NCBI GenBank assembly: GCA_044869275.1
Contig: JBIOXB010000005.1
Location: 1-44,968, forward strand
Source: a bacterium
GTDB taxonomy: Bacteria; Zhuqueibacterota; Zhuqueibacteria; Zhuqueibacterales; Zhuqueibacteraceae
Direction: 5' to 3'
Length of the DNA stretch: 44,968 nucleotides
The notes beneath the pieces were generated by a model. It made no database searches and was not told the DNA's origin. It saw only the letters and a list, made by a program, of their open reading frames with translations. Shown one piece after another: positions 1-44,968 of the stretch; position 1 is the stretch's first letter, and each line of letters starts with the position of its first letter. A program made the position numbers and the translations under genes.

Positions 1-210
1 GCGCTGCGCGCGTGGTCGTCGCCGGCCGGCCATGACCATGCGCGCAACCGCGGGCTCAACACCTACCTGGATCCTTCATCCGAATGCTTCAACGACTTTT
101 GATTCGTCGAGTGACACGAGATTCTCAAGTACGATACCTTTGCCGGTGTTTGCATTTCAAGAGCCATCCGGAACCGATGCCAACCAGCTACTATCTTCCC
201 GAGAGGCGCT

Positions 211-576
211 ATGGTTCATGGTTTTGTGCATATCGAAATCCCCAGCGCGAATTTGCAGCGCGCCGGCCGTTTTTATCGCGAGGTCTTCGGCTGGAAGATG
301 AATTACGTCGAGGAAGCGGATTATATGCAGTTCGAGACCGGAAGCGAAATCAACGGCGCCTTTTATCATTCGCCGGATCACACCGGCCGCCAGGGCGTCG
401 TGGTCTATGTTCACGTCGAGAACATTGAAGCCACGCTGGATTTGATCAACGCAAATGGCGGAAAGACTTTCGTGGCCAGAACGCCGGTGGAAAACATGGG
501 CAGCTTCGCACTGTTTCACGATCCCGACGGCAACGTGCTAGGTATTTGGGAGAATGAGCCTGAGGCGGCGAGTTGA
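211..576 (+). CDS. VOC family (glyoxalase/bleomycin resistance-like) protein
   Basis: VHIEIPSANLQRAGRFYREVFGW at the N-terminus and FALFHDPDGNVLGIWE at the C-terminus are typical VOC motifs. Confidence 0.9.
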   Translation: MVHGFVHIEIPSANLQRAGRFYREVFGWKMNYVEEADYMQFETGSEINGAFYHSPDHTGRQGVVVYVHVENIEATLDLINANGGKTFVARTPVENMGSFALFHDPDGNVLGIWENEPEAAS

Positions 577-1091
577 GGCGTTAACGCGCTGGCTTCCAGC
601 AGGCCTTGAGCCGGCCGGGGGCGTTGTTGCAAAAAAGCGAGGAAGCGCTGAAATTCATCATCCAATTGCGGCTGCCGCATTACGACCAGCTCGGATAGTT
701 TTTGGATGACATAGGGGGCGGGCACGTAGCCATAGATGTTGCGCTCGAGGTTGCGAAAAGCCAGAAGCTTCAGCAGGAGATTGCGGCTGGCAACAGCGAG
801 GATCGGAGGGCGGAGGCCGGGCAGAGCGGCGCTGGACTCGTGCAATAAGCGGCTGTGCCAATTTACCTGAGGGCCTAGCTTGCCGTTGACTTCCCGATCG
901 ATCAGAATCAGAATGTGCTCGCACACGGCGTAATACTTCAGCAAACAAATTGCTGCCTGCTCACCCCCGGCAGAGTCTTCTCCGTCTGCCAGCAACTGGC
1001 CGAGCGTCTGCGCCAAATCCCTCAGCTTCCCGGATTCGTTCTGAATCGGCGAGACCTGGGGAGGTAAATCGCGCTGATCCTTCGCGTGCAT
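516..1091 (-). CDS. HepT-like (HEPN) ribonuclease-family protein, possibly inactive
   Basis: YYAVCEHIL..IDREVNG....NWHSRLL.....LPGLRPPIL.....LLAFRNLERNIYG matches the HepT-like pattern (WH..LL, RP, FRH..R..YG); the motif has no His; 3' end overlaps the VOC gene. Confidence 0.7.
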   Translation of the reverse strand: MHAKDQRDLPPQVSPIQNESGKLRDLAQTLGQLLADGEDSAGGEQAAICLLKYYAVCEHILILIDREVNGKLGPQVNWHSRLLHESSAALPGLRPPILAVASRNLLLKLLAFRNLERNIYGYVPAPYVIQKLSELVVMRQPQLDDEFQRFLAFLQQRPRPAQGLLEASALTPQLAASGSFSQIPSTLPSGS

Positions 1092-1276
1092 GGCGAGGCT
1101 CTTTTTTTGTCAGGTTGATCGCACACTTCCTTGGCTACGAATCTAACCACCTCGATATCCAGCCTTGCCCTGTTCTAACAACAAATCGTTCCAGTTGCGG
1201 AAAGTGTTAGAGAAAATGAGTAACTATTTTTCTGTCTTGGCTCTTGCACAAGCCGGCTTAACCTCTCACTCGCACT

Positions 1277-2635
<1,359 letters not shown>

Positions 2636-2701
2636 ACCGGAATTCGGGAGGCCCTGCAGCAACCGGCCACGTTATGCCGCCGTCCCAATGCCAAGGAATC
2701 C

Positions 2702-3955
2702 ATGCTAAAGCCAACTCTAAGAACAATTTCTATCATCCTTTTGATTCTTACCCAAAAGGCCGGTGCCCAACCGGACCTTGCGGTATCTGCACATCAGATA
2801 AAAGATTTGCAGCCTACGGTCATCCTCATCGGCTTTGACGGTTTTCGCAACGATTACATGGACAAAACCGATACTCCTTATTTGCATCGCTTGACCGCGG
2901 AGGGCGTGCGCGCGCAAGGGATGATCCCGGCTTTTCCTTCCAAGACCTTTCCCAATTTTTACTGCCTCGCCACCGGGCTTTATCCGGAGAACAATGGCAT
3001 CGTCGGCAACACCATGTTCGATCCCGAATTCAATGCCCGTTTTAGAATGAGTGATCGCGGGGCGGTGGAAGACGGGCGCTGGTGGGGCGGCGAGCCGATT
3101 TGGGTGACCGCGGAGCGGCAAGGACAAAAATGCGGCATCTTCTTCTGGGTGGGCTCCGAGGCCGAGATCGCAGGCGTGCGCCCCACCTATTGGAAGCGAT
3201 ACGACAGCATGATTCCAAATGCCGAACGCGTGGCCCAGGCGCTGGCGTGGCTGGATTTACCCGCCGCTCAACGCCCTCGTTTTGTTGCGCTGTATTTCAG
3301 CGACGCGGACCATTTTGGCCATCGCCACGGCCCGGATTCGCCCGAGGTTATCAAAGCCATTCAAGAACTGGACGGGACTCTCGGCTCGCTGTTGCAGGGA
3401 CTGGAAACGCGCGGCATTTTCGAGCGCGTGAATATCATCGTCGTCGCGGATCACGGCATGTCGGCGACGAGCAAGGAACGCGTGATTTATTTGCGCGATT
3501 ACGTCGACCTGAGCGCGGTAGAAGTCATCGATGGCTCGCCCGCAGTGACACTGCGGCCTCTGCAGAACAACGAGGAAGAAATCTATCGCGCGCTGGCACA
3601 CGCGCATCCGCACATGCAGGTTTATCGCAAAGACACCATGCCGGCGCGCTTTCATTACACACGCCATCGCCGCATTCCACCTCTTCTATGCCTGGCCGAC
3701 GACGGCTGGACGATCAATACACGCGCAGCTTCGGACACCAGCCGATCATTCTGGGATAACGGCGCGCACGGTTATGACAATTTGCTGCCTTCCATGCGCG
3801 CGACCTTTATCGCGCACGGCCCGGCTTTTCGCAAAGGATTGGCGGCGCAGCCGTTTCAAAATATTCACGTGTATGATCTGATCGCCCATATACTGCGCTT
3901 GCAACCGGCGCCCAATGACGGCAGCCTCGATTCCGTGCGGGTGTTGATGAAATAA
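2702..3955 (+). CDS. Secreted ectonucleotide pyrophosphatase/phosphodiesterase (alkaline phosphatase superfamily)
   Basis: Signal peptide; IGFDGFR, PSKTFPN (catalytic Thr), WWGGEPIW, DHFGH, ADHGM, GAHGYDN motifs. Confidence 0.93.
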   Translation: MLKPTLRTISIILLILTQKAGAQPDLAVSAHQIKDLQPTVILIGFDGFRNDYMDKTDTPYLHRLTAEGVRAQGMIPAFPSKTFPNFYCLATGLYPENNGIVGNTMFDPEFNARFRMSDRGAVEDGRWWGGEPIWVTAERQGQKCGIFFWVGSEAEIAGVRPTYWKRYDSMIPNAERVAQALAWLDLPAAQRPRFVALYFSDADHFGHRHGPDSPEVIKAIQELDGTLGSLLQGLETRGIFERVNIIVVADHGMSATSKERVIYLRDYVDLSAVEVIDGSPAVTLRPLQNNEEEIYRALAHAHPHMQVYRKDTMPARFHYTRHRRIPPLLCLADDGWTINTRAASDTSRSFWDNGAHGYDNLLPSMRATFIAHGPAFRKGLAAQPFQNIHVYDLIAHILRLQPAPNDGSLDSVRVLMK

Positions 3956-4093
3956 GAACGGGGGTTGCAGAGATTTTCAGGCGAGGTCGCCAGGCATACC
4001 AAGAGAGCCCAGCAGCCTTGTGTATGGCGGATTCAAGCTCAAAAGGTGCAAATGTCTTTGGAATTTGGACATCGCGCGTTTTCAGAGGCCCTG

Positions 4094-4990
4094 ATGTCGC
4101 CGGCAGATCACTTCATCGATCTCGCTCTGGCTGAAGACTTGGCGGAGCGGGGCGATATTACCACGCAAGCAGTGGCTGCGAATCTCAGCGAAGCCTCTGA
4201 CCACGAGGCCGAAGCCGTCATCATCGCCAAATCCGCGGGCGTCGTGGCCGGCATCGAGATCGTCCGGCGTGTTTTCCAAAGAGCGCGGCCACCGATTCGG
4301 GTTGAAGTTTTGGTGCCCGATGGTAAAAGCGTCGTGCCCCAGACGATCGTCACACGTTTGCACGGAGCCTCAACCGCAATTCTCACCCATGAACGCACGG
4401 CGCTCAATTTCTTGCAGCCACTCTCCGGGATTGCCACGCTCACACGCCGGTTCGTCCAAGCCGTGGCCGGCACGCCAGCAACCATTCTGGACACGCGCAA
4501 AACCACGCCCGGCTGGCGGTTGCTGGAAAAATATGCGGTGCGCTGTGGCGGCGGCGCGAACCATCGCATGGGGCTGCACGACATGTTTTTGCTCAAAGAA
4601 AACCACATTGCCGCCGCCGGAAACCTCGGCCGCGCCGTACAGTGTTGCCGTGATTACAACGCCACGCACCACGCCAACTGGCGCATCGAAGTCGAAACAA
4701 AAAATCTGGCTGAAGTCGAGGAATGCCTGGCGCTGGAGGTCGATCGCATCATGCTGGACAACATGGCGTTGGAAGAAATGCGAAAAGCCGTCGCGCTGGT
4801 GGCCGGACGCATTTCATTGGAGGCCTCCGGCAACGTAAATGTGGAAACCGTGCGTGCCATCGCCGCAACCGGCGTCGATTTCATCTCCATTGGCGCGCTG
4901 ACGCATTCTGCCCCGGCCATGGATTTTTCACTTTTGCTTCAGAAAACGCAGCAGAGCGATTCACGGCTTACACTTCATGGCAAAACGTGA
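4094..4990 (+). CDS. nadC: Nicotinate-nucleotide diphosphorylase (quinolinate phosphoribosyltransferase)
   Basis: ALAED..GDITT, ERTALNFLQ.LSGIAT, DTRKTTPG, NHRMGL.D, LKENH, IEVE, MLDN, EASG, ISIGALTHSA; start trimmed to ATG at 4094. Confidence 0.95.
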   Translation: MSPADHFIDLALAEDLAERGDITTQAVAANLSEASDHEAEAVIIAKSAGVVAGIEIVRRVFQRARPPIRVEVLVPDGKSVVPQTIVTRLHGASTAILTHERTALNFLQPLSGIATLTRRFVQAVAGTPATILDTRKTTPGWRLLEKYAVRCGGGANHRMGLHDMFLLKENHIAAAGNLGRAVQCCRDYNATHHANWRIEVETKNLAEVEECLALEVDRIMLDNMALEEMRKAVALVAGRISLEASGNVNVETVRAIAATGVDFISIGALTHSAPAMDFSLLLQKTQQSDSRLTLHGKT

Positions 4991-5020
4991 GACGTGAGAC
5001 GTGAGATGTGAGATGTGAAC
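4986..5020. repeat. Tandem 7-mer array (YGTGAGA)x5
   Basis: cgtgaga cgtgaga cgtgaga tgtgaga tgtgaac; supplies the nadC stop codon. Confidence 0.85.
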
Positions 5021-5028
5021 CGTAGAGC

Positions 5029-5526
5029 ATGAACGTCTTCCAAAGGAGGAACATGCCTCCACTCTTCGTTGCGGTCTTGGATAATATTCGCAGCCTGCAC
5101 AACGTCGGCTCGATTTTTCGTACGGCGGATGGCGCCGGCGTGGGCAAGCTATACCTTTGCGGCATGACCGGAACGCCGCCGCGGGCTGAAATCCGTAAAG
5201 CGGCACTGGGTGCCGAAGAAACCATGCCGTGGGAATATTTCGCAAGCACCGGCATGGCATTGCAAAGCTTGCGCGAGCAAGGCTATCATCTCGTTGCGCT
5301 CGAAAATGCCTCCACCAGCCAGGATTATCGCGCCGCTCTCCTCCCCTTCCCTCTCGCCCTGGTCATCGGCCACGAATTTGAAGGCATTGCGCTGGAGGTT
5401 TTGACGCAATGCGAGCTGGCCCTTTCGCTGCCGATGCATGGTCACAAAACCTCGCTCAATGTCGCCGTCGCCTTCGGCATCGCTGCTTATGAAATCTCCC
5501 GCCAGTTGCAAGCTTCTCCGCGGTGA
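5029..5526 (+). CDS. TrmH/SpoU family RNA methyltransferase
   Basis: LDNIRSLHNVGSIFRTAD, KAALGAE, IGHEFEG, LPMHGHKTSLNVAVAFGI SPOUT motifs. Confidence 0.93.
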   Translation: MNVFQRRNMPPLFVAVLDNIRSLHNVGSIFRTADGAGVGKLYLCGMTGTPPRAEIRKAALGAEETMPWEYFASTGMALQSLREQGYHLVALENASTSQDYRAALLPFPLALVIGHEFEGIALEVLTQCELALSLPMHGHKTSLNVAVAFGIAAYEISRQLQASPR

Positions 5527-5681
5527 ACTGACCCCCCAAAAAACTCGAGTGTTTTTACATTTTCGCTGTGTCTATAAGATGAAGCCAGTTGCTGCGCGTG
5601 ACAGCGACCTGGTTGATGCAAATCTGTGCTTAACAGTGCATGGATTTTTATTATCAATAGTCGTGCAACCAGGGAGAGCAT

Positions 5682-8675
5682 ATGCGCCCAGACGAAAATG
5701 TGGGTAGAGGCCAAGTCGCTACAGAGCGCCGGCCCAATTTAAGAAAATTGCAATCACTCAGACCGGCTCTGACCGCCGAGCAGCGCAAGCTCAAGCTCGT
5801 GCTGCAAGTTTTGGGCTACGTCTTCTTCGCGGCGGTGCTTTTGTATGGAGTGGGGCCGTTCTTGCAACCCACGCAAGGCGTTTTTCGGCAACTGCCCTTC
5901 GTTTCCAATTCGGTGGTAAAAGTTTATGGGTTGATGTTGATCTGCCTGTATGCCTCTGGAGATCTGAAGAAAAGACACAACCTCGTGCCAATTTTCATCG
6001 CGGCGCATGCGCTTTCGCTGCTGGCGATGCTCGTCTTTTTCATAGCCCTTGATACCAGTTATCTCGTCGAGGTCGGCCCCGCACAGATGCCGATCGGCGC
6101 TGTGCTCTTGCTGGCTGGCGTCCTGGACTTGGTGATCGGCGGTATGGTGGCTTTCTTCTATGTGCAGGCGCGTTTTAGTTTAATGAGAATCTTGCTCACG
6201 GGCGTGAAGGAGAATTTGCAGCGCTTTTGGCAAAATACCCGGCAGATATTCAGCGTGCTCGGCTGGATGCGCCCCGCGGTGCCGGTGGAATTGACCGGCG
6301 CAGAAAAATGGATGCGCCTCGCGCTCGTGGGGTTCGGCAGTTTGTTCGCGCTGGCGGCGGTGGGCTATGAAGTGGGCCCGCTGCTGTCGTCCTACCGCGG
6401 CTTTTTCGTGGAGCTGCCGTTTGTGTCGAACTCTGCCGTCAAGGCCGGTATTCTCGCCCTCCTCGGTTTCTACGCCGCAAAAGACATTCGCAACAATCTA
6501 CCTATCGCCGGCATCGTCATCGCCGGCCACCTCGTTTCGGCCTTGACGCAATCAGTTTTCCTGCTCTTCAAGAATACCTCCTTCCTCGTCGAGTTTGGCA
6601 CGCACACGCACATGATGAAGCACCTCTTGCTGGGATCGATTGTGCTCGACGGCGTGATCGCCCTGGTGTTGCTCGTGCTTTACCATCGCGCCTGGCAGGA
6701 GCGGCACGGGCTGAGGTTTTTGGGCGGGATCGAATATCGCACTTTGGTTGCGCTCGCCGAGGTGCTGGTACGCGGAGATAAGGAACGCGTGCCGCCCGAG
6801 CAGATCGCAGCGCGCGTCGATCACTACCTCAGCCAGATTCGCGCGCGGCGGTTATGGGTCTATCGCGCGGTGTTATTCGGCATCTTCCTTCATCCGCAGC
6901 TCTATTTCAAGGCGCCCTTTCCAGAACTGGATGAGGAGGCGCGCTTGCAACATCTCAAAAAACATTTTTATCGCGAGGTGCTCATCAAATTTCTGCCCAA
7001 TTTCATCCGTTTATTCGTGCAACAAATGATTCGCGTGGCCAAACAGCTCACCTATGTGGGCTACTACAGCGATCCCAAAACTTTCGAAGACGTGGGCTAT
7101 GAGCTCTTCTCCAAACGGAAAGGCCGCGGCGCCGCGGCGATTCGGCCATCTGCGCCGCATCCCTTGAAAGTGCAACGCTTGCCCGAGCTGCGCGTGGAAA
7201 ATCTGGACACCGACGTGTGCATCATCGGCAGCGGTGCGGGCGGCGCCATACTCGCCTACTTCCTCGCCAAAGCCGGACGCGAAGTGACGCTGGTGGAGCG
7301 CGGCCAATACGTCGAGCCACGCGACTTCAGCGAGGATGAAGTGGACATGGTAGGCAAGCTGTATGCCGACGGCGCGCTCCAGCAGACGCAGGATTTCAGT
7401 TTCACCATCTTGCAGGGAAGCTGCGTCGGTGGCACCACGGTGGTAAACAATGCCGTGTGCTTTTCGCCTCCCGAGGAAGTGCTGCACAAATGGAACGCCC
7501 CTCACCTTCACGATGCCGGTGTGAATGTCAAAGAATTCTATGAAAGTGATGCTGCCGTGCGCAAGTTTCTCGACATCCAAAAGCAGAATCAGGCGCGGCT
7601 CAATCCCTCCGGTGAAATCTTTCTGAAGGGCATCAAGAAATTCAACAGCGCCGGCGGGCATATGGCGGCCGACGTGGTCAGTGCGAATATCAAAGACTGT
7701 CATGGCTGCGGCTACTGCAATATGGGTTGCGCCTACGGCAAAAAGCTTTCCATGCTGGATACCGCGCTGCCCTGGGCGCAGCGTGATTTTCCCGGCCGTG
7801 TGCAAATCGTGGCGGAATGCGAAGTGCGGCGCCTGCAGGCGAACGGCAGAGGGATTCATCACCTTGAAGCGAAACGGCCCGATGGCAGCAAGGTGCGCGT
7901 GCGCGCGAAAGCTTTTGTGCTGTCCGCGGGCGCCATTGCCTCGAGCTATTTGTTGCTGCGCAGCAAAGTGGCCAGGCATCTGCCGGTGGGCCGGCATCTC
8001 GCCTTCAACATGGGCTCATATCTCACTGCGGATTTTGACGATGCGATCAACGCGCACGAGGGTTTGCAAATTTCACATTACGGCATTCCCCAGCCCTGGC
8101 GCGGCTTCGTGTTCGAAACATGGTGGAATCCGCCCGTGGTGCAGGCGCTCAACATGCCTGGATGGTTTGAGGAGCACTTCAGCAACATGCTGCGTTACAA
8201 TCACATGATGGCCGTGGGGGTGCTGGTGGGCACTAATGGCAATGCCCGAGTGAAACGCGCGCTCACGGGAGGGCCGGACGTGGCCTATAAACCCGAGGCG
8301 GAAGACCTGAGCAAATTAGCGGAAGGCTTGAAGACACTCGGGGACATTCTCTTCAAAGCCGGGGCTGAGCGCGTGATGGTCAATACCGCGGGCTACGAAG
8401 TTTTCGAGAAACCCGAAGAATTGTCGCGCCTGGATAAAATCGCGATGGACCCGAGCTATATCACGCTCGGCACCGGCCACCCGCAAGGCGGCAACGGCAT
8501 GAGCCAGGATCCCCGGCGCGGCGTGGTCGATCCCAATTTTCGCGTGCACGGTTACGATAATCTCTACGTCTGCGATGCCAGCGTGTTTCCGAGCAGCTTG
8601 ACGGTGAATCCGCAGTTGACCATCATGACGCTGGCGCATTATGCGGCCTCGCGTATGTCATCGGCTGGTCTTTGA
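5682..8675 (+). CDS. GMC-family oxidoreductase fused to a duplicated N-terminal membrane module
   Basis: IIGSGAGG FAD motif, GSCVGGTTVVN, CHGCGYCNMGC, GHPQGG, YVCDASVFPSSLTVNPQLTIM; N-terminal ~340 aa are hydrophobic with two copies of an LPFVSNS-containing unit. Confidence 0.88.
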   Translation: MRPDENVGRGQVATERRPNLRKLQSLRPALTAEQRKLKLVLQVLGYVFFAAVLLYGVGPFLQPTQGVFRQLPFVSNSVVKVYGLMLICLYASGDLKKRHNLVPIFIAAHALSLLAMLVFFIALDTSYLVEVGPAQMPIGAVLLLAGVLDLVIGGMVAFFYVQARFSLMRILLTGVKENLQRFWQNTRQIFSVLGWMRPAVPVELTGAEKWMRLALVGFGSLFALAAVGYEVGPLLSSYRGFFVELPFVSNSAVKAGILALLGFYAAKDIRNNLPIAGIVIAGHLVSALTQSVFLLFKNTSFLVEFGTHTHMMKHLLLGSIVLDGVIALVLLVLYHRAWQERHGLRFLGGIEYRTLVALAEVLVRGDKERVPPEQIAARVDHYLSQIRARRLWVYRAVLFGIFLHPQLYFKAPFPELDEEARLQHLKKHFYREVLIKFLPNFIRLFVQQMIRVAKQLTYVGYYSDPKTFEDVGYELFSKRKGRGAAAIRPSAPHPLKVQRLPELRVENLDTDVCIIGSGAGGAILAYFLAKAGREVTLVERGQYVEPRDFSEDEVDMVGKLYADGALQQTQDFSFTILQGSCVGGTTVVNNAVCFSPPEEVLHKWNAPHLHDAGVNVKEFYESDAAVRKFLDIQKQNQARLNPSGEIFLKGIKKFNSAGGHMAADVVSANIKDCHGCGYCNMGCAYGKKLSMLDTALPWAQRDFPGRVQIVAECEVRRLQANGRGIHHLEAKRPDGSKVRVRAKAFVLSAGAIASSYLLLRSKVARHLPVGRHLAFNMGSYLTADFDDAINAHEGLQISHYGIPQPWRGFVFETWWNPPVVQALNMPGWFEEHFSNMLRYNHMMAVGVLVGTNGNARVKRALTGGPDVAYKPEAEDLSKLAEGLKTLGDILFKAGAERVMVNTAGYEVFEKPEELSRLDKIAMDPSYITLGTGHPQGGNGMSQDPRRGVVDPNFRVHGYDNLYVCDASVFPSSLTVNPQLTIMTLAHYAASRMSSAGL

Positions 8676-8897
8676 TGGATGGCTTGTATCCCATCCTCAC
8701 CAAATACGGTTTGGAGCTTTTGGCGTGGATGAAATTGCGCTGGCAACTGTTCAAATGGCTGCGCTGGCTCACGATGGTTTGACCGCTTGCTTTTGCACGC
8801 CTCGCTGATTACTTTATCCACCAGCCAACAAAATCGGGCCTGCGTCATGTGCGGTCCGGCTCTTTTTCAGCTTAACGGAAATTGAGGAAAGGAAGGC

Positions 8898-9905
8898 ATG
8901 AAGATTCGCGTTGCGCAATTCGGGCTCGGCCCGATCGGGCAAGCTTGTGTAAAAGCCTTGCAACAAAAGCCCGCGGTGGAACTGGTGGGAGGAATCGATA
9001 TCGATCCGGCGAAAAGCGGCCGCGACCTTGGCGAAATTTGCGGCTTGAAAAAACCGCTGGGCGTGAGCGTGCGGCAGGATACTGAAGCCGCGCTGGCAGA
9101 ATGGCGGCCGCACGTGGTGCTGCATACCACCAGCTCGTTTTTGGATCGCATTGAGGATCAGTTGGCGAGCATCATTCGCGCCGGTGCCAGCATCGTTTCT
9201 TCAAGCGAAGAATTGTTCTTCCCGTTCGAGCGCCATCCGGGTTTTTGCCAACGCCTCGACCAACTGGCGCAACAACACCGCGTCGCCGTCGTCGCGACCG
9301 GCGTGAATCCGGGTTTTACCATGGATATCCTGCCGCTGTGTTTGACCGGCGTCTGCACGAAGGTAGAGTCGATCAGAATTTTTCGCTATGCCGATGCCAG
9401 CAATCGCCGTCTGCCTTTTCAGCAAAAAATCGGCGCGGGCCTCGCGGCCGCAGAATTCCAGGAGAAAGTCGCCTCCGGCACCTTCGGCCACATCGGCTTG
9501 CGCGAATCGGCCTTTACCGTGGCGCGAGCGTTGCAGTGGGAAATTTCTGCCTTCCAAGAAACGATCGATCCGGTGATTGCCACGCAAAGGGTTAAAACGC
9601 CTTTTCTCACCGTGGAAAAAGGGCAAGTGGCGGGGATTCATCAAACGTTGAATTGCCGCATTGGCACGAAAGAGGCTTTGGTGTTCGATTGGAGGATGTA
9701 CGTAGGCGCGGAGGAGACGGTGGATGGTGTGGACCTCACCGGCGATCCGCCCATTGCAATGCGCATCCCCGGCGGGGTGTTCGGCGACACCGGCACCATT
9801 GGCGCGCTGGTGAATGCGATTCCAAAAATCATGCAGGCCCGGCCCGGCCTGCGCACAATGGTTGATTTACCCGTGCCGTATGCCTTTTTAGGGCAATTCG
9901 AATAG
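8898..9905 (+). CDS. NAD(P)-dependent amine dehydrogenase (2,4-diaminopentanoate dehydrogenase/DapB-like family)
   Basis: Rossmann GLGPIG, SSSEEL, TGVNPGF.MD, KIGAG, C-terminal GG..GD.GT...VNAIP....ARPGL.TM.DLP; RBS aggaagg. Confidence 0.8.
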   Translation: MKIRVAQFGLGPIGQACVKALQQKPAVELVGGIDIDPAKSGRDLGEICGLKKPLGVSVRQDTEAALAEWRPHVVLHTTSSFLDRIEDQLASIIRAGASIVSSSEELFFPFERHPGFCQRLDQLAQQHRVAVVATGVNPGFTMDILPLCLTGVCTKVESIRIFRYADASNRRLPFQQKIGAGLAAAEFQEKVASGTFGHIGLRESAFTVARALQWEISAFQETIDPVIATQRVKTPFLTVEKGQVAGIHQTLNCRIGTKEALVFDWRMYVGAEETVDGVDLTGDPPIAMRIPGGVFGDTGTIGALVNAIPKIMQARPGLRTMVDLPVPYAFLGQFE

Positions 9906-9920
9906 CATGTGCTCAAGCGC

Positions 9921-10053
9921 TGGATTGATGGATAGTTGGATTTCCAGAATTCGATTCATTCAACGATCCAGCAATCCAATAATCCAACGCTCCATTCATT
10001 CAACGATCCAGTAATCCATCAATCCAATAATCCAATGCTCCATTCCTCCAACA
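9921..10053. repeat. Inverted arrays of degenerate 8-mers (TGGATTGA / AATCCAAT type)
   Basis: tggattga tggatagt tgga followed by many aatccaat/aatccatc/gatccagc units, lying between two convergent genes. Confidence 0.8.
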
Positions 10054-10067
10054 AGCCGTTGCCCTTT

Positions 10068-10679
10068 TTAGAAGGTCCACGCCAGGCCGATGCGCGGCAA
10101 ATGCAGAAATTCATACACGTCGCTCCACGGCGTGTATAAAATGTCATAATCGCACACGATGGCGAGCGCGCTTCTTTGGATGAAGTATTCGCCTTGAAAT
10201 CCGCCGATGAGACTGAATTTTGTCTCGTCGTGCTTTTGATCGATCGTATTCTTCACCTGCAAATTATAACCGCCAAAGCCCGCATGCCCGTTGACAAATG
10301 CTTTGCCGAGATGTATGAGGTTGTATTGAAATTCCAAATTCACGTTGTACATGTCGGAAGTGACGAGATCTTCGCCCAAATCGAACTCATCGGAAATATA
10401 ATACAGCGACAGCTTGAATTGGCGGGACCGGCTCAACTGATTGGCATAAGTCAACTTGACCGTCCGGCCATACTGCACCGCTAGCGAACTGGAGTGAATG
10501 GTGTGATAGTACCAGTTTTGCTGCGCCGGGCTCGTTGCCGGCAGAGATGCCATGATCGTGACCATCAATAGGATTAGCCCTCGAAGATTGAGGATCGAGG
10601 ATCGAGGATCGAATAATGGGCCCCTCACGATCTTCAATCTTCTAACTTCGATCTTCGACATCAACTTCTCTTCAAACAT
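10068..10679 (-). CDS. TraO-like outer-membrane beta-barrel of T4SS
   Basis: Signal peptide, alternating beta-strands, terminal Phe; C-terminus FSLIGGFQGEYFI...SDVYEFLHLPRIGLAWTF resembles Bacteroidetes CTn TraO; start uncertain (RBS gaggtgg before ATG 10679). Confidence 0.65.
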   Translation of the reverse strand: MFEEKLMSKIEVRRLKIVRGPLFDPRSSILNLRGLILLMVTIMASLPATSPAQQNWYYHTIHSSSLAVQYGRTVKLTYANQLSRSRQFKLSLYYISDEFDLGEDLVTSDMYNVNLEFQYNLIHLGKAFVNGHAGFGGYNLQVKNTIDQKHDETKFSLIGGFQGEYFIQRSALAIVCDYDILYTPWSDVYEFLHLPRIGLAWTF

Positions 10680-10702
10680 AACCACCTCTTCTGCCCTGCC
10701 GA

Positions 10703-12022
10703 TCAATTGCATGGTATTTTCACTGGCTTCACGACATCCGCCGTCACCTGTCCGTTACTGACTCTCAAACGCACTGGATATTCGCCGCTGCGGGAATAGG
10801 AATAGCGCACCGTGGAAAGGTTCGCCCCGCTCTGCCTGTTGCCGTCGCCAAAATCCCACTCATAGCCGTCGATCTGGTCGATGCTGGTGGAGATGAAGGT
10901 CACGTTGCCGAGATCACAATCCTGCCAAATGAAGTTGGCCTCCAGGGTGACCACAACAACCGGTATGGTCTGTGTGTTCGTGGCGCCGACGTTGTCGCGC
11001 ACGGTGAGCTGCACGGCGTAGGGATTGTTGTCCGGGCTGTCGCGCGTGAAGGTATGCGAGCCGCTATCCGCCTGGGAACTCATGCCATCGCCGAAGGTGA
11101 CGTCGTACGAGACGATCGCGCCGTCGCGGTCGCGGCTGCCGCGCGCGTTGTACGTGATTGTCAACGGCGTTTTGCCGGCTGTCGGTGTCACGTTTAAAGC
11201 CGCTACCGGCGGCTGATTGAACGTCGTCACCACTTGATCCAGGCTGTCCAGCGCACCTTCGTCGTCTTTCAGAATCAGGCGCACGATAAAAGATCCTGAC
11301 TGCAGATAATCGTGACTGGTGCTGTTGGCACCCGCCCCCAGCGTTACGCGATTGGAGTTATCCCCGAACGACCACGTGTAGCTTTCAATCTCGCCATCGC
11401 GATCGAAACTGTTGACCGCGTTGTAACTGACGCGATACGGGGGATTTTGCTCGCTCCCGGGAACGGCTTGAAATCGCACCACCGGCTTCAGATTCTCAAA
11501 AAAGGTGGTCGAGGCGGTTTTCACCTCGGAGTATTTGACGCCGTCGCTCAGCTCCAATTGCAAATCGGTCACCCCGGCGTGATCCGGCAGCACGAAAATC
11601 TCATCATCGAATTGCGCCGGCACCTCAAAGGTCAATCCGTCGCCGCTGGGGTTAGTGAATTTGTTGCTCGAAACGCGGCCGCTGCCCACGGCAAATCTGA
11701 ACTTGGCGCGCAAGGTGCGGTCCTGCCTCTGTGATTCGGAATCGATATAACTCAGCGCCACGGCGTAGGCCTGCCCTTGCTTGTATTTCAAGGAATCGCC
11801 GTCCGCGCGTAGCGACGCATCCGGCAGTTCTAAATCCGGTTTGAATTCGAAACTCAAAATCCCCGGAGAAGAATTGTTCGCCGAGAAAGGATCCTTATAC
11901 TTCTCGCAAGACCAGAGCGTGATCAGTGCGAACAGCGCCGCGGCGGCGTACATCAATAACAGGCGCTTGCTTTCCTTAAAAAACACTGTTAAGCTGGACA
12001 TAGAACTCAAATCCCTCATCAA
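10703..12022 (-). CDS. PKD-domain lipoprotein
   Basis: Lipobox LWSC; three PKD-like units (SFDRDGEIESYTWSFGD, SRDRDGAIVSYDVTFGDG, YEWDFGDG); true start probably slightly downstream of 12022. Confidence 0.85.
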   Translation of the reverse strand: MMRDLSSMSSLTVFFKESKRLLLMYAAAALFALITLWSCEKYKDPFSANNSSPGILSFEFKPDLELPDASLRADGDSLKYKQGQAYAVALSYIDSESQRQDRTLRAKFRFAVGSGRVSSNKFTNPSGDGLTFEVPAQFDDEIFVLPDHAGVTDLQLELSDGVKYSEVKTASTTFFENLKPVVRFQAVPGSEQNPPYRVSYNAVNSFDRDGEIESYTWSFGDNSNRVTLGAGANSTSHDYLQSGSFIVRLILKDDEGALDSLDQVVTTFNQPPVAALNVTPTAGKTPLTITYNARGSRDRDGAIVSYDVTFGDGMSSQADSGSHTFTRDSPDNNPYAVQLTVRDNVGATNTQTIPVVVVTLEANFIWQDCDLGNVTFISTSIDQIDGYEWDFGDGNRQSGANLSTVRYSYSRSGEYPVRLRVSNGQVTADVVKPVKIPCN

Positions 12023-12902
12023 AACGGGCTACATCTTCGGTTAATGAATTGGTGTTGGTTTGATTGGCATAGCGACCGACGACTGGAATGCCCGAGGCTG
12101 CGCTTTTCAGCTCATCGACCACGGCTTTGCTGGCGGAAGCCTGCGCCGCTTGCACCGCCGGATATGGCAGGCCAAGCTGCCGTTTCATGTCATACGCGCG
12201 GCCGTTGCAACTGCGGGCAACGCCCTCGATCCGAATCTCGCGAAAATCGATAAACACCCGGCTCCCCTGCAAGCTGGCAACGCCGGAGAGTTTCGCGCGC
12301 CGCGGAATCACGGTGGTCCCGAGGCTGGCTTCGTTCAGGACGCGCGCTTCCACCAGGCTGTTGTTGCTCACGGAGATCTTGTCCGTCAACGTGACTTTGA
12401 GCAACACCGTCTGCACCCCCAGCGTGCCGCCGCCGGCGACTTGATTGGCCGCGCCCATGCTGCTGTATACGATCATATTGAGATTGCGATCGCCGGCCGG
12501 ATCTCCCGCGCTTGTCAAACGCGGCGAGGCGGGATATTCTGCCGGGCTTTCCGAGGCACGGCGCGTGCCCTTACCGGGCTGGCTGCTGGGCGCTATTACC
12601 GCAGGGCTTTCGGCCACAGGCGGCGCCATCACCTCCTCCTGCCGTTTGAGATGATCCCCCAAGCTGATGGTGTCCAAGTGCACGATATTGTAATCCAGCT
12701 TTTGCCGCGATAAAGAAGGGTGATGAGCAAAAGGGCTATCCATTTGTTTGGGTTTGGCATTCTGGCGTGCTACCAGCATGACGGTGAACGCGAACAACGC
12801 AAACAGTGCGGCGCTCAATCCGATCACCACGCGCGGTTTTACGCGGCGCTGGCCGTTTTTGGTTTCAAACAATATTTTTTCAAACTGCATCAGAGCCTCC
12901 AT
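11976..12902 (-). CDS. TraM-like (VirB10-equivalent) T4SS core protein
   Basis: N-terminal TM helix, Pro-rich linker, C-terminal VEARVL...VIPRRAKLSGVASLQGSRVFIDF...AYD...LGL.YP resembling Bacteroidetes CTn TraM. Confidence 0.78.
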   Translation of the reverse strand: MEALMQFEKILFETKNGQRRVKPRVVIGLSAALFALFAFTVMLVARQNAKPKQMDSPFAHHPSLSRQKLDYNIVHLDTISLGDHLKRQEEVMAPPVAESPAVIAPSSQPGKGTRRASESPAEYPASPRLTSAGDPAGDRNLNMIVYSSMGAANQVAGGGTLGVQTVLLKVTLTDKISVSNNSLVEARVLNEASLGTTVIPRRAKLSGVASLQGSRVFIDFREIRIEGVARSCNGRAYDMKRQLGLPYPAVQAAQASASKAVVDELKSAASGIPVVGRYANQTNTNSLTEDVARFDEGFEFYVQLNSVF

Positions 12903-12986
12903 CGCTCCTGCAAGACTGCCGGCGTCGGCAAATGGGACAACTGCTTTCTATCCAGTGTTTCTCGGAGTGAAAATCTCCGTGATCTC

Positions 12987-13838
12987 TCACTCTACAAAGG
13001 AGGACGGCACCGCGAGCGCCAGCGTGCGGCGGCCACTTTCTTCGCTGCAAGAAATCTCGATCTCGCTGCGGTCGGTCAAGCCCACTTTATCGAACACGAA
13101 CAGCAAGCGCGTCGAGCCCTGAGGCGGCACGTGTGCATTGAAGAAATCACGCGCGGGCTCGATTTCCGCTTCTTTCAAGCGCTTGGAAAAGACCAGCATG
13201 GATTTGGCTTTTTCGACCACTTTGAAGCGCACGAAGCCGACGTCGTAAGCAATCGCGGAATTGTTGATCAGCGTGCACAAAACATGCAGACGGTTTTCAA
13301 TCATGGCCATGTGGTCCACGCCGAAAATCACGCCGGAATTGACCGTGCTATAGGCGTACGGCCGCGGCGTTTTCATGTAGCCGGAGAGCACCGCGCGCAC
13401 TTTGGGGCTCAGCGTTTCGAGGTCTTTGGTTTTCATCGCTCCGTGTGCAGCGGCGGCAGAGCTGGTGCCATTGCTCGCCACGCCGGGCTTCTCCGTGGGC
13501 AGCCCGCCGTTCGCCGGCGGCGGGGCGCTCGGTTGCAGGCGCACCTCCAAATCCGGCGCGTCGGAAATCAGCAAGACCAAATTATAGGTATCCACGCCAG
13601 ATTTGATAAACATGTTGGTCGAGCCCGTGCCGACCAGCGGCTTGATCAACACAAAGCTGCCCGTGCTTTGTACGGAAAATTTCTCCGGGCTGCCGACCGT
13701 CACCAGCTCGGGCTGCTCCGGGCATGCAATGACCGTGGCAAAACCGGGCTTCACGCGGACCGTGCGCGGCTTCTGCTCCTGCGCCATGGCAACGGTGAAA
13801 AGGATTGAAGCGACGAAAAATGGGTGCACGCGTTTCAT
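12987..13838 (-). CDS. TraN-like (DUF4138; VirB9-equivalent) T4SS protein
   Basis: Signal peptide; C-terminal N.S.IAYDVGFVRFKVVEK...LLFVFDK.....EISCSEESGRRTL like CTn TraN. Confidence 0.8.
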   Translation of the reverse strand: MKRVHPFFVASILFTVAMAQEQKPRTVRVKPGFATVIACPEQPELVTVGSPEKFSVQSTGSFVLIKPLVGTGSTNMFIKSGVDTYNLVLLISDAPDLEVRLQPSAPPPANGGLPTEKPGVASNGTSSAAAAHGAMKTKDLETLSPKVRAVLSGYMKTPRPYAYSTVNSGVIFGVDHMAMIENRLHVLCTLINNSAIAYDVGFVRFKVVEKAKSMLVFSKRLKEAEIEPARDFFNAHVPPQGSTRLLFVFDKVGLTDRSEIEISCSEESGRRTLALAVPSSFVE

Positions 13839-14413
13839 GTTTTTTCTTGTGAATAATTGATGATGCGCAAACCGAACGGATTCGTTGCGGTGCGATTCAC
13901 CACATTAATGGTTAAAACGAATTTTAGCGGAATCGGCGGCTGGCCGGGAAAAACCTGCTGGCCGGCCACGCGTGCAAGGCAAGGGTCACCTTCCTGCACC
14001 GTGATCTCTTCGATGTCGTACCGGATGGTGCCGGGCGTGCCCTGCACCACCCGCGGGATCTCAGAGGTTTTAATCGTATTGTACATTAAAAGTTCCAATT
14101 CCGGCGAGCACATTTGCAGCGCGGTCTTGACGCGCTCGTTGAAATTCTCCCGGTTGAATTCGAGAAGATTCTTGGCGAATACCTGGGCGAATTGCCGCAC
14201 TTCATGGCGCGAGCGCTGATATTCGTACGGCGCCGCAGCGTAGGCCTGGCCTTCCTTGATCACGAAGGTCGCCGCCGGCCGCGTAAAAGCCAGATAGGCG
14301 AAGAGGGCGAGCACGGCATTCGCCGCGATCAAACCGATCACCAAGCGCTTCAGAAAAATATTGCTCTTGATGATCTCGCCGTAAAACTCGTAGTATTCGG
14401 GATTTTTGGACAT
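13835..14413 (-). CDS. TraK/VirB8-like T4SS protein
   Basis: Single N-terminal TM helix, C-terminal RT..NPFGL.I VirB8 signature; 4-nt overlap with the next gene. Confidence 0.8.
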   Translation of the reverse strand: MSKNPEYYEFYGEIIKSNIFLKRLVIGLIAANAVLALFAYLAFTRPAATFVIKEGQAYAAAPYEYQRSRHEVRQFAQVFAKNLLEFNRENFNERVKTALQMCSPELELLMYNTIKTSEIPRVVQGTPGTIRYDIEEITVQEGDPCLARVAGQQVFPGQPPIPLKFVLTINVVNRTATNPFGLRIINYSQEKT

Positions 14414-14463
14414 GGCATTGCTCCCAGCTCTCGGGTCTTCAATTTCTCAAGCGCATTAATACT

Positions 14464-14643
14464 TGTGGATCGTGGATGGTCGATCGTGGATGGTCGATCG
14501 TTGATCGTTGATCGTGGATTGTGGATCGTGGATTATTCCGTGCTACATGCTTGCGATCTACGATCTACCATCTACCATCTACCATCTACCATCTACGATT
14601 TACGATTTACCATCCATAACCTTCGATCATCTATCTTCAATTC
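14464..14643. repeat. Inverted arrays of 7-mers (CGTGGAT-like x~10 / CATCTAC-like x~12)
   Basis: Two opposed degenerate heptamer arrays able to form a long imperfect hairpin between the VirB6-like and VirB8-like genes. Confidence 0.88.
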
Positions 14644-14670
14644 CAGAACTCAAACCTCACGCACCCCCGC

Positions 14671-15654
14671 CTAGCGCGGCAGCCGCGCGCCGCCGAAGGG
14701 CCAGCTCGCCACCGCGGGATCGCTGCGCGTCAGGGCTTCTACGGTTTTGCGGGAGGCGTCTGCCGCCGGGCTGGAGGTGAGCGCGCGCGCCCCGCTGATC
14801 AAGGTGTCACCGGTGCGATGCGTCATGGTGTTTGAAAATGACTTCACGTTCTTCCACACGGTGGAAACCACGAGGCCGGCAGTCGCAGCGGTGGCGTACG
14901 TCCCCAAGTCGGCGCTGCTCGAAGCCAGCTTGAAAATGCCGGCAGCGATTTTGGGAATGAGCACGATACACACTGAAATCAGCACGCCGAGAATGAAAGT
15001 GTCCCACAGCACCCCTTTGTCGCCGTTCGCCACGGCTTGCCGAAACGCCCCCGCGGTCGTGATCGTCTTTACCAGCCGGAACAGGATTGCCACCAGCACG
15101 GACCAAAAATTCACCGCGCAAAAATTCGCCAGCCATATTTTGAAGACGTCGTGGAACTGCGGGAAAAGGGAAATCACGATCGCCACCGGACCGAGCAGAT
15201 AGAAGAAAATCTGCACGATGACTTGCACGATCACAAAAACTTCGTAAACGATCATCACCAGCATGTACGAGAGCGAGGACAGCGACTCCAGGCTCATGAA
15301 ATTGAACATCGACATTTTCAAGCCGCCGTTCCCATCGGAAAAGAAGGCGCCGAGATATTCGGTCATCATGTTGCCCGACTGCAGATCGAAAATGGCGGCC
15401 GACAAGAACACGAATACTTTTCCCAGCCATACCGCCCAGATCTTGTAAGTCGCCAGCCCGATGGCGGCGAAGGCGATAAACAGCAAATGATAAAAAGGAT
15501 CGCTGTTTTCGCGGCCCGTGGTCAGCCGCATCACCATGGCCAGAATATAAAGCACCATGCCGAGCGTGAACATGTAGGTGGCGATGCTGATGAGATGGTC
15601 CACCAACTGGTGCACGGAATTGAAAAAGACGGGGCTGAAGAAGACTTCCAGCAT
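14671..15654 (-). CDS. VirB6/TraJ/TrbL-like polytopic T4SS membrane protein
   Basis: 5-7 hydrophobic helices, LLGPVAIVISLFP..WL motif, IPKIA; start trimmed to ATG 15654 (the upstream in-frame extension is repeat-derived). Confidence 0.8.
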   Translation of the reverse strand: MLEVFFSPVFFNSVHQLVDHLISIATYMFTLGMVLYILAMVMRLTTGRENSDPFYHLLFIAFAAIGLATYKIWAVWLGKVFVFLSAAIFDLQSGNMMTEYLGAFFSDGNGGLKMSMFNFMSLESLSSLSYMLVMIVYEVFVIVQVIVQIFFYLLGPVAIVISLFPQFHDVFKIWLANFCAVNFWSVLVAILFRLVKTITTAGAFRQAVANGDKGVLWDTFILGVLISVCIVLIPKIAAGIFKLASSSADLGTYATAATAGLVVSTVWKNVKSFSNTMTHRTGDTLISGARALTSSPAADASRKTVEALTRSDPAVASWPFGGARLPR

Positions 15655-15687
15655 AAATGGCCCTCGGTTTATGATTGGTGGATAAAC

Positions 15688-15768
15688 GTCGATCGTAGAT
15701 AGTTGATCGTGGGTCGTAGATCGCATTTCGTAGTTAGACACGATCCACCATCTACCATCTACTATCTT
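15688..15768. repeat. Inverted 7-mer arrays (CGTAGAT / CATCTAC type)
   Basis: Same heptamer family as 14464-14643, two opposed arms. Confidence 0.75.
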
Positions 15769-16661
15769 CACTCCGTTTTCGCCGCACTGATGTCGAAAAA
15801 CCCGTACCGCACTTTCGAGGTGCGATTGGCCTGGGTTTTCAGCGTTTGCCAATCGAACTTCTTGCTGAGAAAATTCAACTTTCTTTCGGACATGTTCAGC
15901 TCGTTGGTGTGCGCGTCCTGCGAAAGCTTCAAGTACTTTTCATAATAGGCGTTCGAGTTTTCCCGCAGCTTGACGGCCTCCAGCAAGAGCTGGGTACGCT
16001 CGGCTTCGGTGTATTTGTTCTTGTTGTTCATGATCTCCCGTTGCAGCTCTACCGCCATCGAGTCGTAGCTTTTCGCCATCTGCTGGCTTTTGATCGCATA
16101 TCCCAACATCGCCTGCGAAAATGCCTCCTGGCCGAGCAAAGCGTTCTCCTCGCGCGCGGCGAGATCGTCCGGAATCTCGCCGTTTTTCGTGGACACGGCA
16201 AAACTTTCATACGTTCTTTGCAGCGCCTCGGTATCGTTCGCCAGCGCGTTCAAATTCTCCCCCGACCGCGCGAGATCGGAGGTCGTTGCCGGCAGCCAGT
16301 AATCCAGACGATCGGCGTTCGTGACGAAATTGGACAGCGTAAAATTATTCGCGAAGTCGAGGTTTTTAACCGCCTGCATATCGTTGTACAAGCTCTGCGT
16401 AAACTCGAGGTCCTGGCGCACCAGCGAGTAATTGTCGTAAAACACTTTGAGCTGCTGCACCATTTGCGACGTTTGCCGGCGCTGCTCTTCCAGGCCGAGC
16501 TGATGCTTCAAAGAGATATCGCGCAGGGTGTTGAGCATCATGCCGCTGGTCGGATCGAGGAAGAATTGCGCGTGTGCGGGCGGCGCCCATGCACCACCAA
16601 GCCCCACCGCCAGCATGGCGCCGACGGACCATTTGAATGCGAGGTTTAGGCTTTGTTTCAT
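15768..16661 (-). CDS. Secreted helical T4SS protein (TraI/VirB5-like)
   Basis: Signal peptide ending AHA-QFFLDPT (Q..V.DP-like motif), helical content, TEAERTQLL resembling TraI; lies between VirB4 and VirB6. Confidence 0.6.
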   Translation of the reverse strand: MKQSLNLAFKWSVGAMLAVGLGGAWAPPAHAQFFLDPTSGMMLNTLRDISLKHQLGLEEQRRQTSQMVQQLKVFYDNYSLVRQDLEFTQSLYNDMQAVKNLDFANNFTLSNFVTNADRLDYWLPATTSDLARSGENLNALANDTEALQRTYESFAVSTKNGEIPDDLAAREENALLGQEAFSQAMLGYAIKSQQMAKSYDSMAVELQREIMNNKNKYTEAERTQLLLEAVKLRENSNAYYEKYLKLSQDAHTNELNMSERKLNFLSKKFDWQTLKTQANRTSKVRYGFFDISAAKTE

Positions 16662-16664
16662 AAC

Positions 16665-19130
16665 TCAAAGCAAGTATGGTGAAAGTTCGTCATCCTTTTC
16701 CACGGCGATTTCTTTGATGGCTTTGATGAGATCGCCGGACGTCTTGGTCAATTTTTCTTCGAGCAGATTGTTCTCCTGCCGGTCGGTCGTGAACAGATAA
16801 TGATCGTAGGTGCTCATGTCCGCGCGCAGCACGGTCATTTTGCCGTCGCGGTCGAGGAAAAACTCGCCGCGCTGCAGGCTGGAGATGATCGCCAGCTCGC
16901 GCTCGGAATAGCCGAAGGCGCGCGCCAGGCCCTCCAATTGCTTGGGCTTGTGGCCGAGAACGAAATGATTCAGGGCATTGTCCTTGATGGGCGTGGAATA
17001 GCTCACCTTGTCGATATCTTCGATGGACTGCGAGATCGCAAAAATACCCGCGCCCATTTTGCGCGCGGTGCGGAACAATTCCACCACGAGATGGCCGATC
17101 GTCGAGTTGTCGTCCAGCACCTTCCACAGCTCGTCCGCGAAAATCACCTTGTTATAGGCGAGATTGCGCTCCATCAAATCCCACAACAAGCCGGTGATGA
17201 TGATGGCGATGATGCCCTGTAGATCCGGATGCGTTTCCAGGCCTTTTAAATCGAAGCACACCAGGTCTTCGCGAATGTCGATCATCTCATCGGCGCAGAG
17301 AAAGCGGCTGTATTCGCCGTGGGTGTACATGTACATCTTGCGCGCCATGAGCTTGACATCGACGTAGCCGTCGGGGTCGGTCTGTTTCGCGAAAAAATCG
17401 ACGAACGTTTTCAGATTGCGCGGGCCGCGATGATGCTCGAGATAGCTTTGCAGCGTTTTGCTGATGAAGCCTTGCTCGACTTTCGAGATCGACTTCTGTT
17501 CGCGTTCCAGCAGCAATTTTTCAATGAAGGCGCGCAGGAACAACGTCTTCTTCGTATCCAGCTCGCTGCTTTCCGAAGTCCTTACCAGCGCGAAGGGATT
17601 CAATGGAATCGGGCGATCGATGTTCAATTCGATGTAACGGCCCTTGAGCAGTTTGATCATTTTTTTGTAACTCCCGCCCATCTCGCCCACGCCGCCGACG
17701 TCCAGGCCGAAAACCTTGACGTTCTGTTCCAAAAGCTGCAGGAGCATGGCCTGCATCAAATAGCTTTTACCCGTGCCCGTGGGGCCGACGATAATGCTGT
17801 TCCACGAATTCAGATTCTGGTCGAAATAGTCGAACAGTACCGGCTCGCCGTTGCGGTTCTTCAGCAGTATGCCGCGATGATACCCGCGGTTGAAATTGGT
17901 GAGATTGATGAAAGCTGCCGCATTCGTCGTTTTCACCACCAAACGATGGTAATTTTCGCTGCCATTGCCGGGCAGAGAAGCAATGAATATCGGCAGCACG
18001 TCCAGCGTCTCCAGCACGCATTGCGCTTTGTCCAAGCCGGCAAAGGCCAGTTGTGCTTGATTGATTTTTTGATTGAGGCGCTCGCGTTCCGTGTCGTAAA
18101 TGATCACGTTCAGGCTGATGGTCGCCAGTTTTCTGTGCTGCCCATAAATCTCGTCGAGCAGTTCGCTGAGCTCGCGGAATTTCACCTCGCTTTTGCGGCC
18201 TTCGCGCTGGCGGGAGAAATTCATGATGAAGCGCGAAAAATTGAGCGCGCGGGAGAGTCGGGCGGTTTCCTTCTCCATATCGAGATTTTGCGTGGAAAAG
18301 ACCACGCGGTGCGGAAACGGCAAATTGTGCAGCAGCGGAAAAAGGTAAGGCAGTGGAATGCCGTTGAACGCCATGTGATCGCGCGTCATTTCCGGCAGCA
18401 GGCTGAGCGACAGGCACGCGAGATATTGGTTGCCGATTTTCAAGGCGCCTTTTTCGACTTCGTAATCCTGCGCGATGAGCTCGTTGTTCGTGGCCTTGCC
18501 GCGCAGCGTGCCCGGAAAAGGGTCCGCCGTGAGATTGAGCGCACGATACAGAACGTCGGCAAGGTCGGCATTGCGCAAGCGCTGCAATTTGACGCCGGTG
18601 CTTTCCAATCCCGCTTGCAGCGTCTTGAGCGCGTGATTCTTTTCCAGCACCAGTTTCTCGTGCTCGGCCTGCAAGCGCGTTTTGACGCTGGCGGAGGACA
18701 TGAGAATATTGAACGGCGTGCGCAAAATCTGGCCGGCGTCAAAATCCACGAACACGTACAACCGGCAGGTGAGATACTTGAAGAAACCGTAGTATTTGTG
18801 CCGCTGCAATTTGAAAAAATCCAGCACGGGGTCGTCGGAATAAACGAAATCCGCGGTATAAGGAAAATAATCGAAGTTCGAAGAAAATTGCAGATTGAGG
18901 TTTGGATCGACTGTGTTGAGCACGTTTTCCAGCGTGGCCGCGAGGCGTGCATAGTCACCGGCAGCCAGGCTCATGTTGTCACGCGCGGCGATCTCGAAGC
19001 CGGCGACGAAATTGCCATTCTTCTTAATGACGAAATCGTCGAGAATCTCGAGATACGGCAGGTGCCGGCTGAGCGCGGGCCGCTGCGCATAGGCTGCGCG
19101 CTGGGAAAACTTTGTGGGAAAGGAAGTCAT
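16665..19130 (-). CDS. VirB4/TraG-family T4SS ATPase
   Basis: NSIIVGPTGTGKS Walker A, LNPF, VIFADE Walker B, FRTARKMGAGIFAISQS; 821 aa. Confidence 0.92.
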   Translation of the reverse strand: MTSFPTKFSQRAAYAQRPALSRHLPYLEILDDFVIKKNGNFVAGFEIAARDNMSLAAGDYARLAATLENVLNTVDPNLNLQFSSNFDYFPYTADFVYSDDPVLDFFKLQRHKYYGFFKYLTCRLYVFVDFDAGQILRTPFNILMSSASVKTRLQAEHEKLVLEKNHALKTLQAGLESTGVKLQRLRNADLADVLYRALNLTADPFPGTLRGKATNNELIAQDYEVEKGALKIGNQYLACLSLSLLPEMTRDHMAFNGIPLPYLFPLLHNLPFPHRVVFSTQNLDMEKETARLSRALNFSRFIMNFSRQREGRKSEVKFRELSELLDEIYGQHRKLATISLNVIIYDTERERLNQKINQAQLAFAGLDKAQCVLETLDVLPIFIASLPGNGSENYHRLVVKTTNAAAFINLTNFNRGYHRGILLKNRNGEPVLFDYFDQNLNSWNSIIVGPTGTGKSYLMQAMLLQLLEQNVKVFGLDVGGVGEMGGSYKKMIKLLKGRYIELNIDRPIPLNPFALVRTSESSELDTKKTLFLRAFIEKLLLEREQKSISKVEQGFISKTLQSYLEHHRGPRNLKTFVDFFAKQTDPDGYVDVKLMARKMYMYTHGEYSRFLCADEMIDIREDLVCFDLKGLETHPDLQGIIAIIITGLLWDLMERNLAYNKVIFADELWKVLDDNSTIGHLVVELFRTARKMGAGIFAISQSIEDIDKVSYSTPIKDNALNHFVLGHKPKQLEGLARAFGYSERELAIISSLQRGEFFLDRDGKMTVLRADMSTYDHYLFTTDRQENNLLEEKLTKTSGDLIKAIKEIAVEKDDELSPYLL

Positions 19131-19137
19131 TCTGCCT

Positions 19138-19479
19138 TTAAAATTTGTTCTGCCCGCTCACGGTTTTTTTTCCGGCCTGTTCGGCTCGGCGCAAATAGTC
19201 GTTTTCCTCCAGCCCAAACGCGGAAAGCTGCCGCGGCCAGAAGAAATGAAAGCTGATTAAAGAAATCACACCATGATCGAAGCCGGAAATGCGATTGCCC
19301 ATACGCAAGACGGCATACAAAGCCACGTCGAGCGCGAAGACGAACAGCAGATTGAGCTCGAGCCAGACAAATAGCGGCGCCAAGGCGATGGGGAACGCCA
19401 GCAATGCCAGCAATTCAATCAGGCTGACGCCGCCCAACTGCCCGTGTGCCGAGATTTCGCGATAGCATTTGTCGTTCAT
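19138..19479 (-). CDS. VirB3/TraF-like small membrane protein
   Basis: Two TM helices, 113 aa, between the pilin and VirB4 genes. Confidence 0.6.
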   Translation of the reverse strand: MNDKCYREISAHGQLGGVSLIELLALLAFPIALAPLFVWLELNLLFVFALDVALYAVLRMGNRISGFDHGVISLISFHFFWPRQLSAFGLEENDYLRRAEQAGKKTVSGQNKF

Positions 19480-19480
19480 A

Positions 19481-19723
19481 TTAAAACGACGCGTTGGCGC
19501 CCGGCACGAACGAGACCAGAGCCTGCACGATTATTTTCGAGCCGAAAATGGCAATGGCGGCGATGGCGATGCCGATGAGCTGGCGCTTGGCCTTTTCATG
19601 CCGCCCGCCGTCGGCACTGGCCATGTTCAAACCCGCGATGATCAGCGCGATGATCAGCACCGGCGAGGCGAGAATCAACAACGCGTTGGTCAGGTTATTG
19701 ACGGACTGAATGATGGTTTGCAT
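19481..19723 (-). CDS. VirB2/TrbC-like pilin
   Basis: 80 aa, two hydrophobic helices around a charged loop (GRHEKAKRQL); RBS aaggag; position in operon. Confidence 0.72.
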   Translation of the reverse strand: MQTIIQSVNNLTNALLILASPVLIIALIIAGLNMASADGGRHEKAKRQLIGIAIAAIAIFGSKIIVQALVSFVPGANASF

Positions 19724-19740
19724 AGATTTCTCCTTGAAAA

Positions 19741-19840
19741 TTGAACACTGGATTGTTGGAGTCATGGATCATTGGATTGCTGGATCATTGGATGGTTGGA
19801 AGCATCAATCCATTAATCCATCAATCCATTCATCCAATTT
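19741..19840. repeat. Inverted 8-mer arrays (TTGGATCA / AATCCATT type)
   Basis: ctggattg ttggagtc atggatca ttggattg ... aatccatt aatccatc aatccatt, between T4CP and pilin. Confidence 0.82.
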
Positions 19841-19843
19841 GCC

Positions 19844-21658
19844 TCACGCCGCCGTTGCGGCCGGCCGGCTGCTTTCCCCTTTGGTGAAGGGCAGCAGCGG
19901 CTGATCGAATTTGAAGTAACCGGTTTTCAAAATCGTCTGTGTGCGTGGCTGGCGCATGAACAGCACGCAGCGCCCGACTTCCAGTTTTTTGAGAAACTCG
20001 GCATCAAAGGTGCCGCTTTCCTTTCCCGCTTCGGGCTTGCTTTTGGGAGCCGCGCTCAAGCCCAGGCGCTGTAATACCATGCGCACGCTTTCCTCGCTGC
20101 CCAGTTGAAAACAAAACAGGGCGTTGGTGTGATTGGCCAGCTCATCCACAAAGGAGGCGTGCAGTTTCAACGCGGGATTGGCGAGCTCGGCAAATGACTG
20201 GCTCGTGTAGAGCACGCTCACCCCGGCATTGCCGCACACGCGCAAAAGCTCGATGAAAGAAGGTGAAGCAAACTTGGCCAGCTCATCGACGATCAACAGC
20301 CCCTCGCCGCCCTCCTCGCTGCCGGTTTGCATGGCGGCTTGCGCGAAGCTGGTCATCATATCTTGCAGAATGAGCTGTCCCATAAAACGCATGGCCGGCG
20401 AGTTTCCTTGCAGCGGCAGCGTGAAGTAGCAATCCTTGCGTCCATGATAATCTCCAATGATTTCGATTTCCGGCTCATCTGTATCCAGCAGCCAGGCATA
20501 ATCCGCGAGACAGATTTCACGCAACATGGTGGAGAGCAGCTCGGTCTCGCTTTGGAATTTGGAGAAATTTTCCAGCGCCGCGAACAAGCCTTCGTACAGT
20601 TCCCGCTGGCGCAGCTGGCGCAGGCGGTCGTGCAAATGCGTCTTCGAGTTCAAATACTGGAAGATTTCGTCCAGGCTGACGAAACGGCCGCTTTCCTGCA
20701 CCGCGCGAATGATCAAATCCAGGTAATAAGAGGTGCGCTCTTTTTCGCCGGGCGGTGTCTCCGACCAATCCAGGCTGGCAATGATCTTCTGGCGAATCTG
20801 TGCTGCATTGCCGCGCATCACGGGATTGTAGGTCGCGGAATTTTCCACATCCGCCGGGTTGAAATACTTGACTTCGTGCCCTTGCGCCAGCGAGGTGGCA
20901 ATGGTATAGATTTTTTCGAGGTTGCGGCGCGAGCCCTTGCCATCCAAAGCGAACGTCGCGACGTTACGCCGGATTTCCTGAAACCAGATGGGGTGAATGA
21001 TGCTTTCGGTTTTGCCCGTGCCCGAAGACCCGATGACTTGCGCGTGGCCCTTGAGCCACTGGCGTTGCGCGTAGAACGGCGTGCCGCCGCGTACGAGATC
21101 GAGACCGAGAAAAATCTGATCGGGCTTGGCTCGCTCCGCAAAATGCACAAGGTCAACATCACGCACGGCGCGATTGCGCAGCGCCACTGCCTTCGACAAG
21201 GTACGAGAGATGTGCAGAGCCCGTAAAGTCCAATGCACGACAAACAGCAGCGGCAAGAAACAGAGATACAGCGCTAATAATAAAGGAACGGGCGCGACTT
21301 GCCCGCCTTGCATGAAATACAGGATCATGTTTGCCGGCCACAATACCCTTTGCGTGGCGCGGATTAAGTCATTCAAAATGAGAACGAAATAAGCCTTGAT
21401 ATTGAACAAAGCTTCACGACCGGAGGGAAACAAATCCAAAAAGAATATGCCCTTGTAAACGAGGTACGCCAGCAGCGCCAGGCCGGCGGCGATGAAGGCA
21501 ATTCTAAGCGCATTCCGGAGGCGCGGATCTATGGCCAGTTTGAAGCGGCGATAGATCAGAGGCTGTATGGCAAACTCAAAAATCCTTTCCGACACCTGCC
21601 AGGCCAGAAGAAACGGCAATGCCAAAAGGCTCAATAATACTTCACTCAGTTTTTTCAC
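19844..21658 (-). CDS. Type IV coupling protein (VirD4/TraD-like)
   Basis: N-terminal TM helices, HAQVIGSSGTGKT Walker A, DGKG, YNP, LIVDE Walker B, SQS..L; GTG start. Confidence 0.87.
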   Translation of the reverse strand: MKKLSEVLLSLLALPFLLAWQVSERIFEFAIQPLIYRRFKLAIDPRLRNALRIAFIAAGLALLAYLVYKGIFFLDLFPSGREALFNIKAYFVLILNDLIRATQRVLWPANMILYFMQGGQVAPVPLLLALYLCFLPLLFVVHWTLRALHISRTLSKAVALRNRAVRDVDLVHFAERAKPDQIFLGLDLVRGGTPFYAQRQWLKGHAQVIGSSGTGKTESIIHPIWFQEIRRNVATFALDGKGSRRNLEKIYTIATSLAQGHEVKYFNPADVENSATYNPVMRGNAAQIRQKIIASLDWSETPPGEKERTSYYLDLIIRAVQESGRFVSLDEIFQYLNSKTHLHDRLRQLRQRELYEGLFAALENFSKFQSETELLSTMLREICLADYAWLLDTDEPEIEIIGDYHGRKDCYFTLPLQGNSPAMRFMGQLILQDMMTSFAQAAMQTGSEEGGEGLLIVDELAKFASPSFIELLRVCGNAGVSVLYTSQSFAELANPALKLHASFVDELANHTNALFCFQLGSEESVRMVLQRLGLSAAPKSKPEAGKESGTFDAEFLKKLEVGRCVLFMRQPRTQTILKTGYFKFDQPLLPFTKGESSRPAATAA

Positions 21659-21912
21659 TGTGGCGTCCGCTTAGTGAAAATGCTGCCTTTTCGATTTCGG
21701 CTGCAGAAAAAAACATCCAGTCAATCGAGCCATGAACCGAGCTGTACGGCGACGAGGCTAAAGAGTCAGTGGAGAATCAACCCAGCAGAGCAACCCGCTT
21801 TCGGCGTTCGTCTCCTGCGGCGTTCTGAATCGGTGTGGGCGTTCCGTTTGTTCAACCATGCTGAACTCCCGTCCTGAAATAGTGCAAGACGATCGAACAA
21901 CACCAGACCACC

Positions 21913-21982
21913 AAAAAAGGTAGGAGATTCGGTAGTCTCCTAGCTCTTTCGCGCAGAGCTACCCAAGATCCGGAGACTACCC
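21913..21982 (-). promoter_or_regulatory. Structured 5' leader element with competing stem and intrinsic-terminator hairpin
   Basis: 10-bp stem 21981-21972/21940-21931 enclosing 7-bp hairpin 21961-21955/21947-21941; alternative 7-bp hairpin 21942-21936/21927-21921 followed by U6 (21918-21913). Confidence 0.55.
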
Positions 21983-21997
21983 CAAAGAAGTGGCGGA

Positions 21998-22026
21998 AAT
22001 ATAAGGCAGGGAAGGAAAAGAGTCAA
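21998..22026 (-). promoter_or_regulatory. Sigma70-type promoter of the T4SS operon
   Basis: TTGACT-N17-TATATT on the minus strand. Confidence 0.6.
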
Positions 22027-22064
22027 TTAAAATTTGGGGAATTTTGATGCGAAAAAGCGACAGT

Positions 22065-22439
22065 TTATGGCAGCAAAATAACGGAATCGGGATAGACGAT
22101 GGCGTAACTCAAAACGAGCGTGGAGTCATCGAGGCTGGTGCCGGTGAGGCGGAAACTCTCTTGCAGTTGCTCTGAGATCTTAAAGTTGGCGAGCGGCGTG
22201 GTGGGATCCATGCCGAGTTTTTTCCAATCGACGGTGGCGAAGGAACGGCCGCCACCCCCCATCCTGATCGGACGGAAATACCACGTTTGAGCGCGTCCGG
22301 CAATAACCAACAGCCTGTTGCGAATTTCTTCCTGATTATTAATGCTGTTTTCTTGGCGATACAATTCCATGCCGCGCACGATCGCGATGCCGACGATGAT
22401 CGTGGCCAGCACGAGATGCAATAATTGGGAATTCGCCAT
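22065..22439 (-). CDS. Small pilin-like protein (MGQQQLL-type family)
   Basis: MANSQLLHLVLATIIVGIAIV hydrophobic N-terminus and AQTWYFRP..MGGGG.SF motif, resembling pilin-like hypothetical proteins recalled from FCB-group bacteria. Confidence 0.6.
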   Translation of the reverse strand: MANSQLLHLVLATIIVGIAIVRGMELYRQENSINNQEEIRNRLLVIAGRAQTWYFRPIRMGGGGRSFATVDWKKLGMDPTTPLANFKISEQLQESFRLTGTSLDDSTLVLSYAIVYPDSVILLP

Positions 22440-22842
22440 TGTTAAGCTGTCCCCATTTTGCGGTGTGACTGTTCCGAGATAACGGCAACGGCTTCAGAAT
22501 GCGGAAAGGGAGATAGAATTATTATGAGGAAGGCTTGTTCTGCAGCGCCCTCTGCCAAAACTCCTGTCCGTCAGCCGGGATTGCTGGTCGAACCGTGAGG
22601 TGGGGAAATTCCCCCAGCCCTCGTGTGTTTCTTCAAGATCGTCGGCGCGTGAGGCCGTGACGTTCAACTCGAAAAAAGGCGGCGCAGGTGTTTCTGATTT
22701 AAAGCAATCGATGCCAAGGTGACCATCTTCTGTATCTCACCCTCGCCTGGTGGCCTTTTCACAGCACACCCACCTGCGCGTGCCCGTTACAAAACTTGTC
22801 CTGAAAGGAGCGGTGACCTACTTGCGCTCATTTCCTTCTGCG

Positions 22843-23424
22843 TTATTTCACTGCGGTTTTCACTGTGGTGTCGCCGGTGATTTGACAGGTGATGCCCATC
22901 AGTGCAATCGTCTTGGCCGTGGCATCGATTTTTTCGGCCTTGCCCACCAGCTTGGTGATTACCTCGGCGCCGGAGGCCGCCTTTAACTGCATTTCCCTGC
23001 CTTTGAAGGTGCCTGCTTTCAAATACGTGCCTTCGATCACCACGCGCATGCCCGGTTGGAGGCCGTCGAAGCTGCTGGCCGATTTGTCTTCACTTTCATA
23101 AGTGGCGTCATTTTGCATGTTGACCTGAATGCCACAAACTTCCAACTGTTTCTGGGATTTGTCCCCGATGCGAGCGATGGGCGCTTCGATTTCACAATCG
23201 TCCTCCTGCTTGGCGCCGGTGAGGACTTTGACCTCTTTGGCGATCAGGGTGCGTCCAGTGGAATCTTCCTGCATGACGCCTTTGATTTTCACCCAATGCC
23301 CGGGCTTGAGGGCGGCAAAAGGATCCGCAACCTCTGGTTGCTCGGTTTGTGAGAAGCTCGTGCTTCCCGCCAGCATGATCAGGGCGCCGGCGCACGCCGC
23401 CGCCAAGTTGATACGTGTCTTCAT
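22843..23424 (-). CDS. Secreted DUF5666-like repeat protein
   Basis: RBS aggag, signal peptide, repeated L.PG..V.I.G.....A.E.. units. Confidence 0.7.
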   Translation of the reverse strand: MKTRINLAAACAGALIMLAGSTSFSQTEQPEVADPFAALKPGHWVKIKGVMQEDSTGRTLIAKEVKVLTGAKQEDDCEIEAPIARIGDKSQKQLEVCGIQVNMQNDATYESEDKSASSFDGLQPGMRVVIEGTYLKAGTFKGREMQLKAASGAEVITKLVGKAEKIDATAKTIALMGITCQITGDTTVKTAVK

Positions 23425-23561
23425 CTTTGCTCCTAATTTAAATACTGTTGAACCAATCAATCCGCACCAGTTTTTCTGGAGAGATTTACCATGCGACGCT
23501 GCCCCTTGTGCCAACGACATTTGAAATCATGATGCACCGATCGTGAACGGGGGACCAGTCT

Positions 23562-23966
23562 CTAACCCTGCTCAAACAAATACCCCGCCCCGCGCACCGT
23601 CTTGATAAAGCGCGGATTTTCTGGATCCGGCTCGATGTGTTTGCGCAAACGCGAAATATGGTTATCGACCGTGCGCGTGGAAGGATACACCTCGTAGCCC
23701 CAAATCTCGCGTAGCAAGCGCTCGCGGGACAGCAACTCACCGGGATGCCGCACAAAATATTCCAGCAAACGGAATTCACGATTGGTCAATTCCTGTAAGC
23801 TTCCAGCTTTAAGCACTTCGTGGCGCATGCAATCGATCAGGACATTGCCGAAGCGGTACTTGTCGCTATTGTCGCTGGGCTCGGGCGGTGTACCGGTTTC
23901 TGCACGGCGCAAATGTGTGCGCTCCCGGGCCAGCAATTCGCTCTGGCTGATAAGGATTCTTTTCAT
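23562..23966 (-). CDS. OmpR/PhoB-type winged-helix DNA-binding protein lacking a receiver domain (possibly a truncated response regulator)
   Basis: LTNREFRLL, LSRERLLREIWG, TRTVDNHISRLRKHIE.DPENPRFIKTVRGAGY; only the last receiver helix (ELLAR.R..LRR) remains. Confidence 0.8.
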   Translation of the reverse strand: MKRILISQSELLARERTHLRRAETGTPPEPSDNSDKYRFGNVLIDCMRHEVLKAGSLQELTNREFRLLEYFVRHPGELLSRERLLREIWGYEVYPSTRTVDNHISRLRKHIEPDPENPRFIKTVRGAGYLFEQG

Positions 23967-24139
23967 CTGGCCACTTGGTCTCTGACAAGTTCAATGCAGC
24001 AGTGCCCAACCATGAACGCCAAGAAGATTACCGCATTGAAGAATTCTCCGCGGAACTCCCGCCGAAAAAATTTCCGCGCGTGGGCCATGACCACCAACGC
24101 TGGGAGCGTGTAGCCACGCCGGACACTTGTGGCGCAGTC

Positions 24140-24290
24140 GCACCGTCTTTTTTTCATAGAGTGAAGAAAGGAAATGGGCGAGATCGTGGGTCGGCGGTCC
24201 GATGCGCATGCTGTCCATGTACAGCCAGGCAAGTTCGTTGCCTGGCATAAGAACATGATTCACACGAAATGCGCCTGCCTCGGCACCGGC
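24140..24290 (-). pseudogene. Degenerate fragment of an APH/choline-kinase-like phosphotransferase
   Basis: GAFRVNHVLMPGNELAWLYMDSMRIGPPTHDLAHFLSSLY resembles HGDF..N.L.....LID.D....G.P..DLA.FL with catalytic Asp residues lost. Confidence 0.45.
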
Positions 24291-24374
24291 GGCCGCCGGT
24301 CTTCCCACGACGATACTCTCAAAGGCAGATTGCAGTGATTCTGATACCTGAACACTGAAAACTGCACGCTGGCC

Positions 24375-25547
24375 TCACGCCTCTTGGCGCAGGCCTTTGA
24401 TCAGGACTTCAGCGACTTCCGCGCGCGTGAATTCCGCGGGCAGGGCCTCGCCGCGTGCCAGCATGCCGCGCACTTGTGTGCCCGAGAGAATCATGTGATG
24501 CGCGCTGTCATGCGGACAGGTTTTGCTGGTCACGATCGCGCCGCATTTTTTGCAATAGAAGGAGTTTTCAAATTTCAACGGCGTGATGCCCAAGTCTTCC
24601 AAAGAGAAGCTGGAAATCAGCTTTTGCGCGTCGTAGGTGCCGTAATAATTGCCCACACCGGCGTGATCGCGGCCCACGATGAAATGTGTGCAGCCATAGT
24701 TCTTGCGACACATGGCGTGGAAAATCGCTTCGCGCGGGCCGGCATAGCGCATCGCCGCCGGAAACACGCTCAACAAGACGCGCTGCGCGGGATAATAATC
24801 GCGAATCAACACTTCGTAGCTCGCCATGCGAATATCCGCAGGAATGTCGTCCTTCTTGGTTTCGCCCACGAGCGGATGCAGCAGCAGGCCATCGACGATT
24901 TCCAGCGCGCACTTTTGGATGTATTCGTGTGCACGATGCACGGGATTGCGCGTTTGAAAACCCACGACGGAATTCCAGCCACGTTCCTGAAAAATTCGGC
25001 GCGTCGTCGCCGGATCGCGGCGGTAATCGGCAAACGTGACGCTGGAGGGAGGATTCAGCATCCACACTTCGCCGGCAAGATACACTTCGCCCTGGCCCAG
25101 CACCCGCGCCACGCCCGGATGCGCCACTTCCGCCGTGCGATACACTTCCTGCGCCTCATGCGTTTTGTCGTATTCGAATTTGTCCGAGATCGTCATCACG
25201 CCGAGAATGCGGCCGCGGCCGTTCTCGCCGCTTTCCACCAGCGCCACTTCCTCGCCGTGGTGCAAGCCTGCGGCAGTTTCTTTCGAAACCGGCAGCGTGA
25301 TCGGAATCGACCACACCGCGCCGCTGGCGAGGCGCATGTTCTTGACCACACTGTCATAGTCGGCCTTGGACATGAAACCGGTAAGCGGGCTCATGGCCCC
25401 ATTGGCGATCATCTCGAGGTCGGAGACCCCCACTTCGGACAAGGGAATTTTTTTCAAATCACCGGCACGGCGCAGCGCGGCTTCGCGCTCCTCGCCACGC
25501 AGCACGCGATCAATTAATTTTCCACCGTGCGGAATGCTGAGGGACAT
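24375..25547 (-). CDS. sat: Sulfate adenylyltransferase (ATP sulfurylase)
   Basis: [51 protein letters not shown]. Confidence 0.97.
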
Positions 25548-25813
25548 GATGGGTAAATCCTCCTCTATGATTCGGGGTTGTTGGGCAGAATTTCAGTGCT
25601 TTTGAGTTTCCGCTTTTTGAGGAAAAAATCAAAATTGTCAGAAATATATACCTGCGTCAAGCGGTTTTCGCGGGAGCGCAACAACAAGTTTTGTAGAAGA
25701 GCGGAGGCGAAAAAGCGTGCCCCTGGAGACATTGAAATTCCGCTTTTGTAAGAAAGCCAAAACAAGAAAAATCACTCGATCGCTGCCTCATGATTCATTC
25801 GAGAATATTCCGT

Positions 25814-25884
25814 CTGTGTGAAACCTTCTGAAGGCCGCACCCTGAGCTTGTCGAAGGGTGTTAAGTTCAAGAATCGCAGGCTTC
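25814..25884 (+). repeat. Partial copy of the REP-containing MITE at 34891-35011
   Basis: ctgtgtgaaa...gccgcaccctgagcttgtcgaagggtgttaagttcaa..ggcttc aligns with the left part of the 34.9-kb element. Confidence 0.7.
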
Positions 25885-26035
25885 TAGGGGCCGTAATGGA
25901 GGGCTCACAGATTGAAAAGGGAGAAAAGGGTGGAAGTATGTGAATGGCAAAATATCGCCCACGGAATTAGAACGGAGATAGTTCTTGAGTTCGATTCCGT
26001 GGGAATTCGCTTTCCGTGGGCGAAAAACTTCTACT

Positions 26036-27010
26036 TCACGGTTCCGACCTCGGCCCCTTTTTCACATACACCCGGAATGTCACTTCAGAATACGAGGCCA
26101 GTACCCCAAACCCGCCTTGAATATTCCCGCGCGGCGTTTCATTGATTTGGCCCTCGCCGAATTGGCCTTGCTGATAGCGTGCGTAAACCGGATCAGTGGC
26201 GAGCAGGCGCATGGTATGCCAGCCGTAATAATAAAAATAAAGCCAGATGATGCGCGCTTTCATCGGCTGCAATTGTGGGTCGTAAGCCACATTGAATCCA
26301 AAAGGTTCTTCGCGATCTTTCAAATCTTCTTTGAAAATATTCGCGGCCGTCGTGGTATCACGAATGAGGTTGGCAAACTCGCCGTTGTCGGCGTCGGCGA
26401 TCACGCGATAGATCGTGACGCCGGGCAGATGCGGCCAAAATACCGTAAAGAAAGGCGGATCCGCGAAGCTCGCGCCTGAAACGTATTCAACCGTATCACC
26501 GCTGAAGAACAGCGGCCGCTCGCCGAAATTCGCGCCGCGATTCATCTCCAAAATACCGATTTGATTCGGTATCGTTGTCTCTGCCGTCACGGTTTGCCCC
26601 AGCGCTGACACACTCAACTCATAGGTCATGCCCGCTGTGAGGAGCAGTGAATCGCTGGGCAAGTAGTACACCCCGCCGATCTGGGCGACGACGTTGCCTT
26701 GATCGTCCTTCACCGGCGCCGGCGGATATTGCAGCAGTTGCAGCCAGCGTCCGCCCGCGGCACGAATGCGAACCACGGCGTCGGTGACGCGCGAGATCGA
26801 CAAATCGAATTTTTGCGTGATTGGAATCGTGCGGCTGACGGTGATGCTGTCGACGCCCGCGCCCAACTTGAGAAAGCCGTTGACCACGAGCTTGGTTTCA
26901 AAGCTCGGCGTCGTGGGCTGCTCGCTGCAAGAAAAAAAAGAAAAAGCCATCGCAATAAAAAGGAGCACTCGCGATGGGCTGAAGGCGACACTTCGAATTT
27001 TGTTCAACAT
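26036..27010 (-). CDS. DUF4249-like lipoprotein
   Basis: Lipobox FFSC, KLVVNGFL, ITVSRT, G.TYELSV, TAETTIP, C-terminal NIQGGFGV. Confidence 0.75.
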   Translation of the reverse strand: MLNKIRSVAFSPSRVLLFIAMAFSFFSCSEQPTTPSFETKLVVNGFLKLGAGVDSITVSRTIPITQKFDLSISRVTDAVVRIRAAGGRWLQLLQYPPAPVKDDQGNVVAQIGGVYYLPSDSLLLTAGMTYELSVSALGQTVTAETTIPNQIGILEMNRGANFGERPLFFSGDTVEYVSGASFADPPFFTVFWPHLPGVTIYRVIADADNGEFANLIRDTTTAANIFKEDLKDREEPFGFNVAYDPQLQPMKARIIWLYFYYYGWHTMRLLATDPVYARYQQGQFGEGQINETPRGNIQGGFGVLASYSEVTFRVYVKKGPRSEP

Positions 27011-27128
27011 CCGTGTTTCACCAGTTGCTTAGCCGGATAAACAGAACTACTGCACCATCACGTTAAAGACTGTGCGCTTATCATGTCATGCCGCCGTTGC
27101 GGGGTCTTGGTAGAATTGCGCACTGTGT

Positions 27129-28487
27129 TTATGCCTTGCCGTTGTGCGCGAGATAATCCAGCAGATCGATGCGCGTCATGATGCTCAACGGCTTGCGCTG
27201 GGCATCGACAACCACAGCCGCGTTGCTTTGCCGCAGCATCTCCTGCAACGTCGAAATCGGCGTTTGCAGGCCCACCACCGCGACCTGGCGATTCATACAC
27301 TTTGACACCAGGGCATGCCCATATCCGGCGCCCGAACCGATGAATTCCATCAAGTCCCCCTCGGAAACGATGCCCACGAGCACGCCGCCGGAGGTGACCG
27401 GCAATTGCGAAATCCCTTTGGCGCGCATGGTCTCCACCACTTGCGCCACGGTTTGCATGTCATCCGCGCACACCAGCGTCGGCCGCTTCGCGTCCTTGCT
27501 CAAAATATCTTGCACGCGGCCCGGCATGGGTTTGCTTTCGAAAAAGCCATTGTCGCGCATCCATTTGTCGTCGACGAATTTGGTCATGTAGTTGCGCACG
27601 CCGTCGGGCAAAACGACGACACAGTTCTGTCCGGCGTTCAGCTTCGGCGCTTTTTGCAGCGCCGCATACAAAACGGAGCCGCTCGAGCCGCCCACCAGCA
27701 AGCCTTCTTCGCGAATCAATCTGCGCGCGAGCAAAAACGAAGCCTGGTCCGTGGTTTTCACCCATTCGTCCACGACGCCGCGATCCAAAACTTCGGGAAT
27801 GAAATCGTAGCCAATGCCTTCCACTTTGTAAGTGCCGACTTCATTTCCTCCACCGAGAATCGAGCCAACCGGGTCGGCGCCGACGATCACGCAATTGGGG
27901 CAGGCCTTTTTGATGCGCCTGGCCACGCCCGTGATCGATCCGCCCGTGCCCGCGCCCATCACCACCATATCGACTTTGCCCTCGAGGTCGTCCAAAATTT
28001 CCTGCGCGGTTTCATCATGATGAACTTTGGGATTATTCGGATTGGAATACTGATCGAGAATATGCGCATTCGGCAATTCGGATTGCAACCGCCGCGCGAC
28101 GCTGAGGTGGCTTTCCGGCGAATCAAACGCCGCTTCGGTGGGCGTGCGAATGATTTCTGCGCCCAGAGCCTCGAGCACGACCTGTTTCTCGCGGCTCATT
28201 TTTTCTGGCATGGTGATGATCACGCGATAGCCGCGCACGGCGCCCGCCAGCGCAATCCCAATTCCGGTGTTGCCGCTGGTCGGCTCGATCAGAGTATCGC
28301 CCGGCCGGATACGGCCCTCGCGCTCCGCTGCCTCGACCATCGACTTTCCGATGCGATCTTTCAAAGAACCACCGGGGTTGAGATACTCGCATTTGCCAAA
28401 AAGATTGCAAGGCAGAGCCGTACCGACGCGATGCAATCTCACCATCGGCGTTCTGCCGATGGCTTGGAGGATGGATTCTAAAACCAT
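27129..28487 (-). CDS. Cystathionine beta-synthase (PLP enzyme with C-terminal CBS pair)
   Basis: KCEYLNPGGSLKDRIG, EPTSGNTGIG, GAGTGGS, YKVEGIGYDFIP, PDGVRNYMTKF.DD.WM, plus two CBS domains. Confidence 0.93.
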   Translation of the reverse strand: MVLESILQAIGRTPMVRLHRVGTALPCNLFGKCEYLNPGGSLKDRIGKSMVEAAEREGRIRPGDTLIEPTSGNTGIGIALAGAVRGYRVIITMPEKMSREKQVVLEALGAEIIRTPTEAAFDSPESHLSVARRLQSELPNAHILDQYSNPNNPKVHHDETAQEILDDLEGKVDMVVMGAGTGGSITGVARRIKKACPNCVIVGADPVGSILGGGNEVGTYKVEGIGYDFIPEVLDRGVVDEWVKTTDQASFLLARRLIREEGLLVGGSSGSVLYAALQKAPKLNAGQNCVVVLPDGVRNYMTKFVDDKWMRDNGFFESKPMPGRVQDILSKDAKRPTLVCADDMQTVAQVVETMRAKGISQLPVTSGGVLVGIVSEGDLMEFIGSGAGYGHALVSKCMNRQVAVVGLQTPISTLQEMLRQSNAAVVVDAQRKPLSIMTRIDLLDYLAHNGKA

Positions 28488-28543
28488 GATGTGACCTCGC
28501 AGATGACGTCCAAAATTTCAAATAAATTCAAACAACAGACCGG

Positions 28544-29221
28544 TCAAGCAGTTTTGTTTGAAGCAGTTTTGCAAATCTCTTCGATACAATCATAAAGCTG
28601 TTTAAAGTGCTTGCAGCGCAGTAGTTCGGAAACACGGAGCGAAGGAAGCAGATTCAACAGATGATCCGGCGTATAAATCATGCCGCATTGCTCAAAGAGA
28701 TTCTTGAGCAATAGCTTTGGATTTTCAAGTTTCTCGGGTTCATTTTCACGTTTCGCTTTGTTCATAGCACCGAGATATTCGTTCAGTTTTTGATCATCTG
28801 CCAAAATCCAAGCTTCGATGGCCTGAACCGCGAACATGATATGAACACGAGAAAACTCCTGCTCTCCGATTTTTTTGAGGATTTTGTTCTCAATTTGACG
28901 CCTAAGGCCTCTGATTTTATTGCTGTCGCTGGTGTCCGCGTCTCGCATCGTGATGAAGTAAACTTCGAACTCATCGCGGCGATGTCGAAATGACTCAAAG
29001 GTGTTTTTGACGAGTGGAGCGAGCTTTTTCATAAACTCGTCTTTGCCGTTAAAACCACGTGGCTCAACCTCCACCAGCCCATTTTTGATCGCTTCAATGT
29101 TATTACGCAAAAGTTCCATGAGGGCTCGCGCATCGACACTGTATTGCCTGGCTGACTTCGCTGGCTTGGTGGCCGCCCACCGCAGGCTTTCGGAACATAA
29201 AATTATTCTTTGCTTCACCAT
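28544..29221 (-). CDS. DUF4276/RloB-like (TOPRIM-like) protein
   Basis: LCSE near the N-terminus, RDAD (DxD), AVQAIEAWILAD, EPEKLENPK; ATG overlaps the ATPase stop. Confidence 0.7.
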   Translation of the reverse strand: MVKQRIILCSESLRWAATKPAKSARQYSVDARALMELLRNNIEAIKNGLVEVEPRGFNGKDEFMKKLAPLVKNTFESFRHRRDEFEVYFITMRDADTSDSNKIRGLRRQIENKILKKIGEQEFSRVHIMFAVQAIEAWILADDQKLNEYLGAMNKAKRENEPEKLENPKLLLKNLFEQCGMIYTPDHLLNLLPSLRVSELLRCKHFKQLYDCIEEICKTASNKTA

Positions 29222-30381
29222 CGCGATTCCAATTCCCCCATAAGCCAAAGCTCACGTGTGTCAAAATCTTCCAACCACAATCCCAAAGCACCTTTCGTCG
29301 AAAAACGCCTCATTTCCGTCGCGCCGCGATATTGCTGCAAAATCACGATTTCATCGGGATCGAATAGCGATACAAAATCAGGGTTGTGCGTGGTGGCAAT
29401 AATCTGAGTTCTTTGCGCGGCCTCTTTGATCATATCTGACAAGAATCCTATCATCATTGGATTTAATTTCGCATCGGGCTCGTCGATTCCAATCAATGCC
29501 GGCGGATTCGGATTCTTCAAAATGGCAACGAGGCACAAAAATTTCAAGGTCCCGTCTGAAAGCTGGGTAACACTTGAAACCCTTCCGTTCTTATCCTCCC
29601 AACGAATCAAAAGCTCTCCTTGATTATTGCTCGGAAACGAAATCTGAGCAAAATCGTCAAATACAACTCTCAATAATGAATTGAGCCGTTCCAAAAATTG
29701 TGGTTGGGTTTGCGAAAGCTGATGCAACACGCCCACCATATTGCCGCCATCCTCATCCAAAATCGTTTCGCCCTTTGGAACTCTGGGCGTTCGAACCGGT
29801 GACCAGATTTCGGTGTGAATGCGGTCGTAGATTTTGATTTCTGACACCTTCCTGGCAAAATCATAAACTCGATCATCGTAGTCCCGATTGGGATCATCCA
29901 ATAAACTGCTTAAACCAGTATAACCATTGTTCGGAGAGTAAGAGGTATTGCGCCATTGACCATTCTTATAAAAGGACACTCCATTTTTTTCAAGATCAAG
30001 TTCAAAGATAATTTGATTGAATTCGTCGAAGAGAAGTTTCTCTTGCCGGATACGACCCGGTTTCGAATTTGTAGCCTCAATTTCGATAGAATAATGAAGT
30101 GCTTGAATTATCAAATCGATCTTGAATTGTTGCGCTCCATAATGAGCGACACTCTCAGCACCTCCTCTTTTTATTACCGCAGCCTGCCAGCCTCTCCATT
30201 CGTTGCCAGAGTCGTCTTTCAGGATATGTTTGGGGAAGGTGTCCCGCAAAAACGCGAACACATCCAAAAAATTACTCTTGCCGGAATTGTTCGCGCCGAT
30301 CAAGATATTGACGGGCTTGAGCTCAAAATCAGAAAGCGTTTTGATGCTCTTGTAGTTTTCGATGCTGATCTTTTGGATCAT
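29215..30381 (-). CDS. ABC/AAA_21-type ATPase
   Basis: ISIENYKSI, IGANNSGKSN Walker A, LSDGT signature, IDEPD Walker B, TTHNP; start trimmed to MIQKI at 30381. Confidence 0.88.
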   Translation of the reverse strand: MIQKISIENYKSIKTLSDFELKPVNILIGANNSGKSNFLDVFAFLRDTFPKHILKDDSGNEWRGWQAAVIKRGGAESVAHYGAQQFKIDLIIQALHYSIEIEATNSKPGRIRQEKLLFDEFNQIIFELDLEKNGVSFYKNGQWRNTSYSPNNGYTGLSSLLDDPNRDYDDRVYDFARKVSEIKIYDRIHTEIWSPVRTPRVPKGETILDEDGGNMVGVLHQLSQTQPQFLERLNSLLRVVFDDFAQISFPSNNQGELLIRWEDKNGRVSSVTQLSDGTLKFLCLVAILKNPNPPALIGIDEPDAKLNPMMIGFLSDMIKEAAQRTQIIATTHNPDFVSLFDPDEIVILQQYRGATEMRRFSTKGALGLWLEDFDTRELWLMGELESRW

Positions 30382-30575
30382 GGCAATATCCAACACGGTC
30401 TTATAGAATGAAAAGCTTCCCCATTTTCGGCACTTTTCCAGGTATTCAAAAAGAATCTTCCAGCATGACATGCGGGGGTGACGACGCTATGTACACCCAA
30501 GAACAACGCCTTAAGAAAAGAAAATTGCAGGTAATTTGAAAGAAATTTATGTATCTTGTTTATGCGTTCAGGCGC

Positions 30576-31280
30576 ATGAAAATGAAAGCCTTTCTCACAG
30601 CCTATTGGCGACACCTCATCAATCTGACGTATCAAGTCGAGCCGGCATGTCTCGCCGCGCATGTCCCTTCCGGATTGGAATTGGACTTGTGGCAAGGGCG
30701 AGCGCATGTCAGCCTGGTCGCTTTTGAGTTTTTGCAGACCAAAGTGAAGGGCGTCAAAATTCCGTTGCATGCCGATTTTCCCGAAATCAATCTGCGTTAC
30801 TACGTGCGCTGGCGGGAAAAAAGAGGCGTGATGTTTCTGCGCGAATTTGTGCCGAAGCAATGCCTCGCGCTGGTGGCAAACAAATTCTACCACGAACCCT
30901 ATCAAGCCCTGGCGATGTCGTGCCAGACGCGAGACCTCTGCGAGCGCATGCACATTCAATATCGTGTGCGCCAGCGCGAGGAGAACTTCACCATCTCCCT
31001 GGTGGCCGAAACCGCTTCATTTGTGCCGGCAATCACCAGCGTGGAACATCATTTCAAGGAGCATGAGCTCGGCTTTGGCAAAGACAAAGCTGGGAACACG
31101 CTTTACTATCGTGTCGAACATCCGATTTGGGAAATTCATCCCATTCAAGAATGCCGGTTGCATCTGGATTTTGGCAAGCTGTACGGCGAGCATTGGGCAT
31201 TCTTGAATGCACAACAACCGGTGTGCGCTCTGGTCGCTAAAGGTTCCTGGGTCAACGTCTTTCCTCCACAAAAACTATGA
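30576..31280 (+). CDS. DUF2071 (YqjF-like) protein
   Basis: FLTAYWRHL..TY.V.P..L..HVPSGLELD, VSLVAFEF, FPEINLRYYV, YYRVEHP.W. Confidence 0.82.
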   Translation: MKMKAFLTAYWRHLINLTYQVEPACLAAHVPSGLELDLWQGRAHVSLVAFEFLQTKVKGVKIPLHADFPEINLRYYVRWREKRGVMFLREFVPKQCLALVANKFYHEPYQALAMSCQTRDLCERMHIQYRVRQREENFTISLVAETASFVPAITSVEHHFKEHELGFGKDKAGNTLYYRVEHPIWEIHPIQECRLHLDFGKLYGEHWAFLNAQQPVCALVAKGSWVNVFPPQKL

Positions 31281-32170
31281 CCACTCTCCATCTCATCGAC
31301 GCCAGCCCGTACATTTTCCGGGCCTACTTTTCAATCCCCAGTTCAATAAAATCGCCGCAAGGCGATCCCACCAATGCCATTTACGGTTACACGGCTTTTC
31401 TGCTCGACCTTCTGAAAAGGGAGAAGCCCACGCATCTCGCCGTGGCTTTTGACGGCAGCTTGACGACTTCCTTCCGCAACGAGCTCTATCCGGCCTACAA
31501 GGCGCAGCGCGAATCGCCGCCGGAAGAGCTCGAGGCCCAAATCGACGGCTGCTTCGCCGTCACGCAAGCCCTGGGCATGAAGGCGTTCATCGATGATCGC
31601 TACGAGGCCGATGACATCGTCGGCACGATCATCGCGCAATTTCGCAAGAAAGACTGCCGCTTCGTGGTTGTTTCCGGTGATAAGGATTTGGCTCAGCTCG
31701 TCGATGCACGCACGCGCCTGTGGGATTTTGCCAAAGACCGGCGCTTCGATGCCAGGGCCGTGCGCGAACATTTCGGCGTAAAGCCGGAACAGATCGTCGA
31801 TTTGCTCGCGCTGCAGGGTGATGCGGTCGATAATATACCCGGCGTCAAAGGCATCGGCGCGAAAACCGCGGTGGCATTGCTGGAAAAATTCTCCGATCTG
31901 CAAGCGCTCTACAAAAGACTGGATCATGTCGAAAAGATGAATTTGCGGGGCGCCGCGGCCATCTGCGCCAAGCTGCAAGCAGGACGGGAAATGGCATTTC
32001 TTTCCCGGCAGTTGGCGACGATCTCCCACCAGGCCCCGGTGAAAGCCACGCTGCGCGAATTGCAATATGCGGGCGCCGATCGTGCCAAAATCGAGAAGTT
32101 ATTCGGGCAGTTTGGGTTTGGAAGAATTCGCGACCGCATTTCGAAATGGAGAAATGGAGGCAAAATATGA
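31277..32170 (+). CDS. Standalone 5'-3' exonuclease/flap endonuclease (PolA N-terminal-like)
   Basis: LIDAS.YIFRAYF, TNA.YG, FRNELYPAYKAQR, EADD, SGDKD, GD.VDNIPGVKGIG.KTA. Confidence 0.92.
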   Translation: MTTLHLIDASPYIFRAYFSIPSSIKSPQGDPTNAIYGYTAFLLDLLKREKPTHLAVAFDGSLTTSFRNELYPAYKAQRESPPEELEAQIDGCFAVTQALGMKAFIDDRYEADDIVGTIIAQFRKKDCRFVVVSGDKDLAQLVDARTRLWDFAKDRRFDARAVREHFGVKPEQIVDLLALQGDAVDNIPGVKGIGAKTAVALLEKFSDLQALYKRLDHVEKMNLRGAAAICAKLQAGREMAFLSRQLATISHQAPVKATLRELQYAGADRAKIEKLFGQFGFGRIRDRISKWRNGGKI

Positions 32171-32793
32171 AGAATTTGACCATCATTGAACATCCCCTCA
32201 TCCAGCACAAACTGACGCATCTGCGCGACAAGCGCACAGATCACGTGCGTTTTCGCGCGCTCACCAAAGAACTGACTTCTTTCATGCTTTACGAAGTCAT
32301 GGAGGACTATCCTCTGCAAGAAATCGATATCGAGACGCCGTTGATGACCGCCCGCGCCAAAGTCCTGGCGCGGGAAATTTCTTTGGTTCTCATTCTGCGC
32401 GCGGGCCTGGGTATGCTCGAAGGCTTGTTGGAATTGGTGCCCGACGCGCGCGTGGGACATATCGGCTTGTATCGCGACGAGAAAACTCTGCAACCGGTGC
32501 AATATTATGCGAAGCTGCCGGGCAATATCGCCGAGACCGAAGTGATTCTCGTTGATCCCATGCTGGCGACCGGCGGCTCCGCCGTCAAGGCGGTGAATTT
32601 GATCAAGAAGACCGGAGCAAAAGCGATCAAATTCGTTTGCATCGTCGCCGCGCCGGAGGGACTTTCCAAGCTGACGCAAGCCCACCCGGAGGTGGCGATT
32701 TATGCCGCGGCGCTGGATGAGCGTCTCAATGATCATGGTTATATTCTGCCGGGATTGGGTGATGCCGGGGACCGGCTGTTTGGCACGAAGTAA
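32167..32793 (+). CDS. upp: Uracil phosphoribosyltransferase
   Basis: HPLIQHKLTHLRD, ILRAGLGM, VDPMLATGGS, GYILPGLGDAGDRLFGTK. Confidence 0.97.
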   Translation: MKNLTIIEHPLIQHKLTHLRDKRTDHVRFRALTKELTSFMLYEVMEDYPLQEIDIETPLMTARAKVLAREISLVLILRAGLGMLEGLLELVPDARVGHIGLYRDEKTLQPVQYYAKLPGNIAETEVILVDPMLATGGSAVKAVNLIKKTGAKAIKFVCIVAAPEGLSKLTQAHPEVAIYAAALDERLNDHGYILPGLGDAGDRLFGTK

Positions 32794-32818
32794 TTGAATC
32801 GGCTCTTTAAACCCTGAG

Positions 32819-33730
32819 ATGAAGTCTACCCCTCTCGTTTCCGCCATCATCCCCACCTACAACCGCGCCGCTTTTTTGCGCGAAGCCATCGATTCCGTGC
32901 TCGCGCAGACCGAACGTGACTTCGAATTGATCGTCGTTGATGATGGCTCCAGCGATGAGACGAGGTCTTTGTGCGGGAGCTACGGCGATAAACTGCGCTA
33001 TTTTTTTCAAAGCCCTCGCGGCGTATCCGCGGCAAGGAATTCGGGCCTGCGGCAGGCGCGCGGGCGGTGGGTTGCCTTTTTGGATTCCGATGATCTGTGG
33101 GCGCCAAATAAACTGGCGCGGCAAGTGGAATGGATGGCGGCGCATCCCGAGATCCTGTTGTGCTACACCGATGAAATCTGGATTCGCCGCGGCCGGCGCG
33201 TGAACCAGAAAAAAATTCATCACAAAGCCGGCGGCTGGATTTATCCTTTGTGCTTGCCGCTCTGCTTGATCAGCCCCTCCTCCGTGCTCATGCGCCGCGA
33301 GCTGTTTGAGCAGGCCGGCGTGTTTGATGAAGCTTTGCCGATTTGTGAAGACTATGATCTCTGGCTGCGCCTCACCGCGCGCTTCGAAGCCGGTTTTATC
33401 GCTGCGCCGCTGATCACGAAACGCGGCGGGCACCAGGATCAGCTTTCACAGCGCGAATGGGGCATTGATGGCTATCGTGTTTATGCGCTCTTGAAAATCT
33501 TGCTCGATCCGCATTTGACCGGAGACTGGCGCAAACAAACCGTTGCAACATTGAAAAGAAAATGCCACATTCTGGCCAACGGTTATCAAAAACGCGGGAA
33601 CATCATGGAAGCGAACCTCTTTTCCGAGATCAGCCATGATTCAGATCAAGGACATTTTGATCCCCACCGACTTCTCGGACACTTCGAGCGCGGCGTTGGG
33701 GCACGCCAGCATGATCGCCGAGCGCTTTGA
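32819..33730 (+). CDS. Glycosyltransferase family 2
   Basis: VSAIIPTYNR, VVDDGS.D, ARNSG, FLDSDD.W, CEDYDLWLR. Confidence 0.92.
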   Translation: MKSTPLVSAIIPTYNRAAFLREAIDSVLAQTERDFELIVVDDGSSDETRSLCGSYGDKLRYFFQSPRGVSAARNSGLRQARGRWVAFLDSDDLWAPNKLARQVEWMAAHPEILLCYTDEIWIRRGRRVNQKKIHHKAGGWIYPLCLPLCLISPSSVLMRRELFEQAGVFDEALPICEDYDLWLRLTARFEAGFIAAPLITKRGGHQDQLSQREWGIDGYRVYALLKILLDPHLTGDWRKQTVATLKRKCHILANGYQKRGNIMEANLFSEISHDSDQGHFDPHRLLGHFERGVGARQHDRRAL

Positions 33731-34571
33731 CGCGCAATTGACGATTCTGCACGTCGATACCCTCGCCGAGGCCACGCGCGAAGAAGCTTTCCCCGTGCTC
33801 GAGCCCGAGATGAATGACACGGAAAAGGCGACCGAGCACGAAGTCTTGCATCTGACCGGCATAAAAACGCCGCGAAATTTGCGCCTGCAGCGCCTGGTAC
33901 GCCGCAACCAAAATCCCGCCGAAGAAATCGTCCTCTACACCCGCGTCCATCCCGTGGAGCTCGTGGTGGTGGGCACGCACGGCCGCAGCGGCCTGAACCA
34001 TCTCATCATGGGCAGCGTCGCGGAGAAGGTCATTCGCCAGGCGCATTGCCCGGTGATCACTGTGCGCGCGAGCGCGACCGCCGCCAAAGTTACCCCCTAT
34101 CTCAACATTCTGGCGCCGGTGGATTTCTCGCCGCATTCGGAAAAAGCGCTGCTGTACGCCTGGTCACTCGCCAAGCTCTTTCACGCCCAATTACACATCC
34201 TGCACATTGTCGATATTCCGGTCCATCCAGAGCATTATGCCGTGAATCTGAACCTCTCGGGAGAATTCGGCCACGAACTGATGGTGCGCTCGCATGAAGA
34301 GCTCGAGCGCATGATTGCACCCTTCCCGCCCTCCAATGTCAAGCATCGCATCGTGGTCGAATTCGGCCGCGCCTACAACGAAATTGTCGAATTTGCCGCA
34401 CAGCATGAAAGCGATTTGATCGTCATGGGCACACAAGGTTTGAGCGGCTTGCAGAAATTCTTCCTCGGCAGCACCACGGCGAAAGTCGTGCGCCATGCGC
34501 CCTGCCCGGTGCTGACCGTGAAGCCGGAAGAGCGGGATTTTGTGACGGCTTCGGACCAGCCGGAAGCGTGA
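33636..34571 (+). CDS. Universal stress protein, tandem USP domains
   Basis: Two P.DFS...A / GT.G.SGL....GS..EKV.R.A.CPV.TV units. Confidence 0.93.
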   Translation: MIQIKDILIPTDFSDTSSAALGHASMIAERFDAQLTILHVDTLAEATREEAFPVLEPEMNDTEKATEHEVLHLTGIKTPRNLRLQRLVRRNQNPAEEIVLYTRVHPVELVVVGTHGRSGLNHLIMGSVAEKVIRQAHCPVITVRASATAAKVTPYLNILAPVDFSPHSEKALLYAWSLAKLFHAQLHILHIVDIPVHPEHYAVNLNLSGEFGHELMVRSHEELERMIAPFPPSNVKHRIVVEFGRAYNEIVEFAAQHESDLIVMGTQGLSGLQKFFLGSTTAKVVRHAPCPVLTVKPEERDFVTASDQPEA

Positions 34572-34649
34572 GGGAACAACCAGCGGTAGAACGAGCGTAA
34601 ATTTTTTAGTCCAAGTCCGGCTTCGCACGCCATTCACCAGGAGGCAAGC

Positions 34650-34856
34650 ATGCAATACGGCACGGTCAAAAAATGGGACGCGGCCAAGGGCTTCGGCTTC
34701 ATCAGCAGCGATGACGACGAGGAATTATTCGTGCACGCGCATGATTTGGAGGCGACCATCAAGGACAAACGCTTGAAGCCCGGCCAGCGGGTGGGGTTCG
34801 ACGTGGTGAGGGAAATGAAGGGAGACAAAGCGGTGCGGGTGAGAATTATGAAGTGA
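34650..34856 (+). CDS. Cold-shock domain protein
   Basis: GTVKKW...KGFGFI, LFVH; RBS aggagg. Confidence 0.92.
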   Translation: MQYGTVKKWDAAKGFGFISSDDDEELFVHAHDLEATIKDKRLKPGQRVGFDVVREMKGDKAVRVRIMK

Positions 34857-34890
34857 TGCAACAAATCCCAAACCTGTCATCCAGAAGGAA

Positions 34891-35011
34891 TCAGATTGTG
34901 TGAAAACATGGGAATGCCGCACCCTGAGCTTGTCGACGGGTGCTAAGTTCAAAAAATCCGGCTTCGACAAGCTCAGCCGGCGTTGAAACCAAGCGTTTTC
35001 ACACAGCCTGA
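34891..35011. mobile_element. Putative MITE (~121 bp) containing a REP-like hairpin
   Basis: Terminal inverted repeats tcagattgtgtgaaaac / gttttcacacagcctga (15/17 match); internal ctgagcttgtcga...tcgacaagctcag palindrome; partial second copy at 25.8 kb. Confidence 0.6.
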
Positions 35012-35292
35012 ATCTTGTGACGCACTGGCGCGATACTCAGCTCTACCAAGATCTCGCAACGGCGGGATGACAAGATAGGAGTTGTTTGAAAAGGGATGGG
35101 CTTAGCGGGTCGCTCTCCTCGTTCAGCGCAAAAAGCTAGATAATCCTCCACTGACTCTGCAAAGGCATTTTTCAGCTCATCCTCAGATTTTCCCTGAAAA
35201 GTAATGACATCGCGCGTATTGATCACTTCGCCATGAAAGAGATTGGCGTCTGCGTCAAACTCCACACGCGCGAGATAGCTTTTGTATTCCAT
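34999..35292 (-). CDS. hicB: HicB-family antitoxin, C-terminally altered, orphan
   Basis: MEYKSYLARVEFD.DANLFHGEVINTRDVITFQG.S.DEL..AF.ESVEDYL.FC.ERGE.P.KP; the usual SG.F..R RHH tail is absent; no hicA adjacent. Confidence 0.8.
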   Translation of the reverse strand: MEYKSYLARVEFDADANLFHGEVINTRDVITFQGKSEDELKNAFAESVEDYLAFCAERGERPAKPIPFQTTPILSSRRCEILVELSIAPVRHKIQAV

Positions 35293-35525
35293 AAGAGATA
35301 ACATTTGCGGTCCTGCTTTAGCTTGACCATTTCACATTCAGGATCATAATCTCACCAAGGGAGAAAAATGCAGGACACGAAGAACATTGCGCAGGTGCAC
35401 CGCGAGCCCAAATTCTCTATCCGCAGATTTCACGGATTACGCAGACAAAGCCTCTGTGTGAATCAGCGGATAGTGTGACATTGTCAAGTCAAAACCCAGG
35501 TCGATGAAAATCCCGAAAGTCGCGT

Positions 35526-36296
35526 TTATCCCTCCCCCCCCGGTTCCAATACCCTCGCCAGCCATTTCCGAAAGCTCCGCCACACGCTTGGGCGCGGCGG
35601 GCGCGCGGCAGGCCGGCGCTTGGCATAACTTGAACCCGGGGACGGGCGGCGATAGTCGGGCGCGCGGTTGACCGTGACTTCGGGCGTGTACTCCATGCTC
35701 ATGCGCGTTTCCACCACGCGGTGGGGGCAGCGATTGCTGTTGCCGCCGCGGAAAAATCCCATGGTGCCGCGAATGGGATCCACCACCATGGCGATCTGCC
35801 ACTCCTGATTATAATAGCGCTTCTGGTTCAAGCGGTCGGTGTTGGACATGAAGATGCCGAAATTCGGGTGGGAATGATACCAGCCGATCTTGCGGATGCG
35901 GCCGTTGCTGCGGTCGCGAATGCGATCGACTTCATCGTTGATGCGCTGGAATTCTTCGCGCGAGACTTCCACCGAGGCAAAATCCGAATGCGCGTATTCC
36001 GCCGACACGGAATCCTGCAAATAAATCCAGGTGAGATCGAAGTCTTCATCGAGATAAGCGTTGCCCAGCAGTATGCCAAAGCATTCGTAGCGCGGGTCCA
36101 TGCGCGCGTGGCTCACGATGCGTTCGACGGCCTGGCTGTCGGCGTAAACGATGTAGCGATTCGGACCGTGGCTGCGCGACCAGTCCGGCGGGATGCGCCG
36201 AGGGTGCGCTTGATGCACACGAACTTCTTTGATGCGAAACCGCTCCTGCGGCTGCACCATGCGATGGGGAGGTTTGCTCACGTCTCTCGCGCTCAC
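35526..36296 (-). CDS. JAB/MPN+ (JAMM) metalloprotease, putative deubiquitinase
   Basis: ECFGILLG (catalytic Glu) and IGWYHSHPNFGIFMSNTD (HxH-x7-S-x2-D), AMVVDP; Rpn11/CSN5-like. Confidence 0.92.
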   Translation of the reverse strand: MSARDVSKPPHRMVQPQERFRIKEVRVHQAHPRRIPPDWSRSHGPNRYIVYADSQAVERIVSHARMDPRYECFGILLGNAYLDEDFDLTWIYLQDSVSAEYAHSDFASVEVSREEFQRINDEVDRIRDRSNGRIRKIGWYHSHPNFGIFMSNTDRLNQKRYYNQEWQIAMVVDPIRGTMGFFRGGNSNRCPHRVVETRMSMEYTPEVTVNRAPDYRRPSPGSSYAKRRPAARPPRPSVWRSFRKWLARVLEPGGEG

Positions 36297-36314
36297 TACG
36301 ATTGGATGTTGCGG

Positions 36315-36788
36315 TTAATATTCCAGCACCAAGTCCGGCAACGGCGTGTTGTCGATGGGCAGCTGTTTGCTGTTGCCTTTGTACCAATCCAATGCCACGG
36401 TATTGGCCGGGCTTTTCACGTTGATGAGATAAGGTTGAAATTGAATGTATTTCGCGATGCGCAAACAAAATGCCGCGAGGCCTTCGTCGGGTGAATAGCC
36501 GCCGACGCACACCACGCCGTTGACGAAAACGTGCGGGTGAAACAAAATCGGCCGCGAGGTGAATTTCGCCAGGGGGGCGCGGTCGGGATATTCCGGCAAT
36601 AGCTTGATCACGACGGTGTGCGAATCGCGCAGGGTTTCCGGGCCAATCAGGCCGCGCAGATTGAAATCCACGACGTAAATCTCCGGCGGCGTGCGGCGAT
36701 CCGCCGCTTCCCACTCGATCAAATCGCTTTGCAGCGCCTGCATGGCTTGATAATCATGCTCCAAACGTACGGTTCGGGACGTTCTCAT
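36315..36788 (-). CDS. Ubiquitin-conjugating enzyme E2 (UBC fold)
   Basis: RLEHDY first helix, LPEYPDRAP...F, FHPHVFVNGVVC (HPN-like + catalytic Cys), SPAN..A..WY. Confidence 0.88.
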   Translation of the reverse strand: MRTSRTVRLEHDYQAMQALQSDLIEWEAADRRTPPEIYVVDFNLRGLIGPETLRDSHTVVIKLLPEYPDRAPLAKFTSRPILFHPHVFVNGVVCVGGYSPDEGLAAFCLRIAKYIQFQPYLINVKSPANTVALDWYKGNSKQLPIDNTPLPDLVLEY

Positions 36789-36929
36789 ATTTATTGGGCG
36801 AATGAATGGTATTCCTGAACGCACTCGAAACGATTCAGCCCGCCAAGCAAGAGGAAGAAACAATTTGCCAGCAGCGGGCCAGAAATCAATTTACCACGAG
36901 AAAGTTCTAGGCGGCAACAGCAGGAACAC

Positions 36930-37196
36930 TCAAAGGCCGCCGCGTTGCACCACGGCGACACGGACCTGGTCCCCATCTTGCGAGTTGATTTGGGAAAGGG
37001 TCTGGTTTTCGCCCAGCTCCCCGCGTCCCTTCACCGTCAAGCCGTACTCTTCGTTGTTGTTGAGCAGGGGCGGAATGAAGCCGGCCAGCACCAAATTATC
37101 GATGATCTGTTCCCGCGTCATATCGCGTGACATATCAACATCCATCTCCGAGTCGTCACTGACGTTGATGAATGTCAGATTGATGATGTCTGCCAT
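36930..37196 (-). CDS. Ubiquitin-like (beta-grasp, YukD/EsaB-like) protein ending RGG-L
   Basis: 88 aa; INLTF...MDVDM..DMT..QIID.L; L.ENQTLSQ...QDGDQVRV (cf. ubiquitin L.D..TL.D..I.....L.L); C-terminus QRGGL; RBS ggaagg. Confidence 0.82.
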   Translation of the reverse strand: MADIINLTFINVSDDSEMDVDMSRDMTREQIIDNLVLAGFIPPLLNNNEEYGLTVKGRGELGENQTLSQINSQDGDQVRVAVVQRGGL

Positions 37197-37436
37197 TCCG
37201 TTATTCCTTCCAAGTTGTGAGGTAGTCATGTTGATCCTCGAGCTGCGGTTGCGTGTGTGCGGCCAGTTTGGTCCTGCGGTCGCCACTTTTCATGTTATTC
37301 CCGCGCTGGTACAAATCTCTCCCTCTGGCTCCAGGGATTCCAGCCTGCGCCCAGGCGACATTTTCGAAAAACGGCCGTGCGGCAGCCATCATCCGTTCGC
37401 TGTCATCGTCTCGTCCGCGCACACTTCAACTTCGGC

Positions 37437-38723
37437 TTATGGTGAAACCCTGTCCGCGGCCGGCAGGCGCTTCCGTGCTCGGCTCAAGCCCGGCAAGGTT
37501 ATTTCTTCATCTCGTGAAAATTCGTAATCCAACGCCCGGCCCTGCTGGTCATGTGCTTGCAACACTACCAGGCGCGGGAAGCCCAAATCGTGCAAGGTCA
37601 AATTCAAAATGGCCTCGCGATAGTCGCCCATGTCCGGGCTCATCACGTCCCAGCTATCCCCCACCATCATCAGCTGCAAGCTCGCACGGTCGGCGATGAT
37701 CTTACAATTTTGGCATTGCACTTGCTCGTGCGATAAACGAAAGATCGGCTGCATGAGCGCCGTTTCCTGGTTGCAATTGCCGCAAAAAAGATGCGACACA
37801 AAGCTGCTGGGAAACTTGACCACGGGTTCTGCCACGCCCGCTTGCTCCAAAGCGGCAAGACAGGCACGCAGCGTCGTGGTGGTGACGGCGCCTTCGAGCA
37901 CCGCAACCTCCGGAAGCGGGCGCATGTCTTCGCATTCACAGCCTTGCCGGCGCAAAATCGGGGCCACTTCAAAATAAGGCTTGGCGCCGCCGCCGTCATA
38001 TTGCAGGCGCACCCCGGTGTCCGGCAGGCGGCCGTGCAACAATTTGACGGCCTGCTCCACTTGCAGCGCAGCGATGATCGCCGAGGTCACTTGCACGGTG
38101 GCCATGCGGCCTTCGGAATAGTGCTTCCGCATGATTTGAAAGCAGGAGTCGTATCTGCCGCCGCTCGCCGCGCGCTCGCGCTTGGTCGTGGTGCAATTGA
38201 AACAGCAATCGAACGGCGGCGCGAACACATAGACGCTGCCCGCCAGGCCGCGAATGCCGCCGTCGATAAAGGGCTTGCCCGTCAGCAGGCAGGCACGATT
38301 GACCGCGAGCCGCGCTTCGAGATTATCGAGACAGCCGAGCACCAAATCCATGCGGCGATAGAGGCCCAGCCCCGCTTCCCACACGACGTCGCCGTCGAGC
38401 GCTTCCACCACGGCAGAAGGCTCAACGCATAATTCTTGCGCGCGCTGCGCGGCAATAACCGCCTTGCGTTTTCCCAAATCACTTTGCCGGAACAGCGCGG
38501 TGCGGCTCAAATTCGAGATTTCGATATGATCGAAATCGACGATCAACATATAACCCAGGCCCAACAACGCCAGGTTCTTCGCCACTTCATTACCCAAAGC
38601 TCCGGCACCCACCACCATTATCCTGGCGTGACGCAGGCGCTCCTGGCTCCACCAATCGAGGCGTTCCTGCCGGTCGGTGGCCTTGGGCGTGTGCCGGCGC
38701 GAGCTTTTGATTTGAAAGGTCAT
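37437..38723 (-). CDS. ThiF-family E1 activating enzyme with Zn-binding extension
   Basis: VVGAGALGNEVAKNL, DFDHIEISNLSR, GCLDNLEARL, CCFNC...RYDSC (candidate catalytic Cys), CECE, CGNC, CQNC. Confidence 0.92.
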   Translation of the reverse strand: MTFQIKSSRRHTPKATDRQERLDWWSQERLRHARIMVVGAGALGNEVAKNLALLGLGYMLIVDFDHIEISNLSRTALFRQSDLGKRKAVIAAQRAQELCVEPSAVVEALDGDVVWEAGLGLYRRMDLVLGCLDNLEARLAVNRACLLTGKPFIDGGIRGLAGSVYVFAPPFDCCFNCTTTKRERAASGGRYDSCFQIMRKHYSEGRMATVQVTSAIIAALQVEQAVKLLHGRLPDTGVRLQYDGGGAKPYFEVAPILRRQGCECEDMRPLPEVAVLEGAVTTTTLRACLAALEQAGVAEPVVKFPSSFVSHLFCGNCNQETALMQPIFRLSHEQVQCQNCKIIADRASLQLMMVGDSWDVMSPDMGDYREAILNLTLHDLGFPRLVVLQAHDQQGRALDYEFSRDEEITLPGLSRARKRLPAADRVSP

Positions 38724-38746
38724 AGCCGCAGCCTCTCGCAGAAGTT

Positions 38747-39274
38747 CTAACTCACCCTTCGGGCTTTGCGCGACCGGCAGCGCAGGCAGCCACGCAACCG
38801 TTTGACTTGGTACCAGCACGTGGCGTGATACAACTCATCACAATCCGGCATGCTGCAACGCACCCAGCCCGGCAGCATGATGCGATCTTTCAAACTCAAC
38901 AAACGCGATTGCACGATCGGAATAAATTGAAAAAGCACGGCCGCGAGCGCGAAGGTCACTTCCAAAAAAATGTAACGCAGCCAGTAACTTTTGTTTTGCA
39001 GCACGCGCAGCCAGTAGCCTCTGCGCCGGAAATAGGGATCCTCGTCGATGGCATGCTTGCAGTACGGGCAAATTTTTTGGTCGCGCGCGCGCCGGACGTA
39101 TCGCGGCAGCCGGGGATGCGCCCCAAAAATCTCCCAGGGCAAATGTCCTGAGCGCTCGGGTTCGTGCGCGCCTGCGGCCGAAGCAGCGGCAGGTGACAGT
39201 CTCGTTGCGGTTGTTGACCCCATGCGGCCTACTTCAACCCTATCTACAAAACTCATGAAGAGCTGTCGGTTCAT
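38747..39274 (-). CDS. RING-like Zn-finger protein with internal hydrophobic segment (candidate E3)
   Basis: CPYC...[hydrophobic insert]...VRCSMPDCDELYHATCW.......GCLRC gives a C4HC3 ligand set like prokaryotic RING family 1; start uncertain. Confidence 0.68.
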   Translation of the reverse strand: MNRQLFMSFVDRVEVGRMGSTTATRLSPAAASAAGAHEPERSGHLPWEIFGAHPRLPRYVRRARDQKICPYCKHAIDEDPYFRRRGYWLRVLQNKSYWLRYIFLEVTFALAAVLFQFIPIVQSRLLSLKDRIMLPGWVRCSMPDCDELYHATCWYQVKRLRGCLRCRSRKARRVS

Positions 39275-39362
39275 TTTTCGTCAGGCTTACCCGACAAACG
39301 CTTGATTCGTCTCAGTATATAGCTGCATTCCGGCCCGGTTGCGGGTGGTGCCGCGTTTTCTG

Positions 39363-39393
39363 GTGATTTTATCACTGCGTCGAGCAATGGCAA
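39363..39393 (-). promoter_or_regulatory. Putative promoter of the ubiquitination operon with a palindrome over the -10
   Basis: TTGCCA-N16-TAAAAT with extended TGn; GTGAT-N3-ATCAC palindrome at 39363-39375. Confidence 0.35.
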
Positions 39394-39505
39394 GGTCGTG
39401 TAATCGCCATATTGAGTCATAATTACCGACTATGGAGCGATTACGCAGGGCAATATGAAGGAATTTTTGCGGGGAGATAAGCGCAAGTTTACAAAATCTT
39501 CATAA

Positions 39506-42370
39506 TCAAAAATAGTGCTCTTTGCACAATTTGATGCCACACATTTTCGCCCACAAGCCCAAGGGCTCTCCGCAAACCAAGCATGTTCCCTTGGGATGCT
39601 GCTTGCGGCGGCTGGAAGTCGAGCGGCTCTCGGTGGAAAAAGTGCGCGCCGTGGTGGTCGTGCGCCCGGTCTTGCGCGTACGCGTGGTGCCGTTGGCAGT
39701 GCGTGGCTCGGTCTCGGTCTCGGGCAGGGAAAGCGGCGCGGTTTCACGCAAACGCGTGGAGCGGCGCGTGGCCGCGTGTAATTCACGCGCGGATTCGGCC
39801 GGCGGAGGCGTTTGAAACCTCTGTTGCGGTGGCGATGCGCCTTCAAGAGTTTGATCTGCGGCAGCCGCCAGAGGCGAAGCAAAATCGGCGGATCGAGTTT
39901 CCGGCGCTGGTTTTGGTGCAGGTGCGGGACCGTGTGCTGCCGTTGCCGTAAAATGTTCCGCACGCGTGCCCTTCGCAGCTGCAACGCGGGTTGAGGCGCG
40001 CGGGCCAAAGCCCTTTTCGGGAGCTGGCGGCTCGGCTTCCACTCTGGTTTGAGTGCGCGATGAAGGCACGCCAGTGGCTTCGGTGACCCATCCCGCTTTG
40101 CGCTGCGGCTTCGCGGTTGCGGGTGGCTGGCTTTTCTGCTGCAGCTGTTCATAAGCCTCACGCGTCATCACCATGCGCCCCCAAAACCGCAAGCTGCCGG
40201 TTTCATCGCCGGTCACCAAGGCCGTGCCGTCGGGATTGAAAGCGCTGCAGGTGAGATTGCCGGCGATGACGTGCATCAACTTGCCGTCCTGCACGTTCCA
40301 CAATTTCACGCTGCGATCTTGAAAATCATTGGCTGCCAGCACCGTGCCGTCCGGGCTGAAGCGCAGGGAAGTGACGCCGCTGGAAAATGGTTTCAACTCA
40401 TGCACCATTTTCCCTTGCGCGATGTCCCACAATTGCACGGCAATGCCGTGATTGATCGTGGCCAGAGCTTTTTGATCCGGGCTGAGCGTCAACCAGCTCA
40501 CGCTGCCCGAACGTTCCGGCAAGGCATGAGCCAGACGGCCGCTGAGGGTTTCATAGAAGCGCACGCTGCCGTCATTCGCGCCGGTGATGAGCAGGCGATC
40601 GTCCGCGCTGAAAGCCACGCAATTGGCCAGGCCCGAGCAGCCAAAAAACGTGTGCAGGATCGCTCCTCGGGTCAAGTCCCACAAAATCGCGGAATTGTCG
40701 GGGCTGCCCGTGGCGAGCAGCCGCCCGTCGTGGCTGAAGACGACGGTATCCACGCTGCTTTTGTGCGCGGTGAAAGTTTGAATCAGCGTACCGTCGTGAG
40801 TGTCCCACAAAGTGGTTTGCCGGTTGTAGCCGCCAATGGCGAGAATGGTGTCGTCGGGGCTGAAGCACAAACATTGCACGGTGTTGCCCGGATCCATCAA
40901 GGTGGTGTAGCAGCGGCCGTGTTTCACGTCCCACAGCTTGACGCCGCCGCGCTTATCGACGCTCGCCAAAATCTGGCTGTCGTGGCTGAACGCCAGCTCG
41001 ACGATGGTGTCTTCGTGCTCTTTGAGCGTGAACAGCAATTGATTGGTGCTCAAATTCCACAAACGCACGGTGTGATCCGCGCCGCCGCTGGCCAGGATGG
41101 CTTCGTCCGGGCTGAAGGCCAGAGCGCTCACACGGCCCAGATGCGCGGACAAGGCGTGCAGCGCAAATTTGTGCACCAGCAACGAATGAAAAATCTGCTC
41201 GGCCTGATGCAGCAACTGCATGGCGTCGCGATTGTCGAAATAGGTGTTGCGCTCGAGGCATTGCTTCGCCTCCACCAGCAATTGGTTGATCTGCGAAGCG
41301 GAGACTTTGGCGTCGTTGGTCGAGTAGATCCACTCCGAGAGCAATCGTTCAACGTGACGCACTCTCTGCTGCACATCCCCGCCGCTTTCGGTGCGCATGC
41401 GCACGAAGAGGTCGTTGATCTCATGGCGCACAAAGCGGAAATCACGGTCGCCGTCGGCCTTGATGCAATAATTCTCATCCAGCGCCACGGCCTGCTCCAG
41501 GCTCTGTGCCGCCGCGTGGCCGTCGCCCAGCAGGGCGGCGTATTTCGCATGATGGTAATGGCTCTCCGAAAGCTGCGGGCTGGCATCGCGCGCCTGTTGC
41601 GCCAAATCCCGGGAGTGGCGCAACAGCCGGGAGGCTTCGTCCTTGTTCCCGTTCAATTGATGATCGTTGGCGAGCGCATAATTCGCGATCGAGGCATGCA
41701 GCAAGGCTTCGCCCAGAAAACGATTCGCGTCGGGCAGGCGCGGCACTTCGGCTTTGGCATAGCGCGCCGCCGCCATCAGATGCTGCTCGGCTTTGCCCAG
41801 ATTCACCACGTTGCAATCCTGGGTGACGCCGTACAAATACAGTTTGCCGATCATGAGCTGGGTCATGAAATTGGCGTCATCGCGCTTGGCGGCTTCCAGA
41901 AACGCCTCCAATGCCTTGTCCGGCAGGCCCTTTTGCAGGCGGTCGCAGGCAATTTGATAAAACTCGCGTGCCTGCGTCATGGTCGGGCTTTGCAATGTGG
42001 CATGCACGGCTTCCATCTGCTGCAGCATGCCCATCATCGCCTGGCTCTGCAGCTGCAACTGCTCGATCATCAAGGCGATGTTGTACTCGAACGTCGAGCG
42101 CAACGATTCGATGGCGGTGGTCGTTTCGTTGATCGCTTCCGTCACGTCCGACAAGCCGCGGTCCAGCGTGCCGTTCATGGCGTCGAAGCCGGAGCCAAAC
42201 TTCTTGGTCATGGCTTCGCGGCTGGCGATGATCTCGCGTGTCTGCGCGGTGATGGCAATGTGCTGCTTTTGGCTGCCGCGGCGAATCTGGCCCTGGATAT
42301 CCTTGACAAAGGAGGAAGCTTGCAGATATTGCTGCCAGTTCAGTTTCGAGCCCAAATAAAAAGTTGCCAT
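39506..42370 (-). CDS. Coiled-coil + TPR-like + WD40 (8 repeats) + low-complexity linker + C-terminal Zn-ribbon protein
   Basis: Eight ..H...V..LAFSPD...LA.G..D..V.LWD-type repeats; helical TPR-like region; C-terminal CLVC...C.EH. Confidence 0.88.
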   Translation of the reverse strand: MATFYLGSKLNWQQYLQASSFVKDIQGQIRRGSQKQHIAITAQTREIIASREAMTKKFGSGFDAMNGTLDRGLSDVTEAINETTTAIESLRSTFEYNIALMIEQLQLQSQAMMGMLQQMEAVHATLQSPTMTQAREFYQIACDRLQKGLPDKALEAFLEAAKRDDANFMTQLMIGKLYLYGVTQDCNVVNLGKAEQHLMAAARYAKAEVPRLPDANRFLGEALLHASIANYALANDHQLNGNKDEASRLLRHSRDLAQQARDASPQLSESHYHHAKYAALLGDGHAAAQSLEQAVALDENYCIKADGDRDFRFVRHEINDLFVRMRTESGGDVQQRVRHVERLLSEWIYSTNDAKVSASQINQLLVEAKQCLERNTYFDNRDAMQLLHQAEQIFHSLLVHKFALHALSAHLGRVSALAFSPDEAILASGGADHTVRLWNLSTNQLLFTLKEHEDTIVELAFSHDSQILASVDKRGGVKLWDVKHGRCYTTLMDPGNTVQCLCFSPDDTILAIGGYNRQTTLWDTHDGTLIQTFTAHKSSVDTVVFSHDGRLLATGSPDNSAILWDLTRGAILHTFFGCSGLANCVAFSADDRLLITGANDGSVRFYETLSGRLAHALPERSGSVSWLTLSPDQKALATINHGIAVQLWDIAQGKMVHELKPFSSGVTSLRFSPDGTVLAANDFQDRSVKLWNVQDGKLMHVIAGNLTCSAFNPDGTALVTGDETGSLRFWGRMVMTREAYEQLQQKSQPPATAKPQRKAGWVTEATGVPSSRTQTRVEAEPPAPEKGFGPRASTRVAAAKGTRAEHFTATAAHGPAPAPKPAPETRSADFASPLAAAADQTLEGASPPQQRFQTPPPAESARELHAATRRSTRLRETAPLSLPETETEPRTANGTTRTRKTGRTTTTARTFSTESRSTSSRRKQHPKGTCLVCGEPLGLWAKMCGIKLCKEHYF

Positions 42371-42536
42371 GATCTATCCTCGTTTCGCAATCATCCTGAA
42401 GCTAGCCAGGTCAGCGGAGCCCTCCGAAGAGGGCCCCGGCATGACTTGGTAGTGGAGGAGGAGGTTCAAATCCTCACGCGTTTTCGCGGCCCATGCGCTG
42501 AAATTCCTTGCAAATCTTTTGCCATGAAGCCAAAAG

Positions 42537-43748
42537 CTACCGGTTTTTTTGTGAGGTCGAGCGCGGGCGGCGCGCCGCACCGGAGGGCGAGCCGCTGGAG
42601 GATCCCCGCTGCAAGCGCTTCATTTCGCGCTTCTGGCCATCCAAATATTCCCGCATGTCGATGCGCGTGTTGCGGCGATCCAACAGCGGATCCACGACCC
42701 GGGCACCCAACAAAATGACCAGCTCGCGCTTGTTGTTCAACACTGATTCATAGCCGAACACATAGCGCAGGCCGAAAAACCAGGGCGGCAAGTCCTTCAA
42801 GAACGGAATGCCCCGGCGCACGTTTTGTTGGGAGGTGCTGATCAGGCCCGCCATCGCGGTTTCTTCGCCGTCCAGCAGCAGGACCTTGGTCGAGCTTTCG
42901 GTAATGTTCTTGGAAGTGTTGGTAGAAGCCAGGGTCACGTCGCTGCGCTCCGCTTTGACTTCCATGTGAATGAAGGTCGAGTCGTTGCGTCCCACGACGG
43001 TGGGAACGACCGACAAAATAATGCCGGCCTCATATTCACTGAAGCGCAGATTGCCGGCGAAATCGACGGTGGTCAAATAAAAATTCGTGCCGACTTTGAT
43101 CTTGCCAGGCTGGCCGCTCATCACGCGAATTTGCGGCCGCGCCAGCACTTCGCCTTTGCTGGAGCTTTCAAACGCGCGCAGCAGCGCATTGACGCTGACG
43201 CGGCGGAAAGCCTGGTTGTAGGAAGCGCGAAAGAAATTGTTGGTGACGTTCGACGCCCCAAAGGATTGAACTTGCACCGTGCCGTTGTTGAAAGTGCTCC
43301 AATCGATCCCGATTTCGCGCATGGTTTGGTAATCCGCCTGAAAAAAGACCGCGCTGATCTCGACTTCCGGCGTGCTAATGCTATAGGGCGCCTTGACTTC
43401 CGGCTCTTCTTTCTGCGGCACTAAATCCTCAATGGCATAGTAGCGGTCGCGCGCCGCGTATTTCAACATGTTCGAGCGCAGCACATATTCGAACGCGCGC
43501 TTCCAATACATGTTTTCCACCGACACGCCGATGGGCCGGGTGCGCACTTTGGAATCGATGATGATGCGATTGTCGAATCTCTGTGAAAAGTTGTTCAGAA
43601 TGTCGACCACGGTATTGAACGGCGTGTTCGGATTGAATGACACCAATTCGTCCGGCCGGTAACTCCGCGGCGGAAACTCCTCCTGTTGTGCTCGCAACGT
43701 CCCAACACAGCAGCTCATCAGAAGCCAGATCCAAAGAAGTTTTCTCAT
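42537..43748 (-). CDS. Short secretin-family protein (PilQ/GspD-like)
   Basis: Signal peptide, VEISAVF....REIGIDWS, VLARPQI....G....I.VG, GIILSV.P, T.VLL.DGE....GL, GIPFLKDLP, RELVILL.ARVV. Confidence 0.85.
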   Translation of the reverse strand: MRKLLWIWLLMSCCVGTLRAQQEEFPPRSYRPDELVSFNPNTPFNTVVDILNNFSQRFDNRIIIDSKVRTRPIGVSVENMYWKRAFEYVLRSNMLKYAARDRYYAIEDLVPQKEEPEVKAPYSISTPEVEISAVFFQADYQTMREIGIDWSTFNNGTVQVQSFGASNVTNNFFRASYNQAFRRVSVNALLRAFESSSKGEVLARPQIRVMSGQPGKIKVGTNFYLTTVDFAGNLRFSEYEAGIILSVVPTVVGRNDSTFIHMEVKAERSDVTLASTNTSKNITESSTKVLLLDGEETAMAGLISTSQQNVRRGIPFLKDLPPWFFGLRYVFGYESVLNNKRELVILLGARVVDPLLDRRNTRIDMREYLDGQKREMKRLQRGSSSGSPSGAARRPRSTSQKNR

Positions 43749-43769
43749 GCTGCCTGTTTTCTTTTCAAG

Positions 43770-44672
43770 TTAGTTGTACTCGATTTTGAGCTGCACCACG
43801 CGCGATCCGTTTTCGCCCTCGAGCGTGAATTCCACCGCATTGGCTTGGGGATCGATCCGTGTCAGGCGCCCGCGCCGCACTTGCTGGCCCACGCGCATGG
43901 GCACAACCTTGCCGTCGCGCGCGCGCACATACGCCGTCCCTCCTGCCAGCGACAGCAGCGTCGCCGTTTCTACATCCACCAAACCGGGCGGCTCCGGCGG
44001 CTTGACCGGCTTGGCAGGCACCGCCACCGGTATTTTGGTCTCGACCACCACCGGCCGCAGGCTGCTGAAAGCGTCATACTCGAACTCCGTCGCCCAATTC
44101 AACGTCGATGCCGCCATGGTCAGCTCGCTGTTCACTTCCCAGTCCTTGTTCATGGAATAACCTTGAAACATGATGGTGAAGTTGAGCAATTTCGGATCGT
44201 TCGGGTTGCGGCGGTAATTCACACTTTTGATTTGGTACAGCAGCGGGCTGCGCGTCATGTACCAAACCAGAGCGCACACATTGTAATAGTCGCCTTCACC
44301 GCTCAGCGTGTAGGAGAAGGCGGTGTATTCTTTTCTCGCTTTTTTCTCGTTCAAAAAGAAATCGAAACCGAGGTCCAGGTTGTGTTGATTGATCAGCCAA
44401 TTGATGTAAGACAGCGAAAATGCGGGCTCCTCCGCGTTCAGCAGTTTTTTCGGCGCCTGCTGCCACAGGAGCCGCAGCGAATCCCGTTCGTTCGTGACGC
44501 TCACCAGCGTCTCCGCCACCTCCAGGGCGCCGCGCAATTGCGTGGTCAAGTTCTTGTTCTTGGCATTCGTCATGGTGAGCTTCTTGGCTTCGTGGCGATA
44601 CCAGAAATATCCCAATCCCGATAGCAGCAAAAGCACGGCGAGAATGGTGAGGCTGTTTCGTTTGGCGTACAT
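43770..44672 (-). CDS. PilO/GspM-like inner-membrane assembly protein
   Basis: N-terminal TM + coiled coil, Y.LSGEGDY....L......P.L..I ferredoxin-like pattern; directly upstream of the secretin gene. Confidence 0.6.
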   Translation of the reverse strand: MYAKRNSLTILAVLLLLSGLGYFWYRHEAKKLTMTNAKNKNLTTQLRGALEVAETLVSVTNERDSLRLLWQQAPKKLLNAEEPAFSLSYINWLINQHNLDLGFDFFLNEKKARKEYTAFSYTLSGEGDYYNVCALVWYMTRSPLLYQIKSVNYRRNPNDPKLLNFTIMFQGYSMNKDWEVNSELTMAASTLNWATEFEYDAFSSLRPVVVETKIPVAVPAKPVKPPEPPGLVDVETATLLSLAGGTAYVRARDGKVVPMRVGQQVRRGRLTRIDPQANAVEFTLEGENGSRVVQLKIEYN

Positions 44673-44713
44673 GCCGGACTCTTTTCTTCAGACAATACTC
44701 ATGGAAATTCGAA

Positions 44714-44968
44714 TAGGATCACTAGATCACCGGATCGCTGCCTCACAGGATCACAGGATCACAGGATCACAGGATCACAGGATCACTGGATCACTGGATC
44801 ACTGGATCACTGGATCACTGGATTACTGGATCACTGGATTACTGGATTACTGGAGTATTGGAGCGCGGGCCTTTAGAGTTTCTTCTGCCCTACCAATCCC
44901 CCAGTCTCCCAATCCCCCAGTCTCCCAGTCTCCCAGTCCCCCAGTCCCCCAGTCTCCCAGTCCCCCAG
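44714..44968. repeat. Opposed 8-mer tandem arrays (CWGGATYA... / TCYCCCAG...)
   Basis: caggatca/ctggatca/ctggatta tandem units (44714-44862), then tcccccag/tctcccag units to the window end. Confidence 0.9.

Follow-up and report, generated by a model that had tools for sequence, protein, structure and literature searches.

Prokaryotic tri-ligase systems of ubiquitin-like proteins (Ubl) with a Prok-RING_1 protein (PF14446) were reportedly predicted by Burroughs, Iyer and Aravind in 2011, and bacterial operons combining an E1, an E2 and a RING E3 were predicted long ago. Bacterial members of PF14446 are described as carrying transmembrane helices. The MARCH (RING-CH) ligases have the C4HC3 ligand order, and the transmembrane helices of MARCH/ERAD ligases lie outside the RING. 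The available part of PMC7159879 describes operons in which JAB, E1, prokaryotic RING E3, Ubl and E2 are each encoded separately, and that of PMC11354881 describes prokaryotic RINGs of C4HC3 form with a canonical loop of 9-39 residues between ligands 2 and 3. In the available parts of the respective papers, the tested cascades are either archaeal, with loop 4 and loop 7 contacts between E2 and RING tested by mutation (PMC5654768), or have no E3 (Bil, PMC11601596; Bub, PMC11601603). In the open-access literature, we found no bacterial RING that had been tested at the bench together with its own bacterial tag, no RING with an amphipathic or monotopic insert, and no mention of ubiquitin in the present lineage.

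The window analysed here is the whole stretch of 44,968 nucleotides at positions 1 to 44,968 of contig JBIOXB010000005.1, from a bacterium of the family Zhuqueibacteraceae. It contains a five-gene operon, and the following features of the operon and its upstream side are discussed in the text.

39506..42370, minus strand: TPR/WD40 protein with C-terminal zinc finger, 954 aa, upstream neighbour in two genera
39411..39467, minus strand: conserved non-coding element 5' of the RING gene, candidate operon promoter, aligned in 6/6 loci of two genera
38747..39274, minus strand: candidate E3 with a RING-like C4HC3 finger, 175 aa counted from M1, disordered over the N-terminal ~50 aa
39059..39070, minus strand: first zinc knuckle C69-C72 with the invariant Y71, which touches the E2 in the model
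38876..39031, minus strand: insert, residues 82-133, with helices 87-95, 97-114 and 119-131, basic and aromatic, the least conserved part of the domain
38912..38986, minus strand: hydrophobic stretch, residues 97-121, with outgoing helix, tip and turn proline P119
38777..38857, minus strand: ligands 3-8 (C140, C145, H150, C153, C163, C166) and central helix 151-160
37437..38723, minus strand: E1 of the ThiF family, 428 aa (PF00899, E 1.6e-50)
36930..37196, minus strand: ubiquitin-like protein (Ubl), 88 aa, weakly YukD-like (PF08817, E 0.0013, under cut-off)
36315..36788, minus strand: E2 of UBC fold, 157 aa, with HPH motif, C94 and loop-7 SPD
35526..36296, minus strand: JAB/JAMM peptidase, 256 aa (PF14464, E 2.4e-10), HSH-x7-S-x2-D in 11/11
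35547..35582, minus strand: Trp-led amphipathic basic helix at the JAB C-terminus, residues 239-250, candidate for membrane targeting

The order RING-E1-Ubl-E2-JAB, with RING as the first gene, was found in 11 fully read loci including the window (L001-L004 are G158, G156, G157 and G155 and were counted once among the loci; L005 and L010 were dropped from 10 loci as short spurious matches). Like the Prok-RING_1 systems, this locus is an operon in which JAB, E1, E2, Ubl and a C4HC3 RING are encoded by separate genes, with a Trp directly after ligand 6 and a YukD-like Ubl. Unlike them, it has a loop 1 of 57-67 residues, where two PF14446 proteins of the same class have 12-13, and a spacing of x4 instead of x2 between ligands 3 and 4; no PF14446 score was obtained, no gene of the operon is transmembrane, and the five-gene form is fixed and inherited across three genera. 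The loop of 57-67 residues (33/33 relatives) also lies outside the canonical 9-39 given in the available part of PMC11354881.

Transmembrane helices were found in both PF14446 members examined. In another family of the class, locus L038 (9627-15517 of G064:C77) encodes an E1, an unknown gene, a transmembrane JAB, a multi-TM FHA protein, a Prok-RING_1 protein and an E2; its Prok-RING_1 has a zinc ribbon, a 13-residue loop and two TM helices (KD 2.2 and 1.9), and its JAB has a transmembrane segment of KD 3.11. At L044 (50-772 of G119:C336), a Prok-RING_1 is fused to an RDD membrane domain, and the E2 of that genome is on another contig.

With the Ub/E1/E2/small RING/Rpn11 operon of Caldiarchaeum subterraneum, as far as described in the available part of PMC5654768, our locus shares a minimal five-gene cascade, a tail after GG and RING-E2 contacts via E2 loops 4 and 7, which are modelled here. 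That system is archaeal, with a C3H2C3 RING-H2 without insert, a true ubiquitin and a conserved linchpin Arg, whereas the present one is bacterial, with a C4HC3 finger and an acidic one-lysine Ubl, and no 20S proteasome was found. The Bil and Bub operons likewise combine Ubl, E1, E2 and JAB in one bacterial operon (available parts of PMC11601596 and PMC11601603). Bil has no E3 and an E1 with two adenylation domains (IAD-AAD), whereas here we found a RING and one ThiF domain; Bub works through Tyr/Ser oxyesters and BubE, whereas the E2 here is a Cys E2 of canonical UBC type. Unlike Bil/Bub, the distribution of this operon is not patchy like that of a defence island. A BilD match was partial only (E 4.4e-7, residues 42-153).

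The E1 has a single ThiF domain, and a CxxC motif together with a later conserved Cys (candidate catalytic residue) was found in 11/11 operons. The Ubl is acidic and ends with RGG-L, one residue beyond RGG, and K56 is its sole lysine. One lysine and a tail of 1-10 residues after RGG were found in 9/9 rows, the pattern having missed 2 of the 11 loci. Between the genera g1 and g3 the Ubl is 93-97% identical (69% in g2), against 65-81% for E1, 59-85% for JAB and 57-83% for RING, and judging from these alignments the Ubl appears to show ubiquitin-like ultraconservation. Its relatives at ~70% are labelled candidate division KSB1, to which the operon's lineage probably belongs. The E2 profile matched 46 solved eukaryotic E2 sequences (best E 4.2e-7); C94 is invariant, and the RING-binding motifs of loop 4 and loop 7 are kept.

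The amphipathic tail of JAB, which follows a disordered linker, was found in 13/13 complete copies (moment 0.68-0.87), and one more copy is cut by the contig end. Compared with 5221 crude six-frame ORF ends, the tail of the window JAB ranks 7. The C-terminal membrane-targeting helices of FtsA and MinD are likewise terminal, amphipathic, aromatic and basic and follow a disordered linker; we claim no homology, and the JAB tail is considered a candidate membrane binder. The JAB of genus g2 also starts with an Arg/Phe-rich amphipathic stretch. The best 19-residue Kyte-Doolittle mean (KD19) is at most 1.44 for all operon genes other than RING.

Of the 167 genomes of the phylum, 10 carry the RING gene, and these belong to a single family: 2/2, 5/5 and 3/4 genomes in three genera and 0/8 in a fourth. 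Close orthologs of the E2 were found in 11 genomes, the same 10 and one 79%-complete genome. No match was found in the 50,697 phage and 72,556 plasmid records scanned and the GC of the operon is flat, so that, as far as these records go, a mobile or phage origin was rejected; the operon looks like a single-copy, vertically inherited unit rather than a patchy defence island. The only proteasome-family gene found in the genome (94% complete) is HslV-like (179 aa, one PF00227 match), and no 20S proteasome to which the pathway could be coupled was found there.

The 954-aa upstream neighbour is composed of a helical/TPR N-terminal part, a WD40 propeller, a long disordered linker and a conserved C-terminal Cys/His finger, and the finger is ~70% identical where the linker is lost. 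The protein was found in 17/18 other genomes of the family and in one outside it. Its gene is located after pilO/secretin genes in g1 and g3 and on other contigs in g2, and it is present in 7/8 genomes of the operon-less genus. Because it is unlinked in the third genus and present in the operon-less one, we do not count the WD40 gene among the required components, and a role as obligatory substrate receptor is not supported.

The RING protein has the ligand spacing C-x2-C-x67-C-x4-C-x4-H-x2-C-W-x8-C-x2-C, and only nine residues follow the finger at the C-terminus. The preliminary description, made from the window alone, had claimed a C4HC3 finger split by an insert of ~65 residues; with a spacer of 67 residues between ligands 2 and 3 and eight ligands from C69 to C166, this is borne out. 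Judging from the start codons of relatives, translation probably begins at M7 (39256) or M1; the closest relatives retain M7 but not M18. In a six-frame search of the 6.67 Mb genome, we found the six-ligand C-terminal pattern once and a loose C4HC3 pattern twice. The relatives were 11 proteins from the sequence search and five representatives (four of them new), and cluster members and genome loci enlarged the set to 33 distinct insert sequences. All eight ligands are conserved in 33/33, with identical spacing on the C-terminal side, as the proposed comparison of Cys/His in homologs required for a real finger. Because the six-ligand pattern is unique in the genome and the eight ligands are kept in all 33 distinct relatives, the motif is not a matter of chance; a frame artefact was rejected as well. 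The linchpin position after ligand 8 is variable (R167 in the window RING; R/K in 17, H in 11, G in 4 and Q in 1 of the 33), whereas R165 is invariant.

The PF14446 cut-off of 29.1 bits was never reached: six of 12 RING members matched, with a best E of 0.56, and the search of the own genome at E 0.1 gave no match. A profile comparison with two true PF14446 members gave 24.6% over 15 columns. The insert splits the PF14446 motif, and therefore the failed cut-off lowers membership, not likeness. The NCBIfam and PADLOC models gave no family for the RING protein, and the solved-structure sequences searched with the RING profile gave 0 matches. From the failed cut-off and the lack of an NCBIfam or PADLOC match, we take the protein to be a functional counterpart of the Prok-RING_1 E3s that falls outside the scored family. 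ESM Atlas matches were obtained at 0.86 only and were left out of the analysis.

The insert was present in 33/33 relatives, with a spacer of 57, 66 or 67 residues between ligands 2 and 3, and absent from the two PF14446 proteins mentioned above. The hydrophobic stretch of ~25 aa described earlier was confirmed as residues 97-121, with a KD19 of 2.14; the PilO anchor in the same window reaches 1.75. Since the modelled insert consists of helices 87-95, 97-114 and 119-131, the stretch takes in the outgoing helix and the tip as well as the turn proline. It is interrupted by R100, E105, Q116 and P119, and no face of helix 101-118 is polar (Eisenberg moment 0.10-0.15). Among 17 representatives of less than 85% identity, invariant columns were 0/52 in the insert, 11/29 and 14/42 in the flanking cores, and the mean conservation was 0.54 against 0.75-0.76 in the core, so that character is kept and not identity. 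Positions Q93, N94, R100 and E105 of the long form are well kept (13/17), as in a protein interface. The turn proline is at the same place in 31/33 relatives, the 10 residues before it are flanked on both sides by segments whose net charge is positive in 31/33 and never negative, and the tip is never acidic on balance. The tip KD10 exceeds 0.4 in 31/33, the remaining tips being barely hydrophobic (-0.06 and 0.23). Insert length and hydrophobicity differ by clade. The first helix of the insert has a Trp-x-x-hydrophobic pattern resembling that of the JAB tail helix.

KD19 is at least 1.6 in 13/33 relatives and below 1.2 in 20/33; these 20 have no transmembrane-like segment, and their best 19-residue segment contains up to four charges. 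Uncharged runs extend to 17-23 residues in the clade of the window RING and to 6-7 in others with the same operon. In the tree of the relatives, the hydrophobic label requires three changes, and the 10 most span-like sequences are the window RING's own group (support 91/88, not starred). Since 20/33 are too polar and both flanks are basic, a membrane span is not a property of the family. Even in the clade of the window RING a span is unlikely, as it would have basic flanks on both sides and place six zinc ligands outside the cytoplasm.

The AlphaFold2 model of the RING protein (16 rows) had a mean pLDDT of 71.7, with values below 50 at residues 7-50, ~90 in both halves of the finger and 70-85 in the insert, which forms three helices. 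The model of a short-insert relative (23 rows, pLDDT 77.4) contained two helices, at its residues 64-84 and 86-98; all its top 50 structural rows are helical hairpins, and it superposes on the hairpins of UvrB C-terminal, McsA and Rabenosyn-5 with Z 5.3-6.2, which is a common arrangement. The VIA list for the window RING was led by RING E3s, with Rbx1 (Z 4.2, rmsd 3.4, 71 aligned) ahead of Rbx2, RNF4, Pirh2 and APC11 (Z 3.6-3.9), but these matches are weak and tied with unrelated helical proteins. Foldseek gave no E < 0.001 for the window RING or for the short-insert model. In the models the RING core appears to fold normally, and the hairpin in loop 1 to leave and rejoin the finger.

The proposed co-fold with the E2 was made with RING residues 51-175, the E2 of the operon and two zincs. 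It gave an ipSAE of 0.70, against 0.00 for the best of three controls; the runs agreed in at least 85% of contacts, and the partner pLDDT was at least 79. The mark used was reached by 116/157 solved and 2/215 mismatched pairs, counts that hold only roughly here, and as RING-E2 is a textbook pair, the co-fold may pass from likeness to solved RING-E2 complexes. RING residues 68-74, 80-81, 130-131 and 150-165 are predicted to lie on helix 1 and residues 68-69 and 99-103 of the E2, which is the usual RING-E2 face; the insert contributes residues 130-131 only. These are the same E2 loop 4 and loop 7 contacts as reported for the archaeal RING in the available part of PMC5654768. The model shows a split finger compatible with a normal E2-binding face, both halves being used.

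On account of the operon and the E2 co-fold, we consider 38747..39274 very likely to encode the RING E3 of a bacterial ubiquitin-like pathway. Our main reading, to which we give a probability of about 55%, is a RING-type E3 of a complete five-gene operon in which the hairpin is a surface (monotopic) membrane anchor. The preliminary description had called the protein a membrane-tethered bacterial E3 and offered a re-entrant or monotopic segment as one of its options. The E3 part is supported; the tether is inferred, and the re-entrant or monotopic option fits best with the polar relatives, the basic flanks and the hairpin models. A surface anchor is the best reading because the JAB tail is amphipathic in 13/13 copies and because a classical operon of the same class has a transmembrane RING and JAB. 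In the simplest account, both enzymes are held by surface anchors in this lineage and by spans in others.

According to this main reading, the JAB peptidase would trim the Ubl precursor to its GG end, and the E1 would adenylate the Ubl and hand it through a cysteine thioester to C94 of the E2. The RING would fold constitutively around two zincs in the standard cross-brace order (C69/C72/H150/C153 and C140/C145/C163/C166), bind E2~Ubl via knuckle 1 (Y71-H74), the central helix and knuckle 4, and promote transfer to a substrate lysine; JAB would also remove the tag from the substrate. The insert would be a helical hairpin grown from loop 1, off the E2 face, whose hydrophobic proline-capped tip and basic, Trp/Tyr-rich flanks may be immersed in the cytoplasmic leaflet of the inner membrane and take over the role that transmembrane helices have in classical Prok-RING_1 proteins. 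The tail helix of JAB could take the tag remover to the same membrane surface. The targets would most likely be membrane-proximal cytoplasmic proteins, tagged once and not in proteasome-directed chains, and the operon could be considered a stably inherited regulatory pathway. Sequence, conservation and gene order were observed directly, as was the missing transmembrane character of most relatives; the fold and the E2 interface in this scheme are those predicted by the models, and we infer its catalysis, zinc geometry, membrane binding and targets. With an HslV-like gene as the only proteasome-family gene found and a Ubl with a single lysine, tagging once to a regulatory end is probably likelier than ERAD-like chains.

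The preliminary description had also drawn a loose analogy with MARCH/ERAD ligases, which holds in part: the C4HC3 order and a probable action at the membrane are shared. Here the hydrophobic element lies inside loop 1 and does not span, and no proteasome or retrotranslocation partner was found; the ERAD side of the analogy is weak because a 20S proteasome was not found. What is unusual here is the helical hairpin in loop 1 of a RING and the compact operon without predicted spans, the general operon type being already predicted. Loop 1 of a RING appears to tolerate a helical hairpin of 42-52 residues beside the E2 site, and the operon suggests that ligase and peptidase alike have moved from transmembrane anchors to the membrane surface. 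With five genes, no predicted span and relatives with polar inserts, the system should be unusually easy to reconstitute. We might speculate further, as a rather unlikely extension, that the hairpin responds to the packing or charge of the lipids and determines how high and at what angle the bound E2 is held, giving a membrane-state-dependent ligase, with JAB recruited by its own helix and the near-invariant tag as a housekeeping signal. If true, this would be a transmembrane-free bacterial ubiquitination switch at the membrane surface, with a housekeeping signal like that of eukaryotic ubiquitin.

Other readings of the same data were weighed against the surface anchor. The E3 may be the same and yet soluble, with the hairpin as a protein-binding arm for homodimerisation or for recognition of a substrate or adaptor, which we regard as possible but doubtful. 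The superposition on soluble dimerisation or partner-binding hairpins points to such an arm, as do the lack of any other obvious substrate-binding domain, the absence of longer fused RING forms among 7999 candidates (weak evidence), the partly conserved polar positions of the long insert and the weakly hydrophobic tips of some relatives. Amphipathic helices bind proteins too, and the Trp-led insert helix and the JAB tail could then dock on a shared partner. An arm of this kind is hard to reconcile with the complete lack of invariant insert columns despite a highly conserved E2 and Ubl, with an insert that varies by clade in length and hydrophobicity, or with a helix 101-118 that is hydrophobic all round. 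The related operons are membrane-anchored, and the genomic distribution of the WD40 neighbour, unlinked in g2 and common in the operon-less genus, also counts against it.

A true single span, which would put the zinc ligands on opposite membrane faces, and a conditional RING assembly acting as a membrane-state switch had both been raised in the preliminary description. We consider a span, or a spanning/surface switch with the RING assembled in one membrane state only, highly improbable, even though the clade of the window RING reaches KD19 1.7-2.1 and an uncharged run of 17-23 residues (10/33 sequences). The 20 polar relatives cannot span although their operons are otherwise identical, basic flanks occur on both sides, and the six ligands together with a very basic C-terminal part would sit outside the cytoplasm; with the hairpin models these points led us to reject a single span for the insert. 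The models fold both finger halves together with high confidence, touching the same E2 face. As the hairpin is predicted to leave and return to the RING and both halves to bind the E2, the topological paradox and the conditional switch are unsupported. It is also quite improbable that the protein is not a ligase at all, such as a zinc protein of PHD-like or structural type that recognises a peptide or serves as a scaffold for the pathway while the E2 acts alone as in Bil. C4HC3 is common to PHD fingers, the best Pfam rows of the RING protein are PHD-like (all far under cut-off, E 0.043), and the linchpin position is variable. The hallmark of PHD fingers is C4HC3 with a Trp two residues before ligand 7, and this Trp was found in 0/23 aligned RING rows. 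Bil operons function without an E3 (available part of PMC11601596), but the predicted RING-E2 interface is canonical, the E2 keeps its loop 4 and loop 7 motifs for RING binding, and the linkage to the E1 is strict.

The conserved element at 39411-39467 is likely the promoter or operator of the operon itself, judging from the aligned loci. Its pattern was found in two more g3 genomes and in none of the g2 loci scanned. The best sigma-70 site (39393-39366) lies outside the element and is not conserved, and the sigma-70 scan was near chance (5 against 2.4 +/- 1.8).

Directly past the operon, a weakly HicB-like gene (UPF0150) is located at 34999-35304 on the minus strand, with a frameshifted relative in L001. 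At the end of the window (~44780-44968), short tandem peptide-like repeats, SQDHRITG-like and then PQSP-like units, were found in an open frame; this is probably a non-coding repeat of the lineage. GC is 0.46-0.48 at 28001-31000, over an AAA/ABC-type ATPase gene (29215-30471), against 0.54-0.59 elsewhere, and this region is possibly a small acquired island.
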